The notes beneath the pieces were generated by a model, which was not told the DNA's origin, did not search any database, and worked only from the letters and a program-made list of their open reading frames with translations. A program made the position numbers and the translations under genes. Source: a virus (taxonomy: Duplodnaviria > Heunggongvirae > Uroviricota > Caudoviricetes). From it: DNA of 64,000 nucleotides. Shown here piece by piece: positions 1 through 64,000 of this stretch (positions are counted from its first letter, which is position 1; every line of letters starts with the position of its first letter). Where the stretch lies: IMG/VR virus record IMGVR_UViG_3300043313_001192, positions 25,598-89,597 of that record; one strand, written 5' to 3'.

Positions 1-2
1 TC

Positions 3-371
3 GCCCCCGTCGCCCCTGTCCTGTGCTCATGGTGCGACGCGCCTGCTACCCGCAACCTGGCCACCGCACTGGACCACGCGTGTGAGGCTCACTTCCTGCA
101 GTGGTTCGGTCCGAACCTCCCGACCGTCGACGGCGCCGACGTGCACCCGGACGCGTGCCCGCATGACACGTCCGACGCCACGCGCCTGCCCGGCGACACC
201 GTCGCGTCCGCATGGGAGTGCGACCAGTGCGGCCACCTCCGCCCGTTCACGCGCGAGGACTACGTGTTCTGCAACGCCTCGCCGTGGACGCCCCGCGCGC
301 CGGAGGGCATCTCGCGCCTCGCGTGGATGCTCACGCCGCGCGAGGCGCGCCTCGCGCACTACGCCGCCTGA
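3..371 (+). CDS. hypothetical protein, 5'-partial, two CxxC motifs
   Basis: Frame open from the window start (APVAPVLCSWCDAP...WECDQCGH...), stop at 369-371. Confidence 0.55.
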   Translation, partial: APVAPVLCSWCDAPATRNLATALDHACEAHFLQWFGPNLPTVDGADVHPDACPHDTSDATRLPGDTVASAWECDQCGHLRPFTREDYVFCNASPWTPRAPEGISRLAWMLTPREARLAHYAA

Positions 372-433
372 TCCCACCCGCTCACGCGGGGCGCCATCCG
401 GCGCCCCGCACCCTGCCCCGAAAGGCCCCCGTC

Positions 434-781
434 ATGACCCGCACTGCCCCCGTTCACGCCGCCACCCGCGACGAGATTCTCGCGACCCGCACCGGGTCCC
501 TCGCGACCTACTCCGCCACGTCCGACAACGGGCAGGCGTACGCCGTGGTCGGACCGGTACCGGGCGACCCCGACCGGATCTATGTGATCGGCCGCGCGGG
601 CACAGCGTCCGCCGGTCTGGTCATTCTGGTCACCCGCACCGGCCGCGTGGACGTGCCCGGCAAGGGCGCACAGGTGCGCGTCCGGTTCGACTTCCCGCGT
701 GACACCAATGACGCGGGTGGGACCCTCGCGTTCGACGCGGGTCACGTGGGAGGCGTCGCCCCGCGCGTGCTCTTCGGCTGA
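434..781 (+). CDS. hypothetical protein
   Basis: ATG after GAAAGG; followed by hairpin 802-831. Confidence 0.65.
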   Translation: MTRTAPVHAATRDEILATRTGSLATYSATSDNGQAYAVVGPVPGDPDRIYVIGRAGTASAGLVILVTRTGRVDVPGKGAQVRVRFDFPRDTNDAGGTLAFDAGHVGGVAPRVLFG

Positions 782-801
782 CACCGGGCACGCGCGGCAC
801 G

Positions 802-831
802 CGCCCCGGATCCCGTGGGGGGATCCGGGGC
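802..831 (+). terminator. GC-rich hairpin, putative terminator
   Basis: CGCCCCGGATCCC-GTGG-GGGATCCGGGGCG, 13-bp perfect stem after a stop codon. Confidence 0.65.
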
Positions 832-902
832 GCCGACGCGTCCGGCGCGAGGGCAGCTACTGACGTTTACGCAGGGCGCCGTACGCCGCGCCCCGACCCG
901 GT

Positions 903-944
903 TTGACGCAACGTTGTTGTGTCCTGTAGGCTGACGTAGTCAGC
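903..944 (+). promoter_or_regulatory. housekeeping-sigma-type promoter with overlapping hairpin (type example of ~18-20 early promoters)
   Basis: TTGACG(903)-N18-TAGGCT(927) then GCTGAC-GTA-GTCAGC. Equivalent -10 hexamers start at 1607, 2372, 2987, 3956, 4656, 5454, 6305, 7009, 7769, 8533, 9263, 10321, 11157, 12085, 13242, 14369, 15345, 16949, 19629, 21552, usually preceded by TGTG/TGGTG. Confidence 0.75.
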
Positions 945-971
945 CCAACCCGAACCCCCCTTGGAGTCCTC

Positions 972-1196
972 ATGTCGAACCTCACCGCTGCCCTGCCCGT
1001 CACCGTCGCCGTCTCGGAGCGTGGCGCCGTGCTCATCGAGTCGGGCACCCGCACGGTCGCGATGTCGCCGTTCAGCGAGCGGGCACGCCGCCTCACCCTC
1101 GACTTCGGACCGGGGACCTACGTCCTCGCCACCGACGTCGACGTCGAGGACCTGCCCACCACGGTCGCCGACGACCTCGCCGACGCCCTCGCCTGA
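972..1196 (+). CDS. hypothetical protein
   Basis: GGAG RBS, first gene of a cassette. Confidence 0.7.
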   Translation: MSNLTAALPVTVAVSERGAVLIESGTRTVAMSPFSERARRLTLDFGPGTYVLATDVDVEDLPTTVADDLADALA

Positions 1197-1257
1197 CCCG
1201 CTCGCCCCTCGCGGGGGAGCATCCGCTCCCCCGCTCCCTGCCTCGAAAGGTTCCGCC

Positions 1258-1491
1258 ATGATCACCCTCACCCGCGAGTCCCCCACCTGCTACACGTTCA
1301 GCGCGCAGGAGGGCGACCTCACCGCCACCCTGGTCAAGTCCAGCGACAACGCCCGCTTCGGACAGGGCGCGTGGATGTGGAGCGTCGACGTCTGCGGCGC
1401 GCCTATCTCCACCGGGTCGGCTCCCTTCCGCGAGGCACGCGCCACGGTCGTCGCTGCCCTCGAATCCGTCGCCCCTGCCTTCACTGCCTGA
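1258..1491 (+). CDS. hypothetical protein
   Basis: GAAAGG RBS, MITLTRESP... Confidence 0.65.
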   Translation: MITLTRESPTCYTFSAQEGDLTATLVKSSDNARFGQGAWMWSVDVCGAPISTGSAPFREARATVVAALESVAPAFTA

Positions 1492-1650
1492 CGCCCCGCG
1501 CGCCCCGCGCGCCCCGACCCCGAAAGGGGGAAACAGCTACTGACGTTTACGCAGGGCGCCCCCTCGCCCCCGCGCGACCCGGTTCGCGATTGTCGGGACA
1601 GTGAGGTAGACTGACGTAGTCAGCCCAAACCGAAACCCTCTGGAGTCACC

Positions 1651-1938
1651 ATGTCCCTCGCCCCCGCCACCGACGCCCCCGTCTGGTCCGTTGTCGACGC
1701 TGACGACCGGTTCCCCGGTCGCTTCGACGCCCACGTCACCGCGATCACGATGGGTGGGATCGAGTTCCGCGTCCGGATCACGCCCGGTGACCGGGACACG
1801 TACCTCGCCCCCGGCTTCACCGCCGATATCGACGGGGGACGCGGCCACCAGTGGACGCTGACGGTCCCCGGCGCGGGCCTCGACCGCCTCAAGGCTGCCG
1901 TGGTCGACGACCTCGCCGACGAACTGAAGGGGTGGTGA
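1651..1938 (+). CDS. hypothetical protein
   Basis: GGAG RBS after cassette promoter. Confidence 0.7.
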   Translation: MSLAPATDAPVWSVVDADDRFPGRFDAHVTAITMGGIEFRVRITPGDRDTYLAPGFTADIDGGRGHQWTLTVPGAGLDRLKAAVVDDLADELKGW

Positions 1939-1940
1939 GC

Positions 1941-2195
1941 ATGAAGGTCACGCCCGCTCAACTCGACACGCTCCGCACGGCTATCGCGCCGCTCGACACC
2001 GACACGGTCCGCGCGCGGTACCGCGCGGGTGACTTCCCGCGCGCCGCTCTGGTCCAGGACCTCGACAAGCGCTACCGGTGGGACCTGCTGCACGCGGCCA
2101 CGGCAGGCACGACGATCGTCCCCGACCTGTACGACGCGGGATGCCACGACGCGCATATCGACACTGCCTTGCGCGCCGTGGTCACGCCCCTCTAG
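1941..2195 (+). CDS. hypothetical protein
   Basis: ATG 2 nt after previous stop, MKVTPAQLD... Confidence 0.7.
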   Translation: MKVTPAQLDTLRTAIAPLDTDTVRARYRAGDFPRAALVQDLDKRYRWDLLHAATAGTTIVPDLYDAGCHDAHIDTALRAVVTPL

Positions 2196-2410
2196 CGTCC
2201 CCGAACGTGGCGCGTGTGGGCTGACACTTCGCGCGCCACCCGAACCCCCGCTGTGACGACCCCGGCGGGGGTTTCGTGCGCCTGCTCGCGCCGGAGCGGA
2301 GCTACTGACGTTTACGCAGGGCAGGCTGACCCGCGCCGATGTCCGATTTGCTTCCTGTCGGGAGGGTGGGATAGGCTGACGTAGTCAGCCCAACCACTCA
2401 AGGAGTCCCC

Positions 2411-2839
2411 ATGGCCACCACCTCGCCCCGCGCCTCGCGCCGCCCGACCACGCTCGCCACCACCGACCGCGACGAGGCTCTCAACGGCCTGTTCACGACC
2501 GCGCTGGAGGGTGGCATCGGCTACTGGTCCACGTGCTCGGTCTACCACTGGGGCATCGACGTCGACGGTCGGCTCCGCGAGGCCAAGGACTTCATCGCGG
2601 TCGTGGAGGACTCCGAGTCCGAGGACGGTCCGGAGTACGTGATCGACCGCCACGTGATCCGGATCGGCGCGGCGCGCCTGTACCGCCACCTGATCGGTCT
2701 GGGCGAGCAGGCCAACTCCTACCACCTCGCCGCGATGCGCGACTTCGCCCGTGGCAACTGGGGCGACCTCGACTACGACTCGGACACGGCCGACATGGTC
2801 GTCCAGTTCGGACTCTTCGGGGAGTTGGTCTACAACTGA
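2411..2839 (+). CDS. hypothetical protein
   Basis: AAGGAG RBS after cassette promoter. Confidence 0.75.
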   Translation: MATTSPRASRRPTTLATTDRDEALNGLFTTALEGGIGYWSTCSVYHWGIDVDGRLREAKDFIAVVEDSESEDGPEYVIDRHVIRIGAARLYRHLIGLGEQANSYHLAAMRDFARGNWGDLDYDSDTADMVVQFGLFGELVYN

Positions 2840-2856
2840 CCCACCCGCTCGGCCGC

Positions 2857-2894
2857 TCGGCCCGATCCCCGCGAGGGGGTCGGGCCGATTTTTT
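2857..2894 (+). terminator. intrinsic terminator
   Basis: TCGGCCCGA...TCGGGCCGA stem followed by TTTTTT. Confidence 0.8.
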
Positions 2895-3027
2895 CGCCCT
2901 CCCCCTCACTGACGTTTACGCAGAGCTGGTCCCTGGCCGCACGCCCGACGCGCGACCTCGATTCGCGTTGTGTCTGGAGGGTGTGCTAGGCTGACGTAGT
3001 CAGCCCCACCGAACAGAGGATCCCCCC

Positions 3028-3531
3028 ATGAGCGTCGCCTTCTCCATCGAGTCCAACTTCACCGGCGCCTTCACCGCGCACTGCTACGACCTCGACCTCA
3101 CGCTCGGCCCGGTGGTCGGGCACGAGTCGATCCTCCCGCTGATCGCGGCGCACAAGGCGGAGTGCGACGAGTGCTCGGCCTACGGCATGTACTCGCAGGC
3201 CGTGCTCGACGTGGACGACACGCTCGACCTCAACGTCTCCAACCTCAACGCGCGCACCCTGCTGATCGCGCTCGGGCTGGACGATGAGGGTGACCTCTGC
3301 GGGACGCTCGACGGCGAGGACTTCCTCGGCCGGGTCCTGCTCGCGCTCGCCACCGACCGCGACGACTCGGGCGTGCCGTACGCGGTCGTCGGTGGCGCGG
3401 AGGTCGGCCAGTCCGGCGCGACCGTGATCGACTGCGGCCGGTCGGTGGGCTACTTCGCGGACCGGTTCGGCGCGCTGCACGCGCTCGCGCTGGAGGCGGT
3501 CCGGCTCGGCCGTGGGATCCAGTGGTCCTAG
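3028..3531 (+). CDS. hypothetical protein
   Basis: AGAGGA RBS after cassette promoter. Confidence 0.75.
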   Translation: MSVAFSIESNFTGAFTAHCYDLDLTLGPVVGHESILPLIAAHKAECDECSAYGMYSQAVLDVDDTLDLNVSNLNARTLLIALGLDDEGDLCGTLDGEDFLGRVLLALATDRDDSGVPYAVVGGAEVGQSGATVIDCGRSVGYFADRFGALHALALEAVRLGRGIQWS

Positions 3532-3596
3532 GCCGGACGCGCACCGACGCACCGGAGCCCCTCGCCGGGTCCGGTGCGTCGTGCGTTCAGCTCCGG

Positions 3597-3803
3597 CTAG
3601 AAGTAGCCGGGCGTGTCCTTCTTGGGCGCGTCCATGTCGTCGCGGGTGTGCTCGCCCTTCTTCACCGGGTCCGCCTCGTCCTGCAGGTAATACTCCTGCT
3701 CGCGGGCGTTGGCGTGCTCGTGCCCCGGCTTCTGCGTCCGGGTGCCGGGGAGGTCGTCCCAGGAGTCCGGGTAGGTGCTGGCCTCGTTGCTCGACTGGCT
3801 CAT
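3597..3803 (-). CDS. small hydrophilic hypothetical protein, antisense to the early region
   Basis: GAGAGG RBS on the minus strand, 68 aa, acidic/hydrophilic. Confidence 0.6.
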   Translation of the reverse strand: MSQSSNEASTYPDSWDDLPGTRTQKPGHEHANAREQEYYLQDEADPVKKGEHTRDDMDAPKKDTPGYF

Positions 3804-4073
3804 GACGGGTTCCTCTCGGGGGTGGTCCCTGCCCTTGCAGGGTACGCGCTCGCGGCGTGGTTAGCGATACACCAGGCACTGACGTTTACGCAGGCCAGGC
3901 CCCGACGATCGGGAGCGTAGAGCCCCGACGATTGGTAGCGGACGCAACGGTGTGGTACGCTTACTTCAGTAAGCGAGACACCCGCTACGGATGCGAAACC
4001 GTGGGGTCTGACTGGAATCTCAGACCGGGGGTCCCGCTCACTCCCCCGCCACATCGACGCAAGGACACAGACC

Positions 4074-4412
4074 ATGACCGAGACCGTGACCCTCCTCCCG
4101 ACCGTGCGCATCCACCGCGTGCTGTTCCTTGAGGAGGACGTGTGGGAGGGCGACTTCCCCCGCGACAACGTCCGCACCGAGGACTTCGACTTCGACCCGG
4201 CCACCGAGACCGAGGAGGAGATTCTCGACGGCGCCGTGCGCGTGTTCGAGCGGGAGGGCCTGACGTTCTCGGCCACCGGCAACGACTGGGCCGCTAACCC
4301 TGACGGCACCGTGATCGTCAACTACGCCACCGCGCAGCGCGAGGAGGTCACCGGTCACCTCATCGGTTTCACCGACGAGCAGGCCGCGACGATCATCGAG
4401 CGGGTGGGCTGA
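4074..4412 (+). CDS. hypothetical acidic protein
   Basis: AAGGAC RBS. Confidence 0.75.
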   Translation: MTETVTLLPTVRIHRVLFLEEDVWEGDFPRDNVRTEDFDFDPATETEEEILDGAVRVFEREGLTFSATGNDWAANPDGTVIVNYATAQREEVTGHLIGFTDEQAATIIERVG

Positions 4413-4694
4413 TAGCGATCCTGCGCTGAGCCGCCTAGGCTGAGGCCCGTAGCCGCAAGTCCCCCCGACGACGCGGCTGCGGGTCCCTCGCGTGGTCGGG
4501 GTGCACCCCGGCTGCTGACCCGAGACAGCGCCGGAGGACTCCCTCCCAGGACGCCCCGTTTCCCCCACGCGAGGGATCCCCTCCCCACTGACGTTTACGC
4601 AGAGCTGCCCGTCGCCGGGGCGTGCGCTGCGGGTGCGCTGTTGATCGTGGTGTGGTAGGCTTACGTCAGTAAGCCAACGACGTAAGGACACCCG

Positions 4695-4862
4695 ATGAAC
4701 GACCACCTCCGCCTCACCGCCCGCCTGATCGCCCTGCTGCTGGGCGTGCTGGCCGTGGCCCTCGCCCTGACCGGGGTCTACCTGATCGACTTCCGTAGCG
4801 ACTGCCACGACGACGGCGGGCACTTCAGCGTCGACGGCGCGACGGCGTGGTGTCGGTACTGA
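4695..4862 (+). CDS. small membrane protein
   Basis: AACGACGTAAGGAC start motif; one hydrophobic helix (LIALLLGVLAVALALTGVYLI). Confidence 0.65.
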   Translation: MNDHLRLTARLIALLLGVLAVALALTGVYLIDFRSDCHDDGGHFSVDGATAWCRY

Positions 4863-5317
4863 TGGGCACCCCGATCACCGGCCCGCGTGCCGACAAGCAT
4901 GGCAACCTGATCGCCCGCGAGGGACAAGACCGCTGCGGCTGCGGCGTCAAGTACTGGGAGAACGACCACTGCACCGACTGCGGCACGCACGTGCGGCACG
5001 CGATCCAGCCGGAACTGCCCGAGACCCCGAACCCGGTCATCGCGATGGTCGCCGCTGACGATGTCGAGCACGACCCGTGGGGCACCGCGATGGGCTGGGC
5101 GTTCGCGGTGGCCGAGAACCTGCACTTCCGCGCCGATGCGCCAGTGCCGGACTCGCTCGGCTACCGGCCCGCCATGGGCGCGACCGATATCGAGGACGAG
5201 GACTATCAGGCGACCATCATCGCCGAGGAGGATTACGACGTGGTCGTGCTGACCGAGGCTGCGGAGATGCTCAGCGTGTTCCTCGATGAATGCAAGCGGC
5301 TCGGGAAGGACTACTGA
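4862..5317 (+). CDS. hypothetical protein with Cys-rich zinc-binding motif
   Basis: TGATG coupling; CGCG...CTDCG. Confidence 0.65.
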   Translation: MGTPITGPRADKHGNLIAREGQDRCGCGVKYWENDHCTDCGTHVRHAIQPELPETPNPVIAMVAADDVEHDPWGTAMGWAFAVAENLHFRADAPVPDSLGYRPAMGATDIEDEDYQATIIAEEDYDVVVLTEAAEMLSVFLDECKRLGKDY

Positions 5318-5494
5318 AGGGAGGCCGGGACACCGGCGCGCCAGCTGAAGGCCAGCTGGCGCGCGGTGGAACGTCACTGACGTTTACGCAGGCACCGGCG
5401 GCCTGGCGCCGCGGCCGTCGGCCCTCGATGGCGTGACGGTCGGGAGGGTGTGGTATGCTGACGTAGTCAGCAAGACACAACGACGGAGGACGAG

Positions 5495-5665
5495 ATGCCC
5501 AGCATGACCACGGCGGCCAAGCACGGCGGCGCGAACCTCGCGCTCGCCAAGGCGATGGTCGGCAAGCGCTCCAGCGGTGCCGCTGGTCCGCACGCCGACA
5601 AGCGTGCCAAGCGTGCCCGCACCCGCAGCGCGCAGCGCGCCCGCGTCCTGAAGGACTGGGCGTGA
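5495..5665 (+). CDS. small basic protein
   Basis: AACGACGGAGGAC start motif; Arg/Lys/Ala-rich 56 aa. Confidence 0.6.
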   Translation: MPSMTTAAKHGGANLALAKAMVGKRSSGAAGPHADKRAKRARTRSAQRARVLKDWA

Positions 5666-6045
5666 AGGAGGACGCTGCCTACAGCCTGGCGACCTGGATC
5701 GTGATGGTCGTGGGCTTCCTGATCGGCGGCGTGATGGGCGCCTTCAAGTCGCTGCTGGGATTCCTGGCCCTCGCTGCCGTGCTGGCCGTGGGCGCGCCGC
5801 TGGTCTACATCGCCGTGGTGGTGCTCTGGCTGACGGGCGTGACCGTGACCGCGTGCACGTCCGGACTCATCCGAGGGCTCACCGACTCCGAGGGTGGCCC
5901 GGTGGTCACCGGCGGCGTGCTGCTGATCGGTGCCACGCTGGTCGCGCTGACCGTCACCGGGAACGGGCTGCTCGCGCTCGCGATCGGGATCGGGCTGCCG
6001 GTCGGGTTCTGGTACTGGAAGCGCCCGACGATCACGGTGGCCTGA
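5662..6045 (+). CDS. multi-pass membrane protein
   Basis: GTGA coupling; about 4 hydrophobic segments. Confidence 0.7.
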   Translation: MKEDAAYSLATWIVMVVGFLIGGVMGAFKSLLGFLALAAVLAVGAPLVYIAVVVLWLTGVTVTACTSGLIRGLTDSEGGPVVTGGVLLIGATLVALTVTGNGLLALAIGIGLPVGFWYWKRPTITVA

Positions 6046-6345
6046 ACGCACGAATCCCGGCTAGATACACGAGGTGCCTAGCCGGGATTCGCTCTGCCTT
6101 CACCGTCTTTGGTCTGGGCCGAAGCCCTTCACATCGACGGATCTGACTGCAGCCTTTGCCTTCACGCTCAAGGTCCCGAAGGACCGAGTGCTCTCCGGCT
6201 CTGGCAGGTCCCCAACATATCCAGCCCGCGCCGGAGCGCGCAACCCCTCACTGACGTTTACGCAGCTCCCACCGTGGTGATTCGCGATCGTCGGGACGGT
6301 GTGGTACGCTTTCCTTGAAAGCGAACGACAACGACGGAGGACACC

Positions 6346-6888
6346 ATGCAGGACTTCTTCACCCACACCGAGGCGGACGCCGGTGCATGGGACCGCAACC
6401 ACCTGGAGGCCGACGACTTCAGCGACGCACCCTCGCGCGCCGAGGCCGAGGCGGATCTGGCTGCTGACGCCGCCGACGCCTATCACGCCGGTCCGGACAC
6501 GGTGGTCGGTTACGGCATCCGCTGCGCCCACTGCCACAACCGTCACGAGACCATCGCTGACGTCCGCTGGTGCAGCGACCTTCAGGCCGAGTACCGCGCC
6601 GAGGCGCTGGCCGAGCAGGCCGCCGAGGCTCGCGCGGAGCGCTACTTCGAGGAGGGTCCCGAGTCCTTCCAGATGATGCGTGCCGCCGAAGAGGCCCACG
6701 ATCAGGCCCGCGCGTGGAACGACCCGTGGATCACCGGCGAGCCGCCCGCGACCACCACGATCAACCACGGCAACAGCGGAGCCTGCGAGGGCGGGGCCTG
6801 CTCGTGGCACGACAAGTGCCGCAAGCACCGCGAGCAGGACGTCGCCAACGGCGACCGGCTCGGCAACTTCCGCGCCTACAACGACTGA
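6346..6888 (+). CDS. hypothetical protein
   Basis: GGAGGAC RBS; CxxC-H motif. Confidence 0.7.
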   Translation: MQDFFTHTEADAGAWDRNHLEADDFSDAPSRAEAEADLAADAADAYHAGPDTVVGYGIRCAHCHNRHETIADVRWCSDLQAEYRAEALAEQAAEARAERYFEEGPESFQMMRAAEEAHDQARAWNDPWITGEPPATTTINHGNSGACEGGACSWHDKCRKHREQDVANGDRLGNFRAYND

Positions 6889-7046
6889 GGTGCGGCCGGG
6901 CGCCTGGCCACGCGCCGAGCGTCAGAACGTCACTGACGTTTACGCAGCTGGCCCCGCCTGGCCGCGGGTACGACTCCCGCCTGATAGCCCGACGTCTGGA
7001 CAGTGTGGTAAACTCTCCTTGTACGCAAACGACGAAGGGACACCCC

Positions 7047-7523
7047 ATGAAGATCCACTCCGACTCGGTCGAGTCGCTCGACATCCGCAAGGCCGCGACG
7101 CTCGCCGCCGTCGACTTCACCCGCTTCGACCTGAAGGGCTCGCGCTCACGTGCGCAGGGCTTCGACATCCTCCTGACCGGCAACTCCGGCCGTCGCCAGA
7201 ACGGCGGCGCGGATGAGGCGGCGTCGTGGGACCAGTGGGGAATCTTCCTCGGTCACCTCTACCGGCTCGACCCGAACCTGAAGACGCCCTACTACATCGA
7301 CGGGGACCACTTCGTCTGGGTCACCGGCAACCGGTTCACCCCCGACTTCACCGCCGGTGACTGCCACCGCCGCCACCGGTGGGGGATGGGTCGCCCCGCG
7401 ATCACCGGGGCCTACTCGGTCGCCGAGTGCGAAGAGGGCAAGGACCCGTGCGGCGCGGTCCAGCGCTGGATCATCCACCGCCACGGCCAGCCCGCCGTCA
7501 CGTGGGCAGACCTCAACCGCTGA
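7047..7523 (+). CDS. hypothetical protein
   Basis: AACGACGAAGGGAC start motif, MKIHSDSVES... Confidence 0.75.
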   Translation: MKIHSDSVESLDIRKAATLAAVDFTRFDLKGSRSRAQGFDILLTGNSGRRQNGGADEAASWDQWGIFLGHLYRLDPNLKTPYYIDGDHFVWVTGNRFTPDFTAGDCHRRHRWGMGRPAITGAYSVAECEEGKDPCGAVQRWIIHRHGQPAVTWADLNR

Positions 7524-7539
7524 GCGAGGCGGCGCGCGG

Positions 7540-7683
7540 CTAGTAGTACCGGTGCCGGGTGCCGCCGACGGGCACGAACCAGAGGACCAGCCCGACGATG
7601 ATCAGGATCGCCCCGATGATCGTCAGCCAGTAGATGCCGAGCACCAGGCCGAGCACCAGCAGGATGAGACCGAGGATGACCAT
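7540..7683 (-). CDS. small membrane protein resembling actinobacterial DUF6131 family
   Basis: MVILGLILLVLGLVLGIYWLTIIGAILIIVGLVLWFVPVGGTRHRYY; two TM helices plus PVGG-R-H-Y tail. Confidence 0.6.
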   Translation of the reverse strand: MVILGLILLVLGLVLGIYWLTIIGAILIIVGLVLWFVPVGGTRHRYY

Positions 7684-7816
7684 GCCCGCAGCCTACCGCT
7701 ACTGACGTTTACGCAGCTTTCCCACTGTGGTGGTCTAGTCCCGACTGGCGCGTGTCCGGACACTGGTGTATTGTTCTTCTTGTAAGAACAACGACGGACC
7801 GACCGAAGGACACACC

Positions 7817-8260
7817 ATGGACACCACGCACTACCTTGACCTCGTCGCGGGCGGCACCGACCACTTCACCGTGGAGTTCCACACCGACACCAAGCCTGCC
7901 GCTGCGCACAAGAGCAAGCGGCTCCGCAAGGTCGTCACGGCGGTCTGCATGACCGGCGCGTCCTACGCGAACCTGCGGGTGAACAAGGACAAGGAGACGG
8001 GTCCGCTGCCGTGGGGCACGTGGATGGACGGGGCCGAGCCGTTCGTGATCCAGCACAAGGGCAACGACTACGCCCGCCTGTACGTGATCGAGAACGGCGT
8101 GCGAGCGATCTACACCGTGGACGGCGAGGTCGTGAGCCGCGAGGACTACGAGTCCTTCCTGACGCCCTCGCAGCGCAACGCGCCGCGTCCGAACGGTGGC
8201 ACCATCACCGTCAAGATGAGCGGCGTGCGGCTGGTCGGAGAGCCAGCCTTCGGGCGCTGA
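7817..8260 (+). CDS. hypothetical protein
   Basis: GAAGGAC RBS, MDTTHYLDLV... Confidence 0.75.
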   Translation: MDTTHYLDLVAGGTDHFTVEFHTDTKPAAAHKSKRLRKVVTAVCMTGASYANLRVNKDKETGPLPWGTWMDGAEPFVIQHKGNDYARLYVIENGVRAIYTVDGEVVSREDYESFLTPSQRNAPRPNGGTITVKMSGVRLVGEPAFGR

Positions 8261-8571
8261 GGCGCCCCCACAGACTCCGCCCCTCGATAGGCGGGGCTGC
8301 ACTTCCCAAGGACCCGGTGAGAGGAAGCCGCGCAAGCGGGGGAAGGCTCACCGGCGAGGACGGTGGCAGCGACCTAATCAGTGGTTCGACCACATGGGTA
8401 TCGAGTGACACGTCCCGGCGCGCCCATGATCGCGCCGGGGCGTTACTCGTTCCGGCCCGAGCTACTGACGTTTACGCAGGGCGGCCCGCGGCGGCCCAGG
8501 CGCGTTGGCTTGTGGCCGTAGGGACAGTGTGGTATGCTTACGCAGTAAGCAAACGACGAAGGGACACCCCC

Positions 8572-9108
8572 ATGAGCCACTCCTCCACCCCCACCCGCAC
8601 GAACAAGTTCGGTGGCAAGTGCGCCGACTGCGGCGCGTGGGTCCTGCCCGGCGCAGGCACCCTGTCCGGCTCGCGCGGCGCATGGGTCACCCGGCACCTC
8701 GGCACCTGCCCGCCGCCCAAGGGCACCCCGACCAAGAACGCCGAGCCGGGCTACTACGTCCGCCCCGCCGACGGCCGCGCCGTGGTCGTGGTCGCGGGCA
8801 AGCGCCACCCCGAGCGCACCTACGGCAAGGTGCTCACCTTCCCGGCCGACGGCAGCCGCCCGTCGTGGGACTACGTGCGCGGCGCGGGCTACTCGGTCGC
8901 CGACCTGCGGCCGATGACCGCCGCCGACGCGGCCGAGATGGGCCTCTCGCACGGCTTCTGCATCCGCTGCTGCGCGCCCCTCGGTGGCGAGACGCTGAGC
9001 GCCGCCGTGTCCGCGCTCGTGGGCTACGGCGAGACCTGCGCCAAGCGGATGGGCTGGCCCTACCCGAAGGGCGTCGCGGCCCAGCGCGCCCGGCTCGCCG
9101 AGGGCTGA
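8572..9108 (+). CDS. zinc-finger protein, C-terminal DUF6011-like domain
   Basis: CADCG near the N-terminus; HGFCIRCCAPL...GYGETCAKRMG at the C-terminus. Confidence 0.65.
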   Translation: MSHSSTPTRTNKFGGKCADCGAWVLPGAGTLSGSRGAWVTRHLGTCPPPKGTPTKNAEPGYYVRPADGRAVVVVAGKRHPERTYGKVLTFPADGSRPSWDYVRGAGYSVADLRPMTAADAAEMGLSHGFCIRCCAPLGGETLSAAVSALVGYGETCAKRMGWPYPKGVAAQRARLAEG

Positions 9109-9120
9109 GCCCCAGCCACT

Positions 9121-9148
9121 GGCCCCGCACCCCGAGAGGGTGCGGGGC
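9121..9148 (+). terminator. hairpin terminator
   Basis: GGCCCCGCACCC-GAGA-GGGTGCGGGGCC. Confidence 0.7.
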
Positions 9149-9310
9149 CTTCGCGCGCCCCAGGCCCGGCGGCCCGCGCAACGTCACTGACGTTTACGCA
9201 GCTGCCCAACCCTCAAGCGCGCCTTCAGCGTTGCGCAGTTGTGCGTCGTCTGGACAGTGTGGTATGCTTACTTCAGTAAGCGACACAGAGACAACCGAAG
9301 GGAAACCCCC

Positions 9311-10198
9311 ATGAGCACCAAGACCGCCACCCGCCGCAAGCCGTCCGCCGCGAAGATCGCCGCCGCCGAGGAGCGCCTCGAAGCGATGCACGAGCAGTTG
9401 GTCGCCAAGACCGACGCGCTCGTCACGAGCGAGGGCTGGGCCGAGTACCTCGCGTTCGCCGCGCGGTTCCGTCAGTACTCGTTCCGCAACACGCTGCTGA
9501 TCCTGATGCAGATGCCGACCGCCACGCGGGTCGCGTCCTACCGGAAGTGGCTGGAGGTCGACCGGCAGGTCCGCAAGGGCGAGCGCGGCTTGCAGATCTT
9601 CGCCCCGATGACGCGCAAGCGCGAGGACGCGGACGGCAAGGAGCGGACCTACATCAGCGGCTTCCGGCTGGTCTCGGTCTTCGACGTCTCGCAGACCGAC
9701 GGCGAGGCCCTGCCCGAGGACCCGGCCACGCCGGTGCTGCTGGACGGCATGGCGCCCGAGGGTCTGTGGCAGTCGCTGGCCGAGATGGTCTTCGACGCTG
9801 GCTACACGCTGCGGGTCGCCGCCAGCGAGCACGGGGAGAACGGCTACACGAACCCGGTGGACAAGGTGGTGCAGGTGAGCGAGGGCCTCAGCGAGGCGCA
9901 GTCGTGCAAGACCCTGATCCACGAGGTCGCGCACATGCTGCTGCACTGCGACGACAAGGCCCTGACCGAGGACGCGATCCTTCACCGGAACGTGGCCGAG
10001 ATCGAGGCCGAGAGCGTGGCGCACATCGTGGCCATGGTGCACGGGCTGGCGAGCGACACCTACTCGATCCCGTACGTCGCGGGCTGGAGCAACGGCAAGA
10101 CCGAGGTGATCGCCGCCACGGCGGACCGCGTGCTCAAGACCGCGAAGACGATCCTCGCCAAGACCGAGGGCAACGGAGAGGAGGAGGACGCGGCCTGA
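9311..10198 (+). CDS. ArdC-like protein (N-terminal ssDNA-binding domain + zincin-like HExxH domain)
   Basis: YSFRNTLLI...VASYRKW...RQVRKGERGL...VFDVSQTDG; TLIHEVAHMLLH...EIEAESVA. Confidence 0.8.
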   Translation: MSTKTATRRKPSAAKIAAAEERLEAMHEQLVAKTDALVTSEGWAEYLAFAARFRQYSFRNTLLILMQMPTATRVASYRKWLEVDRQVRKGERGLQIFAPMTRKREDADGKERTYISGFRLVSVFDVSQTDGEALPEDPATPVLLDGMAPEGLWQSLAEMVFDAGYTLRVAASEHGENGYTNPVDKVVQVSEGLSEAQSCKTLIHEVAHMLLHCDDKALTEDAILHRNVAEIEAESVAHIVAMVHGLASDTYSIPYVAGWSNGKTEVIAATADRVLKTAKTILAKTEGNGEEEDAA

Positions 10199-10212
10199 GC
10201 CGCACGGCACCA

Positions 10213-10242
10213 GAGCCCCGGCCCCGCAAGGGGTCGGGGCTC
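10213..10242 (+). terminator. hairpin terminator
   Basis: GAGCCCCGGCCCC-GCAA-GGGGTCGGGGCTC. Confidence 0.7.
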
Positions 10243-10360
10243 TTGCCTTGCCGGGGCCTACTGACGTTTACGCAGAGCTGGCCCTGGTGGGCTCGTCTTG
10301 CTTCTGACTGCACGATGCTGTAGGCTTACATCAGTAAGCCAAACGACGAAGGGACAAGCA

Positions 10361-10585
10361 ATGAGCACCGTCACCGTGAGCAAGGCCGCGACGATCATCG
10401 CGAGCGCGGACGCGGCGTACGACCGCGAGGATCAGGCATGGTTCGATGCGCTCCCCACCGAGTCGCTCACGCTGCTGTGGGGCGTCGCCTGCGCCAACAT
10501 CTCCGGCGCGTCTTGGGACGATGAGGTCTACGACGCGCTCGCAGAGCGCGGGTGGTTCGACACGGAGGACGGGGAGGTGAACTGA
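10361..10585 (+). CDS. hypothetical protein
   Basis: AACGACGAAGGGAC start motif. Confidence 0.7.
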   Translation: MSTVTVSKAATIIASADAAYDREDQAWFDALPTESLTLLWGVACANISGASWDDEVYDALAERGWFDTEDGEVN

Positions 10586-10872
10586 TGGCTGTCCGACTGA
10601 TGAACCAGAGCGAAGCCAAGCGCCCCACCGCGTCCGGCCACTGGCTAGGGTCCGAGATCTTCTACACCGAGGACGAGGACTTCTACACGATCCGCTTCCA
10701 CGCCCGCACCTACGACGGCATCAAGGTCACGTCCTCCTACACGACCGGGGAGATCAGGCTGACCGGGCAGGGGGGCTTCCTCAAGTCCGAGGTCAAGCGG
10801 CTCTTCCACCAGTTCGCGAGCCTCTACATCACCGAGGCCGACCTCGATGCTGTCCGCAAGGACGAGTCCTGA
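10585..10872 (+). CDS. hypothetical protein
   Basis: GGAGG RBS, TGATG coupling. Confidence 0.7.
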   Translation: MAVRLMNQSEAKRPTASGHWLGSEIFYTEDEDFYTIRFHARTYDGIKVTSSYTTGEIRLTGQGGFLKSEVKRLFHQFASLYITEADLDAVRKDES

Positions 10873-11224
10873 TGGGCCAGAAGTGGTGGCCAGTGCACCA
10901 CGGTGCCCCCGCCGCCGGGCACGTCACCGCAGGTGGCTTCTGGCATCCGGGAGGGGGACACAACTGCTCCAAGTGCAAGGGCTAAGGTCCGCCCCATGGA
11001 TCCCATGATCGCCTACCTCAAGCGTCGCGCCGCCCAGTTCATCACTGGGCGGCGCAGTCGTTTCGACAGCGCGGCGCCACTGACGTTTACGCAGAGCTGC
11101 CCCAGTTGCCTGGCCGCGCATCCCTCCAACTTCAAGCATCTGTCGAGGTGATGGGGTAGACTAACGACATGAACTGAACACAACGACGCACGACATCAAC
11201 CGACACAACGACGAAAGAGACCAC

Positions 11225-11947
11225 ATGAAGCGCATCATCTTTGCCCTGCTCGCCGCAGTGGTGCTGGTCGGGCTGTTCACGCCCAACGCCAGCGCCGCAT
11301 CCGGTGACAGCGCACGCAAGAAGAACGCGGCCTGCGTGACCAAGGCCGAGTACAAGAAGGTCAAGCGAGGGCACACGCTCAAGCAGGTCAAGAAGATCTT
11401 CGGCACCAACGGCCGTACGTCCTCCACGATGAACTCCTCCTACACCGAGTGGGTCTGGGGCGACTACGTCGAGGGCCACGACGAGTCCTACTGGGTCGAC
11501 GGCTACTGGTCCGAGTACGCCACCTGGATCGACGGCACCTGGGACGACGAGGGCAACTACACCGAGGGCCACTACGAGCCCGGCATGGTCGACGGCTACT
11601 GGGACTCCTACTACGTCGACGGCTACTGGGAGGACGACTACTCCTACAACGTCTCGCAGTGGGACTCCTTCCGCGACTACAAGAAGTGCAAGTCGTGGAA
11701 CCACGGACGTGGCCGCGTCGCGATCAACTTCGACAACTACTCCTCGCGCTACTCCGGCTACCGGGTCTACTCCAAGTACCCCAGCCGCCCGTGGATCTGG
11801 GACGCGCTGAACCTGCGCACCACCTCGCACGAGAGCATCCTCGGCGACAAGACGGTGCCGGACGCCGCGCACACCGGACCCTCGAACCACGACCACGAGG
11901 TGACGCCGGAACCGGCACAGCCCCCGCACAAGCAGCCGCAGCACTGA
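11225..11947 (+). CDS. secreted protein with W/Y-x-D-G-Y-W repeats
   Basis: Signal peptide MKRIIFALLAAVVLVGLFTPNASA; CVTKAEY domain; repeated WVDGYW/YVDGYW/WIDGTW. Confidence 0.8.
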   Translation: MKRIIFALLAAVVLVGLFTPNASAASGDSARKKNAACVTKAEYKKVKRGHTLKQVKKIFGTNGRTSSTMNSSYTEWVWGDYVEGHDESYWVDGYWSEYATWIDGTWDDEGNYTEGHYEPGMVDGYWDSYYVDGYWEDDYSYNVSQWDSFRDYKKCKSWNHGRGRVAINFDNYSSRYSGYRVYSKYPSRPWIWDALNLRTTSHESILGDKTVPDAAHTGPSNHDHEVTPEPAQPPHKQPQH

Positions 11948-12127
11948 TCCACCCGCACTCCACAGCCCCCGGCGCCACTGGCGTCGGGGGTTCGTGCGTT
12001 CGAGGGGCAAGACGTCACTGACGTTTACGCAGCTCCAGGGCCTGAAGCCCACCAGGCTGCTTGGGAACTGACGCTACCCTGTGATATGCTGACGTAGTCA
12101 GCAAGACAACGACGTAAGGACGAAGAC

Positions 12128-12448
12128 ATGACCTTCACCATCCCGCGCCCCGACTGGGTCACCGACCAGTCGATCGGCCGACGTGGCGAGTACGCCCAGT
12201 TCTGCATGTTCACCCGCGAGGGCAACGACGCCGTGGGCGCCATGGTGCTGGCGATCCTGAGCGACGCGGTGCGTCTGGGTCCGCCCCGCACCGTGGTGAT
12301 CGAGGCGATCCAGCAGGGTGTCCGCAACCTGACCGCACGCTTCCCCGAGGTGCACGACACCGAGCCCGAGTGGGCGATCGTGGACGCGGTGAACCACTAC
12401 CTCGAACTGCGCGAACTGCCCCGCACGAGCCGCGAGGAGCTGTTCTGA
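12128..12448 (+). CDS. hypothetical protein
   Basis: AACGACGTAAGGAC start motif. Confidence 0.7.
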   Translation: MTFTIPRPDWVTDQSIGRRGEYAQFCMFTREGNDAVGAMVLAILSDAVRLGPPRTVVIEAIQQGVRNLTARFPEVHDTEPEWAIVDAVNHYLELRELPRTSREELF

Positions 12449-12828
12449 TGAGCGACGCCCACATCGAGATCGACCCGCTGCTGTTCATGCAGGCCGTGGT
12501 CGATGACCACCTCGAACTGATCGAGTCGATCGAGGACGCAGGTGCCGCGTTCGGCCCGATGATCGGCATGCCCGGCATGGACGCTCTGGCCGGGAGCGTG
12601 GCCGACGTGGGCCGCGAGAAGGTCACCGAGGCCCAAGAGCACCTCGACATGCTGGTCGCCACCGATCCCACCTGGGAGCCCTGCTACGGCACGTGGTGCG
12701 AGATGGTCTACGAGGACACCGATCCTGAGGTCGGCGACATCCTGAGGTGCACGGTGCACAACTACACCGTGATCGCCGACGCCTACGTCTGCGAGGGCTA
12801 TCAGGCTCCGCCGTACACCGGGCCATGA
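12448..12828 (+). CDS. hypothetical protein
   Basis: TGATG coupling, MSDAHIEIDP... Confidence 0.65.
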   Translation: MSDAHIEIDPLLFMQAVVDDHLELIESIEDAGAAFGPMIGMPGMDALAGSVADVGREKVTEAQEHLDMLVATDPTWEPCYGTWCEMVYEDTDPEVGDILRCTVHNYTVIADAYVCEGYQAPPYTGP

Positions 12829-13115
12829 GCCGCACCAACGTCTACCGGGACGGCAAGGTGCACGTGATGGAGCGCAAGTGCGTCACGTGCATCTACCGGC
12901 CCGGCAACCTGATGCACCTCGAACCGGGCCGCAAGGACGGCATGCAGGCGGACGCGATCCGCGACGAGGGAGTGATCCCCTGCCACCAGACGATCCACGG
13001 CAGGCGCGAGCAGGAGAGCGTGTGCCGAGGGTTCTTCGATGTCGCCAAGCACGAGGGCCTGCTCGCTGTGGCCGAGCGCCTGGACATCATCGAGTTCACG
13101 CCCTGCGAGGAGTGA
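12825..13115 (+). CDS. Cys-rich hypothetical protein
   Basis: ATGA coupling; KCVTCIY...CH...CRG. Confidence 0.7.
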   Translation: MSRTNVYRDGKVHVMERKCVTCIYRPGNLMHLEPGRKDGMQADAIRDEGVIPCHQTIHGRREQESVCRGFFDVAKHEGLLAVAERLDIIEFTPCEE

Positions 13116-13289
13116 GCCCGACGCCGACGAGTTCTGTCGGTGGTCGCTGGTTCACTGACGTTTATGCAGAGCTGGCCCGAACCCCCTCCCCCGCCGGACG
13201 ATCCTTCTCGACCTGAGTTGGTGAATCCGGATTCCCCATGTTACGATTACGGAGTAATCGAGCATGACCACACGACGAAGGACGAAGAG

Positions 13290-13640
13290 ATGACCACCAC
13301 CGAGGCCCCTGCGCCCGCCACCCCGACCACTCCGACCACGAAGGACAGCCGCATCGCGGACGTCACCGCAGTGCTCGCCAGCGTCGATCAGGGCGAGGCC
13401 CTGCGCGACCGCATCAAGGCGATGCAGGCCGAACTCAAGGTCCACGAGGACAACATCAAGGACGCGCTGGGCGAGGCCACCACCGGCGTCGACGGCAAGG
13501 GCAAGGTCGTGGTCCGCTACCCGGTCCGCAACCGCTCCGGACTGTCCAAGGAGAAGGTCAAGGACCGGCTCTCCCCGACCGACTACGCCGAGTGCGAGAC
13601 GGTCACCGAGTACCGGACGCTGCTGTACGGCGAGGGCTGA
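13290..13640 (+). CDS. hypothetical coiled-coil protein
   Basis: ACGACGAAGGAC start motif. Confidence 0.7.
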   Translation: MTTTEAPAPATPTTPTTKDSRIADVTAVLASVDQGEALRDRIKAMQAELKVHEDNIKDALGEATTGVDGKGKVVVRYPVRNRSGLSKEKVKDRLSPTDYAECETVTEYRTLLYGEG

Positions 13641-13643
13641 GCC

Positions 13644-14012
13644 ATGGCGATGTTCATGAACCGCAACGAGGTCGTGGAGACGCTGGCCTACTGCGGCGAT
13701 CAGGTGGAGGACGTGCCCAACCTCTACGAGGGCGCTCGCGTGCTCTACTCGCTGATGGAGTGGGTCGACTCCCACTCCGACGGCTGGCCGTACTGGCAGC
13801 CACCGCAGCGCGCTGCCAGTCGGCTGATCGAGGCCCTGCACAGCCGGAACTTCGCGCTCCGGTTCGGGGAGGAGCGGGACGGTTCGCCGCTGGCCGACGT
13901 GACCGACGCGGAACTGGCCGCGTGCCTGCGCCCGATCAAGTCGTTCCTGACCAAGCAGGAGGTCAACTGGCACGCCGACCTGCCGTGGGCTGCCCTGTTC
14001 CCTGCTGCTTGA
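13644..14012 (+). CDS. hypothetical protein
   Basis: ATG 3 nt after previous stop. Confidence 0.7.
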   Translation: MAMFMNRNEVVETLAYCGDQVEDVPNLYEGARVLYSLMEWVDSHSDGWPYWQPPQRAASRLIEALHSRNFALRFGEERDGSPLADVTDAELAACLRPIKSFLTKQEVNWHADLPWAALFPAA

Positions 14013-14110
14013 GCCTGTCGAGAGAGGATGGATCTAGCCCGGCTCCCGCTGCAGTCCCCCCACTGCCGGGAGTCGGGTCTAGTCTGTCCCCAGCGACGAA
14101 GGGACGAGCG

Positions 14111-14314
14111 ATGTACGTGCATCGAGACAAGCGTGGCGGGGTCACTCTGACACCCGACGAGGCCGAGGTCTGTGACCTGTTCCTGATGCTGGTCATCGAG
14201 GGCGAGGACATTCCGCACGCGGCCCAGTACGCGCTGAGCACGATGGTGCTGCCCGACCCGACGTTCGCTGCCTGGCTGAGCCTGGGGATGCTCTCGCACG
14301 AGCGAGCTGACTGA
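14111..14314 (+). CDS. hypothetical protein
   Basis: CGACGAAGGGAC start motif. Confidence 0.6.
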   Translation: MYVHRDKRGGVTLTPDEAEVCDLFLMLVIEGEDIPHAAQYALSTMVLPDPTFAAWLSLGMLSHERAD

Positions 14315-14414
14315 CGTTTACGCAGGCTGAGCCGCATCGTCACGAGGCGCTGTGTCCACTCGTTGTGGTAAACTGTCCCTAGACAGAACGACGAAACGAC
14401 CAAAGGACACACCC

Positions 14415-14600
14415 ATGGACCCGAACGCTGCACTCGCCGCCGCACGACAGGCCACCGAGGACTTCGAGAACGCCACCTCGATCTCGCAGGAGTTGGACGC
14501 CGCCGAGCGGCTGGCGAGCAACTTCACCGCACTGGACCACTGGCTCTCGCAGGAGGGCTTCCTGCCCGGCGCGTGGGCAATCGCAGGGGAGCGTGGCTGA
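14415..14600 (+). CDS. hypothetical protein
   Basis: AAAGGAC RBS, MDPNAAL... Confidence 0.7.
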   Translation: MDPNAALAAARQATEDFENATSISQELDAAERLASNFTALDHWLSQEGFLPGAWAIAGERG

Positions 14601-14749
14601 TGGAGCCGTACTGCGCCGACTGCGGGCTGAGCCTGCACGCGCAGGCCGAGAAGGCGATCGCCTCCGGTGAGTGGCAGATGGTCTGGGCCGACATGGACGG
14701 CTCGTGGATCTGCCCGCAGACCGGCAACGAGCACCGGCCGCAGGACTAG
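14600..14749 (+). CDS. small zinc-binding protein
   Basis: TGATG coupling; YCADCG...ICP...H. Confidence 0.6.
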   Translation: MEPYCADCGLSLHAQAEKAIASGEWQMVWADMDGSWICPQTGNEHRPQD

Positions 14750-14994
14750 GCCGAGGCCGAGTCCTGCATCTTGTTCAGGCGCTCCTGCAGTTCAGCGATC
14801 TGGCTCTGGATGCGCTCCGCATCCACGCGACCACGTGGCTTCGGCTCGACACCTTCCAGCGTCGCCTGCTGGGCGTAGAGCGCGTCGAAGCGCTCCTGGT
14901 TCTCGTTGATGAGAAGCTGCGTGGCCTTGTAGCGCGCCCTGTTGGCTGCGCGCACCTGCGCCTTGTGCTTCTCGGGATCTGATCTGGTGACCAT
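14746..14994 (-). CDS. small basic/coiled-coil protein, possible regulator
   Basis: AACGACAAAGGAC start motif on the minus strand; own promoter TTGTGA-N17-TAGACT (15100-15072). Confidence 0.7.
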   Translation of the reverse strand: MVTRSDPEKHKAQVRAANRARYKATQLLINENQERFDALYAQQATLEGVEPKPRGRVDAERIQSQIAELQERLNKMQDSASA

Positions 14995-15393
14995 GGTCTG
15001 GGGTCCCCTGTCCTTTGTCGTTCCCCACTGCTGACGAGAGAGCCTCTGCTCGACTCATGTTCTGCACTGCCAGTCTATGCAAACACAGCCGCGTTCACAA
15101 CACCACACACTGACGTTTACGCAGACAGGGCTGTACCCGCAACCATGTTGGGGCAAACACCGAGGCTGTGCGAGGCTCAGCCTGCTGAGCCGCTACGCCT
15201 TGCTGAGCAGGGGTTCCCTGCCAGCAGATTTGTGTCGGACCCCTGCCCTAGGGTTGCCCTGTTAGGCAAACCCACAGGGACAGAACAGACTAGACCAGTT
15301 CGTGCCCACCCGCCCCTCGATTATGGAGTGGCGCAATGGTGTGGTAGGCTCTGGGTACAGAGCCAGACAAGTGAACGACGAAAGGACACGCAC

Positions 15394-16731
15394 GTGAGCA
15401 CCAAGAGCACCGCCGTGATGATGCAACTCGCCACGGCCGACGGGGATTCCAAGCAGCAGATGGTGGTCTTCGCCAACAAGGCGGTCTACCGACGCAGCCT
15501 CACCGAGGGCACCCGCACCCGCTGGCGCTACGCCAGCGTGGGCGACCTGCCTACGTGGGTCGAGGGCTACGTCAACCTGACCAAGGCCGCGCCCACGCCG
15601 ATGAGCATCAGCCACGGCGCCACCCTGATGGAGGTCACCGAGGACGAGGCCACCGAGGCCGAGGGCGGCGCGTTCCCGCGCAACGTGGGGCTGCGCTACT
15701 CCCGCGTGATCGACGCGATGGACGCGGACCCGACCAGCAACGTCCCCACGCCGGACGTGAAGCAGTACGTGCAGGACTGGATCGACGCACACAGCCGCGA
15801 CGACAACGCGTGGATCGACACCCACGTGCACAGCGCTGGCACCGCCGTGGTCAAGCCTGCCGCGCCCGAGCCTGAGCCCGAGCCTGAGCCCGAGGTCAGC
15901 GTGGCCACCACGACGGGCGGCTGGACCTACCCCGAAACCAAGGGCGGCTACATCACCCGGCCCAACGGGACCAAGTACAAGGTCCGCAAGATCGACGGCA
16001 CGCCCGACGTGCAGGTGATCCGCGAGGCTCGCCCCGACCGCGAGCACGTGTTCCTGTTCGGTGAGCCGGGGACCGGCAAGACGGCGCTGGTCGACTCCGC
16101 ATTCGGGGACGATCTGGTGACCATGCTGGGCACCGAGGACACCGAGGTCGCGGACTTCATCGGCGGCTACACCGTGCGCGGTGGCGGGTCCTACGGCTGG
16201 ACGGACGGCGCGCTCACCGAGGCGATGGAGCGCAAGGTCCCGCTGTTCATTGACGAGATTGGGGTGATCGCTCCCAAGGTGCTCACCACCGTGTTCTCGG
16301 TGATGGACGGCCGCGACGAGATTCGGATCACCGCGAACCCCGACCGGGGCATCGTGACCGCTGGGCACGGCTTCATGGTGCTGGCAGCCACGAACCCGCA
16401 CGCCCCCGGCGTGCGCCTCTCCGAGGCTCTGCTGAGCCGGTTCGCGATCCACTTGGAGGTCGGCTCGGACTACTCCGTGTGCCGCGAGATGGGTGTGCCG
16501 GACGTGCTGGTCACCGCAGCCGAGAACCTCGACAAGCGCCGCAGCACTGGCGAGATTGGCTGGGCACCGCAGATGCGCGAGTTGCTCCGCGCCAAGGCGC
16601 AGTGGACCAAGCGCGGGGACACGTTCGCGATCCGCAACCTGATCAGCGGCGCACCCGAGGACGACCGCGAGGTCGTGGCCGAGGTCATGGCCCGCACCAC
16701 CGGGAAGAAGTTGACCGGGCTGGTGCTCTGA
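15394..16731 (+). CDS. AAA+ ATPase, MoxR/CobS/CbbQ-like
   Basis: Walker A GEPGTGKT, Walker B LFIDEI, AATNP sensor, LSEALLSRF. Confidence 0.85.
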   Translation: MSTKSTAVMMQLATADGDSKQQMVVFANKAVYRRSLTEGTRTRWRYASVGDLPTWVEGYVNLTKAAPTPMSISHGATLMEVTEDEATEAEGGAFPRNVGLRYSRVIDAMDADPTSNVPTPDVKQYVQDWIDAHSRDDNAWIDTHVHSAGTAVVKPAAPEPEPEPEPEVSVATTTGGWTYPETKGGYITRPNGTKYKVRKIDGTPDVQVIREARPDREHVFLFGEPGTGKTALVDSAFGDDLVTMLGTEDTEVADFIGGYTVRGGGSYGWTDGALTEAMERKVPLFIDEIGVIAPKVLTTVFSVMDGRDEIRITANPDRGIVTAGHGFMVLAATNPHAPGVRLSEALLSRFAIHLEVGSDYSVCREMGVPDVLVTAAENLDKRRSTGEIGWAPQMRELLRAKAQWTKRGDTFAIRNLISGAPEDDREVVAEVMARTTGKKLTGLVL

Positions 16732-16736
16732 GACTT

Positions 16737-16766
16737 CCGGCCCGCGCTGTTGCAAGCGCGGGCCGG
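16737..16766 (+). terminator. hairpin terminator
   Basis: CCGGCCCGCGCT-GTTGCA-AGCGCGGGCCGG. Confidence 0.65.
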
Positions 16767-17012
16767 GGGACCGTTCACAGTGAACGGCTCTGTAGTGCTG
16801 GCGCCAGTCCGCGTTCGGGCTGGCGTCAGCCAGGAGAGCAGCTACTGACGTTTACGCAGGACAGCGCGACGTGCGCGAGGGGCGCAGGACGTGGCAAGAT
16901 CAGCAGTGCCGAGGGATGCACCGATTAGGTAATGACGAGCCAGTGGTGTAAACTGAGGTTACGAGGTCAGGGTGACTCCCCGACACAGACAGAACGACGA
17001 AAGGACACGGCC

Positions 17013-18842
17013 ATGGGCCACATCTTGTACGGCAAGGTCGAGAGCACTGTGAACAAGAGCGACGACGACTGGTACGGCGTCGCGGCGCAGGTCGGCAAGT
17101 TCACGAACAAGCGTGCGCACCGCAGCGATATCACTGCTGTCGTGTCCAGCACTGCTGGCATGGGCGCTCCCGCGTGCTTCATCCCGAGCCTTGCCGAGAT
17201 GCACATCAACACCGAGGCCGCTCCCATGGGTCCTCCCGACAAGGTCAATCTGGACGACCGCATGTGGATGCTCACCTACGCCCCGAGCGTGGGCGCGTGC
17301 ACCCACGAAGCGGCACACGCCCGCCACACGCACTGGGACCCCCGCGACCTGATGGAGAACTACGAGGCCACCCGCAAGATGGTCGACGTGATCACCACGC
17401 TGGAAGAGCCGCGCATCGAGGCGCAGGCGCTGCGCTTCCACCCTGACTCGCGTCCCTTCCTGCGAGGCTGCGCGATGGAGATTGTCGGGCGCGACTTCAA
17501 GATCAGCGACACCCGCTACGGCGCGGCGACTGCTGCTGGTCTGCTGCTGGCCCGCGTGGATGCCAAGGTGCTGACCAAGGCCGAGGCGCGTACGTTCCGC
17601 CGCGATATCGCTGCGGTGCTGGGCGACACGCTGGACGAGTTGGAGCCGCTGTGGCAGCGCTTCCTGCGTCTGCACGACCACGACTACGCGGGCATGGTCG
17701 AGGTTGCCGCCGCATGGCTGGACGTGCTGGGCGAGGACCCCGAGGACGAGTCCGATATGGCGGGCGAGTCGATGATGGGCGAGAGCCTGTCCGGCGAGGG
17801 CGAGGGCGAGGGCGAGGGCTCTGGCAAGGGCGAGGGCGAGGGCGACGAGTCCGAGGGCGAGGCGTCCGGCTTCGGGGACAAGATCATGGGCAAGGTGCAC
17901 ATCACCGAGTCCAAGATGGACAAGGAGGTCACCGAGGCTCGCGGCGAAGAGCGCGCCGAGCGTCGTCGCGCCGAGTCCAAGGCCGACGCCGAGCGCCGCA
18001 AGTCTGCCGAGGGTCCGCACGCCGAGGCGTTCACGCACACCGGGCTGCACGGCTACTCACCGGACGGGTTCGCGCACTACTCGCACTCGCGTCCCCCGAC
18101 CGCCGACGAGCGTCGTGCGGCCAAGATGCTGGCCCGCTCGTTGGAGAAGATCGACTACCGGGACCGGGCCGTGACCAAGGTCCGCAGCGTGGTTCCTCCC
18201 GGCCGTCTGGTCGGGCGGGCTGCGGTGCAGGCCGACGCGATGATCGAGCAGGGCCGGGACGCCTCTGGTGTCGAGGTCTGGTCGGGCAAGCGCCGCAAGC
18301 GGGTCGAGTCCACGCCGCTGACGATCGGGTTCCTCGGGGATATCTCGGGGTCGATGAACGCGGCCATGGAGCCGCTGGCATCGAGCCAGTGGGTGCTGAG
18401 CACCGCAGGCGCGCACGTGGACGCCAAGGTCGCCAGCGTGCACTTCGGTGACCGGGTGCACGGCATCACGCCCGCTGGGGTCCGCGAGAAGGACGTGCGG
18501 CTGTTCGCTCCCTACGACGGCAGCGAGGCGTTCAAGGACGCGGCGCTGGCGATCGACAAGGAACTGAACCTGCTGGACGGGCGGGGTGCTCGCATCCTGT
18601 TCATCGCCAGCGATGGGCAGTACGTGAACGGCACCGATATGGCCTACGCCCGCACGTGGATGCCGCTCGCCAAGCGCAAGGGTGTCGCGGTGATCTACCT
18701 GAACTTCCTCGGGTCGATGAACCCCACCGGCGTGGGCGGTGCCAAGGTGATCGACTGCGTCCGCAAGTCGCCCGCCGAGGTCGCCGCGCTGTGCGGCAAG
18801 GCCGCACTCGCGGAGGTCCGCAAGATCGACCAGCGGGTCTAG
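17013..18842 (+). CDS. VWA-domain protein (CobT-like) with N-terminal HExxH domain
   Basis: THEAAH...LEEPRIE; acidic Gly/Glu linker; MIDAS motif DISGS and FIASDGQ. Confidence 0.8.
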   Translation: MGHILYGKVESTVNKSDDDWYGVAAQVGKFTNKRAHRSDITAVVSSTAGMGAPACFIPSLAEMHINTEAAPMGPPDKVNLDDRMWMLTYAPSVGACTHEAAHARHTHWDPRDLMENYEATRKMVDVITTLEEPRIEAQALRFHPDSRPFLRGCAMEIVGRDFKISDTRYGAATAAGLLLARVDAKVLTKAEARTFRRDIAAVLGDTLDELEPLWQRFLRLHDHDYAGMVEVAAAWLDVLGEDPEDESDMAGESMMGESLSGEGEGEGEGSGKGEGEGDESEGEASGFGDKIMGKVHITESKMDKEVTEARGEERAERRRAESKADAERRKSAEGPHAEAFTHTGLHGYSPDGFAHYSHSRPPTADERRAAKMLARSLEKIDYRDRAVTKVRSVVPPGRLVGRAAVQADAMIEQGRDASGVEVWSGKRRKRVESTPLTIGFLGDISGSMNAAMEPLASSQWVLSTAGAHVDAKVASVHFGDRVHGITPAGVREKDVRLFAPYDGSEAFKDAALAIDKELNLLDGRGARILFIASDGQYVNGTDMAYARTWMPLAKRKGVAVIYLNFLGSMNPTGVGGAKVIDCVRKSPAEVAALCGKAALAEVRKIDQRV

Positions 18843-18979
18843 CCCGCACCCAAGCCGGGGTCCGGCTCACCGGCTCGTCACCGGGCGCGTGAGGTCGTTA
18901 CGTCCTTTCGTCCCTCACCGAGCCGGACCCCTCTCCACCAGCACCACCCAACGACACAACGACACGAACGGAGCACGGC

Positions 18980-19174
18980 ATGTTGAACACAACGATCAGA
19001 GGCTGGCAGGTGGTCTTCGGACTGCGTTGCCGGTGGGGCTTCCGAGCCGCTGACGGCACGGAGGTCTGGCGGCAGCGCGGCATCGCGCTGGCGGTGCTGC
19101 AGGAGGACACGATGATGTTCCTGCTGCGGGTGCCCTACACACTGCGCACCTACCCAGGAGTGGTGTGGTCATGA
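18980..19174 (+). CDS. hypothetical protein
   Basis: GGAG RBS, coupled to next gene. Confidence 0.55.
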   Translation: MLNTTIRGWQVVFGLRCRWGFRAADGTEVWRQRGIALAVLQEDTMMFLLRVPYTLRTYPGVVWS

Positions 19175-19512
19175 GCACACCCGACTTCCGCGATCAGGAC
19201 CCGGTCTGGGTTCGGTACGCCGAGCTGACCGGTGGCGGGCACGACAAGTTCTACGAGCTGACCATCCACCTGCACGACGACGGCACCTTCTACGTCCAGA
19301 AGCGGTGGGGCCGACGCCCCGACGCGGGCGGCGGGCAGATCAAGGTGGAGCCGTACCAGTCGCTGAACGCAGCGCAGACGGTGAGCCTGAACATGCTGGG
19401 CGAGAAGATCGCCAAGGGCTACCGGGAGACCGAGCGTCCGCACGGCGCCGGGCAGCGGGTCTTCCGCGAGGTCGGGCACGACTTCTACGCCGACGGTGAC
19501 GAGGCGTTCTAG
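19171..19512 (+). CDS. WGR-domain protein
   Basis: DKFYELTI...VQKRWGRR...GQIK...EKIAKGY. Confidence 0.8.
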   Translation: MSTPDFRDQDPVWVRYAELTGGGHDKFYELTIHLHDDGTFYVQKRWGRRPDAGGGQIKVEPYQSLNAAQTVSLNMLGEKIAKGYRETERPHGAGQRVFREVGHDFYADGDEAF

Positions 19513-19671
19513 CCGCATCGACCGGCCGCCGCCAGGCGGCCGGTTCCGGCAGTAACGTCACTGACGTTTACGCAGCCTGGCGCCGACCTGGTGGGCTGGG
19601 CCTGGTTTGCCTGATGACCTAGATGGTGTAGACTGTTCTCAACAGCCCAACGACGACAAGGACACACTGAC

Positions 19672-20136
19672 ATGGCTACTGCCTTCACACCGCCCGAGGG
19701 GTTCGAGCCCCCGGAGATCACGCTGGACAACATGCGTGATGGCTCGTATGAGCGCGAGGAGGCTGCCTTCCTCGAACGGCTCGCCGACCGCGCCAAGATG
19801 AACGGCACCAGCCCGCTGCTCGGCGAGGTGGTGCGCTGGCAGCGTGCCGACGGCTACGCGCAGTACATGGTCTGGCAGACCAAGCCGCTGCAACTGATCC
19901 ACCTCAACCTGCTCGACGGCTACTCGATCGAGCCCGCGCTGATCCGGGGACTCCGGGTCGCCGACATCCACGCCATGGTGCAGCAGGCCGCGCGCATGCG
20001 TGAGTTCTTCACCGCCAAGATCGTCATCGACGAGCCCGGCGTGGTCTGCGGAGGCTGCGGCGTCACCATCCACGACGTCGCCCGCGATGTCGTGACCTGC
20101 GTGATCTGCGGGCACCAGACGGAGGTGTCGCGATGA
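19672..20136 (+). CDS. hypothetical protein with C-terminal zinc ribbon
   Basis: AACGACGACAAGGAC start motif; CGGCG...CVICG. Confidence 0.7.
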   Translation: MATAFTPPEGFEPPEITLDNMRDGSYEREEAAFLERLADRAKMNGTSPLLGEVVRWQRADGYAQYMVWQTKPLQLIHLNLLDGYSIEPALIRGLRVADIHAMVQQAARMREFFTAKIVIDEPGVVCGGCGVTIHDVARDVVTCVICGHQTEVSR

Positions 20137-20372
20137 GCGACCAGACCTACACCCAGGATCAGGTCAGCGCGGCGCTGAACAAGGCCGCCGACGACATCAT
20201 CGAAGCCACCGAGGCCGAGGACGAGGGGCTGCGCGACGCGCTGAACCTGCTGGTCAACGCCGTCGGCTCCTACCTCTGGGACGGCGCTGAAGACCTGGAG
20301 CAGGTGGCAGCGAAGAACTACGACGCCGACCTCGACTCGATCGTCGGCTGGATCGCGCAGGGCATCCGATGA
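20133..20372 (+). CDS. hypothetical protein
   Basis: GGAGG RBS, ATGA coupling. Confidence 0.7.
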   Translation: MSDQTYTQDQVSAALNKAADDIIEATEAEDEGLRDALNLLVNAVGSYLWDGAEDLEQVAAKNYDADLDSIVGWIAQGIR

Positions 20373-20641
20373 GCGAGCCGCCCCGCGACCGAGTCAAGAA
20401 CCCCTCGATCAACTTCCCGCAGACGCCGGAGGAGGCGCAGCGCGCCATCATCCAGCAGGTCCGCCGGATGCTGTTCGAGGAGCACAGCGCTGGCTACTCG
20501 CCGCTGACCAGGACGCGCACCGACGACGCTGGCCTGGGCACCACCCGCAGGCCCCAGCAGACCAAGTGGCTCAACGACGCGAGCGACCTGATCGGTGCCA
20601 TCATCGGCGACAAGCTGGACGAGATCGAGGCGGTGATCTGA
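20369..20641 (+). CDS. hypothetical protein
   Basis: ATGA coupling. Confidence 0.65.
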   Translation: MSEPPRDRVKNPSINFPQTPEEAQRAIIQQVRRMLFEEHSAGYSPLTRTRTDDAGLGTTRRPQQTKWLNDASDLIGAIIGDKLDEIEAVI

Positions 20642-20943
20642 TGGCGGACTGGATCGTGATCGGCACCTCGATGGTCGTCGAGGACGAGCCGGACGGCGAG
20701 GCCGCCATCAACCGCGCCCAGGACATGAGCGGCTGGAACTGGGAGGCGATCCCGGCGGTGGAACTGAACCCGCTGGTCCACTACGCGAACGTGCTGGAGG
20801 CAGCCCAGGAGGCCCAGGACGCTGCGTACGGCGACTCCAACGACGACGAGATCGACCTGCTCCGCAACGCGCTGGAGATGGCGCTGAGCGCGCTGCACCT
20901 CGAACTGCCCGAGCCCCGCGACCCGGACGACGAAGACGCGTAG
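20641..20943 (+). CDS. hypothetical protein
   Basis: TGATG coupling, MADWIVIG... Confidence 0.65.
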   Translation: MADWIVIGTSMVVEDEPDGEAAINRAQDMSGWNWEAIPAVELNPLVHYANVLEAAQEAQDAAYGDSNDDEIDLLRNALEMALSALHLELPEPRDPDDEDA

Positions 20944-20954
20944 GTTAGATAACC

Positions 20955-21554
20955 ATGGACGGCATCCGGGATGGCTTCGGCGACGACCCCACGGTCGATG
21001 AGGTGCTGGCGGACGAGGAGGAGTTCCTGGTCCGCAACGCCCGGCACGCCCTGGTCAAGAAGATGGGCCGGGGCTTCCCCGCCGGGGCGGACGAGGACGC
21101 TGTCCAGGAGGCCCGCATTGCGGCCTGGCAGTCCTGGGAGAAGAACCACAACCGGGCCTACCTGAACATCGCTGCCCGGCAGCGGCTGATGGCCCATGTC
21201 TTTCGGGACCAGTGGTTCGGCACCAAGCCGACCGCACACGAGAAGGATCCGATCCGCCGGGCCAACCGCTCCAGCTTCGATGACCCGGACAACGGCATTG
21301 ACGTTCTGGTGGACTCGGCGACCTGGGTGGACCAGGTCCTTCTGGGCTACCACCACGGCGAGATCCACCAGGCGCTGGACGCACTGACGTTTACGCAGAG
21401 GGAGTACGTGGTGCTGCGCTTCTGGGGTGGGATGTCGGACACCGAGATCGCTGCGCACCAGGGCAAGACACGGGGCGGAGTGTCCTCGGTGTGGCACAAG
21501 AGCATCCGCCCGGCCCTCGCCTCTCAGTTGGAGTTGCTGAGCGACCTGTGCTAA
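20955..21554 (+). CDS. sigma-70-family (ECF-like) sigma factor
   Basis: Region-2-like EDAVQEARIAAWQ...YLNIAARQRL; region-4 HTH IHQALDAL..QREYVVLRFWGGMSDTEIAAHQGKTRGGV. Confidence 0.75.
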   Translation: MDGIRDGFGDDPTVDEVLADEEEFLVRNARHALVKKMGRGFPAGADEDAVQEARIAAWQSWEKNHNRAYLNIAARQRLMAHVFRDQWFGTKPTAHEKDPIRRANRSSFDDPDNGIDVLVDSATWVDQVLLGYHHGEIHQALDALTFTQREYVVLRFWGGMSDTEIAAHQGKTRGGVSSVWHKSIRPALASQLELLSDLC

Positions 21555-21595
21555 ACTGTTCCTAGGAACAGACCAACGACGAAGGACGAACTGAC

Positions 21596-21943
21596 ATGAC
21601 TGACCTGCCCCGCAACGAGCACGGCGAGATCGACTGCTCCGCTTCCTACGGTGAACTCTGGTTCGTGAAGATCCAGTACAACACCGACAGCGAGAACCGC
21701 GAGATCGCCGAGGACGACGAGAAGACGTTCGAGGAGTCGGTGACCTACCACGGCCCGTTCTTCAGCCAGCAGGAGGCTGCTGACTGGTGCAACGCCTACC
21801 CCGAGGACCCCGACGTCCACGACATGTACGTGTGGAACATGAACGCGGTCCGGCCCGACGGCAAGCCCCCGATCACCAAGGAGACCGTGGCGTACGCCGA
21901 CGGCGAGTCCGCTGCCCGTGCCGACCTGGGGCTGAAGGCATGA
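21596..21943 (+). CDS. hypothetical protein
   Basis: AACGACGAAGGAC start motif. Confidence 0.7.
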   Translation: MTDLPRNEHGEIDCSASYGELWFVKIQYNTDSENREIAEDDEKTFEESVTYHGPFFSQQEAADWCNAYPEDPDVHDMYVWNMNAVRPDGKPPITKETVAYADGESAARADLGLKA

Positions 21944-22347
21944 TCACGCTGCCTGCCCTGGTCAAGGACGTGTCCGGCCAGTACTACGGCGGAGCGTTCT
22001 GGGACAGCGCCGACTACCGCATCAAGATCGTGACGCTCGACGGCTCCGGGGAGAACTTCCGGATGACCGTGGAGTCCGCCAGCGGCGGTGAGGTCGGCAC
22101 CTACGAGTTCGGTATCGCCGAGGCCGAGGGCATCGCCCGGATGGCCTCCACCGACCACGGGCTCGGCGGCTACGAGGACGACTGGGCCATCCCCTCCGGG
22201 ATGGGCCGGACGCTGTCCTGGAGCCTGCCCACCGTCATGGATCACCTGGTCGTCCTGGAGCAGGACGTCATCGACGAGATCGCCGACTGGCTGGAGTACG
22301 CCACGGGTCAGAAGACCTGGACCGGCGGGGACGAGTGGGAGTTCTGA
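21940..22347 (+). CDS. hypothetical protein
   Basis: GAAGG RBS, ATGA coupling, MITLPALV... Confidence 0.65.
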   Translation: MITLPALVKDVSGQYYGGAFWDSADYRIKIVTLDGSGENFRMTVESASGGEVGTYEFGIAEAEGIARMASTDHGLGGYEDDWAIPSGMGRTLSWSLPTVMDHLVVLEQDVIDEIADWLEYATGQKTWTGGDEWEF

Positions 22348-22580
22348 TGGGCACCTTCATCCGCAGCGCCGAGCACATCATGGCTTCAGTTGCTGACGCT
22401 GTCGACGCCATCGACGACGGCGACATCGACATCCACACCATCAGCCTGGTGCTCAACGGCCAGCACGGGGAGTTCGATCTCCGCATCGAGGCCACCGACG
22501 ACGACATGGAAGACCGGCTGTGGACCGGCATCGCGCACCGCGGTGGCGGCATCACCGATCTCGGAGAGGTAGTGGACTGA
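22347..22580 (+). CDS. hypothetical acidic protein
   Basis: TGATG coupling. Confidence 0.65.
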   Translation: MGTFIRSAEHIMASVADAVDAIDDGDIDIHTISLVLNGQHGEFDLRIEATDDDMEDRLWTGIAHRGGGITDLGEVVD

Positions 22581-22699
22581 TGGACATCCAGATCACCACC
22601 AGCGACCCGGCGGAGATCAACGTCGAGGAGATCGAGCGAGCGCTCCTGAACCTCGACTACTTCGTCGGCAAGATCACCGTCGTCGAAAGGGTGGAGTGA
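22580..22699 (+). CDS. small hypothetical protein
   Basis: TGATG coupling at both ends, 39 aa. Confidence 0.55.
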   Translation: MDIQITTSDPAEINVEEIERALLNLDYFVGKITVVERVE

Positions 22700-22911
22700 T
22701 GGTGCTGCCACTGACGATCACCGTGGTCGCCTGCCTGGTGGTCGGCTACCTGGTCAAGCCGGTGATCGAGCGCGACGCCCACAACATCCCGCAGCCGATC
22801 CCGCACCGGATGGTGGTGGCAGCTCGGCTCTCGATGCTGGCCGCCATCATCATCGGCGGTTGGTCGGCCTTCGTGCTGGCCACCATCGCCCTGAAGAACT
22901 GGATCGCTTGA
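22699..22911 (+). CDS. membrane protein
   Basis: Two hydrophobic helices. Confidence 0.6.
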   Translation: MVLPLTITVVACLVVGYLVKPVIERDAHNIPQPIPHRMVVAARLSMLAAIIIGGWSAFVLATIALKNWIA

Positions 22912-22967
22912 CAACAACCCTGTGATACCCTGTTATCACGAAACGACGCAACGACAAGGAGAACGAC

Positions 22968-23831
22968 ATGGCACGTGTCACGCACGTGAAGAAGGCGCAG
23001 CAGCGCTACGAGACCGTCCCCGTCATCGACGAGGCCACCGGGGAGCCCAAGCGCACCCAGGTGATGAAGGGCGGTGAGCCCAAGATGACCCGCGCCAAGA
23101 CCGGTCGCCCGGCCCGGCCGGTGTTCATGACCGTCACGGTCCAGGACAAGACCAAGCCGTTGCCCAACTACACCTGCGACTTCTGCCACCAGGAGATCGA
23201 GGTGGGCACGCCCTACAAGCACATCACCCCGAAGAGCGGACCGTACGGCGGGCGCAAGCGCACCCGGCACGAGGGCTGCCCGTCGTGGAACGTCTGGGAG
23301 TACTCGAACTCCTGGAGCGCCCGGATCGCCCAAGCCACCGCGGACTTCGATGTCTCCGAGGTCGACGACCCGGAGCAGGTCCAGGAGGGTCTCGACGACG
23401 TGGCGGCTGCCATCAAGGAGCTGGCCGAGGAGTCCCGTGAGACCGCGGGCAACATCGAGGACGGCTTCGGTCACCCGACGTCGCAGTCGGAGGAGGCCGA
23501 GCAGCGTGCCGACGACCTGGACGGCTGGGCTGACGAGATCAGCGGTGTCGACATCCCGGAGCTTCCCGAGCCCGAGCCGCGGTGGTTCATCACCAACGGT
23601 GACGGGGTGGCCTCGGACCTGTTCGAGGAGGACGGCTACGACAGCGAGATGGATGCCCAGCAGGCGCTGGACAGCCAGCGTGAGGACGACCAGCCGGGCT
23701 CCAGCGACGAGCCGGACGACGGCTTCGAGGTCGAGGAGATCACCCCGGAGGAGCCGTCCGAGGAGCAGCTGAACGACTGGCGCTCCGAGGTCGAGGACGC
23801 CTGCTCCATCGTCTTCGAGAGCCCCGTCTGA
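22968..23831 (+). CDS. hypothetical protein, zinc finger + long acidic C-terminus
   Basis: AACGACAAGGAG start motif; CDFC...HEGC; D/E-rich second half. Confidence 0.75.
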   Translation: MARVTHVKKAQQRYETVPVIDEATGEPKRTQVMKGGEPKMTRAKTGRPARPVFMTVTVQDKTKPLPNYTCDFCHQEIEVGTPYKHITPKSGPYGGRKRTRHEGCPSWNVWEYSNSWSARIAQATADFDVSEVDDPEQVQEGLDDVAAAIKELAEESRETAGNIEDGFGHPTSQSEEAEQRADDLDGWADEISGVDIPELPEPEPRWFITNGDGVASDLFEEDGYDSEMDAQQALDSQREDDQPGSSDEPDDGFEVEEITPEEPSEEQLNDWRSEVEDACSIVFESPV

Positions 23832-24082
23832 TGGCCGCCGTGGAGATCACCGTGACCCGCTCCGCCGGAGACGACCGGGCGGTCACGGTGCTCATCGACA
23901 CCGACTTCGAGCCCGACGCCAGTGACGGTGGACCTGGGCTGCGCATCCTGCTCAACGACGACGAGACGTACACCGGTAAGGCGTACGACCTGGGTGCGCA
24001 CCATGCCGCCGGGGCCAGGCGCCTGGTCGTCGAGCTGGACGACATCGCCTATGACGTCACTGACGAAACGAAGGAGGGCTGA
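23831..24082 (+). CDS. hypothetical protein
   Basis: TGATG coupling. Confidence 0.65.
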   Translation: MAAVEITVTRSAGDDRAVTVLIDTDFEPDASDGGPGLRILLNDDETYTGKAYDLGAHHAAGARRLVVELDDIAYDVTDETKEG

Positions 24083-24083
24083 G

Positions 24084-24305
24084 ATGGCTGAGCCAGCTGA
24101 GCTGAAGACCTACCAGGTCGAGGTGCTCGTCGAGGTGAAGATGGCCGGTGACGAGAACGCCGCGTACACCGCGGTCGACGAGATCATGCAGCGTGCCTGG
24201 GACACCGATGACGGTCGCACCTGGGTCAAGCCCAAGTGGCACTTCGAGATGCTGGAGGGCTGCGTCGCCGACATCACGCCCGATGACGAAACGGCGGCCA
24301 GCTGA
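24084..24305 (+). CDS. hypothetical protein
   Basis: AAGGAGG RBS, MAEPAELK... Confidence 0.65.
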   Translation: MAEPAELKTYQVEVLVEVKMAGDENAAYTAVDEIMQRAWDTDDGRTWVKPKWHFEMLEGCVADITPDDETAAS

Positions 24306-24661
24306 TGGCCAGGCAGCTGGACCTCACCGTCTTCGAGCCCGGCGACACCGTCGGGACCATGTCCCAGGACGGCCGGGTGGCGCTGTGGACGATCTCGGTC
24401 GACGGCAGCCTGGTGCGAGCTGACAACCGGCTGTTCGGGAACGTCACTGGGTTCACCCTGGAGACCCGCATCGAGGAGCTTGACCTTCAGGTGCGCACCT
24501 TCAACCTGCTCAAGCGCGAGGGCATCAACACCGTCGGTGACCTACTGACGTTTACGCACGAGAACGACGACGACGCGATGCTCCAGATCCGCAACATGGG
24601 TGCCAAGAACGTCACCGAAATCCGGGAGTGGGCCGCCAAGCTGAGGAGTGAACGCCCATGA
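24305..24661 (+). CDS. protein with RNA polymerase alpha-subunit C-terminal domain (alpha-CTD) homolog
   Basis: RIEELDLQVRTFNLLKREGINTVGDLL...IRNMGAKNVTEI matches the RpoA CTD pattern IEELxLxVRxYNxLKREGIxxVGxL...IRNFGxKSxxE. Confidence 0.85.
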   Translation: MARQLDLTVFEPGDTVGTMSQDGRVALWTISVDGSLVRADNRLFGNVTGFTLETRIEELDLQVRTFNLLKREGINTVGDLLTFTHENDDDAMLQIRNMGAKNVTEIREWAAKLRSERP

Positions 24662-24885
24662 GCGACGAGAAGCAGCTGCCGCCGGGGGAGCAACGGTTCA
24701 TCGCCAAGAAGCAGGTGGACGGTCGCCGGACCACCTGGAACGTCTATGACCGTGAGCAGGCCAGCAAGCCCGGCCAGGTACCAGGCTTCGGCGTGGTCGC
24801 GTCCGGGTTCACTGACGAAACCAGCTGCCAGGCTGAAGCTGACCGTCTCGCCGCATTCATCACCGGGGAGGGCACCGATGTCTGA
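24658..24885 (+). CDS. hypothetical protein
   Basis: GAGGAG RBS, ATGA coupling. Confidence 0.65.
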   Translation: MSDEKQLPPGEQRFIAKKQVDGRRTTWNVYDREQASKPGQVPGFGVVASGFTDETSCQAEADRLAAFITGEGTDV

Positions 24886-25156
24886 CATGTACCTCACCGA
24901 CAACGACGCCACCAACGCGCGCCAGGACCAGCGGAACGCACGGTCGCGCCAGGACGCACTGCTGACCACCGCGGTCTACGCCCGTGACGCCCAGGTGGGT
25001 GCCGGTGAGTTCGTCGAGCTGGTCGACATGCTCGGTCTCGACGAGGAGCTGCTCGATGCCCTCAAGCGGCGCCCGAAGCTGGTCACGATCGTCACTGACG
25101 TTCGAGCGACATCGGTCGAGCTGGCAGCTGGCACGACCAGGGCGGACGGACGGTGA
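24878..25156 (+). CDS. hypothetical protein
   Basis: GGAGGG RBS, MSDMYLT... Confidence 0.6.
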   Translation: MSDMYLTDNDATNARQDQRNARSRQDALLTTAVYARDAQVGAGEFVELVDMLGLDEELLDALKRRPKLVTIVTDVRATSVELAAGTTRADGR

Positions 25157-25365
25157 CCCGCGGGGAGCTGGTTGCGGTCACGGTCGCCACGGTGATCGGG
25201 GTCGGCGGGTTCATCGCGGTCGTCCGGGCGGCCTGGCGGGAGCTGCGCCAGGCTCCTGGAGCTGAGCCGGGCTGCGTAAACGTCAATGACGTCACGGTCG
25301 ACCAGGTGCCTGGCGGCCAGCTGCCCGACGGCCAGCTCGACGAGACCGTCGGTCGGGTGGAATAA
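25153..25365 (+). CDS. small membrane-anchored protein
   Basis: GTGA coupling, one TM helix. Confidence 0.5.
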   Translation: MTRGELVAVTVATVIGVGGFIAVVRAAWRELRQAPGAEPGCVNVNDVTVDQVPGGQLPDGQLDETVGRVE

Positions 25366-25507
25366 CGTCACTGACTTTTCTGCTGTAGCTAGCACCGTTG
25401 CGGCAGCTCTGATCGACCAACGATCGACATCCGGTTGATCGGTCGGATAGAGTAGTACAAATCAACCATCAACGATCAGCACCATCAACGACATGAAGGA
25501 CAGCACC

Positions 25508-25984
25508 ATGAGCAGATTCATCACCGTCCAGGTCGGTTGCGACTGGGCCGAGTGCGAGACCATCGCCCCTGAAGGCGAGGGCATCGTCATCGAGAAGACG
25601 GTCGCCATCGACGGCAAGCAGGCACGGGCGTTCCTGGTGTGCAAGAAGCACCTCGACGAGTTCGAGGCGGTCGTGCTGCCGTTGATGCAGGCGGGCGTCA
25701 AGGTCGAGGCCCCCAGCTCGGGACGGTCGCGGAAGAGCAACGGAACGTCATCGACATCCACAGCTCCGCCGGTCGTCGTCGACGAGGGTGGATCCCATCC
25801 GTCGCTGGTCTGCAAGATCGACGACTGTGACCGTCACGGTCGCCCGCTGAAGAACCGCACCGGGATGGCCCAGCACGTCATCAAGGCGCACGGGTACGCG
25901 GACCTCTCCGCCTACGAGGCGCAGTACGGCACGGTCGCCTCGACGCCGCGCAAGTCACCATCACCGTCACCATCCACCAGCTGA
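25508..25984 (+). CDS. Lsr2-like dimerization domain + C2H2-type zinc finger
   Basis: N-terminus aligns by eye to the Lsr2 N-domain (ITVQVGCD...TVAIDGK...AGVKV); C-terminal CKIDDC...AQHVIKAH. Confidence 0.5.
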   Translation: MSRFITVQVGCDWAECETIAPEGEGIVIEKTVAIDGKQARAFLVCKKHLDEFEAVVLPLMQAGVKVEAPSSGRSRKSNGTSSTSTAPPVVVDEGGSHPSLVCKIDDCDRHGRPLKNRTGMAQHVIKAHGYADLSAYEAQYGTVASTPRKSPSPSPSTS

Positions 25985-26002
25985 ACGTCCCAGGAGGACA
26001 CC

Positions 26003-26755
26003 ATGAGCACCCAGACCCACTACGAACGAGCCGCTGCGGTCGCCGATGAACTGCTCGCCGCGCACGAGCGTGGTGAGTCGGTCTCCGCGATGGCCGAGGA
26101 GCACGGTCTCCGTCGCGAGGCGATCGCCTCCGAGCTGTCCAAGCACGGCATCGGCGCACCGTCGCCTGCCCGTGAGGCGGTCCTGGAGTACGTCCGCAAG
26201 AACCCCGGCCTGTCGGTCGACGACCTGTCGCTGCGGTTGGACCTGAGCAAGTCATCGGTCTCCCGCTACCTGCGCGGTACCCCCGAGCACCGGTTGGTCG
26301 TGTCCCGCAAGGTCTCGCCGACCCAGAAGTTCACCGACGCACAGATGGCGGATGCTCTTCGGGCTGCCTTCCGGCAGTTGGACGATCGGTCGAAGGGCCT
26401 GAGTCGGAAGCGGTACCGCGAGCTGATGGAGGGCCAGAACGTGCCCGCCGCGGCCACGTTCATCCGTCGCTACGGGACCTGGTCGGAGGCGTGTCGGTTG
26501 GCCGGGGTCACCGCGGCGAAGGCCCGCCGGGAGAACTACGTCCAGGACTGGTCCAACCAGGACATCGTGGACGCGGTCGCCGAGTTCGTGAACACCACGG
26601 ACCTGCTCAGCTACCACGCTTACGCAGCGTGGGCGCGCGAGCACGACAAGCCGTCGGGTCCCCTCCTCGTCCAGCGGTTGGGCGGTTGGGCCAAGGCGAA
26701 GACCCTGGCCATGTCCCAGTTCTCGACCGAGGACCGAACGGTCGCGGTCGCCTAG
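26003..26755 (+). CDS. DNA-binding protein: HTH(s) + two homing-endonuclease-associated (HNH_repeat-like) repeats
   Basis: LSVDDLSLRLDLSKSSVSRY HTH; FTDAQM..ALR..P....IRRYGTWSEACRLAG and WSNQDIVDAV..P....QRLGGWAKAKTLA. Confidence 0.65.
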   Translation: MSTQTHYERAAAVADELLAAHERGESVSAMAEEHGLRREAIASELSKHGIGAPSPAREAVLEYVRKNPGLSVDDLSLRLDLSKSSVSRYLRGTPEHRLVVSRKVSPTQKFTDAQMADALRAAFRQLDDRSKGLSRKRYRELMEGQNVPAAATFIRRYGTWSEACRLAGVTAAKARRENYVQDWSNQDIVDAVAEFVNTTDLLSYHAYAAWAREHDKPSGPLLVQRLGGWAKAKTLAMSQFSTEDRTVAVA

Positions 26756-27132
26756 AGCCCTTTCGGTAGAGGGGCAGCAGCCCCGTCTCACGGTCGCCAT
26801 GTCCTCTGAGGCGGGGCTGCTGTTTGCCCAGGTCAGACGGTCACGGTTGACGGTCTCGGTACCCTCACGCACGGGACTTCGTCGCGGTCGGAAGGGTGCC
26901 GATCGCTGGCGATCGGTCGCATCGGCGAGCTGGCGGCCAGCTGGGCGGCCCAGCCGTTTCGTCAGTGACGTTTCGGTTCAACGGTCGCCTGGCGGCCCAG
27001 CTCGCCGCGGCAGCTCAGCTCGATCGGTCGCCGGGGGTTACCGGTCGGTCGCCGATAAGTACCATTATGTAAGCCTGATAACGCCTCAAAGCGGACACGG
27101 TCGACCCGTGGACGACGGAATCAGTTGTATGT

Positions 27133-27657
27133 CTAACCCTTATGAGCGGTTGACGGGCGGCTGACGGTCGGGTCGCCGACGGTCAGATCCGTGGCTCTGA
27201 GCGTCCCGGAGATCACCACCGGGTCTGTGCCCCGCCAGAGAGCTGCGGCGGCGCACAGGGCGTCCAGACGGTCGTTCACGGCGGTTTTCCCAGCGGTCGC
27301 CTCGGCACGGTCGGCCTCGTCCTCGGCGATCGCGGCGCGGATCGCGTCCCACTCACCGTCGTGACGGGGCACCATCATCACCTCCAGGCGCACCACGTAG
27401 AGCCCCGACGGGCTGTCCGGGTGGTTCATCGACCAGGCGATCTCGGTGCTGGTATAGCCGTGGGCATCCATGTACCGCTGGCCTGCCGCGACCAGGCGCT
27501 CCCGGACACGGTTGACCATGTCCGGGTCGGCCGCGTGCTCACGCAGGAGCTGCTCGGTGCTGGTCCAGCGGTGCAGCTCGGGCTCGGCGCGCAGCGATCG
27601 CGGTCGCCGTCGGGCGCTGCCCGGCGGGCCGTAGTCGTAGTCCGTGAAGCCACCCAC
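27133..27657 (-). CDS. hypothetical protein
   Basis: Open frame downstream of 27674-28300; start uncertain. Confidence 0.45.
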   Translation of the reverse strand: MGGFTDYDYGPPGSARRRPRSLRAEPELHRWTSTEQLLREHAADPDMVNRVRERLVAAGQRYMDAHGYTSTEIAWSMNHPDSPSGLYVVRLEVMMVPRHDGEWDAIRAAIAEDEADRAEATAGKTAVNDRLDALCAAAALWRGTDPVVISGTLRATDLTVGDPTVSRPSTAHKG

Positions 27658-27673
27658 GGCCTCAGCGTAGGGC

Positions 27674-28300
27674 TCAGCGGTGTGCTGCGCAGCGCAGTTC
27701 GGACTGGTCCTCGTTGATGAACACCGGCCACACGTCAGCGGTCTCCCGGCACCGGCTGATCCCGCAGACACGGGCGCCCTCGATCCAGCTGAACCGTCGC
27801 TCCAGCTCCTGCTCGGCCCAGGCGGGGTTGCTCAGCGCAGCTCGGCGCTTGGACAAGTGCGTGCTGAACGCTCTCAGCCCAGTCAGGAACGGGTGTCGTC
27901 CGTGGTCCTTGCGGTCGATCGGCAGCCGTTGGTTCCAGTAGCGGTTCGGCCGGTCGATGTCAGCAATCGCGTGGAACTCGACACACGGACAGGTCGGGTG
28001 CACCACCGTGGTCTGCGTCCGCGCCTCCCGGTCCATCATCTTGGTCTCGGTCTGGAAGCCGCGGTCCGGCATTGCCCCCACACAGCCATCGAGCGCAGCA
28101 CTCACGGTCACCTCCAAGCCACCGATGCTTCGGGGGAACGGCGGTGGTACGCGGTACGCACCGCCGATCGACTCACCGTGATAGCGGTCGAGGTGGCCGC
28201 ACGTGCAGATCTTGAACCAGTTGTGGTAGCCAGCTCGCTCGCGCTTCCTGGTGAAGAAATCCTGTCCGAAACTGTTCTTGACCTCGTCCGAGATGCCCAT
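27674..28300 (-). CDS. Cys/His-rich hypothetical protein
   Basis: ICTCGH...HPTCPC...CGISRC...CAAH; GAAGG-like RBS absent, start uncertain. Confidence 0.6.
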   Translation of the reverse strand: MGISDEVKNSFGQDFFTRKRERAGYHNWFKICTCGHLDRYHGESIGGAYRVPPPFPRSIGGLEVTVSAALDGCVGAMPDRGFQTETKMMDREARTQTTVVHPTCPCVEFHAIADIDRPNRYWNQRLPIDRKDHGRHPFLTGLRAFSTHLSKRRAALSNPAWAEQELERRFSWIEGARVCGISRCRETADVWPVFINEDQSELRCAAHR

Positions 28301-28745
28301 CCGGTGTGCCAATCTGATCGAAGGTTGGTGTGATCTTATCATAGTCAAACCACGGTCGTACATACAAACCAGATTCATACCAGTAAATCAAGCAGGAGAC
28401 GGCCCAGGGGACGGCCCAGCCTGCGCCCAGCCTGAACCATTCGCGCAACTCATAGGACAAAGTGAAAAACGAGGGTGCCGAGTGGTGAGCTGGGGCGATA
28501 ACAATGGGTCCGACCGACCCCTTTTTCCTGCGAGATCCCTGTCCCGACCGCTGGGCCGCACCCTGCTTTGGTGTCCGTTTCCTCCCTAGTCACCTGTCGC
28601 TCCACCAGCCGTCTCCCCCACTGTCGTTCCTAGGGTTAGTCCTCGCACCTCAGACCACCCGCTCGTAGGGTTAGTCCTCCACCGTTGCGTCCGACCACAC
28701 CGTTGCATCATTCTCCCCCGACTCCGCCGAAACTCTGCTCGACAC

Positions 28746-29126
28746 TCAGACCAGCCGCACCCCGTCGAACCGATGCGCCTTCCCTCGCCAGCGCGCGCCC
28801 GCCGCCACCAGCTCTTCGCGCAGCACCTCACGCATCAGCGCCTTGCTCCTCGGCAACGCCTCGCGCTCGGTGAACAGCAGCCACGTACGCAGCGACACCT
28901 CCACGTTCATCATCGTCGCCTCCCCACCCTCGGCGACCTCCACGCAGTCCTCCACCCACTCCCGCAGCACCGTCGTGATCACCGCCCGGTCCCGGTCGCG
29001 CTTGGCCTCCGTCACCGCCACCCAGGCCCCGTCCCGGATCACCCACTCGGTCCCGTCCGCCACATTCACCAGCCGGTAGTGCTCGGGGTGCCGGGTCCGC
29101 ACCCACACCTCCACCAGATCAGTCAT
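28746..29126 (-). CDS. hypothetical protein
   Basis: GAGGAG RBS, MTDLVEVW... Confidence 0.65.
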   Translation of the reverse strand: MTDLVEVWVRTRHPEHYRLVNVADGTEWVIRDGAWVAVTEAKRDRDRAVITTVLREWVEDCVEVAEGGEATMMNVEVSLRTWLLFTEREALPRSKALMREVLREELVAAGARWRGKAHRFDGVRLV

Positions 29127-29226
29127 CTGTCTCTCCTCACACGTTGTCGTCCGTCTCGCCCCACACTGGGGATTCACCTGTCGCTCAACCTAGCGACCGT
29201 CCGCCGCGCTAGGCTCTCCCCCGCTC

Positions 29227-29505
29227 GGCAGGACTGGCTCGGCAAGTCGGGGCGAGGCTTGAGTTGGCATGGCAGGGCTGTTGCGGTTCGGCAGGGTGCG
29301 GTGTGGTGAGGTCCGCCGTGGTGAGGCGGGGCAGGGCAGTCAAGGCTTGGTGCGCCCCGGCACGGTTTGGCTGGGCAGCCGCGACTCGGTGCGGCTCGGC
29401 ACGGCTAGGCATGGTGAGGCAGGCGGGGTCCGGCAGGGCACGGCAGCGTTTGGCAGGGCATGGCAGGCACGACTAGGCATGGCAAGGTGAGGCGTGGCGA
29501 GGCGC
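29227..29505 (+). ncRNA. orphan GGY-NN pentamer array (putative VIPR-type guide RNA locus)
   Basis: Parses as ggc-at ggc-ag ggt-gc ggt-gt ggt-ga..., with GGCAGGC punctuation at 29418 and 29462; same grammar as 42410-45893. Confidence 0.7.
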
Positions 29506-29552
29506 GGGGGAACCCGCTCGCCCGCTTCCACCCTGCTGTGTACTCTTCTCCC

Positions 29553-29948
29553 ATGGGAGGGAGCAAGCGCGGCACCGTATTACGGTCCCTGACCTGCCAC
29601 TACTGCGGTGGCAAGGCCGGGACCGAAGACCACGTCGTGCCCCGCGCCGACCTCCCGCGGCCCCTCTCGGTGTTGCCCTACTGGTTCCGCAGCCAGTTCA
29701 CCGTCCCGAGCTGCAAGGACTGCAACAACGCCAAGAGCTGGTTCCGCAGCGACTGCGCCTGCCAGCACTGCACCTGGGTTTGGGGCACCGCCCGCGCGCT
29801 GTTCCTGCCCGAGGGCTACACCGAGCGCGGCTGGATCGCGGTCCAGAAGAACCCGACCATCGCAATGCCCCTCGCGGTCCCGCGCCCTGACCGGAGCGCC
29901 TACCCCGGCACTCGGTCGGACCGCGAGTCCCAGGCCCTGTCGAACTAG
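29553..29948 (+). CDS. HNH endonuclease
   Basis: CHYCGG...EDHVVP...SCKDCNNAKS; probably leaderless (TGTG-TACTCT 29541). Confidence 0.8.
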   Translation: MGGSKRGTVLRSLTCHYCGGKAGTEDHVVPRADLPRPLSVLPYWFRSQFTVPSCKDCNNAKSWFRSDCACQHCTWVWGTARALFLPEGYTERGWIAVQKNPTIAMPLAVPRPDRSAYPGTRSDRESQALSN

Positions 29949-29991
29949 TCACCGCCCGCCGCCGCGACTAGCTCGGCAGGGCCGCTCGCGT

Positions 29992-30276
29992 CTACAGCCG
30001 GTACTTCACCGCCTGGTAGCCGTAGGTCACCTCGGCGTCGATCTCGACCGTGTAGTCCTTGGACTCCAGCACCGAGCGGAACGCCTGCACCGCCATCTCG
30101 GACGCCTTCTCCAGGTCACCGATCGAGACTCGGCGCCCACCCAGCTCACCGTCGATCTCCAGCTTCGCCATCTTCGGCCACTCGTCGGCTGTCACCTTCG
30201 CCGCCTTCGCCACGCTGATCACTCCATCCTTCGTCACTTCGTCGGCCCCCCACAGTGGCGAGCCCAGATTCCCCAC
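29992..30276 (-). CDS. hypothetical protein
   Basis: Open frame, start uncertain. Confidence 0.5.
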   Translation of the reverse strand: MGNLGSPLWGADEVTKDGVISVAKAAKVTADEWPKMAKLEIDGELGGRRVSIGDLEKASEMAVQAFRSVLESKDYTVEIDAEVTYGYQAVKYRL

Positions 30277-30305
30277 TATATCAGAAACTCGCGAGTTATC
30301 CAGAA

Positions 30306-30713
30306 CTACCGCCCACCCCACATCCGGTTGACCTCGTCCAGCACCGCGACCGGCGCCCGCCCGGCCTCGTTCGAGGTGTACCGCACCACCCGCCAGCCCA
30401 GCGCCTCGATCTCCCGGTGCCGCCGATGGTGCTTGGCCCACGCCTCCTGCGGTCCGTGGAACTCCAGCCCGTCGACCTCGATCCCGAGCTTGCGCCCGGC
30501 GAGCCCGAAGTCCAGGTAGTACCTCCCCACCCGCACCTGCCGCCGCAGTCCCTTCAGCGCGGGCCAGCGCTCGGGCGACCCCTGGTACGCCGTCCACAGC
30601 ACGTCCTCGCTCGGCCCCACCCACGGGCTCCCCGCAGGCACCCCCGCCTTGCGCGCCACCCGGCCCCGCACCATCCGGGGTCGTGTCCGCACCACCCGTC
30701 GTCGGCGAGCCAT
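30306..30713 (-). CDS. DUF559 / Vsr-like endonuclease
   Basis: QVRVGRYYLDF...IEVDGLEFH...LGWRVVRYT. Confidence 0.85.
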   Translation of the reverse strand: MARRRRVVRTRPRMVRGRVARKAGVPAGSPWVGPSEDVLWTAYQGSPERWPALKGLRRQVRVGRYYLDFGLAGRKLGIEVDGLEFHGPQEAWAKHHRRHREIEALGWRVVRYTSNEAGRAPVAVLDEVNRMWGGR

Positions 30714-30783
30714 GCGTCCACGCTACGGGATTCACCTGTTGCTCCCGGCCCGCTCGCTGTCGAAACCCTCTAGTGTTCTACCT

Positions 30784-31122
30784 ATGCGCGCCACCCTCTC
30801 GGGCCTGCTCACCGGTCTCCTCTCCGGTCTCCTCGCCCTGTCCCTGCTCACCGCCCTGACCATGCTCGCCGCGTCACCCGCCGACGCCCGGTCCGGTCCC
30901 GACCGCCGAGCCTGCGTCACCGGCCGCGAGTACGCCCGCGTCCACGTCGGCGCTCCCGCGTGGCGAGCCGTTCGGATCCTGGACGGCCGCGGATCCCCCG
31001 GTGACCTGGGTCAGGTCTACCGCCTGTGCCGGGGCGGGCACGTGGTCGTCGCCTTCTCCGGCGTCCCCGCGATCGTCACCCTCAAGTACCGCCTCGCCGC
31101 TGGCTCCGACCCCTGGGGCTAG
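30784..31122 (+). CDS. secreted protein, shares a domain with 11225-11947
   Basis: Signal peptide ending A-D-A; RACVTGREY...RILDGRG. Confidence 0.7.
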   Translation: MRATLSGLLTGLLSGLLALSLLTALTMLAASPADARSGPDRRACVTGREYARVHVGAPAWRAVRILDGRGSPGDLGQVYRLCRGGHVVVAFSGVPAIVTLKYRLAAGSDPWG

Positions 31123-31129
31123 TCCGCCC

Positions 31130-31444
31130 CTAGCCCTTGAGCACGGCCCGCCCCGCTACCCGGTAGGCCCCTGCCGCCACCGGGTTGTCCCGCTCGTTGG
31201 TCCGGGCCAGCACCTGCAGCTTCTTGGCCAGCCGCTGCCGCAGCCGTGCCTCGCTGCGCTCGACGTAGGCGTCGACCACCTCGACCAGCTCGTCGGCCAG
31301 GTGCGCCTTGAACGCCTCGGCCGCGTCCGACTTGGAGTCCCAGGTCCCGCACGAGCACTGCGCCACGTAGGGCCGGACCCACTGCAGCTCGTGGGTCCCG
31401 AGCACCGCGACCAGTCCGGTGGTCAGCTGGTCCGGCTCAGCCAT
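31130..31444 (-). CDS. hypothetical protein
   Basis: Coupled operon; CSCG motif. Confidence 0.6.
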   Translation of the reverse strand: MAEPDQLTTGLVAVLGTHELQWVRPYVAQCSCGTWDSKSDAAEAFKAHLADELVEVVDAYVERSEARLRQRLAKKLQVLARTNERDNPVAAGAYRVAGRAVLKG

Positions 31445-31631
31445 CACTGTCCCGCGTCCGCCAGCCGGGCTCCCCGCACACCGTGCAGACCACCGAGTCG
31501 AACGTCGTGACGGGGTACGCCCTGGACCCCCACACCGTCTGCCACCGGTGCGCCTTGTCGAAGGTCATCCCCAGGACGTGCACCCGCACCCAGCAGATCG
31601 AGCCCCGGTTCATCATCGGCAGCTTCTTCAT
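31437..31631 (-). CDS. small zinc-binding hypothetical protein
   Basis: Coupled operon; CTVCG. Confidence 0.55.
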   Translation of the reverse strand: MKKLPMMNRGSICWVRVHVLGMTFDKAHRWQTVWGSRAYPVTTFDSVVCTVCGEPGWRTRDSDG

Positions 31632-31846
31632 CCCTTACCCACGACCTCGTCGATCTGCTCCACGATGTGCACCAGCGCCATGAACGCGTCGTGGAAGTTG
31701 ATCTCCCGGAACGCGGGCGGCAGGTGCTCCTGGCCGGTCTTGAAGTCCTCGGGCCGCAGCGCGTCCGCCGCCGCCACCAGCTCGCGGACCCGCTGCAGCC
31801 GTGCCGCGTCACCGTCCGCGTCGAGCGTGATCGCCAGCGGGCTCAT
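31628..31846 (-). CDS. hypothetical protein
   Basis: ATGA coupling. Confidence 0.6.
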   Translation of the reverse strand: MSPLAITLDADGDAARLQRVRELVAAADALRPEDFKTGQEHLPPAFREINFHDAFMALVHIVEQIDEVVGKG

Positions 31847-32058
31847 GGACCCATCAGCTCCCTGGCCAGGTCGAGCACCTTGGCCGACAGCTCCTGGCGG
31901 ACCCGGACCTCGGCCATGTGCGCGGCGTAGTCCGCGACCACCCCGTCCACGTCGAGCACCCCGCGCAGGTGCCGGATCGCCCCCATCAGCGACTCGACGT
32001 CGTCGACCCGGATGTTCCTCTCCAGCACGACGGTCAAGGTGTGGTAGCTGTCGGTCAT
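31843..32058 (-). CDS. hypothetical protein
   Basis: GGAG RBS, ATGA coupling. Confidence 0.65.
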   Translation of the reverse strand: MTDSYHTLTVVLERNIRVDDVESLMGAIRHLRGVLDVDGVVADYAAHMAEVRVRQELSAKVLDLARELMGP

Positions 32059-32600
32059 CGCTGCTCCCCGTGTGTGATCTCCAGGTGCCGCTGATCGTTG
32101 CGCAGGCACCGGCCTCCTCGGTCCAGCACGCACTCCTCCTCACCCACGGTGAGTGACACGTCCGGGGACGGCGGACCACCCACCACGCCACCAGGAGCCA
32201 GCTCACCCTTGCGCTTCCCGACCGCCAGCGCGTCCCCGTCGTCAGGATCCAGGTGCGTCGCCGCGTCCCACAGCGCCCCTCCACGGATGTCCTCACCGCC
32301 GCGTTCGTCGAACCGGAGCCCCGCCTGCTGGCGTAGCTCGTCCGCCGCCCGGTGCAGGATCTCCAGCCGCGCCGCCTGCTCGGCCGCATCCACGATCGCC
32401 GCCACCGCCGGGGCCAGCGCCGCCACCTGGTTCAGGTCGGCCACCACCTCCATCACCGCCGAGGGGTCCACCGTGCTGGGCGTCCGTTCGAGCATCGCCA
32501 GCACCGCGTCGGCGATCTCCCGTGGGGTCTCGGACCGGCTGAGCCCGTCACCGATCCGGCGTGCGACCAGCCGGGTCATCCCCTCGTACCGCGGGCTCAC
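32055..32600 (-). CDS. hypothetical protein
   Basis: GTGA coupling. Confidence 0.6.
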   Translation of the reverse strand: MSPRYEGMTRLVARRIGDGLSRSETPREIADAVLAMLERTPSTVDPSAVMEVVADLNQVAALAPAVAAIVDAAEQAARLEILHRAADELRQQAGLRFDERGGEDIRGGALWDAATHLDPDDGDALAVGKRKGELAPGGVVGGPPSPDVSLTVGEEECVLDRGGRCLRNDQRHLEITHGEQR

Positions 32601-32776
32601 AGCACCATCACGATCCCGTACACCACAGCAGCCATCGCGTTGATCATCATCGTGTTGTCGGCCTCCAGCCGTTCTTGATCCATCCCGCCCGGCTCGCGCA
32701 GGTGGTGCATCCCGAGCACGTCACCGGCTGCCATCGACCCGAAGAGCACCCCGAGGATCATGGTCAGGTAGGGCAT
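32597..32776 (-). CDS. small membrane protein
   Basis: Two hydrophobic helices. Confidence 0.6.
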   Translation of the reverse strand: MPYLTMILGVLFGSMAAGDVLGMHHLREPGGMDQERLEADNTMMINAMAAVVYGIVMVL

Positions 32777-32778
32777 GG

Positions 32779-33051
32779 ATGGACAATAGCGGTTCCCCAC
32801 TGGAGAATCTGCCCATGTCCGAGACCGGGGGCGACTGCGAGACCTGCGAGCACCCGATGGACCCGCACGCGATGATCCCCACTGCCGAGGATCCTCGTGA
32901 GGGTGGGGTGATGCTGTGCCCGGTGCCCGGCTGCCTGTGCTTCGCCACCTGGTCGGTGCCGCCGTTCAGCGAGCGCGGCGCGGTCCTGGTCCCCGACACC
33001 GAGGAGCTGGCCGCGATGCGCGCCTTCGTGCAGAAGATCCACCTGAACTAG
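32779..33051 (+). CDS. small Cys-rich protein
   Basis: CETCEH...H...CPVPGCLC. Confidence 0.6.
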   Translation: MDNSGSPLENLPMSETGGDCETCEHPMDPHAMIPTAEDPREGGVMLCPVPGCLCFATWSVPPFSERGAVLVPDTEELAAMRAFVQKIHLN

Positions 33052-33194
33052 CCGCCGTCGTCAGCCAGCCCGCCCACGATCGAGACCATCGCGTGCCCGA
33101 GCCCGTAGGCCACGCCCACCACGAAGCCGACCAGCACCAGCACACACCCCAGGAACAGGGCAGCCTGAAGCAGCCCCCGCGTCGTGATCCGCAT
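33048..33194 (-). CDS. small membrane protein
   Basis: TGATG coupling, one TM helix. Confidence 0.55.
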   Translation of the reverse strand: MRITTRGLLQAALFLGCVLVLVGFVVGVAYGLGHAMVSIVGGLADDGG

Positions 33195-33385
33195 CAGGCG
33201 GCAGGATCGCCTGTGTGCCCGCGCAGCGTGTCGACCAGGCACCGCAGCCTCATCAGCCGGATCTGCCGCGCCCGGTTGGTCTCCAGCCGCAGCTCGGCCT
33301 GCAGTCCGGCGTCCAGCTCAGTCAGCAGGAACGACGTGTCAGGTGGGACCCGCGGGACGGGTGTGGTGTCCATGGTGAGGACCAT
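33194..33385 (-). CDS. hypothetical protein
   Basis: Coupled to next gene. Confidence 0.5.
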   Translation of the reverse strand: MVLTMDTTPVPRVPPDTSFLLTELDAGLQAELRLETNRARQIRLMRLRCLVDTLRGHTGDPAA

Positions 33386-33410
33386 GCTGCCACCCAGCAG
33401 CGAACACCCG

Positions 33411-34103
33411 CTAGGGCAGCGGCGTCCCCGGCTCCACGACGATCTCGGCGTCCACCGCCGCCTCGGCCTCAGCCGCCGCGTCAGCTTCGGCCGCAGCCTG
33501 AGCCTCGGAGAGGATCGTGACCGCCTCGGTGTGTGCGTCCTTGAGCGCGTCCAGCCGGTCCCGGATCACCGCGGTGATGTCGACGGTGGCGATCTGCGCG
33601 TCCACCCGGACGTCGACGCCGCGCACGTAGCCGGTCCGGTCCAGGATCTCCGAGGCAGCCTTGGCGCGCACACCCATCGGGGAGTCCTCGTCGTCCATCG
33701 CGATCTCCAGGACACGGGTCGCCTTCGGCACCAGCCGGGTCAGGTTGGCCGAGGTCTCCTTGGCCACCGCCTCGGCCAGCTCGGGCGGGGCGTAGTAGTC
33801 CACCCCCATCTGGCGCGCGTGCTCCAGGCAGTACCGGGACTTGGTCGGGTCGGCCAGCAGCACCTCGCACTGGATCCGCTTGGCCCCGGAGTAGTAGCCG
33901 ATCCCGTCCTCGGAGTTGCGGTTGAACATGCACGCCCACGGGTTGAAGGTGCGCGCCTCCCAGGGCAGCCCCGCGTAGTAGTCCAGGTCGCTCTGGGTCA
34001 GCGGCCGGGCCGGGAGCCACGGGCGCGGCGCACCGGCGCTCGTCGTCCCCTCCTCAGACTCGGGGAACGGCGAGGGCTCCATCCCCAGCGGTTCGCTTGT
34101 CAT
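33411..34103 (-). CDS. possible terminase small subunit
   Basis: C-terminal RLVPKATRVLEIAMD...VRAKAASEILDRTG...DRLDAL, a pattern seen in phage TerS-like proteins. Confidence 0.4.
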   Translation of the reverse strand: MTSEPLGMEPSPFPESEEGTTSAGAPRPWLPARPLTQSDLDYYAGLPWEARTFNPWACMFNRNSEDGIGYYSGAKRIQCEVLLADPTKSRYCLEHARQMGVDYYAPPELAEAVAKETSANLTRLVPKATRVLEIAMDDEDSPMGVRAKAASEILDRTGYVRGVDVRVDAQIATVDITAVIRDRLDALKDAHTEAVTILSEAQAAAEADAAAEAEAAVDAEIVVEPGTPLP

Positions 34104-34363
34104 AGCTGAAAGATACCAACCTTGGGATCGTTTGCACCCGTCCAGTGGTTGCAGTTTTCCACAGGTTTTCCCACAGCCTGTGCGCTCAGCTCAGCCCGAT
34201 CCACCGCATCGGGACACCGAGTAGAACCAGGACAGCTCGCGCAGCTCGGCCACCTTGCGCTGCGCGGACCACACCGCCGCGGTGTCAGAAGACGGGTCAC
34301 GTTCGCGCGCGGCGAGCACCGCCGCCCAGATCTCGGCGCGGCTCGCGGCGCCGTAGCCGTGGT

Positions 34364-34735
34364 TCACGTCTCCGCGGAATCGTTGCCTGCGCCGTTGTCC
34401 TCGTGCTGCCGCGGACCGTCTTCATCGCCGGTGCGCCGGAACGTCACCGGCGTCCCGAGCAACTTGTAGATCTCCTGGGCCTTGTCGGCGTCGATCGCTA
34501 CCCAGAGCCACTTGTCGCCCCACGGACTCATCATCTCGATGTGGAAGTCCTCACCGACGATCCCGGCCAGAACGTCAACGGCCTCCCCGTCACCGGTGGC
34601 CTCCTCCAGCTGCTCCAGGACCTCGGCGTCCAGCTCGGGCTCCTTGCCGTAGTCCTCGGCGCTCTCCTGGGTGGTCACCATCACCGTCGGCTCCCCGGCC
34701 TGATCGGCCAGTCCGTGCCGCTGCTGCTCGCTCAT
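34364..34735 (-). CDS. acidic hypothetical protein
   Basis: GGGAG RBS, ATGA coupling. Confidence 0.65.
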   Translation of the reverse strand: MSEQQRHGLADQAGEPTVMVTTQESAEDYGKEPELDAEVLEQLEEATGDGEAVDVLAGIVGEDFHIEMMSPWGDKWLWVAIDADKAQEIYKLLGTPVTFRRTGDEDGPRQHEDNGAGNDSAET

Positions 34736-37017
34736 ATGAGTCTCCCGCCAACCATCAGTTTCCTCTTCTTGTCGTAGGTCATCCGCAGGGTCCGGCAGGT
34801 GTTCTCCAGCTCGTCGCGGACTGCTGCCTTGCTGAGCTTGGGTGCATCCTCACCGGCGAACATCACCCAGGTGTTGAACGAGACCACCATGTCGGCGTGG
34901 CTGAACGTGTCGATCGCACTGCCGGTGACCTCCAGGCAGGCGCCGGACCACTTCGCGAAGATGTTGTGCTTGGCTCGTTCATCGGTGGCGGTCTCGGCCC
35001 ACGCCGTGGTGTCGCCCCAGCCGTGCTCGGCCCACGACTTGGCGCCCTCCAGCATCCAGGCCAGCGCCAGCCGCAGCTCGGCCGGTTGCCGGGTGATCTG
35101 CGACCTCAGGTCAGGGATCACCTCGCGCTCGCTCATGCTGTACTCGAAAGGGAAGAACTTGAGTCGCCGCCAGACCGCCTCGTCGGGGATCTCCAGCGCG
35201 TGGTTGGTGCTGAGCCACAGCGAGCACTCCGGCACGAAGGAGATCTCCTCCTTGCCGTAGGGCAGCCGCCCCGAGAGCGAGTCGCCACCGGAGAGCGACT
35301 TGAGCATCGGCAGGTTCACCTCGGCCTTCATCGGCGGCTCGGAGAACGTCAGCACCCGCTGGCCCACGATCGCGGCCACCGAGAAGTCCGGGTTGCCCTT
35401 GTCACCGAAGAGCAGGTTGTGGCTCATCGCCTTGCCGTAGGAGCCGACCACCTTGAGCAGGATCTCCGAGAACGTGGACTTGCCCGAGCGGGTGGGTCCC
35501 TTCAGCACGAAGACCGCGTCCACGTCCCCGTCCACACCGCGGCGTCCGTACAGCGAGGCTCCGGCCGCGCGTTGCAGCAGCCGGAGGTTGTCGGGTCCCA
35601 TCTGGTGTTCCAGGTCGGTGACGAACTTGTGGAACCAGCGCCCGGCCCCACCCTCGGAGGCCACGTCCCACAGGTGCTTGAACTCCCCACCCGGCCCGTC
35701 GTCGTACGGCGCCCCCAGTGCCTTCGAGACCCGCCGGGTCCGGGCGTCCAGCTCGCATTCACCTGTCCGCAGATTCACCAGCCGCCCGATCCCGGCCGTC
35801 ACCGGCAGCCCGGCGATCCAGCCCTCGGCGTCCCAGTTCAACGCTGAGGGCACCAGCACCCGTTCGTCGGACTGCAGGTCACCGAGGATCGAACTCGTCG
35901 GTCGCTGCTGGGCCTTGCCCGCCCACTTGAACGCGTCCTTGGACAGGGTGTCCTTGCCGTCCAGCTTGGACTGCCTGCCCTCGGCCAGGTGCACGTCGGG
36001 CATGTCCATGCAGTAGGACTTCAGCATCGTCTCCGACCGCTCCGGGCCACCCCAGCCGGACTCGGTCCAGACCCGCCAGGCCAGCCCTGGTGTGTAGAGC
36101 ATCTTGTCGCCGTGGGTGTCGATCAGCCGCCGCACATCGCCCCGTCGGGTGTACGTCCTGGGATCGCCGCCCACCAACGGTGTGCCGGGCCTTGTGCGCC
36201 ACGGGTCGTCGCGGTCGATCCGGGCGACGTCGTCGACCAGCCCGGCCGCGGTCAGGCGCATCATCAGCGCCGAGGTGGCATCGGTCAGTCCGGCGATCGG
36301 GTCGACCAGCACCTTTGAGCCACCGGACCACTCATAGCCCGGTCGTGGGGCCAGCACCGCGAACGCGCCGTCACCGAGCACCCAGACCCCGGTGACCAGC
36401 TCGATCTCGGTGCGCCCTCCCATGACTGCGTCGGACTCCCCGATCCGGAAGAACCAGTGCTGCCCGCCCGAAGGCGTCGTCTGGGTGAGCACGTGCCCAG
36501 TCATCTTGAACCTGGCCCTGGTCATCTCGGCGTGCTCGCCGACGTCGAGGACCACGATCTTGGACTCCGAGCCGGTCAGCACCGCCAGCCCGATCCAGCC
36601 CGCCTTGACGCGGAGGTCACTGGCCGGGAAGACCCGCTCGACGTCCTCCTCGACCCGAGCCACGCCCAGCCCCGAGACGAGGTGCTTGCCCCAGGTGGTG
36701 CAGGCTTCGCCTTCCTTGCAGCAGCAGCCGACCAAACCAGCTCCGGCGGCACCGGGTACGGCGGCGACGGGCATCCAGACCGGCGCGATCGCCCAGCCGA
36801 ACTGGCTGATGTAGCCCTTCGCCCAGCGCCACAGGTTCTTGACCGCGTCCGGGATCGGCGGCTCGGCGGCTGGCGGTGGCACTCCCGGAGGAGTCGGCAC
36901 ACGCGGCGGTGTCGGTGGGCCACCCACCACACCGCTCCCACCGGGCGCTGGTGGCGGTCCCGGTGTCGACGGCGTGCCTGCTCCTGGTGGAGGCGGCGTG
37001 ACCCCACTCACGGTCAC
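34732..37017 (-). CDS. Prim-Pol (bifunctional primase/polymerase) domain fused to D5-like SF3 helicase
   Basis: GWAIAPV...CCC..C..WGKH...IGLAVLTG...TTPSGGQHWFF; Walker A GPTRSGKST, FSEPP, WRRL; GTG start overlaps the upstream stop (GTGA). Confidence 0.8.
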   Translation of the reverse strand: MTVSGVTPPPPGAGTPSTPGPPPAPGGSGVVGGPPTPPRVPTPPGVPPPAAEPPIPDAVKNLWRWAKGYISQFGWAIAPVWMPVAAVPGAAGAGLVGCCCKEGEACTTWGKHLVSGLGVARVEEDVERVFPASDLRVKAGWIGLAVLTGSESKIVVLDVGEHAEMTRARFKMTGHVLTQTTPSGGQHWFFRIGESDAVMGGRTEIELVTGVWVLGDGAFAVLAPRPGYEWSGGSKVLVDPIAGLTDATSALMMRLTAAGLVDDVARIDRDDPWRTRPGTPLVGGDPRTYTRRGDVRRLIDTHGDKMLYTPGLAWRVWTESGWGGPERSETMLKSYCMDMPDVHLAEGRQSKLDGKDTLSKDAFKWAGKAQQRPTSSILGDLQSDERVLVPSALNWDAEGWIAGLPVTAGIGRLVNLRTGECELDARTRRVSKALGAPYDDGPGGEFKHLWDVASEGGAGRWFHKFVTDLEHQMGPDNLRLLQRAAGASLYGRRGVDGDVDAVFVLKGPTRSGKSTFSEILLKVVGSYGKAMSHNLLFGDKGNPDFSVAAIVGQRVLTFSEPPMKAEVNLPMLKSLSGGDSLSGRLPYGKEEISFVPECSLWLSTNHALEIPDEAVWRRLKFFPFEYSMSEREVIPDLRSQITRQPAELRLALAWMLEGAKSWAEHGWGDTTAWAETATDERAKHNIFAKWSGACLEVTGSAIDTFSHADMVVSFNTWVMFAGEDAPKLSKAAVRDELENTCRTLRMTYDKKRKLMVGGRLI

Positions 37018-38411
37018 GGGTCCGGGGTCCCGTGCATCGTCGTGGTGAACGGGCTCTCCAGAGCCTCCAGCTCCCGCTCCCGGCCCCACTGCTCCATCCA
37101 GCCCGTCTCTTCCCGCCATGGCCCCGAGAGCCTCCCCACCACCATGTCGCTGTCGCCCTCACTGCCTACGTCGATCCGCCGACGCGCCTCGTCCTCATCA
37201 CCTGCACAGGCCAGGTCGACCCAGGCACGCCACTTGCTGATCACCCCGACGCCAGCAGCCGTGCCCCGACGCCCAGAACCCCGTAGTCCGGACGCGAACC
37301 CGGTCGCGGGGGAGTCCGAGTAGACCACCAATAGGTTCGGCATGTCGTCGTAGACCACGGCGGACCGCTCACCGGCGTCGAACCCGCTGCTTGAGCCCGC
37401 GTCGTCGAGCTTGCCCGGACGCTCCCAGATCTGTTCGCGTCCGGCGGGGTCCGGGCCGGACACGCACCGCCACCCGAAGGGCACCAGCACGTCCTCCCAG
37501 CCCAGCACTTCGTCGGCGATCCTGTCCAGGTCTCCGAGCACTGGGCCAACGCTGGTCCACTCCCCCTCGTCCCCGCCTCCAGCCACCTGGTCGGTGTAGC
37601 CGGGCGAGTAGCGCTCCAGCAGCGCGTCCAGCAGCGCACCCCGGTCCAGCTCGGGATCCAGCCGGGGGATCTCCAGAACGTCACTGACGTGGCTGCCCAG
37701 AGCGTCAATGACGTTTTCCAGGCTGAGACGGCCGTCCCAGCTCTTGGACGAGCCCGGCCAGCGGATCACACCGGAGGGTCGGGCCGAGTCCTCGTCCGGC
37801 CCGGCGCGCCAGTTCAGGGTGCCCGGCATCCGCATCACCCGCGTGGTGTCCCAGACCCGGTCGATCTTCTTGACCGAGGTCTCCCCGACCCAGCCGACCA
37901 GTGCTCGGACAAGGCGCGAAGCGTCCACCCCTGGCACCGGTTCCCGCAACGGGATCCAGTACTGCACGCCCCACCCGGAGCCGATCACCAGGCTCGCCTC
38001 GGACAAGTCCGGGCCGAGGCACATGTCGACCACGTCGATCGCCTCGCCGATGTAGCTGAAGTAGTCCGACCCTTCGCGGCCGGGTGCCTGGCAGTCGACG
38101 TCGAGCCACAGCGCGCCAGCGTGCCCGCGCAGGGCCGCACCACCACGCGGGTAGGGACGCTTCCGTGTGCCGTGCGGTTTCTCCACCAGCCCGACGCAGC
38201 CCATGTAGACCTCGCGGCCCTGCTCGGACCACCAGGCCAGCTGCTTGATCGTGTCCGGGGCGAGCAGGGTGGCCACGTCCCAGTGCTGGGCGTGCCACTT
38301 CCCACGGGGGCTCTTGATGGAGACCTCGACCAGCTCACGATCCGCCGCCCATCCGTAGAGTCCCATGAGCACCCTGCGGGCGCTCTCAGGCGTGTGGTCC
38401 ACCTCGGTCAT
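37014..38411 (-). CDS. RepB-like (AEP superfamily) DNA primase domain protein
   Basis: LWLDVDC...VIGSGWGVQYWIPL...DTTRVMRMPGTLNWR; AAGGA RBS. Confidence 0.65.
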   Translation of the reverse strand: MTEVDHTPESARRVLMGLYGWAADRELVEVSIKSPRGKWHAQHWDVATLLAPDTIKQLAWWSEQGREVYMGCVGLVEKPHGTRKRPYPRGGAALRGHAGALWLDVDCQAPGREGSDYFSYIGEAIDVVDMCLGPDLSEASLVIGSGWGVQYWIPLREPVPGVDASRLVRALVGWVGETSVKKIDRVWDTTRVMRMPGTLNWRAGPDEDSARPSGVIRWPGSSKSWDGRLSLENVIDALGSHVSDVLEIPRLDPELDRGALLDALLERYSPGYTDQVAGGGDEGEWTSVGPVLGDLDRIADEVLGWEDVLVPFGWRCVSGPDPAGREQIWERPGKLDDAGSSSGFDAGERSAVVYDDMPNLLVVYSDSPATGFASGLRGSGRRGTAAGVGVISKWRAWVDLACAGDEDEARRRIDVGSEGDSDMVVGRLSGPWREETGWMEQWGRERELEALESPFTTTMHGTPDP

Positions 38412-38528
38412 CGTCTCTCCGTCCTTGGCCCCGGCACGCGTGGAGCACAGGTCAACGCTCACGGCTTGGGCAGAAACAACACTACAGCGGATGGTCAGGA
38501 GCAACCATCTGACTACAGCGCTGTTTCA

Positions 38529-38714
38529 TCAGCCGGATCGCTTGCGACCACGCTCCTTGTACAGCCAGGCGTACTCGGTCCGCCGCTGCTCGGGACTCAT
38601 GTGCAGGTACCGCTGCACCCGCACCGAGCGGGTCGTCATCACCCGCGACCAGGCCGTCAGCCAACCACTGGGGTATCGACGGTGCATCACACGGGTCTGC
38701 GCCAGGATGCCCAT
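38529..38714 (-). CDS. small basic hypothetical protein
   Basis: ORF with weak RBS. Confidence 0.35.
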   Translation of the reverse strand: MGILAQTRVMHRRYPSGWLTAWSRVMTTRSVRVQRYLHMSPEQRRTEYAWLYKERGRKRSG

Positions 38715-38723
38715 CTGAGGAAT

Positions 38724-39311
38724 CTAGAGATTGCGGTTCAGCTGGATGGTCAGGTCGGCACCCGGCGCAGCGACGGAGCCGACCTTCTCGACGAGCGCCA
38801 CGACGTAGGTGTTCACCGGATGGTCGGCGATGAAGTCGTCTGGACCGAGGGTCACCGAGACGTTCCAGCCTGCGGGGATGACCAGCTTCCCGGTCTTGAG
38901 GATGCTGGTCTGGGTGCCTGAGTTGTAGGTCGGGCCACTCAACGTCGCGCCCACCACCAGGTCCACCTCGATGTCGGCGTCGGCCGCGGTGAGCAGACTG
39001 GCCTTGGCTCCCATGAAGGCGGAGGACCGCTCGGTCAAGTTCCAGATCAGCGGCATCAGGAGCTTGTTGTCGGCGACCAGGTTGCCGGGCGCGTACCAGG
39101 TGTTGGCCACCAGCCGGGCCTGCTCGATCGAGCCCTGCGGCGCGGTCAGCCCGGCCAGGATCAGCTCCAACTGGATCAGCCGGTTGTGCAGGTCCAGGGC
39201 GGCGCGGTTGACGTCGTTGTGTAGCTCGGAGTGCGACGGGTCCATCAACGGCGACGTGGTGTCCACGTTCGTGGGCAGGTCGTAGGCGAACTCCCCTGGG
39301 GTGACCGTCAT
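38724..39311 (-). CDS. probable virion-associated protein
   Basis: C-terminal beta-rich segment ending PGADLTIQL, similar in style to phage tail-associated proteins. Confidence 0.5.
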   Translation of the reverse strand: MTVTPGEFAYDLPTNVDTTSPLMDPSHSELHNDVNRAALDLHNRLIQLELILAGLTAPQGSIEQARLVANTWYAPGNLVADNKLLMPLIWNLTERSSAFMGAKASLLTAADADIEVDLVVGATLSGPTYNSGTQTSILKTGKLVIPAGWNVSVTLGPDDFIADHPVNTYVVALVEKVGSVAAPGADLTIQLNRNL

Positions 39312-39343
39312 CCTGTCAGGTTACTTAAACACTGGGTGCTGGT

Positions 39344-40303
39344 CTATGCGCCGTCGAGGACCGCCACCAGGTGCTCGTTGTCCCAGGTGTGCGCCGCAGT
39401 CATGTAGTCACCTGGGCGGACCTTGACCCCCAGCGCCCGCGTCGCCATCCCGCGTGCCTCGACCCAGCGTTCCTGGCCGACGTAGAGATCCACCAGATCG
39501 ACCACAGCATCACGCCGACCGGGATCCTCGGCCACCGCCTTGAGCAGCCACCGCTCCGGGTAGTGGTCCATCTTGGCCAGGTAGCGGTACGCCTCGGCGC
39601 GCTCCGCGGACCAGGTCGCCTGTGGCATTCCCAGGTAGGAGACGAAGGTGTCCCGCGCGATCTCCCAGCGGCCGACGAAGAAGTACTCGCGCGCCAGGTA
39701 GAACCGCTGCCGCGGATTGTCCCGCTCCTCCTTGACCGCCAGCTCCAGCAGCTCCAGGTAGGACCCGCGCGACTTGGTGTCATCGGCGTAGTGCTCGATG
39801 CCGAACCCGCCCGCCACTGCCGGGACCTCCAGGTCACCGCGACTGGCCGAGGGCACCAGCACCTCGTGCACCGCACCGTGCCAGGCCCAGCCCTCCCGCG
39901 AGAAGCACCGGTCCGCGGTGAACGAGACGTCCGGCACACCGGGCTCCACCCAGTTCCAGACGTAGTGGTAGCTCCACCGGCGCGCGGACGGGTCCTCGGC
40001 GATCGTCGCCTCCAGTGCTGCGCGCCAGCCGGGCACCAGCACCTCGTCGGCGTCCAGGGTGATCACCACGTCGACCTCGGGCGGCAGCAGCGCCAGCCCC
40101 GCGTTGCGGGCCAGGTCGAAGCGCCACGGCGCGACGTGGATCGGGGTCACGTCGATGTCCAGGTCACTGGCCAGCTCGACGGTGCCGTCAGTGCTGCCGG
40201 TGTCCGCGATCTGCAGCAGGTCCGCATCGTCCGCCGAGGCCGCCCACCGGGGCAGGTTCGCCTCCTCGTTGAGGGTGATCGTGTGCACCGCGATGACGCT
40301 CAA
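39344..40303 (-). CDS. glycosyltransferase family 2 with TPR-like C-terminus
   Basis: ITLNEE..L...ADTGSTDGT...FDLARN...LDADE; FYLAREY TPR-like helices. Confidence 0.85.
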   Translation of the reverse strand: MSVIAVHTITLNEEANLPRWAASADDADLLQIADTGSTDGTVELASDLDIDVTPIHVAPWRFDLARNAGLALLPPEVDVVITLDADEVLVPGWRAALEATIAEDPSARRWSYHYVWNWVEPGVPDVSFTADRCFSREGWAWHGAVHEVLVPSASRGDLEVPAVAGGFGIEHYADDTKSRGSYLELLELAVKEERDNPRQRFYLAREYFFVGRWEIARDTFVSYLGMPQATWSAERAEAYRYLAKMDHYPERWLLKAVAEDPGRRDAVVDLVDLYVGQERWVEARGMATRALGVKVRPGDYMTAAHTWDNEHLVAVLDGA

Positions 40304-40479
40304 CTCGGCCTCGGTCCGGGGTTGGTGTTGCCGATCTTCTGGTTCATCGCCAGCCAGCAGGCATCGCCTTCGGCACCCTGCTGGTCGTGCGCGGGGTAGT
40401 CGTCACCGAACCAGCGTCGCCACCACGAGCGCACCGGCAACGGCTCCCCACAGATCAGGCAGGTCCGTACCTCGGGCAC
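40300..40479 (-). CDS. small hypothetical protein
   Basis: CLICGE motif; GGAGG-like RBS. Confidence 0.5.
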   Translation of the reverse strand: MPEVRTCLICGEPLPVRSWWRRWFGDDYPAHDQQGAEGDACWLAMNQKIGNTNPGPRPS

Positions 40480-40484
40480 CACCA

Positions 40485-40712
40485 CTACCTGCGCCTGGCG
40501 ATCAGCGTGTTGACGTAGTCGACCACCTCGTCGATGTCCACGGCGTTCTCGACGATCTGAGTCAGGTCGGCGGTCTCCTCCTCGGACAGCGGAGCTAGCG
40601 GCGCGCGCTGCTTCGGGGGCCGCTCCTGCACCGTGGTGCTCGGGTTGGCGGCAGCTTGCTCGGGGCTGACGTACTGGCCGGACTCTGCGGACCGGCTGCG
40701 ACTCTTCGGCAT
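40485..40712 (-). CDS. small hypothetical protein
   Basis: GAAGGAG RBS; RSAESGQYVS..A..NPSTTVQE motif. Confidence 0.65.
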   Translation of the reverse strand: MPKSRSRSAESGQYVSPEQAAANPSTTVQERPPKQRAPLAPLSEEETADLTQIVENAVDIDEVVDYVNTLIARRR

Positions 40713-40811
40713 GTGTCTCTCCTTCGTTCGATGGCCACCTCGCTGCTGTGTCCATGAGGTTCTCAGACCACTACAGTGTTGGACAGTTGCTCGAACGTAA
40801 AGGGGTTCCCC

Positions 40812-41423
40812 GTGCCACTGATCTTCACTGAAGACCTGCTCTGGCCCGCAACGCTGGAGAACGCCTCGGAGCGACAAATCCTCGTTGCCCTCTACAAGAA
40901 ACAAGAAAGGCTGGAGATCCTCGTGACCGAACTCAGTCAGGCAGTGGAACAGCTCAAGACGTCGGTGGCCGATCTGGCCGACACCGTCAACTCTCAGGTC
41001 GAGCCGCTCCAGGAAGCCCTGGCTGCGGCCCAGCAGGCGCTGGACGACTTCACCGTGGCCGACCTCGCCGAGGACGCCGACTTCCAGGCCGAGATCGACA
41101 CCCTGAAGTCCGACGTGCAGTCCAAGGTCCAGGAGGCCCAGGACGCGGCCAACCAGATCCAGGCGTCGGTCCAGCAGATCCAGACGGTCCGCGACGACAT
41201 CGAGAACCAGACCAGCGGTGAGGGGGGCGAGGGTGAGGTGCCCGGTGGTGAGACCGGTGCCACCGGACCCACCGGACCCGACGACGTCGGCGGTGCCACC
41301 GGTCCGACCGGCGGCGAGGAGACCGGCGCCACCGGCCCCACGGGTCCCACCGGCAGCGAGCCGCACCCGGACCAGACCCTCCCCGGTGACCTGCCGGAGG
41401 AGCAGGCCCCGACAAACCCCTAG
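40812..41423 (+). CDS. coiled-coil protein with short collagen-like (GPT) tail
   Basis: Heptad-rich N-terminal 130 aa, GATGPTGP repeats; opposite strand to neighbours. Confidence 0.65.
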   Translation: MPLIFTEDLLWPATLENASERQILVALYKKQERLEILVTELSQAVEQLKTSVADLADTVNSQVEPLQEALAAAQQALDDFTVADLAEDADFQAEIDTLKSDVQSKVQEAQDAANQIQASVQQIQTVRDDIENQTSGEGGEGEVPGGETGATGPTGPDDVGGATGPTGGEETGATGPTGPTGSEPHPDQTLPGDLPEEQAPTNP

Positions 41424-41508
41424 AGCCCCATCGGGAGCGGCCCAGCTCCTGGTGGGAGATCATCCGGGGCTGGGTCCGCTACTGCGTCCGCGTCGTGCGT
41501 GGTCGCGT

Positions 41509-41709
41509 CTAGGTTGTTCGCATCGGGCAGTCGCTCGCGTGCCAGCCGTACTCACCGCAGTGGGTGCCGTCGGGGAACTTCGTCCCCGGACACGCGCGGA
41601 CCTTGCGCAGATCCTCGCGCTCGCGTTCCTCGGCGTACGCCGCCTCTGCTTCTTCGTCGCGGCGTCGGTACTCCTCGGCGAAGTCCGGGTCGTCGTAGTA
41701 GGAACTCAC
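41509..41709 (-). CDS. small Cys/His protein
   Basis: GTGA coupling; CPG...HC...HASDC. Confidence 0.55.
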   Translation of the reverse strand: MSSYYDDPDFAEEYRRRDEEAEAAYAEEREREDLRKVRACPGTKFPDGTHCGEYGWHASDCPMRTT

Positions 41710-41885
41710 CGGCGCGCGAGGTCCGCCACGCAGACGTAGTTGCCGGGCGTGCCCATCGGCTTGCCGCACATCGCGCAGTGCGTCGTCGGACCCTCGGTAC
41801 CGAGATGTTCGGGGCAGACGTAGTGCGAGTCGATGTTCTTGACGTGCCCGCCCTTGGCGCAGTGGCCGTACTTGCGTCGTGCCAT
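41706..41885 (-). CDS. small zinc-finger protein
   Basis: TGATG coupling; HCAKG..CPEH..HCAMCG..C. Confidence 0.6.
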   Translation of the reverse strand: MARRKYGHCAKGGHVKNIDSHYVCPEHLGTEGPTTHCAMCGKPMGTPGNYVCVADLARR

Positions 41886-42352
41886 CAGCCCGCCTTGTTG
41901 TCGCCAGCGATGTCGTCCAGGATCTCCTCGACGAAGCCCTCCATGTGCTGGTAGCGCTTCTTGAAGGTGGTCCAGTCGCGGCGCATCTGCTTCATCATCA
42001 GCTCGCGCTGGATCGGGTCCAGGATGATCTCCTCGATCGGCTCGTAGGTCGACGTCGGCGAACCGTCCGCCTCGCGCCGTACCCAGAACGCCCGGAGGTC
42101 GGCACGCTTGTTGCCGATGTCCGCCTTGTACTTCACCCGCAGCAGGTTCCCCGCCTCGTGCAGCCGCCACTTCCGCGCCGCCTCGGTGTCGTCCCAGGTG
42201 AACCGATGGTGCAGCGGGTGGTCGGGATCAGCAGCTTCCTCGACCACCACCTCGGGCGTCAGCGTGCCGCGCTTCTCGCGGATCTCCAGCAGCACGTCGC
42301 GCAGGTTGTTCGGCGTCTGGCCCTCAGTGGCCTCGTCGGTTCCGTTCGTCAT
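41885..42352 (-). CDS. conserved phage protein immediately downstream of the GGY-NN array (putative accessory protein)
   Basis: L.EIREKRGTLTPEVVVEEAADPDHPLHHRFTWDDTEAARKWRLHEA; GGGAGG RBS. Confidence 0.75.
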   Translation of the reverse strand: MTNGTDEATEGQTPNNLRDVLLEIREKRGTLTPEVVVEEAADPDHPLHHRFTWDDTEAARKWRLHEAGNLLRVKYKADIGNKRADLRAFWVRREADGSPTSTYEPIEEIILDPIQRELMMKQMRRDWTTFKKRYQHMEGFVEEILDDIAGDNKAG

Positions 42353-42409
42353 TGCGTCCCTCCCGTTTCAGGTTGGTGAATCGTACCTCACCACCTCTGT
42401 TCCGTCAGC

Positions 42410-45400
42410 AGCTTGCCGTGCCTGCCGAACCGCGCCTTGCCGCACCCACCTATCCATGCCGGTCCCAGCCTCACCACGCCTGCCTTGCCCGGCCGCGCCT
42501 AGCCTTCTCACACCGCGCCTGCCCCACCATGCCGAGCCTGTCCACACCTCACCCAGACGGGCCTGCCCAGCCACGCCTTGCCTTGCCGCACCTGACCGTG
42601 CCACGGCTGCCTGGCCGCACCACACCCAGTCGTGCCAGATCCCGCCTAGCCATCCCCTGCCTGCCTCGCCCTGCCTGACCGCACCCCACCATGCCTAGCC
42701 CCACCGCGCCTGCCATGCCGTACCAGACCTTGCCGAGCCAACCGGGCCTGCCTTGCCAAGCCAACCGCACCTAGCCCTCCGCGCCGCGCCTGTCCATGCC
42801 TAGCCCTGCCTGCCGCGCCATGCCGTACCGGAAGCTACCGGGCCGGAACACGCCGGGCCGCACCTAGCCATGCCCTGCCGAGCCTGCCTACCGTGCCGTG
42901 CCGTACCGGGCCTAGCCCCGGTCGACCATGCCTTGCCTGCCAAGCCCAACCCGGCCATGCCTAACCCTGAGCACCGCGCCACGCCTGCCTGACCAAGCCG
43001 CGCCTGACCGAACCAAGCCCCGCCGAGCCCACCTCGCCTGCCGGGCCTGGCCGTGCCTGGCCTAGCCGCACCTATCCATGCCCCGCCTGCCAAGACCCGC
43101 CGTGCCGTGCCATCGGTACCGAGCCCTACCAAACCACGCCTGCCGCGCCGTGCCAGGTGCTGCCGTGCCGACCACGCCTAACCTTGCCCCGCCTGCCCCG
43201 CCATGCCCAGTCGCACCCTGCCGCGATCGCCATGCCCAGCCGTGCCGTTCCTGCCATGCCGGACCTCGCCCTCCCGGCCATGTCGTGCCCTGCCCCGCCT
43301 GCCCTGCCGAGACTGGCCGAGCCATGACATGCCTTGCCTCGCCTGGCCGTGCCGAGCCCGGACCCGCCTGCCTTGCCATGCCGGGCCGGGCCGTGCCTAG
43401 CCGACCTAGCCTTGCCTGCCGTGCCCCGCCTAGCCTGACCGAGCCATACCCCGCCTGCCCAGCCACTCCTTGCCGTGCCTTGCCATCCGCGCCTCGCCTG
43501 CCGAACCGGACCCCGCCTTACCCAGCCACACCGACCAAACCTCGCCTGCCAAACCTGGCCTTGCCGTGCCACACCAAGACGAACCTGGACATGCCCACAC
43601 GTGCCCTGCCGACCCGAACCACACCGAGCCATGCCTGCCGCGCCACGCCTTGCCTTGCCATGTCAACCGGGCCTGGCCCTGCCGCCCGCGCCTTGCCACG
43701 CCTGCCCGACCACACCACGCCTTGTCCTGCCCACCATGTTCCGCCTGCCGGGCCTAGCCCTGCCTTGCCAGACGATCCTGGCCGCGCCTGCCCTGCCTTG
43801 AGCGCCTTGCCTCGACCCGCCGTGCCAGGACTGCCGGACCGTACCGTGCCCAGCCTCACCACGCCGTGCCTAGCCGCAGCTGCCGGACCGTGCCTTGCCC
43901 AGCCACTCCATCCGTACCTAGCCTGCCGCGCCCTGCCTTGGCCCGCCACGACCCGCCCGGACTCGCCCCGCCTAGTCATGCCTGCCCAGCCGAACCACAC
44001 CTAGCCTGACCATGCCCTGACCTGCCTGCCGAGCCACGCCGTACCGCGGAAGCCACGCCGATGCCTTGCCCCGCCTGCCCCGCCGCACCTAGCTGCACCG
44101 CACCAAGACCCGCCTGCCGCGCCTGGCCGAACCTTGAATGCCTTGCCCTCCGCGCCGCACCGAGACACACCTGCCCAGCCCCGTCGTGCCATGCCTGACC
44201 GCGCCCCGCCTGACCAAGCCTGCCTTGCCGAACCGGGCCGCACCATCCTCGCCATGCGGTGCCGTGCCCCGCCTTGCCTGCCGTGCCGCGCCCTGCCAAA
44301 CCTAGCCAAGTCGTGCCCTGCCATGACGAGCCGTGCCGGACCTGCCTCACCACGCCCAGCTCCGCCGAACTCCCCGAGCCCAGCCATGCCTGCCACACCC
44401 GGCCTTGCCACACACTGCCGCGCCCACCGATCCTGGCCGCGCCCAGCCGTGCCTGCCCGGCCCCGCCGCACCTCGCCATGCGCTGCGATACCACGCCACG
44501 CCCTCCGCGCCTGCCTGGCCCAGCCACACCGTCCCGTGCCACGCATCCCAGACCACGCCATGCCTGCCTCACCTAGCCCTGCCAAGCCCGGCCAATCCTG
44601 GGCGTGCCGGGCCGAGCCAAGCCTGCCGGACCAAGACGTGCCATCCCCTGCCGTTGCCATGCCTGGACCTGCCGCACCGAGCCACGCCTGCCTGACCGCA
44701 CCAGACCCGGCCGCACCCTGCCTAGACCACCGCGCCATGCCTGCCAGGCCCTGCCTCGTGAAGCCCAGCCCCGCCTCGCCGTGCCCAGCCAATCCGCGCC
44801 TGCCCCACCGATCCAAGCCCTGCCTTGCCTAGGCAAACCACGCCTGCCTGGCCTAGCCGGACCAAGCCGAACCCCGCCTACCCCGACCCGCCTGCCGGAC
44901 CGCACCTTGCCGTCCGCGCCGCGCCCAACGATGCCCAGCCACGCCTGCCGAACCGTGCCACGTCGTACGCCGCCAAGCCGGACCCAACCTGCCTCGCCAC
45001 ACCCAGCCTGACCGTGCCCCGCTTCACCGCGCCTGCCGCGCCTCGCCCACCAAGCCATCCTCGCCGGGACGCATCGCACCTCGCCTGCCGCGCCACGTCA
45101 TGCCACAGCTCGCCGCGACGTACCAAGCCTCGCCTGCCATGCCTCGCCTCGCCTCGCCTAGCCCAGCTCGCCATGCCCAGCCCGGCCTGCCGGGCCGCAC
45201 CGAACGATGCCGAAAGCCACCAAGCCCACCATCCCGAGCCGCACCACGCCTGCCACGCCCCTCCGAGCCTGACCACACCATGCCCTTCCTCGCCTGCCGT
45301 GCCCGACCCTGCCAACCACTCCTAGCCCTGTTCACCATGCGATGCCTGCCCGGCCGGACCGGACCGCGCCGTACCCGCCCCTGCCAATCCCTGCCTAGCC

Positions 45401-45893
45401 CTGCCTGCCACGCCGTGCCCAACCAAGCCCGGCCGGTCCCTGCCATCCCTTGCCATGCCAAGCCTGCCGTGACCCGCCTTGCCACGCCCCGCTTGCCCCG
45501 ACGCGCCTGGCCTTGCCTAGCCTGCCGAACCGTGCCCAACCGAACCAACCGCACCGTGCCCGGCCAACCCTGACCGCGCCAAGCCTGCCAAGCCCCGACA
45601 CGACTAGCCATCCCGCGCCTTGCCCACCACGCCTGCCAGACCAAGCCAAGCCGTACCATCCGCGCCTTGCCGCCCACGCCGTGCCGCGCCCCGCCTGCCA
45701 TGCCGTGCCGCGCCTCACCGCGCCAAGCCTCATCACGCCATGCCCAGCCCAGCCTGCCGGACCTGGACCCGCCGTGCCGTGCCTAGACCTGCCTGCCATG
45801 CCGCGTCGACCGGGCCAAGAATCCCATGCCCCGCCCCGCCTAGCCTGCCCCGCCGAGTGCTGCCCTGCCGCGCCTAGCCTTGCCATCCGTGCC
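42410..45893 (-). ncRNA. ~3.5-kb array of GGY-NN pentamers punctuated by GGCAGGC (putative VIPR-type guide RNA array)
   Basis: Plus strand parses as RCC-NN repeats; 59 exact GCCTGCC by manual count plus degenerate copies, spaced mostly 38-65 nt in 5-nt steps; NN dinucleotides differ between units. Confidence 0.85.
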
Positions 45894-45903
45894 AGGGCAC
45901 AGA

Positions 45904-45938
45904 ACGAGGCAGGACACCCCCCACGGGTCCTGCCTCGT
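45904..45938 (-). other. 12-bp-stem hairpin between the RAMP-like gene and the array
   Basis: ACGAGGCAGGAC / GTCCTGCCTCGT with an 11-nt loop. Confidence 0.75.
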
Positions 45939-45955
45939 CCGGCTCTGATGTGCTG

Positions 45956-46624
45956 CTACTTGATCTCCACCGAGCGGGTCGGGTCGATCATGAAGGTGCC
46001 CATGTCGCCCTTCTTCTCCGGACGCCACTCGCCGACGCCCACACCCAGGCCACCGGCCTCGATCAGCGAGAGCACCGACTCCCTGGTCAACATGGACTTC
46101 ACGTAGGTCACTTCGAGGGTCGTCGACCACTCGGTGAACTGCGGCCGGTAGCGCAGGTCGGTGCCGCCGTTGCCGACGCGCACGACGTCCTCACGCATGA
46201 TCGGCTCGCCCTCGATCCGGACCATCATCTGACCCTCGACCTTGGACATCTCGCCGCTGAAGAACAGCGTCTGCCGGAGGCTGACCATGGTCACCGACTT
46301 GTCGAAGAACCGGGCCGCGGAGACGGTCGCGGCCTTGAACGCGATCGACGGGAAGCCGTAGCCGCCGTCGTCCATCTTGTAGGCCGCGGCCTCGTAGTCG
46401 CCCTCGGGATCCTTGGGCGCCTTCGGGCTCTTGCGGCCCTGCATCGCGTCGAGCATCTGACGCTTCGCCTTCTCCGAGAACTTGTGCATGATCAGCGGCG
46501 CGGATCCGACGATCGGGATCAGCAGCGTCTCGGTGCCGATCCGGGAGATCTCGATCGCCGGGGCGCTGTCGTCAGCTGCGGGAGGAGGAGTCGCTGCGGT
46601 CTTCTTGGCAGGCTTCGTGGCCAT
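45956..46624 (-). CDS. Cas7/RAMP-like RNA-binding protein (putative Vipr effector)
   Basis: N-terminal IPIVGSAPLIMH strand, YGFPSIAFKAA helix, C-terminal Gly-rich loop AGGLGVGVGEWRPEKKGDMGTF; AAGGAC RBS; abuts the pentamer array. Confidence 0.7.
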   Translation of the reverse strand: MATKPAKKTAATPPPAADDSAPAIEISRIGTETLLIPIVGSAPLIMHKFSEKAKRQMLDAMQGRKSPKAPKDPEGDYEAAAYKMDDGGYGFPSIAFKAATVSAARFFDKSVTMVSLRQTLFFSGEMSKVEGQMMVRIEGEPIMREDVVRVGNGGTDLRYRPQFTEWSTTLEVTYVKSMLTRESVLSLIEAGGLGVGVGEWRPEKKGDMGTFMIDPTRSVEIK

Positions 46625-46678
46625 GTGTCGTTCCGTCCTTGAGGTTGTGTTCCCCACCTTGGGGAATCAGGTGACGGC

Positions 46679-46689
46679 AACGTAGCACA
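46679..46689 (-). promoter_or_regulatory. putative promoter of the RAMP/array operon
   Basis: TGTGC-TACGTT on the minus strand, same style as the early promoters. Confidence 0.4.
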
Positions 46690-46716
46690 GGGCCTAGACC
46701 ATGGTGTGGAGGTTGG

Positions 46717-47643
46717 TCACGACCAGTAGGAATAAGTCACTCTCAAGATGAAGTTCCCGGCCGGTGCGTCCACCGAGTAGCCGTAGTAGGCGGGGTTCGT
46801 GGTCGGTCCCGGCCCCAGGGTGATCCCGCAGAACGAGCTGTACGTGATGACGGTGGCCGCCCAACTGGTGATGTCGACCTCGAAGTAGGAGGAGTAGGTC
46901 AGGTCCTTGCGGGTGCGGGCGGGTTTCGTGTCCGCTGCACCCCACGTGCTGGGCTTGGTGGTCTGGTTGTAGAAGTCGCCGACCATCACGGTGCCACCGG
47001 CCTTGTCGTACCACCACGCCCAGCCCGCGTTGCAGTCGAAGATCACCTTGGAGACCACCGCACCAGCAGGGAAGGTCGGGTTGAAGTACAGCAGCGACTT
47101 CCGGTTGCCGTGCGTGGCCGAGTAGTAGCCCTGGTGCACCGCACCGTCGTGCCCGGAACCGCTGATCTTGTTGCCCGCACCGTTGTACGCCTGGGTCCAA
47201 CCGACGTAGAAGTTCGTGGTCGTGGTCTTCTGGGTCTGCACCGTGACCGTCGCGGTCTCCGCGGACGAGGAGGACGCATGCGTGGTCGAGCCGGTGAACT
47301 TGGCGTAGAACTTGGTGGAAGCAACCGGTGTCGTGCTGATGGTGGCAGTGCCACCGCCAGACGGTGCCGCCGCGGTAGCAAACTTCACCCAGGCGCCGGA
47401 GGAGCTGAAGTAGTAGAACTCGAAGTTGCCGCCGTTGCGCCCGGTGGTGCTGGCCGTCAACGTGAACGAGGAGCCCTTGTGCACCACGGTGGCCGACTTG
47501 GTGCACGTGGTCGTGGTGCTGATCAGTGAGGTGCCGACACCCTCTTTGAGCGACTCGTACGTCGGGACCTGCCACACAGACGCAGCGAACCGCCACACCG
47601 CCCCGTCCCAGACCCGGATCGTGCCGGGTGCATAGCTGGTCAT
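46717..47643 (-). CDS. minor tail protein
   Basis: Thr/Ser-rich Ig-like segment plus C-terminal domain (YNGAGNKI...QGYY...LLYF) typical of actinophage minor tail proteins. Confidence 0.65.
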   Translation of the reverse strand: MTSYAPGTIRVWDGAVWRFAASVWQVPTYESLKEGVGTSLISTTTTCTKSATVVHKGSSFTLTASTTGRNGGNFEFYYFSSSGAWVKFATAAAPSGGGTATISTTPVASTKFYAKFTGSTTHASSSSAETATVTVQTQKTTTTNFYVGWTQAYNGAGNKISGSGHDGAVHQGYYSATHGNRKSLLYFNPTFPAGAVVSKVIFDCNAGWAWWYDKAGGTVMVGDFYNQTTKPSTWGAADTKPARTRKDLTYSSYFEVDITSWAATVITYSSFCGITLGPGPTTNPAYYGYSVDAPAGNFILRVTYSYWS

Positions 47644-49970
47644 GCTGCTCCTATCTTCGCGGCACCGGGCAGGTAGATCACGATCACCCGGTCCCGGTAG
47701 ACAGTGGCGTTAGGGCCTCCGTGGCTGTACTCGGTGCGGATCATGTACTTGGTCCCCGCGGTCACCGTCACGATCGAGAACGTGGTGTAGGGAGTCCGGC
47801 TGGGCACGGTGTCGGAGGAAGAGATCGCCACGTCTCCAGCGAACCCGACGTAGCTACCACCCAACCCGTCGTCGCTCACATCGCTGTAGGTCCCGCAACG
47901 CATCAACAGATAGTCGTCATAATCCGCACGCCCCACCCCGGTGGAGATGGCGATCATCACGCCGTCGGACGGTGGTGTGGTCACCACCCGGTAGGCGTTC
48001 GGCACAGCGGCGTACCCAGAGGCCAGCAGCGGCACGTTGTTGGCGGTCACACCCATGTAGCCGCCGGTCATCACCGTGATCTGGGACTGCTTCACCGAGG
48101 TGTCCAACCACTGACTGAACATCGGCCAGGCAGCGAACGGGAAACCCAGGTCGGCTGGTTGTGGGTCGACGCCAGGGTCCCCGGACCACAGGAACTGCGG
48201 TGGCACCGCGGCCTCTTCCGGAAGCAGTCCCAGCATCCGGTCGACGTAGCTGCGTGAGGTCACGTCACCGGCCTGCTCGGGCGGATCCTTCACGGGTCCG
48301 ATCCGCATCGGCACCACCGGGTCGATGTCGGGTGGGCTGACCTCTGAGGTGATGACGTCCGAGGCCGTGACCGTGCCGTCGGACTTCACCCACCCGGTCT
48401 CCAGACCGTCAGCCAGTCGCAGCTCGCGTGGAGACCTGATCACCTCGTGGGTGTCGACCAGCACTTGCCCGGCCGTGCAGGCGATGAACGGACGGAAGAG
48501 CACCGTGGTGGGCAACGGGTTGACCGCCGCCTCCACCGCAGCAGACGTACCGACAGCGGGCTCGGCCCCGTCACCGTGCGCGATGACACCGGCCACCTCG
48601 TCCCAGGACGGCTCGACGGTGTAGTAGCTGGAGGTCGAGTTGTGCGGCTCGCCGTCCCACACGAACGTCTCGTCCCCGATCGAAGCGGTGGTGCCGTCGA
48701 AGTAGGTGCGTCCGTTCGGCAGCGGCGCCTGCCCGACCCGGAGCATCACGTTGTCCAGGTAGGCCCGCGTACCCGCCACCGGCGTCTTGGCGGCGAGCCC
48801 TACGAAGAAGCTGTGGGTGCTGCCGTCGTCCGGTGCAGTCATCTTCACCTCGGCGTAGACCCACCGGTCCTTGGCGGTGATCGTGGGACCAGCGCTGTTG
48901 AAGAGGTACTGCAGGTTGACGTCCGGGCTCCCGGCAGGGACGTAGACCTGGGCCGACAGCGTCAACAGCGAGCCCGGTGGCACCTCCTCGGTGCCGATGA
49001 CGCAGTTGCTGTGCGTGGTCCCTGCGTCCAGGTTGGGCCAGGTCACCTTGACCGACTGGGCACCGGAGTAGTGCTGCTCGGTGGCGTACTCCACGACGGC
49101 GACTGTCCCAGCACCGAAGGCTGGGTTGGAGTGCCAGTCGGGTCCGGTACCTGCGGTGGGCGACGCATCCTCCGCACTGGGCTTGGTGACCAGGTTCCTG
49201 GACACCAAGATGCCGGTCTCCTTGGCCGGGACGATCGGCACCTGGTTGGCGCACACCACCTGACCGAGCAGCGTGTGGTCGGCGTCGTAGCACAGCCAGC
49301 CCATCGACATCGTGGCCGAGCTGCCCAGCGCCGAGACCCGTGCACTGTTGCGGTACAGGCTGGCCTCGGAGATCGGGATCGGGTCACCGTTCCAGTAGAT
49401 CGAGCCGCCGGTGCCGATCTGCCAGCCACCGCCGATGGTCGGGCCGGGCAGCTCGGCGATGAAGGTGGACGGTGCGCTCCGCTGCTCCCACAGCTCGCGG
49501 GTGTACTGCCACCACGAGGTGAGCGAGACGTCGTTGCCGCCATCAGGTGGCGCTCCATGGGTGTGGTCGGAGCGAGCCACCGTGCTCGCCGTACCGTCGG
49601 CGGCGACGTCACCAGGAAGCTTGGTGGGTGTGACCGCCCCGAACTTCGCATCCAACGTCACCAGGCTGGTGTCGTGCAGCCCGTCGTCGGTGACCGTGGC
49701 TGCCATCGACCCGGTGGAGCGGAAGTCCAGCTTGCTGCGCTGGGCACGGGCAGCTCCATCGTCGGCCACGGTGGTGTAGTTCCGGCCTCCGGTCCAGGCG
49801 GTGCCGTCCCAGTACTTCAGCGCCCCTGGCGTCGCTGAGTCGTCGAACCAGAGCTGGCCCTTGACCGGGGCGGTCGGCGGCGTGCCCCGGTTCTCGGCCC
49901 GCGCGTTGATCAGCTGGTTGTGCCGCAGGTCGATGTCGGTGGCGAACCACTCCGCTGCCGGGGCCGTCAT
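47640..49970 (-). CDS. tail fiber / receptor-binding protein with carbohydrate-binding-like module
   Basis: GQLWFDD..LKYWDGTAW; NLVTKPSAE...SGAQSVKVT...YLDNVML...YFDG CBM-like segment. Confidence 0.7.
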   Translation of the reverse strand: MTAPAAEWFATDIDLRHNQLINARAENRGTPPTAPVKGQLWFDDSATPGALKYWDGTAWTGGRNYTTVADDGAARAQRSKLDFRSTGSMAATVTDDGLHDTSLVTLDAKFGAVTPTKLPGDVAADGTASTVARSDHTHGAPPDGGNDVSLTSWWQYTRELWEQRSAPSTFIAELPGPTIGGGWQIGTGGSIYWNGDPIPISEASLYRNSARVSALGSSATMSMGWLCYDADHTLLGQVVCANQVPIVPAKETGILVSRNLVTKPSAEDASPTAGTGPDWHSNPAFGAGTVAVVEYATEQHYSGAQSVKVTWPNLDAGTTHSNCVIGTEEVPPGSLLTLSAQVYVPAGSPDVNLQYLFNSAGPTITAKDRWVYAEVKMTAPDDGSTHSFFVGLAAKTPVAGTRAYLDNVMLRVGQAPLPNGRTYFDGTTASIGDETFVWDGEPHNSTSSYYTVEPSWDEVAGVIAHGDGAEPAVGTSAAVEAAVNPLPTTVLFRPFIACTAGQVLVDTHEVIRSPRELRLADGLETGWVKSDGTVTASDVITSEVSPPDIDPVVPMRIGPVKDPPEQAGDVTSRSYVDRMLGLLPEEAAVPPQFLWSGDPGVDPQPADLGFPFAAWPMFSQWLDTSVKQSQITVMTGGYMGVTANNVPLLASGYAAVPNAYRVVTTPPSDGVMIAISTGVGRADYDDYLLMRCGTYSDVSDDGLGGSYVGFAGDVAISSSDTVPSRTPYTTFSIVTVTAGTKYMIRTEYSHGGPNATVYRDRVIVIYLPGAAKIGAA

Positions 49971-50167
49971 GCAACCACCCGCTGCAGCCTGTCGCACACA
50001 CAGACCTCGTCGTCACAGAACCCGTACTGTGGCGCCATCGTCGTCACCCGGTGCTCACGCACCAGCTGGCGCCCGTGGTGGGTGTGTCCGCACTTGCAGG
50101 GGTAGCCCGGCGTCACGGCGATCCAGTGCTCTTGGACCGTCCTGACGATGTCGTTGACGTTGCTCAT
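49967..50167 (-). CDS. small Cys-rich protein
   Basis: ATGA coupling; CKCGH...CVC. Confidence 0.55.
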   Translation of the reverse strand: MSNVNDIVRTVQEHWIAVTPGYPCKCGHTHHGRQLVREHRVTTMAPQYGFCDDEVCVCDRLQRVVA

Positions 50168-50658
50168 GACAGGTAGGCCGTTCCGGCGATCGGCTCGGAG
50201 AAGTCGATGCTCAGGTTGTCGTTGTTCGTGTAGGTGACCGCGCCGCGCACGGTGTTCCCCGCGGTGTTGATCACGCGCACCTGTGGCTCGTAGTGCATCA
50301 GGTGCATGATCGACCAGCGCGTCGCCGCGGTGGTCTGCTGGTGCTCGTAGTACGAGGGCGCTCCGCCCTCTCCGTAGATCGGCAACCAGGCAGTGCCGTT
50401 CCAGACGAACGTCGGCTGAGGCACCAGCACTGGTGGCGTCTTGATCCAGAGGTCGCCAGGTGCCACATCGAGCACTGGTACGCCCGCCTGCACGTAGGCG
50501 TGCACCGAGCGACCTTGAGGTCCCTGCGGCCCGACCGGACCGATGCCGTCGGCAACCACGATCAGATCGACGTCGGCGGTGGCCAGCTCAAGGTCGAGCG
50601 CTGCGGTGCTGGGACGCACCGCGACGCTCTGCTGGGCTGCACCACCGATGTCGACCAC
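50164..50658 (-). CDS. tail-associated protein
   Basis: GPVGPQGPQG, GDLWI...VWNGTAW, YEHQQTTAATRWSIMH. Confidence 0.7.
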   Translation of the reverse strand: MVDIGGAAQQSVAVRPSTAALDLELATADVDLIVVADGIGPVGPQGPQGRSVHAYVQAGVPVLDVAPGDLWIKTPPVLVPQPTFVWNGTAWLPIYGEGGAPSYYEHQQTTAATRWSIMHLMHYEPQVRVINTAGNTVRGAVTYTNNDNLSIDFSEPIAGTAYLS

Positions 50659-50672
50659 TGCTCAGTCCTTCC

Positions 50673-50936
50673 TCACACCTCGGGCGAGGTCGCGCCCGAG
50701 GCCGGTCCGGCGACCACGTTGCCGTCCTGCATCTTGGAGACCACTGTGTTCCAGGGTGTCACCTGGGACTCCACCCAGAACGCGGCACCGGCGGTGACCG
50801 CGCCGATGATCAGCGAGCAGATCGCGACCACGTCCTTGTCCAGGGTGTCGATCAGTCCGAGCCCACCGTTGATCACTCCGAGCGCGGCCAGGATCGAGTA
50901 CACGATCACCACCGGGCGATTGGTCTTCTCGTTCAT
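50673..50936 (-). CDS. holin
   Basis: Two TM helices followed by VTP motif, directly downstream of the endolysin. Confidence 0.65.
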   Translation of the reverse strand: MNEKTNRPVVIVYSILAALGVINGGLGLIDTLDKDVVAICSLIIGAVTAGAAFWVESQVTPWNTVVSKMQDGNVVAGPASGATSPEV

Positions 50937-50938
50937 CA

Positions 50939-51364
50939 CTACCTCCCTGCTGTCTTCCGCGCCGCTGCCTTCTTGGCGGGCGGCCTGCGGTGCGGAATGG
51001 TGACCTCGTTGATGTCCCAGGCCCAACCCGCGTACTTCAACTTCGGCCAGTGACGGCCGAACCAACCGATCGGCCGGGTCGCGACGCGACCCCACCCGTC
51101 GGCGTCCGTGGAGCGCACCCGACCACCGCCCATCGAGATGGCGATGTGGCCGAATCCGCGCGAGCCGCCGAGCCAGTAGACCGCCGCACCGCGCGGTGGC
51201 TTCTTGTCCCGGTGCCTGTCGTTGGCGTTGCGCCAGGCCGTGGCGGCGTCGGGGTAGCGCGGTGGGATCCCGGCCCACTGACGGGACTGCTGCAGGCACA
51301 TCCCTGGCGCGTTGCGAGTGTCGGCCTGCGCGGTGCGCGCAGTCGTGGCCGCGTTGTTGGCCAT
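50939..51364 (-). CDS. endolysin, CHAP/NlpC-P60-like cysteine peptidase
   Basis: GMCLQQ catalytic Cys, PPRGAAVYW..G..GHIAIS catalytic His. Confidence 0.75.
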   Translation of the reverse strand: MANNAATTARTAQADTRNAPGMCLQQSRQWAGIPPRYPDAATAWRNANDRHRDKKPPRGAAVYWLGGSRGFGHIAISMGGGRVRSTDADGWGRVATRPIGWFGRHWPKLKYAGWAWDINEVTIPHRRPPAKKAAARKTAGR

Positions 51365-51492
51365 CACGTCCTCTTCTCGTCGTCGTCCTCGGTGGCCGGG
51401 TCGTGCGGCTCGGTGGCGTGACGGTCCTGCCGGTCGGGCTGCGGCGGCTCGTCGACCGGCTCTTCCTTCTGCCAGGGTGTGCGGCTGCTCAT
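51364..51492 (-). CDS. small charged hypothetical protein
   Basis: GAGAGG RBS, TGATG coupling, 42 aa. Confidence 0.45.
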   Translation of the reverse strand: MSSRTPWQKEEPVDEPPQPDRQDRHATEPHDPATEDDDEKRT

Positions 51493-51503
51493 GGGCGTTC
51501 CTC

Positions 51504-52919
51504 TCATCCGTCTGCGGGGAAGCTGATGTTGGCGAGTGAGGCCCAGACCGCGCCGGTCATCGCGAGGTTCAGCTTCACGGTGCCGTCGGTCATGATGTTG
51601 ATCCGGCTTGCCGGGTCGGTAGAGGTGGGCACGCTGACGTGCTGGTTGCCACCAGGCCGGTAGCCAGCAGGCAGGGTGAAGAGGGTGGCGCCCACGGTGA
51701 CGGTGCCCGGCTTGAGCATCCCGCGCAGGTAGACGACGCCGCCGATCCTGCGGTAGCCCGCGGGCTCCCAGGTCGGGACGCTGTAGTTGGTCCAGCTGCT
51801 CAGCAGCGTGGGGGCGATCCAGGTGGTGTCGTCGAGCCCGGCGGTCCCGACCAGCATCCAGCTGGTGCCGAGCCGCACGTAGTAGCGTCCGGTGTCGGTC
51901 TCATAGATCGTGTTCCCCTCGACCACCCAGACAGGCCGGGTGGTCGAGGTGCACGAGACGAATCCGCTGGCTGTCTGCCAGCCGTACGCGCCGGACCAGA
52001 AGTGCAAGAACCCGGTGTTCTGGTTGGCGTACAGCTGACCCAGCGACAACGGGACCGGGTAGTTGAAGATGCCGCCGATCCCGGCCGCAGCGAACGAGGA
52101 CCAGGACTGGGTCCAGGTCCCGATGGCCGCATTGCTCGGCGGGATGGCGCTTTGGACCTGCAGCTGCCCGCGGTGAGTGACACCCTCCCGCACGTAGACC
52201 TGGGTGTTGCGGTCCACAGCCGCAGTGACGTTGGCGTCGGACGCTCGCGCCCAGACACCGGTCGAGGCAACCCAGACGCCGTTCTCACCGCCCTGGCTCT
52301 GGAAACCCAGCAGCACCCGGTCACCGGCTTCGGTCAGCACGTCGTCGACGAGCTGGAGCCCGGTGAGCGTGACGTTGCTCCCGACAGTGCTGGCCGCGCG
52401 CACCGGCGCCAGCAACGGGCCGGTCAACCCGGCCATCCCCGCAGGTCCGGTAGCACCAGTCGGCCCGAGAGCACCCGTCCCGGTGGGGCCAGTCGCTCCG
52501 GTGGGTCCGGTAGCTCCGGTGGGTCCTAGTGCACCGACCGGACCGGGCGCCCCCACACCGGCAGGTCCGGTGGGACCAGTCGGACCGGACGGACCGATGA
52601 TCATGTTCTGCCAGGCTGCACCGTCCCAGGTCCGCACCATCCGCGGCGGTCCGGGACTCACCCAGATGTCACCGGTACCAGGCTCGGACGGTGCGCTGGT
52701 GGACTCGGTGACAGCGATGCCTTCACCGGTCAGTCCCACCGGTCCAGGAGGTCCGGGCGCACCGACCGGACCATCGCTGCCCAGGACCATGTTCAGCCCG
52801 TCCTGAGCGGGCAAGGACAAGTCCAGTGTGGGTGCCTGGCTCGGCAGGAGTTCGATGGCCAGTGTGGTGTCGTTGGGTGGGATGATGAGGCTGACATCCC
52901 ATCCGGTGGCCTCTGACAT
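51504..52919 (-). CDS. tail fiber protein with collagen-like repeats
   Basis: GPT/GAT triplet run; [16 protein letters not shown]...DRVLL..Q....NGVW; [20 protein letters not shown]. Confidence 0.8.
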
Positions 52920-52922
52920 TGC

Positions 52923-53210
52923 TCACCCTCCTGCTGGAGGGTCCGGGATGTTCAGGGCTTGCACAGCGGTCAGGATCTTGCCGTCGTTGATCACGTCGTC
53001 ACGGGCTCCGGTGTCCGGGTTCTGGTTGACCGTCGCGGTGTCCTCGGCGTACGACCAGTCGTCGTCCCACCCAGGTTGGGAGGCGAACTCCCACTTGCGC
53101 ATGGCGACCCAGGTCTGCGGATCCGGGATGCCCTCGCTCGCTGCACACGCAGCGATCCGGCTCATCAGGCTGCTGCTGTTCACGATCTCAGTGACTGTCT
53201 GATAGCTCAT
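52923..53210 (-). CDS. tail-module hypothetical protein
   Basis: GGAG RBS; lies between tail genes. Confidence 0.7.
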   Translation of the reverse strand: MSYQTVTEIVNSSSLMSRIAACAASEGIPDPQTWVAMRKWEFASQPGWDDDWSYAEDTATVNQNPDTGARDDVINDGKILTAVQALNIPDPPAGG

Positions 53211-53379
53211 TCACTTCTCCTCTAGCGTCTCGGGTGAGGTCTTCTACCTGGAGCTTGAGGGTGGCGATCTCCATCTTCAGGTCGCTGTTCTCCACGGTCA
53301 GGTGGGCTACGCGTCGCTCGGCACCCGCAGCGATCTCGGCGATCCGCTGGAGGTAGATGTTCTCTAGCTCTTCGTTCAT
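53188..53379 (-). CDS. small coiled-coil protein
   Basis: AAGGA RBS, heptad pattern. Confidence 0.6.
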   Translation of the reverse strand: MNEELENIYLQRIAEIAAGAERRVAHLTVENSDLKMEIATLKLQVEDLTRDARGEVNELSDSH

Positions 53380-53401
53380 GCGAGCAGTCCTTAGGTGTCC
53401 A

Positions 53402-56400
53402 TCAGGTCGAGTAGGTTGAACCGCAACCGAGGTTCGCGTTTTGGGCTACTCCACCCATGGCACTGGTGAGGTAGAAGGACCCATTCGTGTTGCAGTAGAT
53501 CTGACACAGCCCCGCAGCGGAGACAGCAGGGAAGGGCGTGTTCAGGATCGGTGCCCATGTGGTGTCGGACATGGTGCCGCACAGTGTGTCGGTGGTGTTG
53601 CCGTTGACACTGCTGCCCGCAACTGCCGCACCCGTCCGGACGAAGTTGAGGTTCCCCGAAACCTGACGCCCAGCCCTGCGCCACGCCTGACTTGAGACGC
53701 TCCATCCGGTCGCTGGGTTCACTAGGGTGGATCGGCTCTCTTCTCCACCCGCCGATCCGGCAACCACGATGTTGCCAGTAACGAACCTGACCGCTCCGGA
53801 GTCACCATTCTTCACAGCGACCAAGATCCAGTTGTTCGGGACGGAGAAGTCTGAGGTGTAGTTCGTGACCCGGAAGTTGGCGGGGATGGAGGTGACAGGA
53901 CCTCCATAGGGGATCTCGTACCAGAGCGCATCCCAGTTGTCCATGTGAATCCCCGCTGCCACGACGGACCGGGGAAGCGCACCCCCGAAGTTGGCGATCG
54001 CGGTGCCGAGGGGAGGCATGGTGATGTCGAAGTTGCCGTCAGTGGTGAAGTTCAGCCCGCGCCCCATCGAGATCAGCACGAACCGTGCCGTCCACTTGAT
54101 GTTGTACCCGGTGTCCATGATCTGTGCGCCACCACCGATGATCTGGGACTGAGACCTGATCGAGTAGTAGAGCTGCTCGAACGCCTTGCCGGACAGCGAG
54201 GTGGCACCCGAGCCTCCGACGTCGAGAGCCTCCAGGTGCGCGTAGCCGTCACCGGTGAGCTTGATCTTCGGCAGTGACCCGGTGCCGATGGCGTTGGACT
54301 CGATCGAGGCTGGAGCCTGAGCGACGAAGCTCGTGTTCAGTGGCGGTGGGCCGCTGCCGCCGGTGAAGATCGGGGTATCGACACTCAGCACCGTGGCCAG
54401 GTCGGCAGGCTGCTGGTTCTGTCTGATGAAGTCGGTGCGGACCGGGGTCGTCGCCATCCGGGTCAGGAAGAACCGGAACGAGTTCACGTCATCGACAGTG
54501 CGGGTCGTACCGCGCCCGGCAGCAGGGTCAGGCAGACCAGGCACCGTCACGGTGAGCCGGGACCGCTTCTTCATCGTGATCGAGGAGTACACCGAGGCGT
54601 TCGACTCCTGGATAGTCCCTGCCGAGTCGTACCAGGTGAACGTTCCCCACCAGATCGGTGAGTCGGTCGATGCCCAGGTGATCGGCGTGTAGTTGTACAG
54701 CTGAGGACCGTCAGTAGCCGGTGCGACCGTGAACCTGGTGAAGGCACCGGTAGCTAGATCACCACACGCACCGACGGACCGGGTAGCCGGAACCGCTGGG
54801 AACTCCAGGTCGGGCAGCCGCACCGGAGACGCAGCGTCGTTGAAGACGTAGTTGTTCACCGTCCCGTGCAGCACCCAGATGTCTCGGTCGACGGCCTCGA
54901 AACCCATCCGTTGTGAGGACCCGTAGGTGACGCCGATCAGGGTCTCGTCCTGGGCGAAGAACGAGGACGCGATCACCTTGTTCGCGCTCGGGGTGATCGT
55001 GGTGTCGGTGAACGCCAATGTGCTCAGGGTGATGTCTCCCTGCGGCCATGCGAGCCACATGTTCCGCTTGGCTTGGCAGACCATGTGCGCGCGGGTAGCA
55101 CCGGTCGCGGAGAAGCACCGTCCGATGGGCCACTGCCAGAACCAGGAGAAGGTGCCGTCTTGGCGTTCGGCCTTCTTGATGGGAGCACGGGTGCCATCGG
55201 TGAGCATCGCTGAGTCGTCCCAGCTGGTGAGCATCATCTTCTCGTCGCGTGCCGCGACGTACCCCGGATCACGGAAGAGTGCCCTGGTCACCTGTCGCTC
55301 AAGCCCGCCGACCACGATGGCGGTGCTCTGCTCGAACGTGTACTGGGAGTTGGTGGCGCCGTCAGAGTTCGTGACCCTCGGCGGACGCCAGATGGTATCG
55401 GCCTTCCTGAGCACGCCATTGTCGAAGAACGTGTTCGCGGTCCTGAACGAGCCCGAGGATTCGGCACTGTCCAGATGCAGACCGTAGAACGGGTCGCACC
55501 ACTGACCCCGCGCGAATGTAGAGGAGGGGTAGTCAGTACCCAACGAGGGACCGCTGGTAGCACCCACGGTCTGGGTCTGCAGGATGGTCTTGGACCCCAT
55601 CGCGAAGGTGGACTGGCCTCTCACCTCCATGCCCTGGCTGACCGTGAGCCCGCGTGCGATGAGAACCGCGTCGATCAACGGCGTCTTCTGCGGGTCGTTG
55701 GGCAGGTCCACCCGCACCGAGACGCCATCGGGGCCGTACTGCTTGAGCCCGTCGCTGGACAGCTCCATCCGCTGCCCGGACTCTGCGGTCTTGAGCTTGC
55801 CCAGGATGGCCAGGTCAGCGTCGATCTTGGCACCCGTGATCTGCAGTGCGTCCACGACGTTGGTGTAGATGTAGCCATCATTGATGTCTGCATCGACGAC
55901 TTGGCGCAGGACTGCCGAACCAGCAGTACCGGGAGCAGCCAGGTTGAACCCGCCACCGATCTTGCCGTCCTTGGCGATGATCCGCACGTAGTAGATGAAC
56001 GAGTTGTCCTTGACCAGGAAGTCGCCGTTGGCCAGCTGTTCACGGATGGTGTAGGAGGACGAGGTGGTCTCGATCTGCTTGGTGGTCGAGTCAGGGGTGA
56101 ACGTAGCTCCGGCAGTAGAGCAGTGCACCTCGTAGGTCACCGTGTCGTGGTTGAGGATCGCAGGCCACTTGATCCCCAGCGAGGAGATAGAGCCGGTCAC
56201 CACCGGTGTGGGCGAGGACGCCGGTGCGAGGGCATCGAGGGTGGCTGCGGTGTACCCCGCGTCAGCCTTGGCCTGAGCTGCTGCGGTGTCGGCAGCCACC
56301 TCTTCGGGGGAGGGAGAGTAGAACGTCGCGTTCTGACCCAGCTCCAGCTGTGGCTGGAAGATGTAGATGTCACCAGCGGCACCGGTGAGATCGAAGTCCA

Positions 56401-59400
56401 CGAAGCAGTAGGTGGCGTTGACCGAAGTGACCCTCGACCTGACGTAGCCCTTCTGCCAGGCCGACGTGGCTGTGAAGGCGGTTACGTCCTGGTCGTTGAT
56501 GTCGACGGCGAATCCGTAGTTGGTGCCAGTGGCCGACTTGTACCAGAACGAGACCGTGTGCCAGCCGATCTGCTTGACCTCGAAGGCGCGGTAGATCCTG
56601 TTAGTAGCCGCTGGTGCGTAGAGCCGGATCACCGTCTCGTTGATCGGAGTGCTGGTTCCAGGGGTGTTGTAGGGGCCAGGGACCGAGCTGACAGTCGAGG
56701 TCGTCTGACCTGCGCCCATCCATGCGTACCGGACGTTGCTGTCCTGGAACGTCCGAGACTTGGTGAACAGGTTGGTCCCACCGACCGTCACCCGAACGGC
56801 GTCGTCGCCGAGCACCACGTCTACCCAGGAGCCGGTGCCGAGTGCACTCGCGCGCCTGAGTCTGTTGCTCTGGTCGGTGACTACCCACAGGTCACCGACA
56901 GCAGTAGCGGTAGGAGTGGCAGCGAACGCTGCGTAGAAAGTCGAGACCTTGGTGTTGACCTGGGTCTGCAGCGTGGTCACCGTGCTCTGCGGTGCTGCGT
57001 TGTACGCCTGGATCTCCTGGTCGGTGGCAGCCCTGAACGAGAGCTGGTCGAAGACGATGTTCTTGGTCCCGTCCCCGATGCCGGAGTAGTTGCCCATCAG
57101 GTAGGTGACGTAGTTCGTGAAGGTGCCGGTCGCACCCACAGGTCGACGCATCACCTGAGAGACCCGGTACCACTTGCCAAGAGTAGGAGCGGGGACCGCA
57201 ACAGCCAGGTTGAGTGTCGTTCTGTTGGGAGTGAGTCCCAGCCAGTCGAGGAGGAGACCTGCACCCGCGATCGTTCCGGAAACGAGACAGAAGTCCATGG
57301 TGCACATCACGTAATCGGTGTTCGACTGCTCTCCCATCAGGCCAGTGCCGGTTGAGCCGCTTGCTCCGTAGACACCAGACTGGCCACCGGCAGTGACGTT
57401 GAATCTGATGGCGTTCGGAGCAGTCAGGGTTGTCGTGGTCTCTCTGACACCCGAGCCGCCGTAGGCGACGTACCCGTTCGGGAGCGCTGCAGCAGCAGGC
57501 CAGTTGTCGAAGAGCGGGTTGTTGCTCCAGTTGTCCATCAGAATGGCTGCGTTGGCAGTCGACTGAGCCGCAGCGATCGCACTGTCCTGGACGCCCACCC
57601 AGCCACCGGTGCCAGAGGCACTGGCTCGGGAGAGCCTGTTGCCGTTCGCCGTGTCCACCCACAGGTCGCCGATGGCGGTCGCTGTCGGGGCGGTGGCGCT
57701 GTAGAAGGTGGTGATCTTGCCGTTGACCTGGGTCTGCAGTGTGTCGACGGTTCCTTGCGAGGCGGCGTTGTACGCCTGGATCTCCTGGTCCGTCGCTGCT
57801 CGTGCAGAGAACTGGTCGAAGATGATGTTCTTGGCCGTGACCGTTCCGAACCCGCCGTAGCCACCCATCACGTAGCCCTCCATGTAGGAGAACGTTCCGG
57901 TGAAGGTAGCTGGGCGCTTGATGGTCCGAGTGACTCGATACCACTTGTTCAGGGCCGGTGATGGCACAGCAGTAGCCAGCAGAATGTTGGCTTCGCCGTA
58001 GGCAGCCACGGTGTTGACCCATCGGACCAGATGCCCAGCGCCAGTCAGGTCACCAGAGACCAGCATGAAGTCGATGGTCACGGTCACGTAGTCGAGATTC
58101 GGCAGTCCAGACCACGAGCCGGTCGAGGCGAAATACCCGGACCCACCTGCAGTGAGGTTCCACCGCACTGCGTAAGGATTCGTACGCGTCAGCGTGGTCT
58201 CCTTGACCACAGTGCCTGATGCTCCGGAATACCCAGTCGGCAGGGCCTGTGCGGTAGGCCAGTCATCGAACATCGGGTTGGTCGTCTGAGAGTCCTGTAG
58301 AGACGCAGCGGTAGCAGCACTCATCGCGCTCGCGCTGTCCTGGACCAGCACCCAGTTGCTAGCACCCACTGCGGTAGCTCGGGAGAGCCTGTTGCCGTTC
58401 CCGGTGTCCACCCAGAGGTCGCCGACAGAGAGCGCTACAGGAGCCGAGGTCTGGTAGAAGGTGACGATCTTGGTGGACGCCAACGCAGAGGCGTCCGCCC
58501 CAGCAGTGATCTCGTTGAGGCTGATGTTCGCGACCGCCTGCATCGGCGTGCCGGTCGAGGGTGCGTAGTTGGTCAGGAACCCGATCTGCACCGTGGCCGT
58601 CGCCATCGGGAACTGGGTCGTCGCGGACGACGGCCCACCGCCGGGCAACGCGCCCTTGACTGTCCGCCCGGAGAAGCGTGTCCAGGTCGTCGGGCCATCA
58701 GCGAGAGCCGCGCCAATGTACATGAACGAGCCACCCGAGGAGGCGTTGGACACCTGCGTACCAGCCGGGATCGCCGGTCCAGCCCACGGCACCCGGAGCG
58801 TGATCACGTTGCCGCTGATCGCCCCGTCGGCGTAGCTGTCATAGCCGTAGTGGTTGCGGGAATAGGTGTTGGCTGGCCACGCCTTCCCGCCAGGATCGAC
58901 ATAGTTCCAGAAGATGAAGGCGCGCAGGTGTGTGCTCGACCCGACTGCATTGCTCCAGTTCGCAGCTGAGGTCAGCGTCACCGTGGTCGCACCAGGGTTC
59001 AACGCGACAGCAAGTGTGGTCAAGGTGTTCGGCTGCGCCATGTAGTGGTTCGGGCCGATGGCGAGGCCATAGGCGTCGTAGGGAGACAGGTAGGAGTAGA
59101 ACTTGGCGGTGCCGGAGACCTGCCGGTAGTCGTAGGCGAACTCGTAGATCTGGTTCGGATCGACCGGGATCAGCTCGTCCATGGTTCGCTGCGTCGCGCC
59201 AGCAGGGAACTGGAACGAGCCCACTGCACCGGTGGGGGCATCAGACTTGCTGTACGTGGTGATCGAGAAGTTGGTGTTGTTGCCCAGCATTCCCGTGCCG
59301 TTGGTGACCAGGTTCAAGCCACGCGACTGCACGTAGGACTGCATCGTTGCCGCCAGCGCCTGGTCTTGGTTGACCACCCAGGCAGAACCCGTCCAGCGAT

Positions 59401-62400
59401 AGAGCTTGTTGCCGTCGTCGGTGTCGAACCACAGGTCACCGTCGTCTCCCGCGAGCATCCCTGTGGGAGCACTGGTCTGGAAGAAGGACCTGACCTTGCC
59501 ATCAGCAGTCGACTGAGCAGTACCCGCAGCAGCCAGGGCGCTCGACGCAGTGCTCTGCGCAGCGGTCGCGGCTGCGTAGGAGGAACTCTTAGCGACAGCC
59601 GTGTAGGCGAAGGTCGCGTTCGAGTAGGTGATCTTGTTGGTGGTGTACAGCTCCATGTTCACCAAGTAGGTGGGCTCGGTGATGGCCCATGGAGCGAGCG
59701 GGGTGGCGACCACCGGTACTGCAGGCGCTGCTGATCCAGTGGTCACCTGCGCGTAGTAGGGAGTGACCGCAGTGATGCTGACACCTGGTGCGCCAGTGCC
59801 ACCAGTCGAGCCGGTTGCTCCGGTCCTGCTCACCGTCCAGGCGAACTTCTTCGTGAAGGCCACCCCATCGACCGTGACGGGGATGGTCAGCTCACCGCTC
59901 GTGGCCACCAGTGCGGTGGTCACGGTGACGGTGACGGTAGCTGTCGTTGTGGCGTTGTTGGTGATCGCCGTGGTGAGCCCGGTGACTTGTCCGGTGATCG
60001 TCCCGATCGTCGCCGGGAAGAGCGTCGCTGCCTTGTAGGCGATCACCTGCGCAGTAGTGCTCCCGGCCACCGCGGCTGTCTCCGTGCCGGGGAACACCTG
60101 TGCTTCGTTGGTGAGGATCACCGTGTAGGCATCAGCACCAGCAGGGCCTTGTGGGCCAGTGCCACCAGTACCGCCGGTCGCACCGTTGAGGACCTTCGCG
60201 ACCGTGAGCGTGTCAGCTACCCCGGCACCGTTGCTCATCCGCACCGCGATGGTGCTGGCCGTCATCGTGCTACCGGTGATGGTCACGACATTTCCGGCAA
60301 TCGACACACCCGCCGGAAGTGACGTGGAGAATGCCGCACCGTTGACGCTGTAGTCCCACACCGTGATCGTGGTGTTCACCGGCGTGCCCGTGACCACGGC
60401 AGTCGCAGGTGTGGTCGCACCCCCAGCTGCAGGAGAGGTCAGCGCCTGAGAGGTAGAGGTCAGCGTGATCGTGGCAGCGTTGGCTCCCGGCACTCCTTGC
60501 GGACCCTGGATCAGAGACCACTCGTAGTCAGTCGTGATGACCGACTCGGTGGGCGTCGTCTTGTTGTAGGCGATGCCCATGTAGGTCATGCCGACCGGGG
60601 AGTCGTTGATCCCAGCGCCCAGCACTGACGTGGCGTACTTGATCCAGGTGTAGGTAGCTTGACCGTTAGGCCCGATGGGGCCTTGCACTCCCTGGTTACC
60701 TTGCGGTCCTTGGGTGGAACTCCATTCGTAGTCGGTGTAGATGCTGGACTCAGTGGCCGTGGTCTTGTTGTACGCGATGCCCAGGTACGGCTTGCCAGCA
60801 GGCAGATCGCTCATCCCCGTGGTGGGAGTATCCGCGTACTTGACCCAGGTGTAGAGCTGTTGCCCGTTTGGCCCGATCGGTCCCTGTACGCCTTGGGATC
60901 CGGTGTAGCTCACCGACCAGGCGAACGTCTTGGTGAAGGTGATCCCGCCCACGGTGATCGGGACCGTCAAGGTGCCGCTGGTGGTGACCAGTGCGGTAGT
61001 CACCGTGACTGTGAAGCCAGCAGTGGCTGTGCCGTTGTTGGTCAGTGCCGTAGACAGGCCGGTGACCTGACCGGTGATCGTGCCAATCGTGGCGCTCTGC
61101 TGGACCGTGCCCTTGTAGGCGATCACCTGGCTGGTGGTCGATCCCGCGAGCGCGGCTGTGGTGGAACCGGGGAACACTTGAGCTTCGTTGGTCAGCAGGA
61201 TGGTGTACGCATCTGCGCCCGCAGGACCAGTGCTGCCAGTACCACCAGTCGGGCCTGTGCCACCTGTTGCACCGTCGAGGACCTTGGCGACCGTCATGGT
61301 GTCGGTCACACCAGAGACCCCGGTGGCGCGCACAGCGATCGTGCGGGCGGTCATCGTGGCACCGGTGATGGTCGCTACGTTGCCCGCGAGAGACACGCCC
61401 GCGGGTGCCGTGCCGCTGAACACACCACCATCGACTGAGTACGTCCAGCCCGAGATGGTGGTGTTGGTCGCCGAGCCGGTGATCGTGCTCGTGGCTGGGG
61501 TGGTCACCAAAGAAGCGAAGGTGAAGTTGTCCCACCTGACAGAGTTGACCCCGTATCCGTAGAAGCCGTGTCGCGTGCCGGTGTGTGTGGCATCGGTAGT
61601 GGTGAGGACCACCACGTCGTTGATCTTGGCTTGGAGAGTCGACCCGGCTGCTGTGACCGAGATCTTGTCGCCCGAGACGACCGTGGCAGTGGAAGTTACC
61701 AAGCTTGTGTAGGTCTCAGCACCTGCCGGACCCGCGACCCTGTAGAACTGCACGGTTCCGTTGGCATTGGCGACCAATAGGTAGCCGTTCAGATTGGTCA
61801 AGTTGCGCCGGAACGACAGTCCTCCGCCAATCCCCGCTCCGCTGATGACGTAAGAGATGTTGATATCTGAACTGCCACACTCCACGTCCGCGTAGGAATG
61901 TCCTCCCGTGGCACCTGCCGTAGCGAGGTACGCCTTGCCGCCGCTCACTCCCCACACTGCGCTGTTGTCATTGCGCCACGCTTGTCCACCGGTCTCGGTG
62001 GTGCCGAGCGAGGTGGCCGAGTCGGCACGAGTGAACGAGTCGAGGATCGTGGGGGCCGGTGAGGCGAGCGCCTGGGTCGTCGCGACCAGGTCGACGGTGG
62101 AAGCAGCAGCACCGGTGGCGCCCGTGTTGCCCGTGGCACCGGTGAAAGCCAGCGCCCAGGTGAAGACCTGGTTGAACGTGATGCCACCCACGGTCACCGG
62201 GATGGTGAACGTGCCCGTAGCGGTGGCAAGTGCCGTGGTGACTGTGAACGTGATCAGTGGTGCAGTGGTCCCGTTGTTGGTCACCGCAGCGGTGATGCCG
62301 GTAGCGCCTCCGGTGATCGTCCCGACCGTCGCAGTCTGCGCCGTGGTGCCCTTGTAGGCGATGACCGTGGTGGTCGCCGTCGTTGCCAGTGCGTTGGTGA

Positions 62401-64000
62401 GCCCAGCAGCAAAGCTCTGGGACTCGTTGGACAGCAGCACCGTGTACGCGTCAGCACCCGCCGGGCCAGTTGCTCCGGTGCCACCAGTGGAACCGGTCGC
62501 GCCATCAGAGACCTTCGCCACGGTCAACGTGTCCATGGCACCTGAGGCAGTGATCGCCCTGACCGCGATGGTCTTCGCGGCCATGGTCGCGCCAGTGATG
62601 GTGACCGTGTTGACCGATCGGACCACACCAGGAGGAGCTGTCGTGACCCAGGCGGCACCGTCCACGCTGTAGGCCCAGCCAGCTGTGGAGTCAGGGATCG
62701 TCGTGTTCGTAGGCGTGCCCGTGATCACAGCAGTCGCGGGAGTGGTGGCCCCACCGGCCGCTGGTACCGCGAGCACCTGTGTCGTGGCGGTCAGGTCGAC
62801 CATCGTCGCGGGAGTACCAGGGATGCCTTGCGGTCCTTGGATGAGCGACCACTCGTAGTCAGTGGTCACTGAACTCTCAGCGGGCGTGGTCTTGTTGTAC
62901 GCGATACCCATGTAGGTCTTGCCAGCGGGCAAGTCGTTCAGCCCAGCACCGAGCACGCTGTCGGCGTACTTGATCCAGGTGTACGTCGGCTGGCCGTTCG
63001 CACCAGCTGGACCCTGGATACCCGTGTTGCCCTGGGGGCCTTGGATCAGCGACCACTCGTAGTCGGTGTAGACCGAGGACTCAGTCTGGGTCAGCTTGTT
63101 GTAGGCGATGCCCATGTAGACCTTGCCCGCAGGAAGGTCGTTCATGCCAGTGGTCGGGGTGTCCGCGTACTTGACCCAGGTGTAGGTGGGCACCCCGTTG
63201 GCGCCGGTAGGACCTTGGATGCCCTGGGAGCCTTGTGGTCCTTGCGCACCCTGAGGACCCTGGATCAGCGACCACTCATAGTCGGTGGTGATGATCGACT
63301 CAGTCGCAGTCGTCTTGTTGTAGGCGATGCCGATGTAGGTCTTGCCCGTGGGGTCGTCACTGATCCCTGCTCCAAGCACGCTCGTGGCGTACTTGATCCA
63401 GGTGTAGGTGGGCTGTCCGTTGGCTCCCGTGGGTCCCTGGACACCCTGGTTGCCTTGAGGTCCCTGGATCAGAGACCAGTCATAGTCGGTGTAGAGACTC
63501 GACTCGACGGCGCTCGCCTTGTTGTACGCCAGACCCATGTAGACCTTGCCCGCAGGCAGATCGTTCATCCCGGTCGTGGGAGTGTCGGCATACTTCAACC
63601 ACGTGTAGGTGGGCTGACCGTTGGGACCAATCGGTCCTTGGATGCCCTGTGATCCAGTGGCACCAGCAAGGCTGAGTGACCACACGAAGGTCTTGGTGAA
63701 GGACTTGCCATCCACTGTCAGCGGGACCGTCAGGGTGCCGTTGACCGTGGTCAGTGCGGTGGTGACCGTGACCGTGAAGCCTGCGGTGCTCGTCCCGTTG
63801 TTGGTCAGTGCAGTCGTCAGCCCAGAGACTTGGCCGGTGATCGCACCGATGGTGGCCGGGATCTGCACGCCGCCCTTGTACGCGACGATCTGACTGGTGA
63901 CGCTGGTGGCGATGGCAGCCGTCGTCGTGCCTGCGAAGGTCTGCGCCTCGTTGGTCAGCAGCACCGTGTAGGCATCTGCACCGGCGGGGCCAGTGGGGCC
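53402..64000 (-). CDS. giant modular tail / host-specificity protein (>3,500 aa, 5'-partial)
   Basis: Single open frame; seven YTWxKYA..GIAYNK..DYEWS repeats, collagen-like linkers, four ADAYTxxLxNE modules, three CBM-like + GDLWVDT modules. Confidence 0.9.
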   Translation of the reverse strand, partial: GPTGPAGADAYTVLLTNEAQTFAGTTTAAIATSVTSQIVAYKGGVQIPATIGAITGQVSGLTTALTNNGTSTAGFTVTVTTALTTVNGTLTVPLTVDGKSFTKTFVWSLSLAGATGSQGIQGPIGPNGQPTYTWLKYADTPTTGMNDLPAGKVYMGLAYNKASAVESSLYTDYDWSLIQGPQGNQGVQGPTGANGQPTYTWIKYATSVLGAGISDDPTGKTYIGIAYNKTTATESIITTDYEWSLIQGPQGAQGPQGSQGIQGPTGANGVPTYTWVKYADTPTTGMNDLPAGKVYMGIAYNKLTQTESSVYTDYEWSLIQGPQGNTGIQGPAGANGQPTYTWIKYADSVLGAGLNDLPAGKTYMGIAYNKTTPAESSVTTDYEWSLIQGPQGIPGTPATMVDLTATTQVLAVPAAGGATTPATAVITGTPTNTTIPDSTAGWAYSVDGAAWVTTAPPGVVRSVNTVTITGATMAAKTIAVRAITASGAMDTLTVAKVSDGATGSTGGTGATGPAGADAYTVLLSNESQSFAAGLTNALATTATTTVIAYKGTTAQTATVGTITGGATGITAAVTNNGTTAPLITFTVTTALATATGTFTIPVTVGGITFNQVFTWALAFTGATGNTGATGAAASTVDLVATTQALASPAPTILDSFTRADSATSLGTTETGGQAWRNDNSAVWGVSGGKAYLATAGATGGHSYADVECGSSDINISYVISGAGIGGGLSFRRNLTNLNGYLLVANANGTVQFYRVAGPAGAETYTSLVTSTATVVSGDKISVTAAGSTLQAKINDVVVLTTTDATHTGTRHGFYGYGVNSVRWDNFTFASLVTTPATSTITGSATNTTISGWTYSVDGGVFSGTAPAGVSLAGNVATITGATMTARTIAVRATGVSGVTDTMTVAKVLDGATGGTGPTGGTGSTGPAGADAYTILLTNEAQVFPGSTTAALAGSTTSQVIAYKGTVQQSATIGTITGQVTGLSTALTNNGTATAGFTVTVTTALVTTSGTLTVPITVGGITFTKTFAWSVSYTGSQGVQGPIGPNGQQLYTWVKYADTPTTGMSDLPAGKPYLGIAYNKTTATESSIYTDYEWSSTQGPQGNQGVQGPIGPNGQATYTWIKYATSVLGAGINDSPVGMTYMGIAYNKTTPTESVITTDYEWSLIQGPQGVPGANAATITLTSTSQALTSPAAGGATTPATAVVTGTPVNTTITVWDYSVNGAAFSTSLPAGVSIAGNVVTITGSTMTASTIAVRMSNGAGVADTLTVAKVLNGATGGTGGTGPQGPAGADAYTVILTNEAQVFPGTETAAVAGSTTAQVIAYKAATLFPATIGTITGQVTGLTTAITNNATTTATVTVTVTTALVATSGELTIPVTVDGVAFTKKFAWTVSRTGATGSTGGTGAPGVSITAVTPYYAQVTTGSAAPAVPVVATPLAPWAITEPTYLVNMELYTTNKITYSNATFAYTAVAKSSSYAAATAAQSTASSALAAAGTAQSTADGKVRSFFQTSAPTGMLAGDDGDLWFDTDDGNKLYRWTGSAWVVNQDQALAATMQSYVQSRGLNLVTNGTGMLGNNTNFSITTYSKSDAPTGAVGSFQFPAGATQRTMDELIPVDPNQIYEFAYDYRQVSGTAKFYSYLSPYDAYGLAIGPNHYMAQPNTLTTLAVALNPGATTVTLTSAANWSNAVGSSTHLRAFIFWNYVDPGGKAWPANTYSRNHYGYDSYADGAISGNVITLRVPWAGPAIPAGTQVSNASSGGSFMYIGAALADGPTTWTRFSGRTVKGALPGGGPSSATTQFPMATATVQIGFLTNYAPSTGTPMQAVANISLNEITAGADASALASTKIVTFYQTSAPVALSVGDLWVDTGNGNRLSRATAVGASNWVLVQDSASAMSAATAASLQDSQTTNPMFDDWPTAQALPTGYSGASGTVVKETTLTRTNPYAVRWNLTAGGSGYFASTGSWSGLPNLDYVTVTIDFMLVSGDLTGAGHLVRWVNTVAAYGEANILLATAVPSPALNKWYRVTRTIKRPATFTGTFSYMEGYVMGGYGGFGTVTAKNIIFDQFSARAATDQEIQAYNAASQGTVDTLQTQVNGKITTFYSATAPTATAIGDLWVDTANGNRLSRASASGTGGWVGVQDSAIAAAQSTANAAILMDNWSNNPLFDNWPAAAALPNGYVAYGGSGVRETTTTLTAPNAIRFNVTAGGQSGVYGASGSTGTGLMGEQSNTDYVMCTMDFCLVSGTIAGAGLLLDWLGLTPNRTTLNLAVAVPAPTLGKWYRVSQVMRRPVGATGTFTNYVTYLMGNYSGIGDGTKNIVFDQLSFRAATDQEIQAYNAAPQSTVTTLQTQVNTKVSTFYAAFAATPTATAVGDLWVVTDQSNRLRRASALGTGSWVDVVLGDDAVRVTVGGTNLFTKSRTFQDSNVRYAWMGAGQTTSTVSSVPGPYNTPGTSTPINETVIRLYAPAATNRIYRAFEVKQIGWHTVSFWYKSATGTNYGFAVDINDQDVTAFTATSAWQKGYVRSRVTSVNATYCFVDFDLTGAAGDIYIFQPQLELGQNATFYSPSPEEVAADTAAAQAKADAGYTAATLDALAPASSPTPVVTGSISSLGIKWPAILNHDTVTYEVHCSTAGATFTPDSTTKQIETTSSSYTIREQLANGDFLVKDNSFIYYVRIIAKDGKIGGGFNLAAPGTAGSAVLRQVVDADINDGYIYTNVVDALQITGAKIDADLAILGKLKTAESGQRMELSSDGLKQYGPDGVSVRVDLPNDPQKTPLIDAVLIARGLTVSQGMEVRGQSTFAMGSKTILQTQTVGATSGPSLGTDYPSSTFARGQWCDPFYGLHLDSAESSGSFRTANTFFDNGVLRKADTIWRPPRVTNSDGATNSQYTFEQSTAIVVGGLERQVTRALFRDPGYVAARDEKMMLTSWDDSAMLTDGTRAPIKKAERQDGTFSWFWQWPIGRCFSATGATRAHMVCQAKRNMWLAWPQGDITLSTLAFTDTTITPSANKVIASSFFAQDETLIGVTYGSSQRMGFEAVDRDIWVLHGTVNNYVFNDAASPVRLPDLEFPAVPATRSVGACGDLATGAFTRFTVAPATDGPQLYNYTPITWASTDSPIWWGTFTWYDSAGTIQESNASVYSSITMKKRSRLTVTVPGLPDPAAGRGTTRTVDDVNSFRFFLTRMATTPVRTDFIRQNQQPADLATVLSVDTPIFTGGSGPPPLNTSFVAQAPASIESNAIGTGSLPKIKLTGDGYAHLEALDVGGSGATSLSGKAFEQLYYSIRSQSQIIGGGAQIMDTGYNIKWTARFVLISMGRGLNFTTDGNFDITMPPLGTAIANFGGALPRSVVAAGIHMDNWDALWYEIPYGGPVTSIPANFRVTNYTSDFSVPNNWILVAVKNGDSGAVRFVTGNIVVAGSAGGEESRSTLVNPATGWSVSSQAWRRAGRQVSGNLNFVRTGAAVAGSSVNGNTTDTLCGTMSDTTWAPILNTPFPAVSAAGLCQIYCNTNGSFYLTSAMGGVAQNANLGCGSTYST

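What the first reader, a model, noticed from the sequence alone, without database searches (positions are those of the whole stretch)
41885..46689. Phage RNA-guided system candidate: Cas7/RAMP-like gene + 3.5-kb GGY-NN guide array + accessory gene (VIPR-type)
Seen: one minus-strand unit with a putative promoter (46679), a 222-aa protein with RAMP hallmarks (IxGxxPLxxH first strand, C-terminal GxGxGEWRPxxxGxxGxF loop), a hairpin, a long array of constant GGY triplets alternating with variable dinucleotides, then a conserved ORF. Established: RAMP/Cas7 proteins polymerise along guide RNAs. There is no CRISPR array, cas1/cas2 or nuclease here. Inference: the constant GGY is the protein-binding handle and the NN pairs carry target information. 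This matches my recollection of recently reported VIPR (viral interference programmable repeat) systems acting by non-contiguous DNA recognition against competing phages; that recollection is unverified here. About 65 units would be a very large guide repertoire.
Basis: partly seen in the sequence, partly recalled or inferred. Interest (0 to 1): 0.95.

Follow-up and report, generated by a model that had tools for sequence, protein, structure and literature searches.

The report
Giant VIPR guide-RNA array in actinophage
A 177-kb soil phage of high-GC bacteria carries a genuine VIPR system, the CRISPR-related RNA-guided DNA-silencing system first described in 2026, and its 3.5-kb guide array (about 65 to 110 guides) is far larger than in any other Vipr locus I sampled.

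Summary
On the minus strand lie a 222-aa gene (45956-46624), a conserved hairpin, a 3.48-kb tract of GGY-NN pentamers (42411-45893) and a conserved 155-aa gene (41885-42352).

VIPR is real and published (three 2026 bioRxiv preprints). The protein is a Vipr:
- It matches the solved SUSP1 Vipr chain by sequence (E 1e-5).
- It keeps the GGY-binding residues.
- Its model (pLDDT 94) matches Cas7/Csm3 folds.
- Its five best AlphaFold-cluster hits are exactly the five founding Vipr accessions of the discovery paper.

The array has 605 five-base units and 111 four-base units, 68 of them GGCA, against only 2 six-base units. This is the "staggered, 1-nt overlap" architecture the paper mentions.

What is new is scale and detail:
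- Four relatives whose DNA I could read hold 3.5-4.1 kb arrays. In 79 other Vipr loci the median was 260 nt and the maximum 1,730 nt.
- The register breaks are the best-conserved positions.
- A few core guides persist in distant relatives.
- A second six-guide array lies 13 kb away.
- The accessory gene belongs to an uncharacterised family.

Targets remain unknown. This scan has already noted VIPR loci in at least 100 other genomes. Verdict: a new member of a known kind.

The parts
46679..46687 (-). Conserved TGCTACGTT element (extended -10-like, TGnTAnnnT) upstream of vipr; putative promoter
   Evidence: Kept as TGCTAYGTT in L006, L007 and L009 upstream regions. Not detected by the sigma-70 consensus scan. 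Inference only.
46650..46666 (-). 5'-UTR hairpin TTCCCC-AAGGT-GGGGAA before the vipr start codon
   Evidence: The stem is conserved while the loop varies in L007 and L009.
45956..46624 (-). vipr gene: 222-aa stand-alone RAMP (Cas7-like) protein
   Evidence: phmmer hit to PDB 36pp_D 'SUSP1 Vipr protein', E 1.1e-5. AlphaFold2 model pLDDT 94.4. Foldseek PDB hits are all Cas7/Csm3/Cmr4. The top five AFDB clusters are the five founding Vipr accessions. Matches phrog_4652.
45902..45940 (-). Conserved 13-14 bp hairpin between vipr and the array (terminator/attenuator or 5' boundary of the array transcript)
   Evidence: Fold -38.2 kcal/mol, z -2.99. Compensatory changes in L007 and L009.
42411..45893 (-). 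Staggered vrRNA array: 719 GGY-NN units, punctuated by 111 four-base units (68 of them GGCA)
   Evidence: Collinear with a 4.1-kb array in relative L006. Arrays of 3.5-4.1 kb in L007 and L009.
42372..42385 (-). Invariant TACGATTCACCAAC element between the last repeat and the vap ribosome-binding site (TAnnnT -10-like box, or a 3' tail of the array)
   Evidence: Identical in all five aligned relatives, where the flanks vary.
41885..42352 (-). vap-like accessory gene, 155 aa, uncharacterised family (phrog_15946)
   Evidence: Homologues follow the array in Gordonia phages ODay and Pipp (37% and 34% identity) and follow vipr in Mycobacterium phage Saal (24%). 54 homologues found. No Pfam, NCBIfam or fold match.
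29227..29506 (+). Second, detached mini-array: 57 units (51 five-mers, 6 four-mers), about six guides with the same GGCA punctuation, followed by a GCGGG/CCCGC hairpin at 29503-29517
   Evidence: Conserved in the sister phage G001.

Best explanation
This is a VIPR (Viral Interference Programmable Repeat) locus of a 177-kb soil phage of high-GC (probably actinobacterial) hosts.

Proposed mechanism:
- The minus-strand unit is transcribed from upstream of vipr, possibly with further starts.
- Vipr, a minimal Cas7-like RAMP, polymerises on the array RNA, one protomer per five-base repeat. It buries each GGY and exposes each NN dinucleotide.
- Each filament then reads double-stranded DNA by pairing NN with target NN while skipping every third target base, and it silences transcription there.
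- The 3.5-kb tract is a 'staggered' array. About every 8-13 repeats a unit has four bases instead of five, mostly GGCA followed by GGC, so one G serves as the last N of one guide and the first G of the next.
- I propose that this one-base register break ends one filament and starts the next. One transcript would then yield about 65 guides (up to about 110 if every break counts) without tails or ribozymes.
- The 155-aa downstream gene is the accessory (vap) partner of this actinophage clade. Its role is unknown.

Shown here: the identity of the protein, the array grammar, their co-occurrence and their conservation.

Taken from the literature on phage SUSP1: RNA binding, the skip-one rule and silencing.

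Inferred: processing at register breaks, and use against competing mobile elements.

The confidence of 0.88 is for the claim that this is a genuine VIPR locus with a staggered array. The register-break processing step alone I put at about 0.3-0.4.
For: Protein:
- Sequence match to the solved SUSP1 Vipr, with R138 and D177-W178-R179 aligned to R160 and E199-W200-R201. H17 aligns to H47. The roles of these residues are given.
- RAMP fold at pLDDT 94. Foldseek matches only Cas7-type chains.
- The five founding Vipr accessions are the top five AFDB-cluster hits.

Array:
- Lag-5 periodicity and GGY/NN composition.
- 111 four-base units against 2 six-base units. This fits the paper's 'staggered arrays ... 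1 nt overlapping positions'.

Selection, measured against the sister phage L006:
- Substitution rates are G1 2.9%, G2 7.1%, Y3 10.6% (33 of 43 are C<->T), N4 4.9%, N5 7.8%, and four-mers 1.0%.
- Fisher test, four-mers against five-mers, p = 1.6e-5.
- Four guides keep 19-21 of 22, or 15-16 of 16, NN bases in distant relatives while their GGY scaffolds drift.

Co-occurrence:
- Same-strand arrays lie beside vipr in Gordonia, Mycobacterium and Escherichia phages.
- The same holds in 62 of 79 genomic Vipr loci, and never on the opposite strand.

No self-targeting above shuffled-guide nulls, as the papers report for other systems.

NN composition fits codon positions 1-2 of a 67%-GC genome far better than the other codon frames. 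A uniform model fits equally well.
Against: - No experiment on this locus exists. Transcription rests on a few identical contigs in one soil metatranscriptome, which may contain DNA.
- No target was found for any guide. Eight IMG/VR scans, one metagenome scan and one prokaryote-genome pattern scan gave only chance-level hits.
- The aspartate that reads G1 in SUSP1 is glutamate here.
- 43 of the 111 register breaks are not GGCA, and they cut some units into runs of only 1-5 repeats. Not every break can therefore be a guide boundary.
- 17% of units depart from GGY.
- The accessory protein shows no detectable relation to the SUSP1-type vap1, and no DNA-binding fold could be recognised.
Confidence: 0.88

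Rival explanations
1. The array is not cut into many guides. It acts as one or a few very long RNAs coated by Vipr, for example as a sponge or scaffold, or as a filament whose register breaks are tolerated kinks rather than boundaries.
For: Nothing here shows RNA ends. There is no tail, ribozyme or Rfam element between units. Many runs between breaks are too short (1-5 repeats) to be guides on their own.
Against: The four-base units are the most conserved positions of the array. The spacing of GGCAGGC, mostly 39-63 nt or 8-13 repeats, equals the published guide length of 9-16 repeats. The discovery paper describes staggered arrays as giving separate vrRNAs. A metagenomic DNA contig from one run differs from the window by skipping 48, and another by 49 bases, as expected if units are modules.
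Confidence: 0.1
2. A working VIPR system whose guides regulate the phage's own genes or host genes, as a temporal control device, rather than competing phages or satellites.
For: No competitor target was found. The array is vertically inherited and largely conserved between sister phages. That pattern would also suit fixed regulatory targets.
Against: No guide matches the phage's own 177-kb genome or the sister genome above shuffled-guide nulls. One core guide, scanned for exact matches only, found nothing in one genome each of 185,579 prokaryote species. Published natural targets are satellites, prophages and other VIPR loci.
Confidence: 0.08
3. The tract is an ordinary G-rich minisatellite, or low-complexity coding sequence, that merely sits next to a RAMP-like gene. 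It would be unrelated to RNA guidance: for example G-quadruplex DNA, a recombination hotspot, or Gly/Ala/Arg-rich ORFs.
For: Long ORFs of up to 308 aa are open on both strands of the tract. GG every five bases could form two-tetrad quadruplexes.
Against: A five-base period with 111 one-base register shifts cannot keep a reading frame. Substitutions follow the five-base position classes. The same kind of tract sits on the vipr strand in 62 of 79 unrelated genomes and in phages of four host genera. The protein keeps the residues that read GGY.
Confidence: 0.02

Closest known systems
VIPR systems with 'staggered' vrRNA arrays (discovery preprint bioRxiv 10.64898/2026.04.26.720920, fig. S18)
   Same: Both have a stand-alone Vipr RAMP, GGY/NN pentamers and neighbouring guides that share one base. 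They have no tails or ribozymes between guides. The context is viral, and an accessory gene follows.
   Different: The size: 3.5-4.1 kb and about 65-110 guides in this clade, against a median of 260 nt and a maximum of 1,730 nt in the 79 loci I measured. The preprint's main text gives no array of this size. Its supplementary tables were not available to me, so I cannot say which of types I-VII this is, or whether this clade is among its 667 systems.
Type II VIPR of Escherichia phage SUSP1 (Vipr + vap1 + four vrRNAs; structures in bioRxiv 10.64898/2026.04.26.720927, PDB 36pp)
   Same: The protein is homologous (E 1e-5 over the thumb and G-loop) and keeps H, R and the (D/E)WR residues that hold GGY. 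The repeat grammar is the same. The vipr gene, an accessory gene and the array lie on one strand.
   Different: Identity is only about 22%. SUSP1 guides are separate RNAs of about 100 nt, each with 9-16 repeats and a 3' pseudoknot tail. Here the guides abut through a one-base overlap and no tail is seen. The accessory protein is unrelated to the one encoded next to vipr in the SUSP1-like phage ESCO56. Here the array lies between vipr and vap.
VIPR loci of cultured actinophages (Gordonia phages Pipp, UmaThurman, ODay, Ecliptus; Mycobacterium phages Saal, Donkeykong and others), annotated as hypothetical proteins
   Same: Vipr is 46-62% identical. The accessory-gene family is the same (24-37% identity). 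A GGY array lies beside vipr.
   Different: Their arrays span about 350-450 bp in 50-60-kb temperate phages. In Pipp the array is annotated as a protein gene (gene 43). In Saal the array lies upstream of vipr.
Cas7/Csm3 backbone subunits of class 1 CRISPR-Cas effectors (e.g. PDB 6xn3_F, 6ifn_F)
   Same: They share the RRM core, glycine-rich loop and thumb. They polymerise along a guide RNA with periodic base flipping (Foldseek E 2e-6, probability 1.00).
   Different: Sequence identity is 8-16%. There is no CRISPR repeat-spacer array and no Cas genes in the locus. The guide is read discontinuously, two of every five bases, and is not an acquired spacer.

Membership tests
VIPR system | Vipr protein with a RAMP fold (RRM core, glycine-rich loop, thumb) | tested here: met
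   AlphaFold2 model pLDDT 94.4. Foldseek against the PDB gives 98 hits with E <= 0.001, led by Csm3, type VII Cas7, Cmr4 and Cas7-11.
VIPR system | Homology to established Vipr proteins | tested here: met
   phmmer E 1.1e-5 to PDB 36pp_D 'SUSP1 Vipr protein'. The top five AFDB clusters are A0A0F9A1L0, X1U2U4, A0A661D0E2, A0A1F4YLN4 and A0A2D6XG06. These are the five founding accessions listed in the discovery paper.
VIPR system | Residues that hold the GGY motif (SUSP1 H17, R138, D177, W178, R179) | tested here: met
   They align to H47, R160, E199, W200 and R201 (roles). D177 is a conservative glutamate here. R160 and R201 are invariant, and E199 and W200 are at least 90% conserved, in the alignments of relatives. 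K33 of SUSP1 could not be placed reliably.
VIPR system | Tandem GGY/NN (YNNGG) repeats next to vipr on the same strand | tested here: met
   719 units, 83% starting with GGY, with all 16 NN dinucleotides present. The caller is specific within the 177-kb genome.
VIPR system | Array architecture of a described kind (separate tailed vrRNAs, staggered with 1-nt overlap, or ribozyme-interspersed) | tested here: met
   The staggered kind: 111 four-base units against 2 six-base units, 68 of them GGCA followed by GGC (description). No hammerhead or other Rfam match. No repeated tail between units.
VIPR system | Accessory vap gene in the operon | tested here: inconclusive
   A conserved 155-aa gene follows the array here and in Gordonia and Mycobacterium phage loci. 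It is unrelated to the SUSP1-type vap1 and has no recognisable fold. Whether it is one of vap2-6 cannot be told without the paper's supplementary data.
VIPR system | Viral or proviral genome, no CRISPR array or cas genes in the locus | tested here: met
   The genome is a 177-kb IMG/VR virus record with direct terminal repeats, rated complete. The neighbours are tail-fibre-like and small phage genes. No repeat-spacer array lies in 41-47 kb. The rest of the genome was not screened for cas genes.
VIPR system | vrRNAs are expressed and bound by Vipr | not testable with these tools
   The only hint is a few identical contigs on the array (43154-43323) and on vipr in one soil metatranscriptome run. 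DNA carry-over cannot be excluded.
VIPR system | Guides match DNA of other mobile elements under the skip-one rule | tested here: inconclusive
   There are no self matches. The single lead is guide 44741-44800, which matches 18 of 22 bases in frame in a small-terminase gene of an IMG/VR phage. That hit count is no higher than chance. The other scans gave nothing or chance hits.
CRISPR-Cas class 1 effector (Cas7/Csm3) | Cas7 encoded with other cas genes and a repeat-spacer array | tested here: not met
   It is a single RAMP gene. The locus has no CRISPR repeats or cas genes. The nearest structural clusters are the non-CRISPR Vipr group.

The most novel reading that the evidence does not exclude
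A one-base register break (a four-base unit, usually GGCA before GGC) may by itself be the punctuation of the array. It would stop one Vipr filament and seed the next, so a single 3.5-kb transcript would be parcelled into about 65-110 guides with no tail, ribozyme or dedicated nuclease. This clade of about 175-kb soil phages would then keep the largest guide libraries known for a VIPR system. It would combine a small conserved core, possibly aimed at packaging genes such as the small terminase of rival phages or satellites, with a fast-turning periphery.
Probability: 0.3. Interest if true: 0.6.

Novelty: new member of a known kind. Interest (0 to 1): 0.42.

Why it matters
VIPR was described only in 2026, and its biology is known from a few Escherichia and Pseudomonas phage systems with one to four guides. 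A clade whose arrays hold 60-110 guides, are inherited collinearly and can be compared across relatives gives natural data on three open questions:
- How guides are delimited without tails.
- Which positions are under selection. Here G1 and the register breaks are the most constrained, Y3 toggles between C and T, and NN is kept in the core guides.
- How guide repertoires turn over.

It also shows that many cultured Gordonia and Mycobacterium phages carry unannotated VIPR loci. In Gordonia phage Pipp the array is annotated as a protein gene. These phages are tractable hosts for experiments. The kind of system itself is already known, so the value lies in the detail, not in the concept.

Tried and rejected
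Target search:
- Exact skip-one patterns from nine guides were scanned. Seven scans of IMG/VR used 16-18 specified bases. Two gave 0 hits. Two gave 22 and 9 hits, all chance-like after extension and mostly in low-GC contigs.
- Core guide 45405-45464 gave 3 hits in low-GC contigs, with NN at codon positions 2-3 of what look like related proteins. I rejected these as targets.
- Core guide 44564-44623 gave 0 hits.
- Core guide 44741-44800 gave one sequence, present in two sister samples, in a small-terminase gene with the skipped base at the wobble position. It matches only 18 of 22 bases, misses the conserved eleventh NN, and its count is what chance predicts. No other guide converges on that contig.
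- The 20-base version of that guide gave one intergenic hit in JGI metagenomes, judged chance, and none in the prokaryote genomes.
- No guide matches the sister phage genome outside its array.

RNA evidence:
- No RNA holder was listed for the array alone.
- One metatranscriptome run holds a few contigs. This is not proof of transcription.

Other searches:
- megablast of the locus against GenBank phages found no match.
- The sigma-70 promoter scan found none, and the terminator scan found nothing in the locus.
- The accessory protein has no Pfam, NCBIfam or named Atlas cluster. Foldseek against the PDB gave no hit with E < 0.2. VIA-align reached at most Z 4.7, on the long C-terminal helix only. 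AFDB hits are uncharacterised homologues.
- The 60-aa zinc-ribbon-like ORF 41706-41888, which overlaps the vap stop codon, is not conserved in relatives and was dropped from the system.
- The first alignment was too diverse for a genome scan.
- The supplementary tables of the discovery paper are not held, so the VIPR type and vap number could not be assigned.

Full report
WHAT IS THERE

The window is part of a 176,996-bp IMG/VR virus record with direct terminal repeats, rated complete. Its GC content is 66.6%, and it recurs in soil metagenomes of many studies. On the minus strand, from upstream to downstream, lie:
- a conserved TGCTACGTT element (46679-46687) and a small 5'-UTR hairpin (46650-46666);
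- a 222-aa ORF (45956-46624);
- a strong hairpin (45902-45940, -38 kcal/mol, z -3.0) that relatives keep through compensatory changes;
- a 3.48-kb G-rich tract (42411-45893);
- an invariant TACGATTCACCAAC element (42372-42385);
- a 155-aa ORF (41885-42352).

THE TRACT

G shows an autocorrelation of 0.46 at lag 5. A dynamic-programming parse gives 719 units: 605 five-mers, 111 four-mers, 2 six-mers and 1 seven-mer. Positions 1 and 2 of the five-mers are G in 95% and 90% of cases, and position 3 is C or T in 95%. Positions 4-5 use all 16 dinucleotides.

The asymmetry of 111 four-base units against 2 six-base units is the key anatomical fact. 68 of the four-mers are GGCA followed by GGC. GGCAGGC recurs 59 times, mostly 39-63 nt apart, which is 8-13 repeats. 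Read as overlapping pentamers, the last base of one series is the first G of the next.

The caller that finds this tract finds only one other place in the 177-kb genome. That is a 280-nt array with the same grammar (51 five-mers, 6 four-mers, about six units) on the plus strand at 29227-29506, followed by a small hairpin. It is conserved in the sister phage.

WHAT IS KNOWN

Three 2026 preprints describe VIPR systems.
- The discovery paper reports a stand-alone RAMP protein (Vipr). It reports vrRNAs made of 9-16 YNNGG repeats in which GGY is constant and NN variable. DNA is recognised by pairing NN with the target while skipping one base. Natural targets lie in satellites, prophages and other VIPR loci. 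There are seven types with six vap families. [quoted passage not shown]
- The structure paper shows one protomer per repeat. G1 is read by H17 and D177, G2 is held by R138 and W178, and Y3 sits in a pocket with R179.
- The third paper shows that SUSP1 uses VIPR against a satellite, and it gives a guide caller and scoring nulls.

IS THE PROTEIN A VIPR?

Yes.
- phmmer against the PDB finds only 'SUSP1 Vipr protein' (36pp_D, E 1.1e-5). R138 aligns to R160, and D177-W178-R179 to E199-W200-R201. H17 aligns to H47 in a multiple alignment with a SUSP1-like phage protein.
- The family is large: 3,706 representative clusters at E <= 0.001.
- An AlphaFold2 model built on 65 diverse relatives has pLDDT 94.4.
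- Foldseek against the PDB returns only Cas7-type chains at the top: Csm3, type VII Cas7, Cmr4 and Cas7-11 (E about 2e-6, probability 1.00).
- Against the AlphaFold cluster library the five best hits are A0A0F9A1L0, X1U2U4, A0A661D0E2, A0A1F4YLN4 and A0A2D6XG06. These are exactly the five accessions the discovery paper names as the founding Vipr hits.

DO PROTEIN AND ARRAY GO TOGETHER?

tblastn finds homologues in Gordonia phages (Pipp, UmaThurman, ODay, Ecliptus; 58-61% identity), in 27 Mycobacterium phage records (46%), and in Felixounavirus-type Escherichia and Salmonella phages. In each locus I opened, a GGY array lies beside vipr on its strand. The array spans about 350-400 bp downstream in Pipp and ODay, where in Pipp it is annotated as gene 43. 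It spans about 450 bp upstream in Saal and about 250 bp upstream in the SUSP1-like phage ESCO56.

In 79 Vipr loci recovered from prokaryote genomes, 62 have such an array within 6 kb. It is always on the vipr strand and never on the other. Array length has a median of 260 nt and a maximum of 1,730 nt. The closest of these loci (58-74% identity) are mostly in Actinomycetota, including Kribbellaceae, Thermoactinospora, Micromonosporaceae, Microbacterium, Streptomyces, Nocardia and Nonomuraea. That fits a high-GC Gram-positive host.

THE CLADE WITH GIANT ARRAYS

Close relatives of this phage all have 3.5-4.1 kb between vipr and the accessory gene.
- L006 (114-kb IMG/VR contig, Vipr 96-98% identical): array of about 4.1 kb.
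- L007 (175-kb contig): 3.5 kb.
- L009 (68-kb contig): 4.1 kb.
- Two further contigs, for which only gene calls were available, show the same gap.

GGCAGGC occurs 58-66 times in each array. This clade's arrays are therefore about twice the largest, and about 13 times the median, of the other loci I measured.

SELECTION ON THE ARRAY

The window and L006 arrays are collinear at 90-94% identity. Over 2,362 aligned positions the substitution rates are G1 2.9%, G2 7.1%, Y3 10.6%, N4 4.9%, N5 7.8% and four-base units 1.0% (3 of 295). At Y3, 33 of the 43 changes are C<->T. Four-mers against five-mers gives Fisher p = 1.6e-5. Y3 varies more than NN (p 0.012) and G1 varies less (p 0.010).

So the register breaks are the most constrained positions. 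Y behaves as 'any pyrimidine'. Between sister phages the NN bases are conserved rather than hypervariable, as expected if guides must keep matching their targets.

Against the more distant L007, L008 and L009, most of the array cannot be aligned. In the blastn-aligned pieces G1 and G2 are conserved (5.5% and 11.4% changed), while Y3, N4 and N5 vary (18-25%).

Four guides stand out as a conserved core (window 45405-45464, 44945-44989, 44741-44800, 44564-44623). They keep 19-21 of 22, or 15-16 of 16, NN bases in L007 and L009 while their scaffolds drift, for example GGC to GGT, GTC or CAC. These four were chosen for their NN identity, so the contrast with the scaffolds is partly a product of that choice.

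A metagenomic DNA contig from one run skips 48, and another 49 bases relative to the window, which is about one unit. Contigs in repeats must be read with caution.

THE ACCESSORY GENE

The 155-aa protein has 54 database homologues. It is 37%, 34% and 24% identical to the genes that follow the array or vipr in ODay, Pipp and Saal. It belongs to phrog_15946, of unknown function.

A profile comparison finds no relation to the gene next to vipr in the SUSP1-like phage. Its model (pLDDT 81, pTM 0.44) has three short helices, a long helix, a beta-hairpin and a 38-residue C-terminal helix. It matches nothing informative. I call it the vap of this clade by position and conservation only.

The 60-aa zinc-ribbon-like ORF that overlaps its stop codon is not conserved.

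TARGETS

Using the published skip-one rule, no in-register run of seven or more repeats matches the phage's own genome above shuffled-guide nulls. None matches the sister genome outside its array. The papers report the same absence of self-targeting for other systems.

In a 67%-GC genome the NN composition is about 50% GC. It fits codon positions 1-2 (skipped base at the wobble position) much better than the other frames: log-likelihood -2.77 to -2.85 per NN against -3.3 to -3.6. A uniform model fits as well, so this is only compatible, not diagnostic.

Exact-pattern scans gave no convincing target. The best lead is core guide 44741-44800. Nine consecutive NN of this guide match a 206-aa gene directly upstream of a large-terminase gene in IMGVR_UViG_3300033182_000503, with the skipped base at the wobble position. 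The guide spells SKHPSVQKA there. One hit per 18-base pattern is what chance predicts. The two remaining NN do not match, and no other guide converges on that contig. I rate it a lead at about one in four.

EXPRESSION

A soil metatranscriptome run holds contigs identical to 43154-43323 (inside the array) and to the 3' half of vipr. This is compatible with transcription but does not prove it. No Rfam family, hammerheads included, matches the locus.

MECHANISM

By homology with SUSP1, Vipr should coat the array RNA one protomer per repeat, hide GGY and present NN. It should then bind double-stranded DNA through gapped pairing and repress transcription.

The array-specific inference rests on three points: the units abut with a one-base overlap, the breaks are the most conserved positions, and no tail or ribozyme intervenes. 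From these I infer that the register break itself delimits the filaments, and that unprotected junctions are then trimmed. Two things remain unexplained. It is not clear whether the 43 non-GGCA breaks also act as boundaries. And it is not clear what a four-base unit does to target pairing.

VERDICT

The system is a member of a family published in 2026, including its staggered-array variant, and this scan has already recorded VIPR loci in at least 100 other genomes. What is particular here:
- the scale of the array, with a conserved clade of giant arrays;
- the measured selection pattern;
- the core-versus-periphery guide structure;
- the detached second array;
- the uncharacterised accessory family shared with cultured actinophages.

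Noticed in passing
window 29227-29517 (+): A second, detached GGY-NN mini-array of about six guides with the same GGCA punctuation. It lies 13 kb from the main locus on the other strand, in a divergent intergenic region, and ends in a GCGGG/CCCGC hairpin. It is conserved in the sister phage.
   Followed up: partly
window 29554-29948 (+): The ORF just after the mini-array has paired CxxC motifs and conserved His and Asn (CHYCGG...H...CKDCNN), which looks like an HNH-type endonuclease. Whether it is linked to the mini-array was not examined.
   Followed up: no
L002 5611-5880 (Gordonia phage Pipp gene 43) and other cultured actinophages: In GenBank, the VIPR array of phage Pipp is annotated as a hypothetical protein gene. 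The vipr and vap genes of Gordonia phages, and of the 27 Mycobacterium phage records, are 'hypothetical protein'. These cultured phages carry unannotated VIPR systems.
   Followed up: partly
window 42411-45893, in DNA runs X1-X3: Soil metagenome contigs differ from the window by skipping about one unit (48, 49, 50, 67 or 92 bases) or larger blocks. This suggests unit-level gain and loss between strains, though assembly errors in repeats could look the same.
   Followed up: no
window 41706-41888 (-): A 60-aa zinc-ribbon-like ORF whose start overlaps the vap stop codon (ATGA). It has no homologue in the relatives examined.
   Followed up: yes
L044, L045, L046 (IMG/VR contigs, 33-45% GC): The nine-NN core of guide 45405-45464 hits three low-GC contigs, all in the same codon register (NN at positions 2-3) of ORFs that share a K-x-W-[ST]-D motif. 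They are probably one protein family matched by chance composition.
   Followed up: partly
L007 1-3654 and the matching contig: In relatives, the genes upstream of vipr are very large collagen-repeat proteins (Pfam Collagen), presumably tail fibres. In the window the upstream genes, of 785 and 308 aa, also look like fibre proteins.
   Followed up: no

What the first reader, a model, noticed from the sequence alone, without database searches (positions are those of the whole stretch)
42410..45893. Array grammar: GGCAGGC punctuation divides the pentamer run into ~65 distinct, length-quantised units
Seen: 59 exact GCCTGCC (plus strand) and several degenerate ones. Spacing clusters at 38/39, 43/44, 48/49, 53/54, 58/59, 63/64 nt, i.e. 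5n+3 or 5n+4, usually 7-12 NN slots. Example 42659-42714 (minus strand): GGCAGGC-GC-GGT-GG-GGC-TA-GGC-AT-GGT-GG-GGT-GC-GGT-CA-GGC-AG-GGC-GA-GGCAGGC. Example 43036-43091 has NN = GG AT TA GC TA CA AC CA CC. Triplets stay conserved while the NN series differ among the units I parsed, which simple slippage of a satellite would not give. Inference: GGCAGGC is a repeat/processing signal and each unit is one guide encoding ~16-22 nt of gapped target. The 5n+3 units carry one single-base slot that may mark a register shift.
Basis: partly seen in the sequence, partly recalled or inferred. Interest (0 to 1): 0.85.

Follow-up and report, generated by a model that had tools for sequence, protein, structure and literature searches.

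The report
Giant phage VIPR guide-RNA array
The 3.5-kb run of five-base repeats is one of the largest known guide-RNA arrays of a VIPR system (a CRISPR-like phage system first described in 2026), the GGCAGGC marks do separate about 63 different guides, and one guide exactly spells a conserved motif of a bacterial ubiquitin-like (Bub) operon suspected of defending cells against phages.

Summary
Read on the minus strand, 42399-45903 is 723 GGY-NN units. There are 609 pentamers and 112 tetramers, 68 of them GGCA. GGCA|GGC closes 63 units of 8-14 repeats each, and their NN strings are unrelated to one another.

This is a VIPR array of the tail-less "staggered" kind (bioRxiv 10.64898/2026.04.26.720920, Fig. 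S18). The upstream 233-aa gene is a Vipr homologue. The downstream 155-aa gene is the usual accessory gene.

New evidence that each unit is a guide:
- A 95%-related phage gains and loses whole units at GGCA|GGC.
- NN positions change three times more slowly than the Y position.
- GGCA is the dominant tetramer in 194 arrays from about 150 loci across phyla.
- Across 833 guides, only the 1-nt-skip rule beats shuffled controls.
- Own guide A56 (42811-42884) matches 28/28 NN bases in 38 metagenome contigs. It lies on the AIVGLGGTGAYILD motif of bubBD, the E2-E1 gene of type II Bub operons. At least six other phages also carry guides against this gene.

Not shown: RNA ends, the role of internal single-base slots, and targets of the other 62 guides.

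This is a new member of a known kind. This scan has already noted VIPR arrays in more than 100 other genomes.

The parts
45956..46657 (-). vipr gene (233 aa): a Cas7-like RAMP protein that would coat the guide RNAs
   Evidence: A single-sequence search hits PDB 36pp_D 'SUSP1 Vipr protein' at E 1.2e-5, with the G-loop GVGEWRPE aligned to GVGDWRPR. A family profile hits the same chain at E 5.9e-13 over nearly the full length. The AF2 model has pLDDT 94, and its best Foldseek matches are Csm3/Cas7 subunits. phrog_4652.
45904..45939 (-). GC-rich hairpin between the vipr stop codon and the first repeat, with no T-tract
   Evidence: Read directly from the sequence. A hairpin lies at the same place in L004, L005 and L006. 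The simple scan does not call it a terminator. Its function was not tested.
42399..45903 (-). Tail-less ('staggered') vrRNA array: 723 GGY-NN units in 63-68 guides, each closed by a GGCA tetramer
   Evidence: No Rfam family matches. No conserved sequence beyond GGC-A-GGC is seen at the boundaries.
42811..42884 (-). Guide A56 (14 NN plus GGCA), with a validated natural target in bubBD of type II Bub operons
   Evidence: The core pattern is found in 72 metagenome contigs. The full 28/28 NN match occurs in 38 of them and 27/28 in 30. There are 62 distinct target sequences, with free variation only at the skipped bases. The target protein is DUF6791+ThiF, flanked by Multi_ubiq and DUF6527 genes.
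41885..42352 (-). Conserved accessory (vap-like) gene, 155 aa, carrying an HPLHHRF motif
   Evidence: phrog_15946. Homologues occur in 133 of 155 vipr loci, always on the same strand downstream of vipr. Its HPLHNRFE region is itself the target of a guide from another system.
29225..29505 (+). Second, small GGY-NN array (about 4 units) 13 kb away on the other strand
   Evidence: These are the only two pentamer arrays in the 177-kb genome.
45990..46018 (-). Protospacer inside this phage's own vipr gene (codons for EKKGDMGTFM), matched 19/20 by a guide of another phage
   Evidence: The guide is guide 2 of L091 (IMGVR_UViG_3300035156_000168); the skipped bases fall on wobble positions. That phage's own vipr matches only 15/20.

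Best explanation
The tract is the guide-RNA (vrRNA) array of a VIPR system in a 177-kb uncultured phage of high-GC bacteria. It lies between the vipr gene and the accessory gene and is read on their strand. Each unit is (GGY-NN) repeated 7-13 times and closed by a four-base GGCA. By analogy with the solved SUSP1 complex, one Vipr protomer holds each GGY and presents the NN pair. The NN pairs of one unit read a DNA target of the form NNxNNx..., usually with x at the codon wobble position, and binding silences transcription. The GGCA tetramer shortens one step from 5 to 4 nt and so moves the repeat phase by one base. This marks the end of one guide and the start of the next. It could act as a cleavage site, as a stop for the protein filament, or as both (inferred). 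The array holds about 63 unrelated guides. At least one is aimed at the nucleotide-binding motif of the E2-E1 gene (bubBD) of type II Bub operons, which are cellular, ubiquitin-like and suspected antiphage systems. Shown here: the grammar, the Vipr homology, modular evolution of units, selection on NN, the 1-nt skip rule in this clade, and the A56 target. Inferred: transcription, processing, filament assembly, and silencing.
For: Vipr homology. Grammar. Units are distinct. Comparison with L004, whose Vipr is 95% identical: 51 paired units, 13 own-only and 21 L004-only by the automatic pairing, a few of them caused by mutated boundaries or a moved unit; indels fall at GGCA|GGC or as whole pentamers at the 3' end. 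Substitutions per site in 460 orthologous pentamers are G1 3.0%, G2 5.7%, Y3 10.4%, N4 2.4% and N5 4.6%; Y3 against NN gives Fisher p 5.6e-7. Several guide pairs keep every NN while 5-6 triplets changed, for example A36/B40 and A61/B68. GGCA makes up 1167 of about 1450 tetramers in 194 arrays, all on the vipr strand, from Actinomycetota to Proteobacteria, Firmicutes and Bacteroidota; cultured Gordonia and Mycobacterium phages are included. In the all-against-all search of 833 guides against 2.3 Mb, skip 1 gives 74 hits from 21 guides against 9.5 hits from 8.5 guides in shuffles, while skips 0, 2 and 3 stay at background. Skipped bases fall on wobble positions. A56 target. A control guide of equal information (A09) gave 0 hits in the same collection. 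Other phages carry guides to four sites of the same gene. No self-targeting is seen at any skip. Published mechanism: bioRxiv 10.64898/2026.04.26.720920 and .720927.
Against: There are no RNA data, so transcription, ends and loading are unproven. The discovery paper itself lists staggered arrays as the architecture it did not confirm by small-RNA sequencing. Only 1 of about 63 guides has a demonstrated target. Exact scans of guides A25, A36, A09 and A22 found nothing, or only chance hits. 18% of triplets are not GGY, and 36 of 60 guides hold internal tetramers whose reading is unknown, so some units could be decayed. The terminal A of GGCA matches the target at only 6 of 13 independent sites (p 0.08), and the following base is almost never G, so the exact end of the guide is unsettled. 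Who carries the targeted bub genes (the host chromosome or mobile elements) is unknown. Only 1 of 401 sampled Actinomycetota genomes had the site, with 2 mismatches, and that genome (G093) is unpublished.
Confidence: 0.88

Rival explanations
1. The array is mostly a fossil. A few live guides sit among many decaying units that persist because the repeat is hard to lose, so the grammar is real but most of the 63 units no longer guide anything.
For: 18% of triplets are non-canonical, concentrated in the middle of units. 36 of 60 units have internal tetramers, against 21% of guides across the whole clade. Small arrays in cultured phages are much cleaner. No guide with an internal tetramer has a validated target. 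Only one own guide has a target.
Against: NN positions are conserved three-fold better than Y3 across all 460 orthologous pentamers. Degenerate triplets do not spoil a guide: A56 has two (gtt, ctt), yet all of its NN match. Internal tetramers stay at the same place in homologous guides of phages whose Vipr is only 70-83% identical. The first and the last two units of each guide are 97-100% canonical.
Confidence: 0.2
2. GGCA is not an RNA processing site. The array acts as one long RNA on which separate Vipr filaments assemble, and the one-base phase slip alone ends each filament.
For: There is no conserved sequence beyond GGC-A-GGC and no ribozyme or tail. In the solved complex, each GGY is held jointly by two neighbouring protomers at a 5-nt pitch, so a 4-nt step should break the lattice. 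This last point is inference.
Against: The legend of Fig. S18 in the discovery paper speaks of 'individual processed vrRNAs' with 1-nt overlapping ends. Internal tetramers would then also cut guides into pieces of 2-8 units, which seems too short.
Confidence: 0.3
3. The tract is an ordinary pentanucleotide satellite produced by replication slippage, or spurious protein-coding sequence, with no guide function.
For: TRF reports many short period-5, 10, 14, 19, 24 and 49 sub-arrays. All six frames hold long ORFs, and Gordonia phage Pipp's array is annotated as a CDS.
Against: Units are unrelated at NN. Boundaries are far more regular than chance. The Vipr gene is adjacent in about 150 loci. NN are under purifying selection. 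There is a perfect 28-base gapped match to a conserved gene. A period of 5 is not a multiple of 3.
Confidence: 0.01

Closest known systems
VIPR systems with 'staggered' vrRNA arrays (bioRxiv 10.64898/2026.04.26.720920, Fig. S18; structures in 10.64898/2026.04.26.720927)
   Same: A Vipr RAMP protein, an accessory gene, and GGY/NN pentamer guides of about 9-16 repeats. Targets obey the 1-nt skip rule with the wobble base skipped. There is no self-targeting. Units abut with a one-base offset and no tail between them.
   Different: There are about 63-68 guides in 3.5 kb, whereas the 194 arrays surveyed here have a median of 326 bp; only the sister phage L004/L082 (4.0 kb, 71 guides) is larger, and L142 (2.9 kb, 50 guides) comes next. 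Units often have degenerate triplets and internal single-base slots. One target is a cellular Bub operon gene, a target class not mentioned in the main texts of the three VIPR papers. The figure itself could not be viewed, so identity with the published 'staggered' form rests on its legend.
Type II VIPR of Escherichia phage SUSP1 and the Pseudomonas fulva prophage
   Same: The same protein family (PDB 36pp; the G-loop W and R, and the thumb YRP, are conserved), the same repeat code and the same skip rule.
   Different: In SUSP1 each of its 4 vrRNAs ends in an invariant, roughly 40-60-nt pseudoknot tail. Here there is no tail, only GGCA. SUSP1 guides target a satellite recombinase.
Class 1 CRISPR arrays and Cas7 backbones
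   Same: The protein fold (best structural matches are Csm3/Cas7), many guides in one array, and periodic unpaired positions in the guide-target duplex.
   Different: There are no 23-50-nt direct repeats, no contiguous spacers, no cas1/cas2, and pairing of 2 bases in every 5. Guides appear to turn over by unit-level recombination rather than by spacer acquisition.
Phage anti-defence by silencing or mimicking host immunity (for example anti-CRISPR proteins, phage-borne mini-arrays)
   Same: If the bub operon is host immunity, guide A56 would be a phage tool that disables it.
   Different: The mechanism would be RNA-guided transcriptional silencing of the defence gene itself. This was not tested here.

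Membership tests
VIPR system | A Vipr protein (minimal RAMP with RRM core, glycine-rich loop and thumb) encoded next to the array | tested here: met
   PDB 36pp_D SUSP1 Vipr at E 1.2e-5 (single sequence) and 5.9e-13 (profile). GVGEWRPE aligns with the G-loop GVGDWRPR, and LRYRP with the thumb arginine region. The model has pLDDT 94, and its top folds are Csm3/Cas7.
VIPR system | Guide region made of tandem GGY-NN pentamers, about 9-16 per guide, with constant GGY and variable NN | tested here: met
   723 units, 82% of them GGY. Each guide has 8-14 repeats. NN use is near uniform, and NN strings are unrelated between guides.
VIPR system | Natural targets follow the 1-nt skip rule (NNx), with the skipped base usually at the wobble position | tested here: met
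   In this clade only skip 1 exceeds shuffled controls. Own guide A56 matches 28/28 NN in 38 contigs, with free variation only at the skipped bases.
VIPR system | An accessory vap gene in the locus | tested here: inconclusive
   A conserved 155-aa gene lies downstream of vipr in 133 of 155 loci. It has no Pfam or PDB match, and it could not be assigned to vap1-6 of the paper.
VIPR system | No self-targeting by a system's own guides | tested here: met
   The best matches of own guides in the own genome equal those of shuffled guides at skips 0-3.
VIPR system | vrRNAs are expressed, processed and co-purify with Vipr | not testable with these tools
Type II VIPR (SUSP1-like) | Each vrRNA ends in an invariant structured 3' tail (pseudoknot) | tested here: not met
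   Units abut directly. The boundary logo shows conservation only at GGC-A-GGC, and there is no Rfam hit.
Staggered VIPR array (Fig. S18) | Adjacent vrRNAs are offset or overlap by 1 nt, so the end of one marks the start of the next | tested here: met
   Boundaries are a 4-nt GGCA step in a 5-nt lattice. Complementarity of A56 starts right after GGCAGGC. Reading the last unit as GGCAG, with its G shared, is not supported by targets.
CRISPR array | Direct repeats of 23-50 nt that alternate with contiguous spacers, together with cas1/cas2 | tested here: not met
   The only punctuation is 7 nt. No cas genes were seen among the neighbours.
Type II Bub operon (the target of A56) | BubA (multi-ubiquitin Ubl), then BubBD (E2-E1 fusion), then BubE (DUF6527 serine protease) | tested here: met
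   PF14452, then PF20590 plus PF00899, then PF20137, in that order in L180 and L217. The operon definition comes from bioRxiv 10.1101/2024.11.21.623953.

The most novel reading that the evidence does not exclude
The giant array is an anti-host arsenal. Most of its roughly 63 guides would be aimed, like A56, at invariant catalytic motifs of cellular defence or stress genes rather than at rival phages, so the phage switches off host immunity operons by RNA-guided silencing. Guides against bubBD recur in at least seven phages. That would be the first phage-side evidence that Bub ubiquitin-like operons matter in infection.
Probability: 0.3. Interest if true: 0.8.

Novelty: new member of a known kind. 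Interest (0 to 1): 0.55.

Why it matters
First, the staggered, tail-less array is the one VIPR architecture that its discoverers did not confirm by experiment. The comparative data here define its unit boundaries from sequence alone: modular indels, selection on NN, clade-wide GGCA, and a target that starts exactly at the boundary. They also name cultured Gordonia and Mycobacterium phages in which it can be tested.

Second, an array of about 63 guides shows that VIPR can be scaled to CRISPR-like repertoire sizes without any acquisition genes.

Third, the biologists who described Bub operons could not find a phage that these operons protect against. Phages that carry guides against bubBD point to which phages to try: actinophages of this clade with the guide or vipr deleted. 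They also point to a new use of VIPR, the silencing of cellular genes.

Tried and rejected
- Megablast of the flank against cultured phages found no match.
- The single-sequence AF2 model of Vipr was useless (pLDDT 34) and was redone with an alignment.
- Self-targets in the own genome at skips 0-3 were no better than shuffles. The same held for the flanks of L004-L006.
- Exact 1-nt-skip scans:
  - A25 gave 0 in viral contigs and 0 in genome contigs.
  - A09 gave 0 in metagenomes.
  - A36 gave 2 hits in 31-36% GC contigs, judged to be chance.
  - A22 gave 0 in viral contigs, and one 2-mismatch hit in 251 genomes of the order of G001 (a Nocardia genome), at chance level.
- The A56 site was sought in 401 Actinomycetota genomes. 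There was one 2-mismatch hit, in the unpublished genome G093, so no host was identified.
- NN composition was compared with codon-position models. Positions 1-2 fit far better than the other phases, but no better than a uniform model. The per-guide strand bias was marginal (p 0.055), so this gave no decision.
- Four register models for internal tetramers (3 nt, 2 nt, shared G, shifted) gave no significant hit under any of them.
- The terminal A of GGCA as a pairing base was found at 6 of 13 sites (p 0.08), which is undecided. The shared-G 'AG' reading was rejected.
- Simple promoter and terminator scans and an Rfam search found nothing.
- Peptide readings of the other guides (for example A37, IYGERGVGKSA, Walker-A-like) are suggestive only and were not pursued.
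Full report
WHAT IS THERE

The window is bases 25598-89597 of a 176,996-bp IMG/VR virus record with direct terminal repeats. The genome has 64-73% G+C. Between two minus-strand genes lies a 3.5-kb tract with strong C-over-G skew on the plus strand. Read on the minus strand it is a lattice of GGY-NN pentamers.

There are 59 exact GGCAGGC inside 42410-45893. In the remaining 60 kb there are 9, plus 11 of the complement. 47 of 58 spacings are 5n+3 or 5n+4.

A Viterbi parse gives 723 units: 609 pentamers, 112 tetramers and 2 hexamers. 68 of the tetramers are GGCA. Cutting after GGCA, where GG follows, gives 63 closed units. 60 of them have 8-15 repeats (mean 10.9, sd 1.7). Random placement of the boundaries would give an sd near 10.7.

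The 5n+3 class arises because 29 of 60 units contain one further tetramer, and 7 contain two. NN strings of different units share no more than shuffled strings do.

WHAT IT IS

That led to three 2026 preprints. VIPR systems consist of a small RAMP protein (Vipr), an accessory gene (vap), and vrRNAs made of 9-16 GGY-NN repeats. The GGY is held by the protein. The NN pairs read double-stranded DNA with one base skipped after every two, usually the wobble base. Binding silences transcription. The paper lists several array forms, among them 'staggered arrays' in which vrRNAs derive from '1 nt overlapping positions'. This is the one form it did not confirm by small-RNA sequencing.

The 233-aa gene just upstream (45956-46657) is a Vipr homologue:
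- It hits the chain 'SUSP1 Vipr protein' (36pp_D) at E 1.2e-5 alone and at 5.9e-13 as a family profile.
- The G-loop W-R and the YRP thumb region are conserved.
- Its alignment-based model (pLDDT 94) is most like Csm3/Cas7.
- The family is large: 3688 clusters at 50% identity.

The 155-aa gene downstream (41885-42352) has homologues in 133 of 155 vipr loci, always on the same strand after vipr. The array has no tail, ribozyme or other conserved element between units. The boundary logo carries information only at GGC-A-GGC, plus a preference for G at the next N, and Rfam finds nothing. The locus therefore fits the staggered form and not the tailed type II form.

EVIDENCE THAT EACH UNIT IS A GUIDE AND GGCAGGC IS ITS BOUNDARY

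(1) A sister phage. L004/L082 has a Vipr that is 95% identical and a collinear array of 71-72 units. The automatic pairing gives 51 paired units, 13 own-only and 21 L004-only. A few of the unpaired ones are artefacts of boundaries that have mutated in one phage, and one unit has moved. Differences are whole units bounded by GGCA|GGC, or whole pentamers added just before the closing GGCA.

(2) Substitution rates. In 460 orthologous pentamers the differences per position are G1 3.0%, G2 5.7%, Y3 10.4% (mostly C/T), N4 2.4% and N5 4.6%. Y3 against NN gives p 5.6e-7. Some pairs keep all NN while 5-6 triplets changed. The 'variable' dinucleotides are thus the part under purifying selection, as expected if they carry the address.

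(3) Clade-wide punctuation. In 194 arrays from 70 cellular genomes and 80 viral contigs, all on the vipr strand, GGCA makes up 1167 of about 1450 tetramers. Vipr identity in these loci goes down to about 32-40%. Cultured Gordonia phages (Pipp, ODay) and Mycobacterium phage Saal have 3-5 units with the same punctuation.

(4) Module shuffling. Nine of 59 own guides have homologues in the arrays of more distant phages, in a different order.

(5) The skip rule. 833 non-identical guides, cut at GGCA, were searched against 2.3 Mb of array-masked loci. They give 74 significant hits from 21 guides at skip 1, against 9.5 hits from 8.5 guides for shuffled NN order. Skips 0, 2 and 3 stay at background. 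The hits fall on the G-loop end of other vipr genes, on the accessory gene (HPLHNRFE) and on an integrase catalytic motif, with the skipped bases at wobble positions. vipr-targeting guides are already described in the October preprint.

A TARGET FOR ONE GUIDE OF THIS ARRAY

Read as antisense codons, guide A56 (42811-42884) spells A-I/M-V-G-L-G-G-T-G-A-Y-I/M-L-D/E. Its sister in L004 differs by two NN, which would change A to S and A to T.

The 11-NN core occurs in 72 metagenome contigs and in no IMG/VR contig. A control guide of equal information gave none in the same collection. The full 14-NN guide matches 28/28 in 38 contigs and 27/28 in 30. The contigs have 35-69% G+C. The 62 distinct targets vary freely at the skipped positions and not at all at the read ones. 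Two of the guide's triplets are degenerate (gtt, ctt), yet their NN match, so degenerate triplets do not break a guide.

Upstream of the first NN the target remains conserved, but the neighbouring unit A55 does not match it. This is direct evidence that GGCAGGC ends the complementarity.

The target protein is DUF6791 plus ThiF, about 400 aa. It is flanked by a Multi_ubiq gene and a DUF6527 gene. This is the BubA-BubBD-BubE arrangement of type II Bub operons. Their antiphage role is suspected from genomic context but has never been shown.

Guides from other phages hit the same gene at four sites in all:
- the A56 site itself: L006, L105 and the sister phage L082;
- a second site: L088 and L097;
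- a third site: L005;
- a fourth site: L099.

The main texts of the VIPR papers do not mention ubiquitin-like or ThiF targets. Other follow-ups of this scan have proposed restriction and methylase genes as VIPR targets in other genomes. I did not test those.

WHAT REMAINS OPEN

Cleavage at GGCA and a simple filament stop therefore both remain possible.

The terminal A of GGCA matches the target at 6 of 13 independent sites (p 0.08). The base after it is almost never G, which speaks against reading the last unit as GGCAG with a shared G.

Internal tetramers cluster 6-9 units before the 3' end, while the first unit and the last two units are 97-100% canonical. These tetramers are conserved in homologous guides of distant phages. 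No guide that contains one has a validated target under any register model.

The other 62 guides have no target yet. The host is unknown. Only one of 401 sampled Actinomycetota genomes carries the A56 site, with 2 mismatches. That genome (G093) is unpublished, and this single figure rests on it.

VERDICT

This is a genuine VIPR guide array of the published staggered kind. It is exceptional in size: second largest of about 200 arrays seen here. The kind is known, and this scan has met it in more than 100 other genomes. The additions are the sequence-level definition of the unit boundary and the bubBD target.

Noticed in passing
window 29225-29505 (+): A second, small GGY-NN array of about 4 units with GGCAGGC marks lies 13 kb from vipr on the opposite strand, between two divergent small ORFs. 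Its guides have no hit in the local data.
   Followed up: partly
window 45990-46018 (within vipr): This phage's own vipr gene is matched 19/20 by guide 2 of the array in IMGVR_UViG_3300035156_000168 (L091). It is also matched more loosely (23/28) by a guide of L111, a phage from the same sample as the sister phage L004. The source phage of the L091 guide escapes its own guide (15/20).
   Followed up: partly
L009 5611-5880 (Gordonia phage Pipp, MN234179.1 gene 43): The record annotates a 'hypothetical protein' CDS that lies entirely on a 5-unit GGY-NN guide array directly after the Vipr homologue (gene 42). This is probably a mis-called gene.
   Followed up: partly
L010 975-1015 (Mycobacterium phage Saal integrase): Guide 3 of the array in IMGVR_UViG_2639762559_000002 (L109) matches 25/28 NN on the LGHxSxxxTxxxY catalytic region of a Saal-type tyrosine integrase (E about 6e-6 in 4.6 million positions).
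   Followed up: partly
window 42399-45903, NN positions: The NN dinucleotides are 50% G+C in a 68% G+C genome. CT (1.5%) and CG (2.8%) are strongly depleted, while AG is 6.6%. Neither a coding-sense nor an antisense codon model explains this.
   Followed up: partly
window 42399-45903, inside the units: Non-GGCA tetramers (GGTG, GGAT, GGTT and others) sit preferentially 6-9 repeats before the closing GGCA. The same distribution is seen in the sister array, and the positions are kept in distant homologous guides. Their function is unknown.
   Followed up: partly
window 34732-38504 (-) and 39344-40303 (-): Neighbouring genes include a primase/helicase (DUF5906; phrog_1156), a possible primase-polymerase, and a family-2 glycosyltransferase with TPR. 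The cumulative GC skew has its minimum at the array's upstream edge, but the array itself causes much of that.
   Followed up: no
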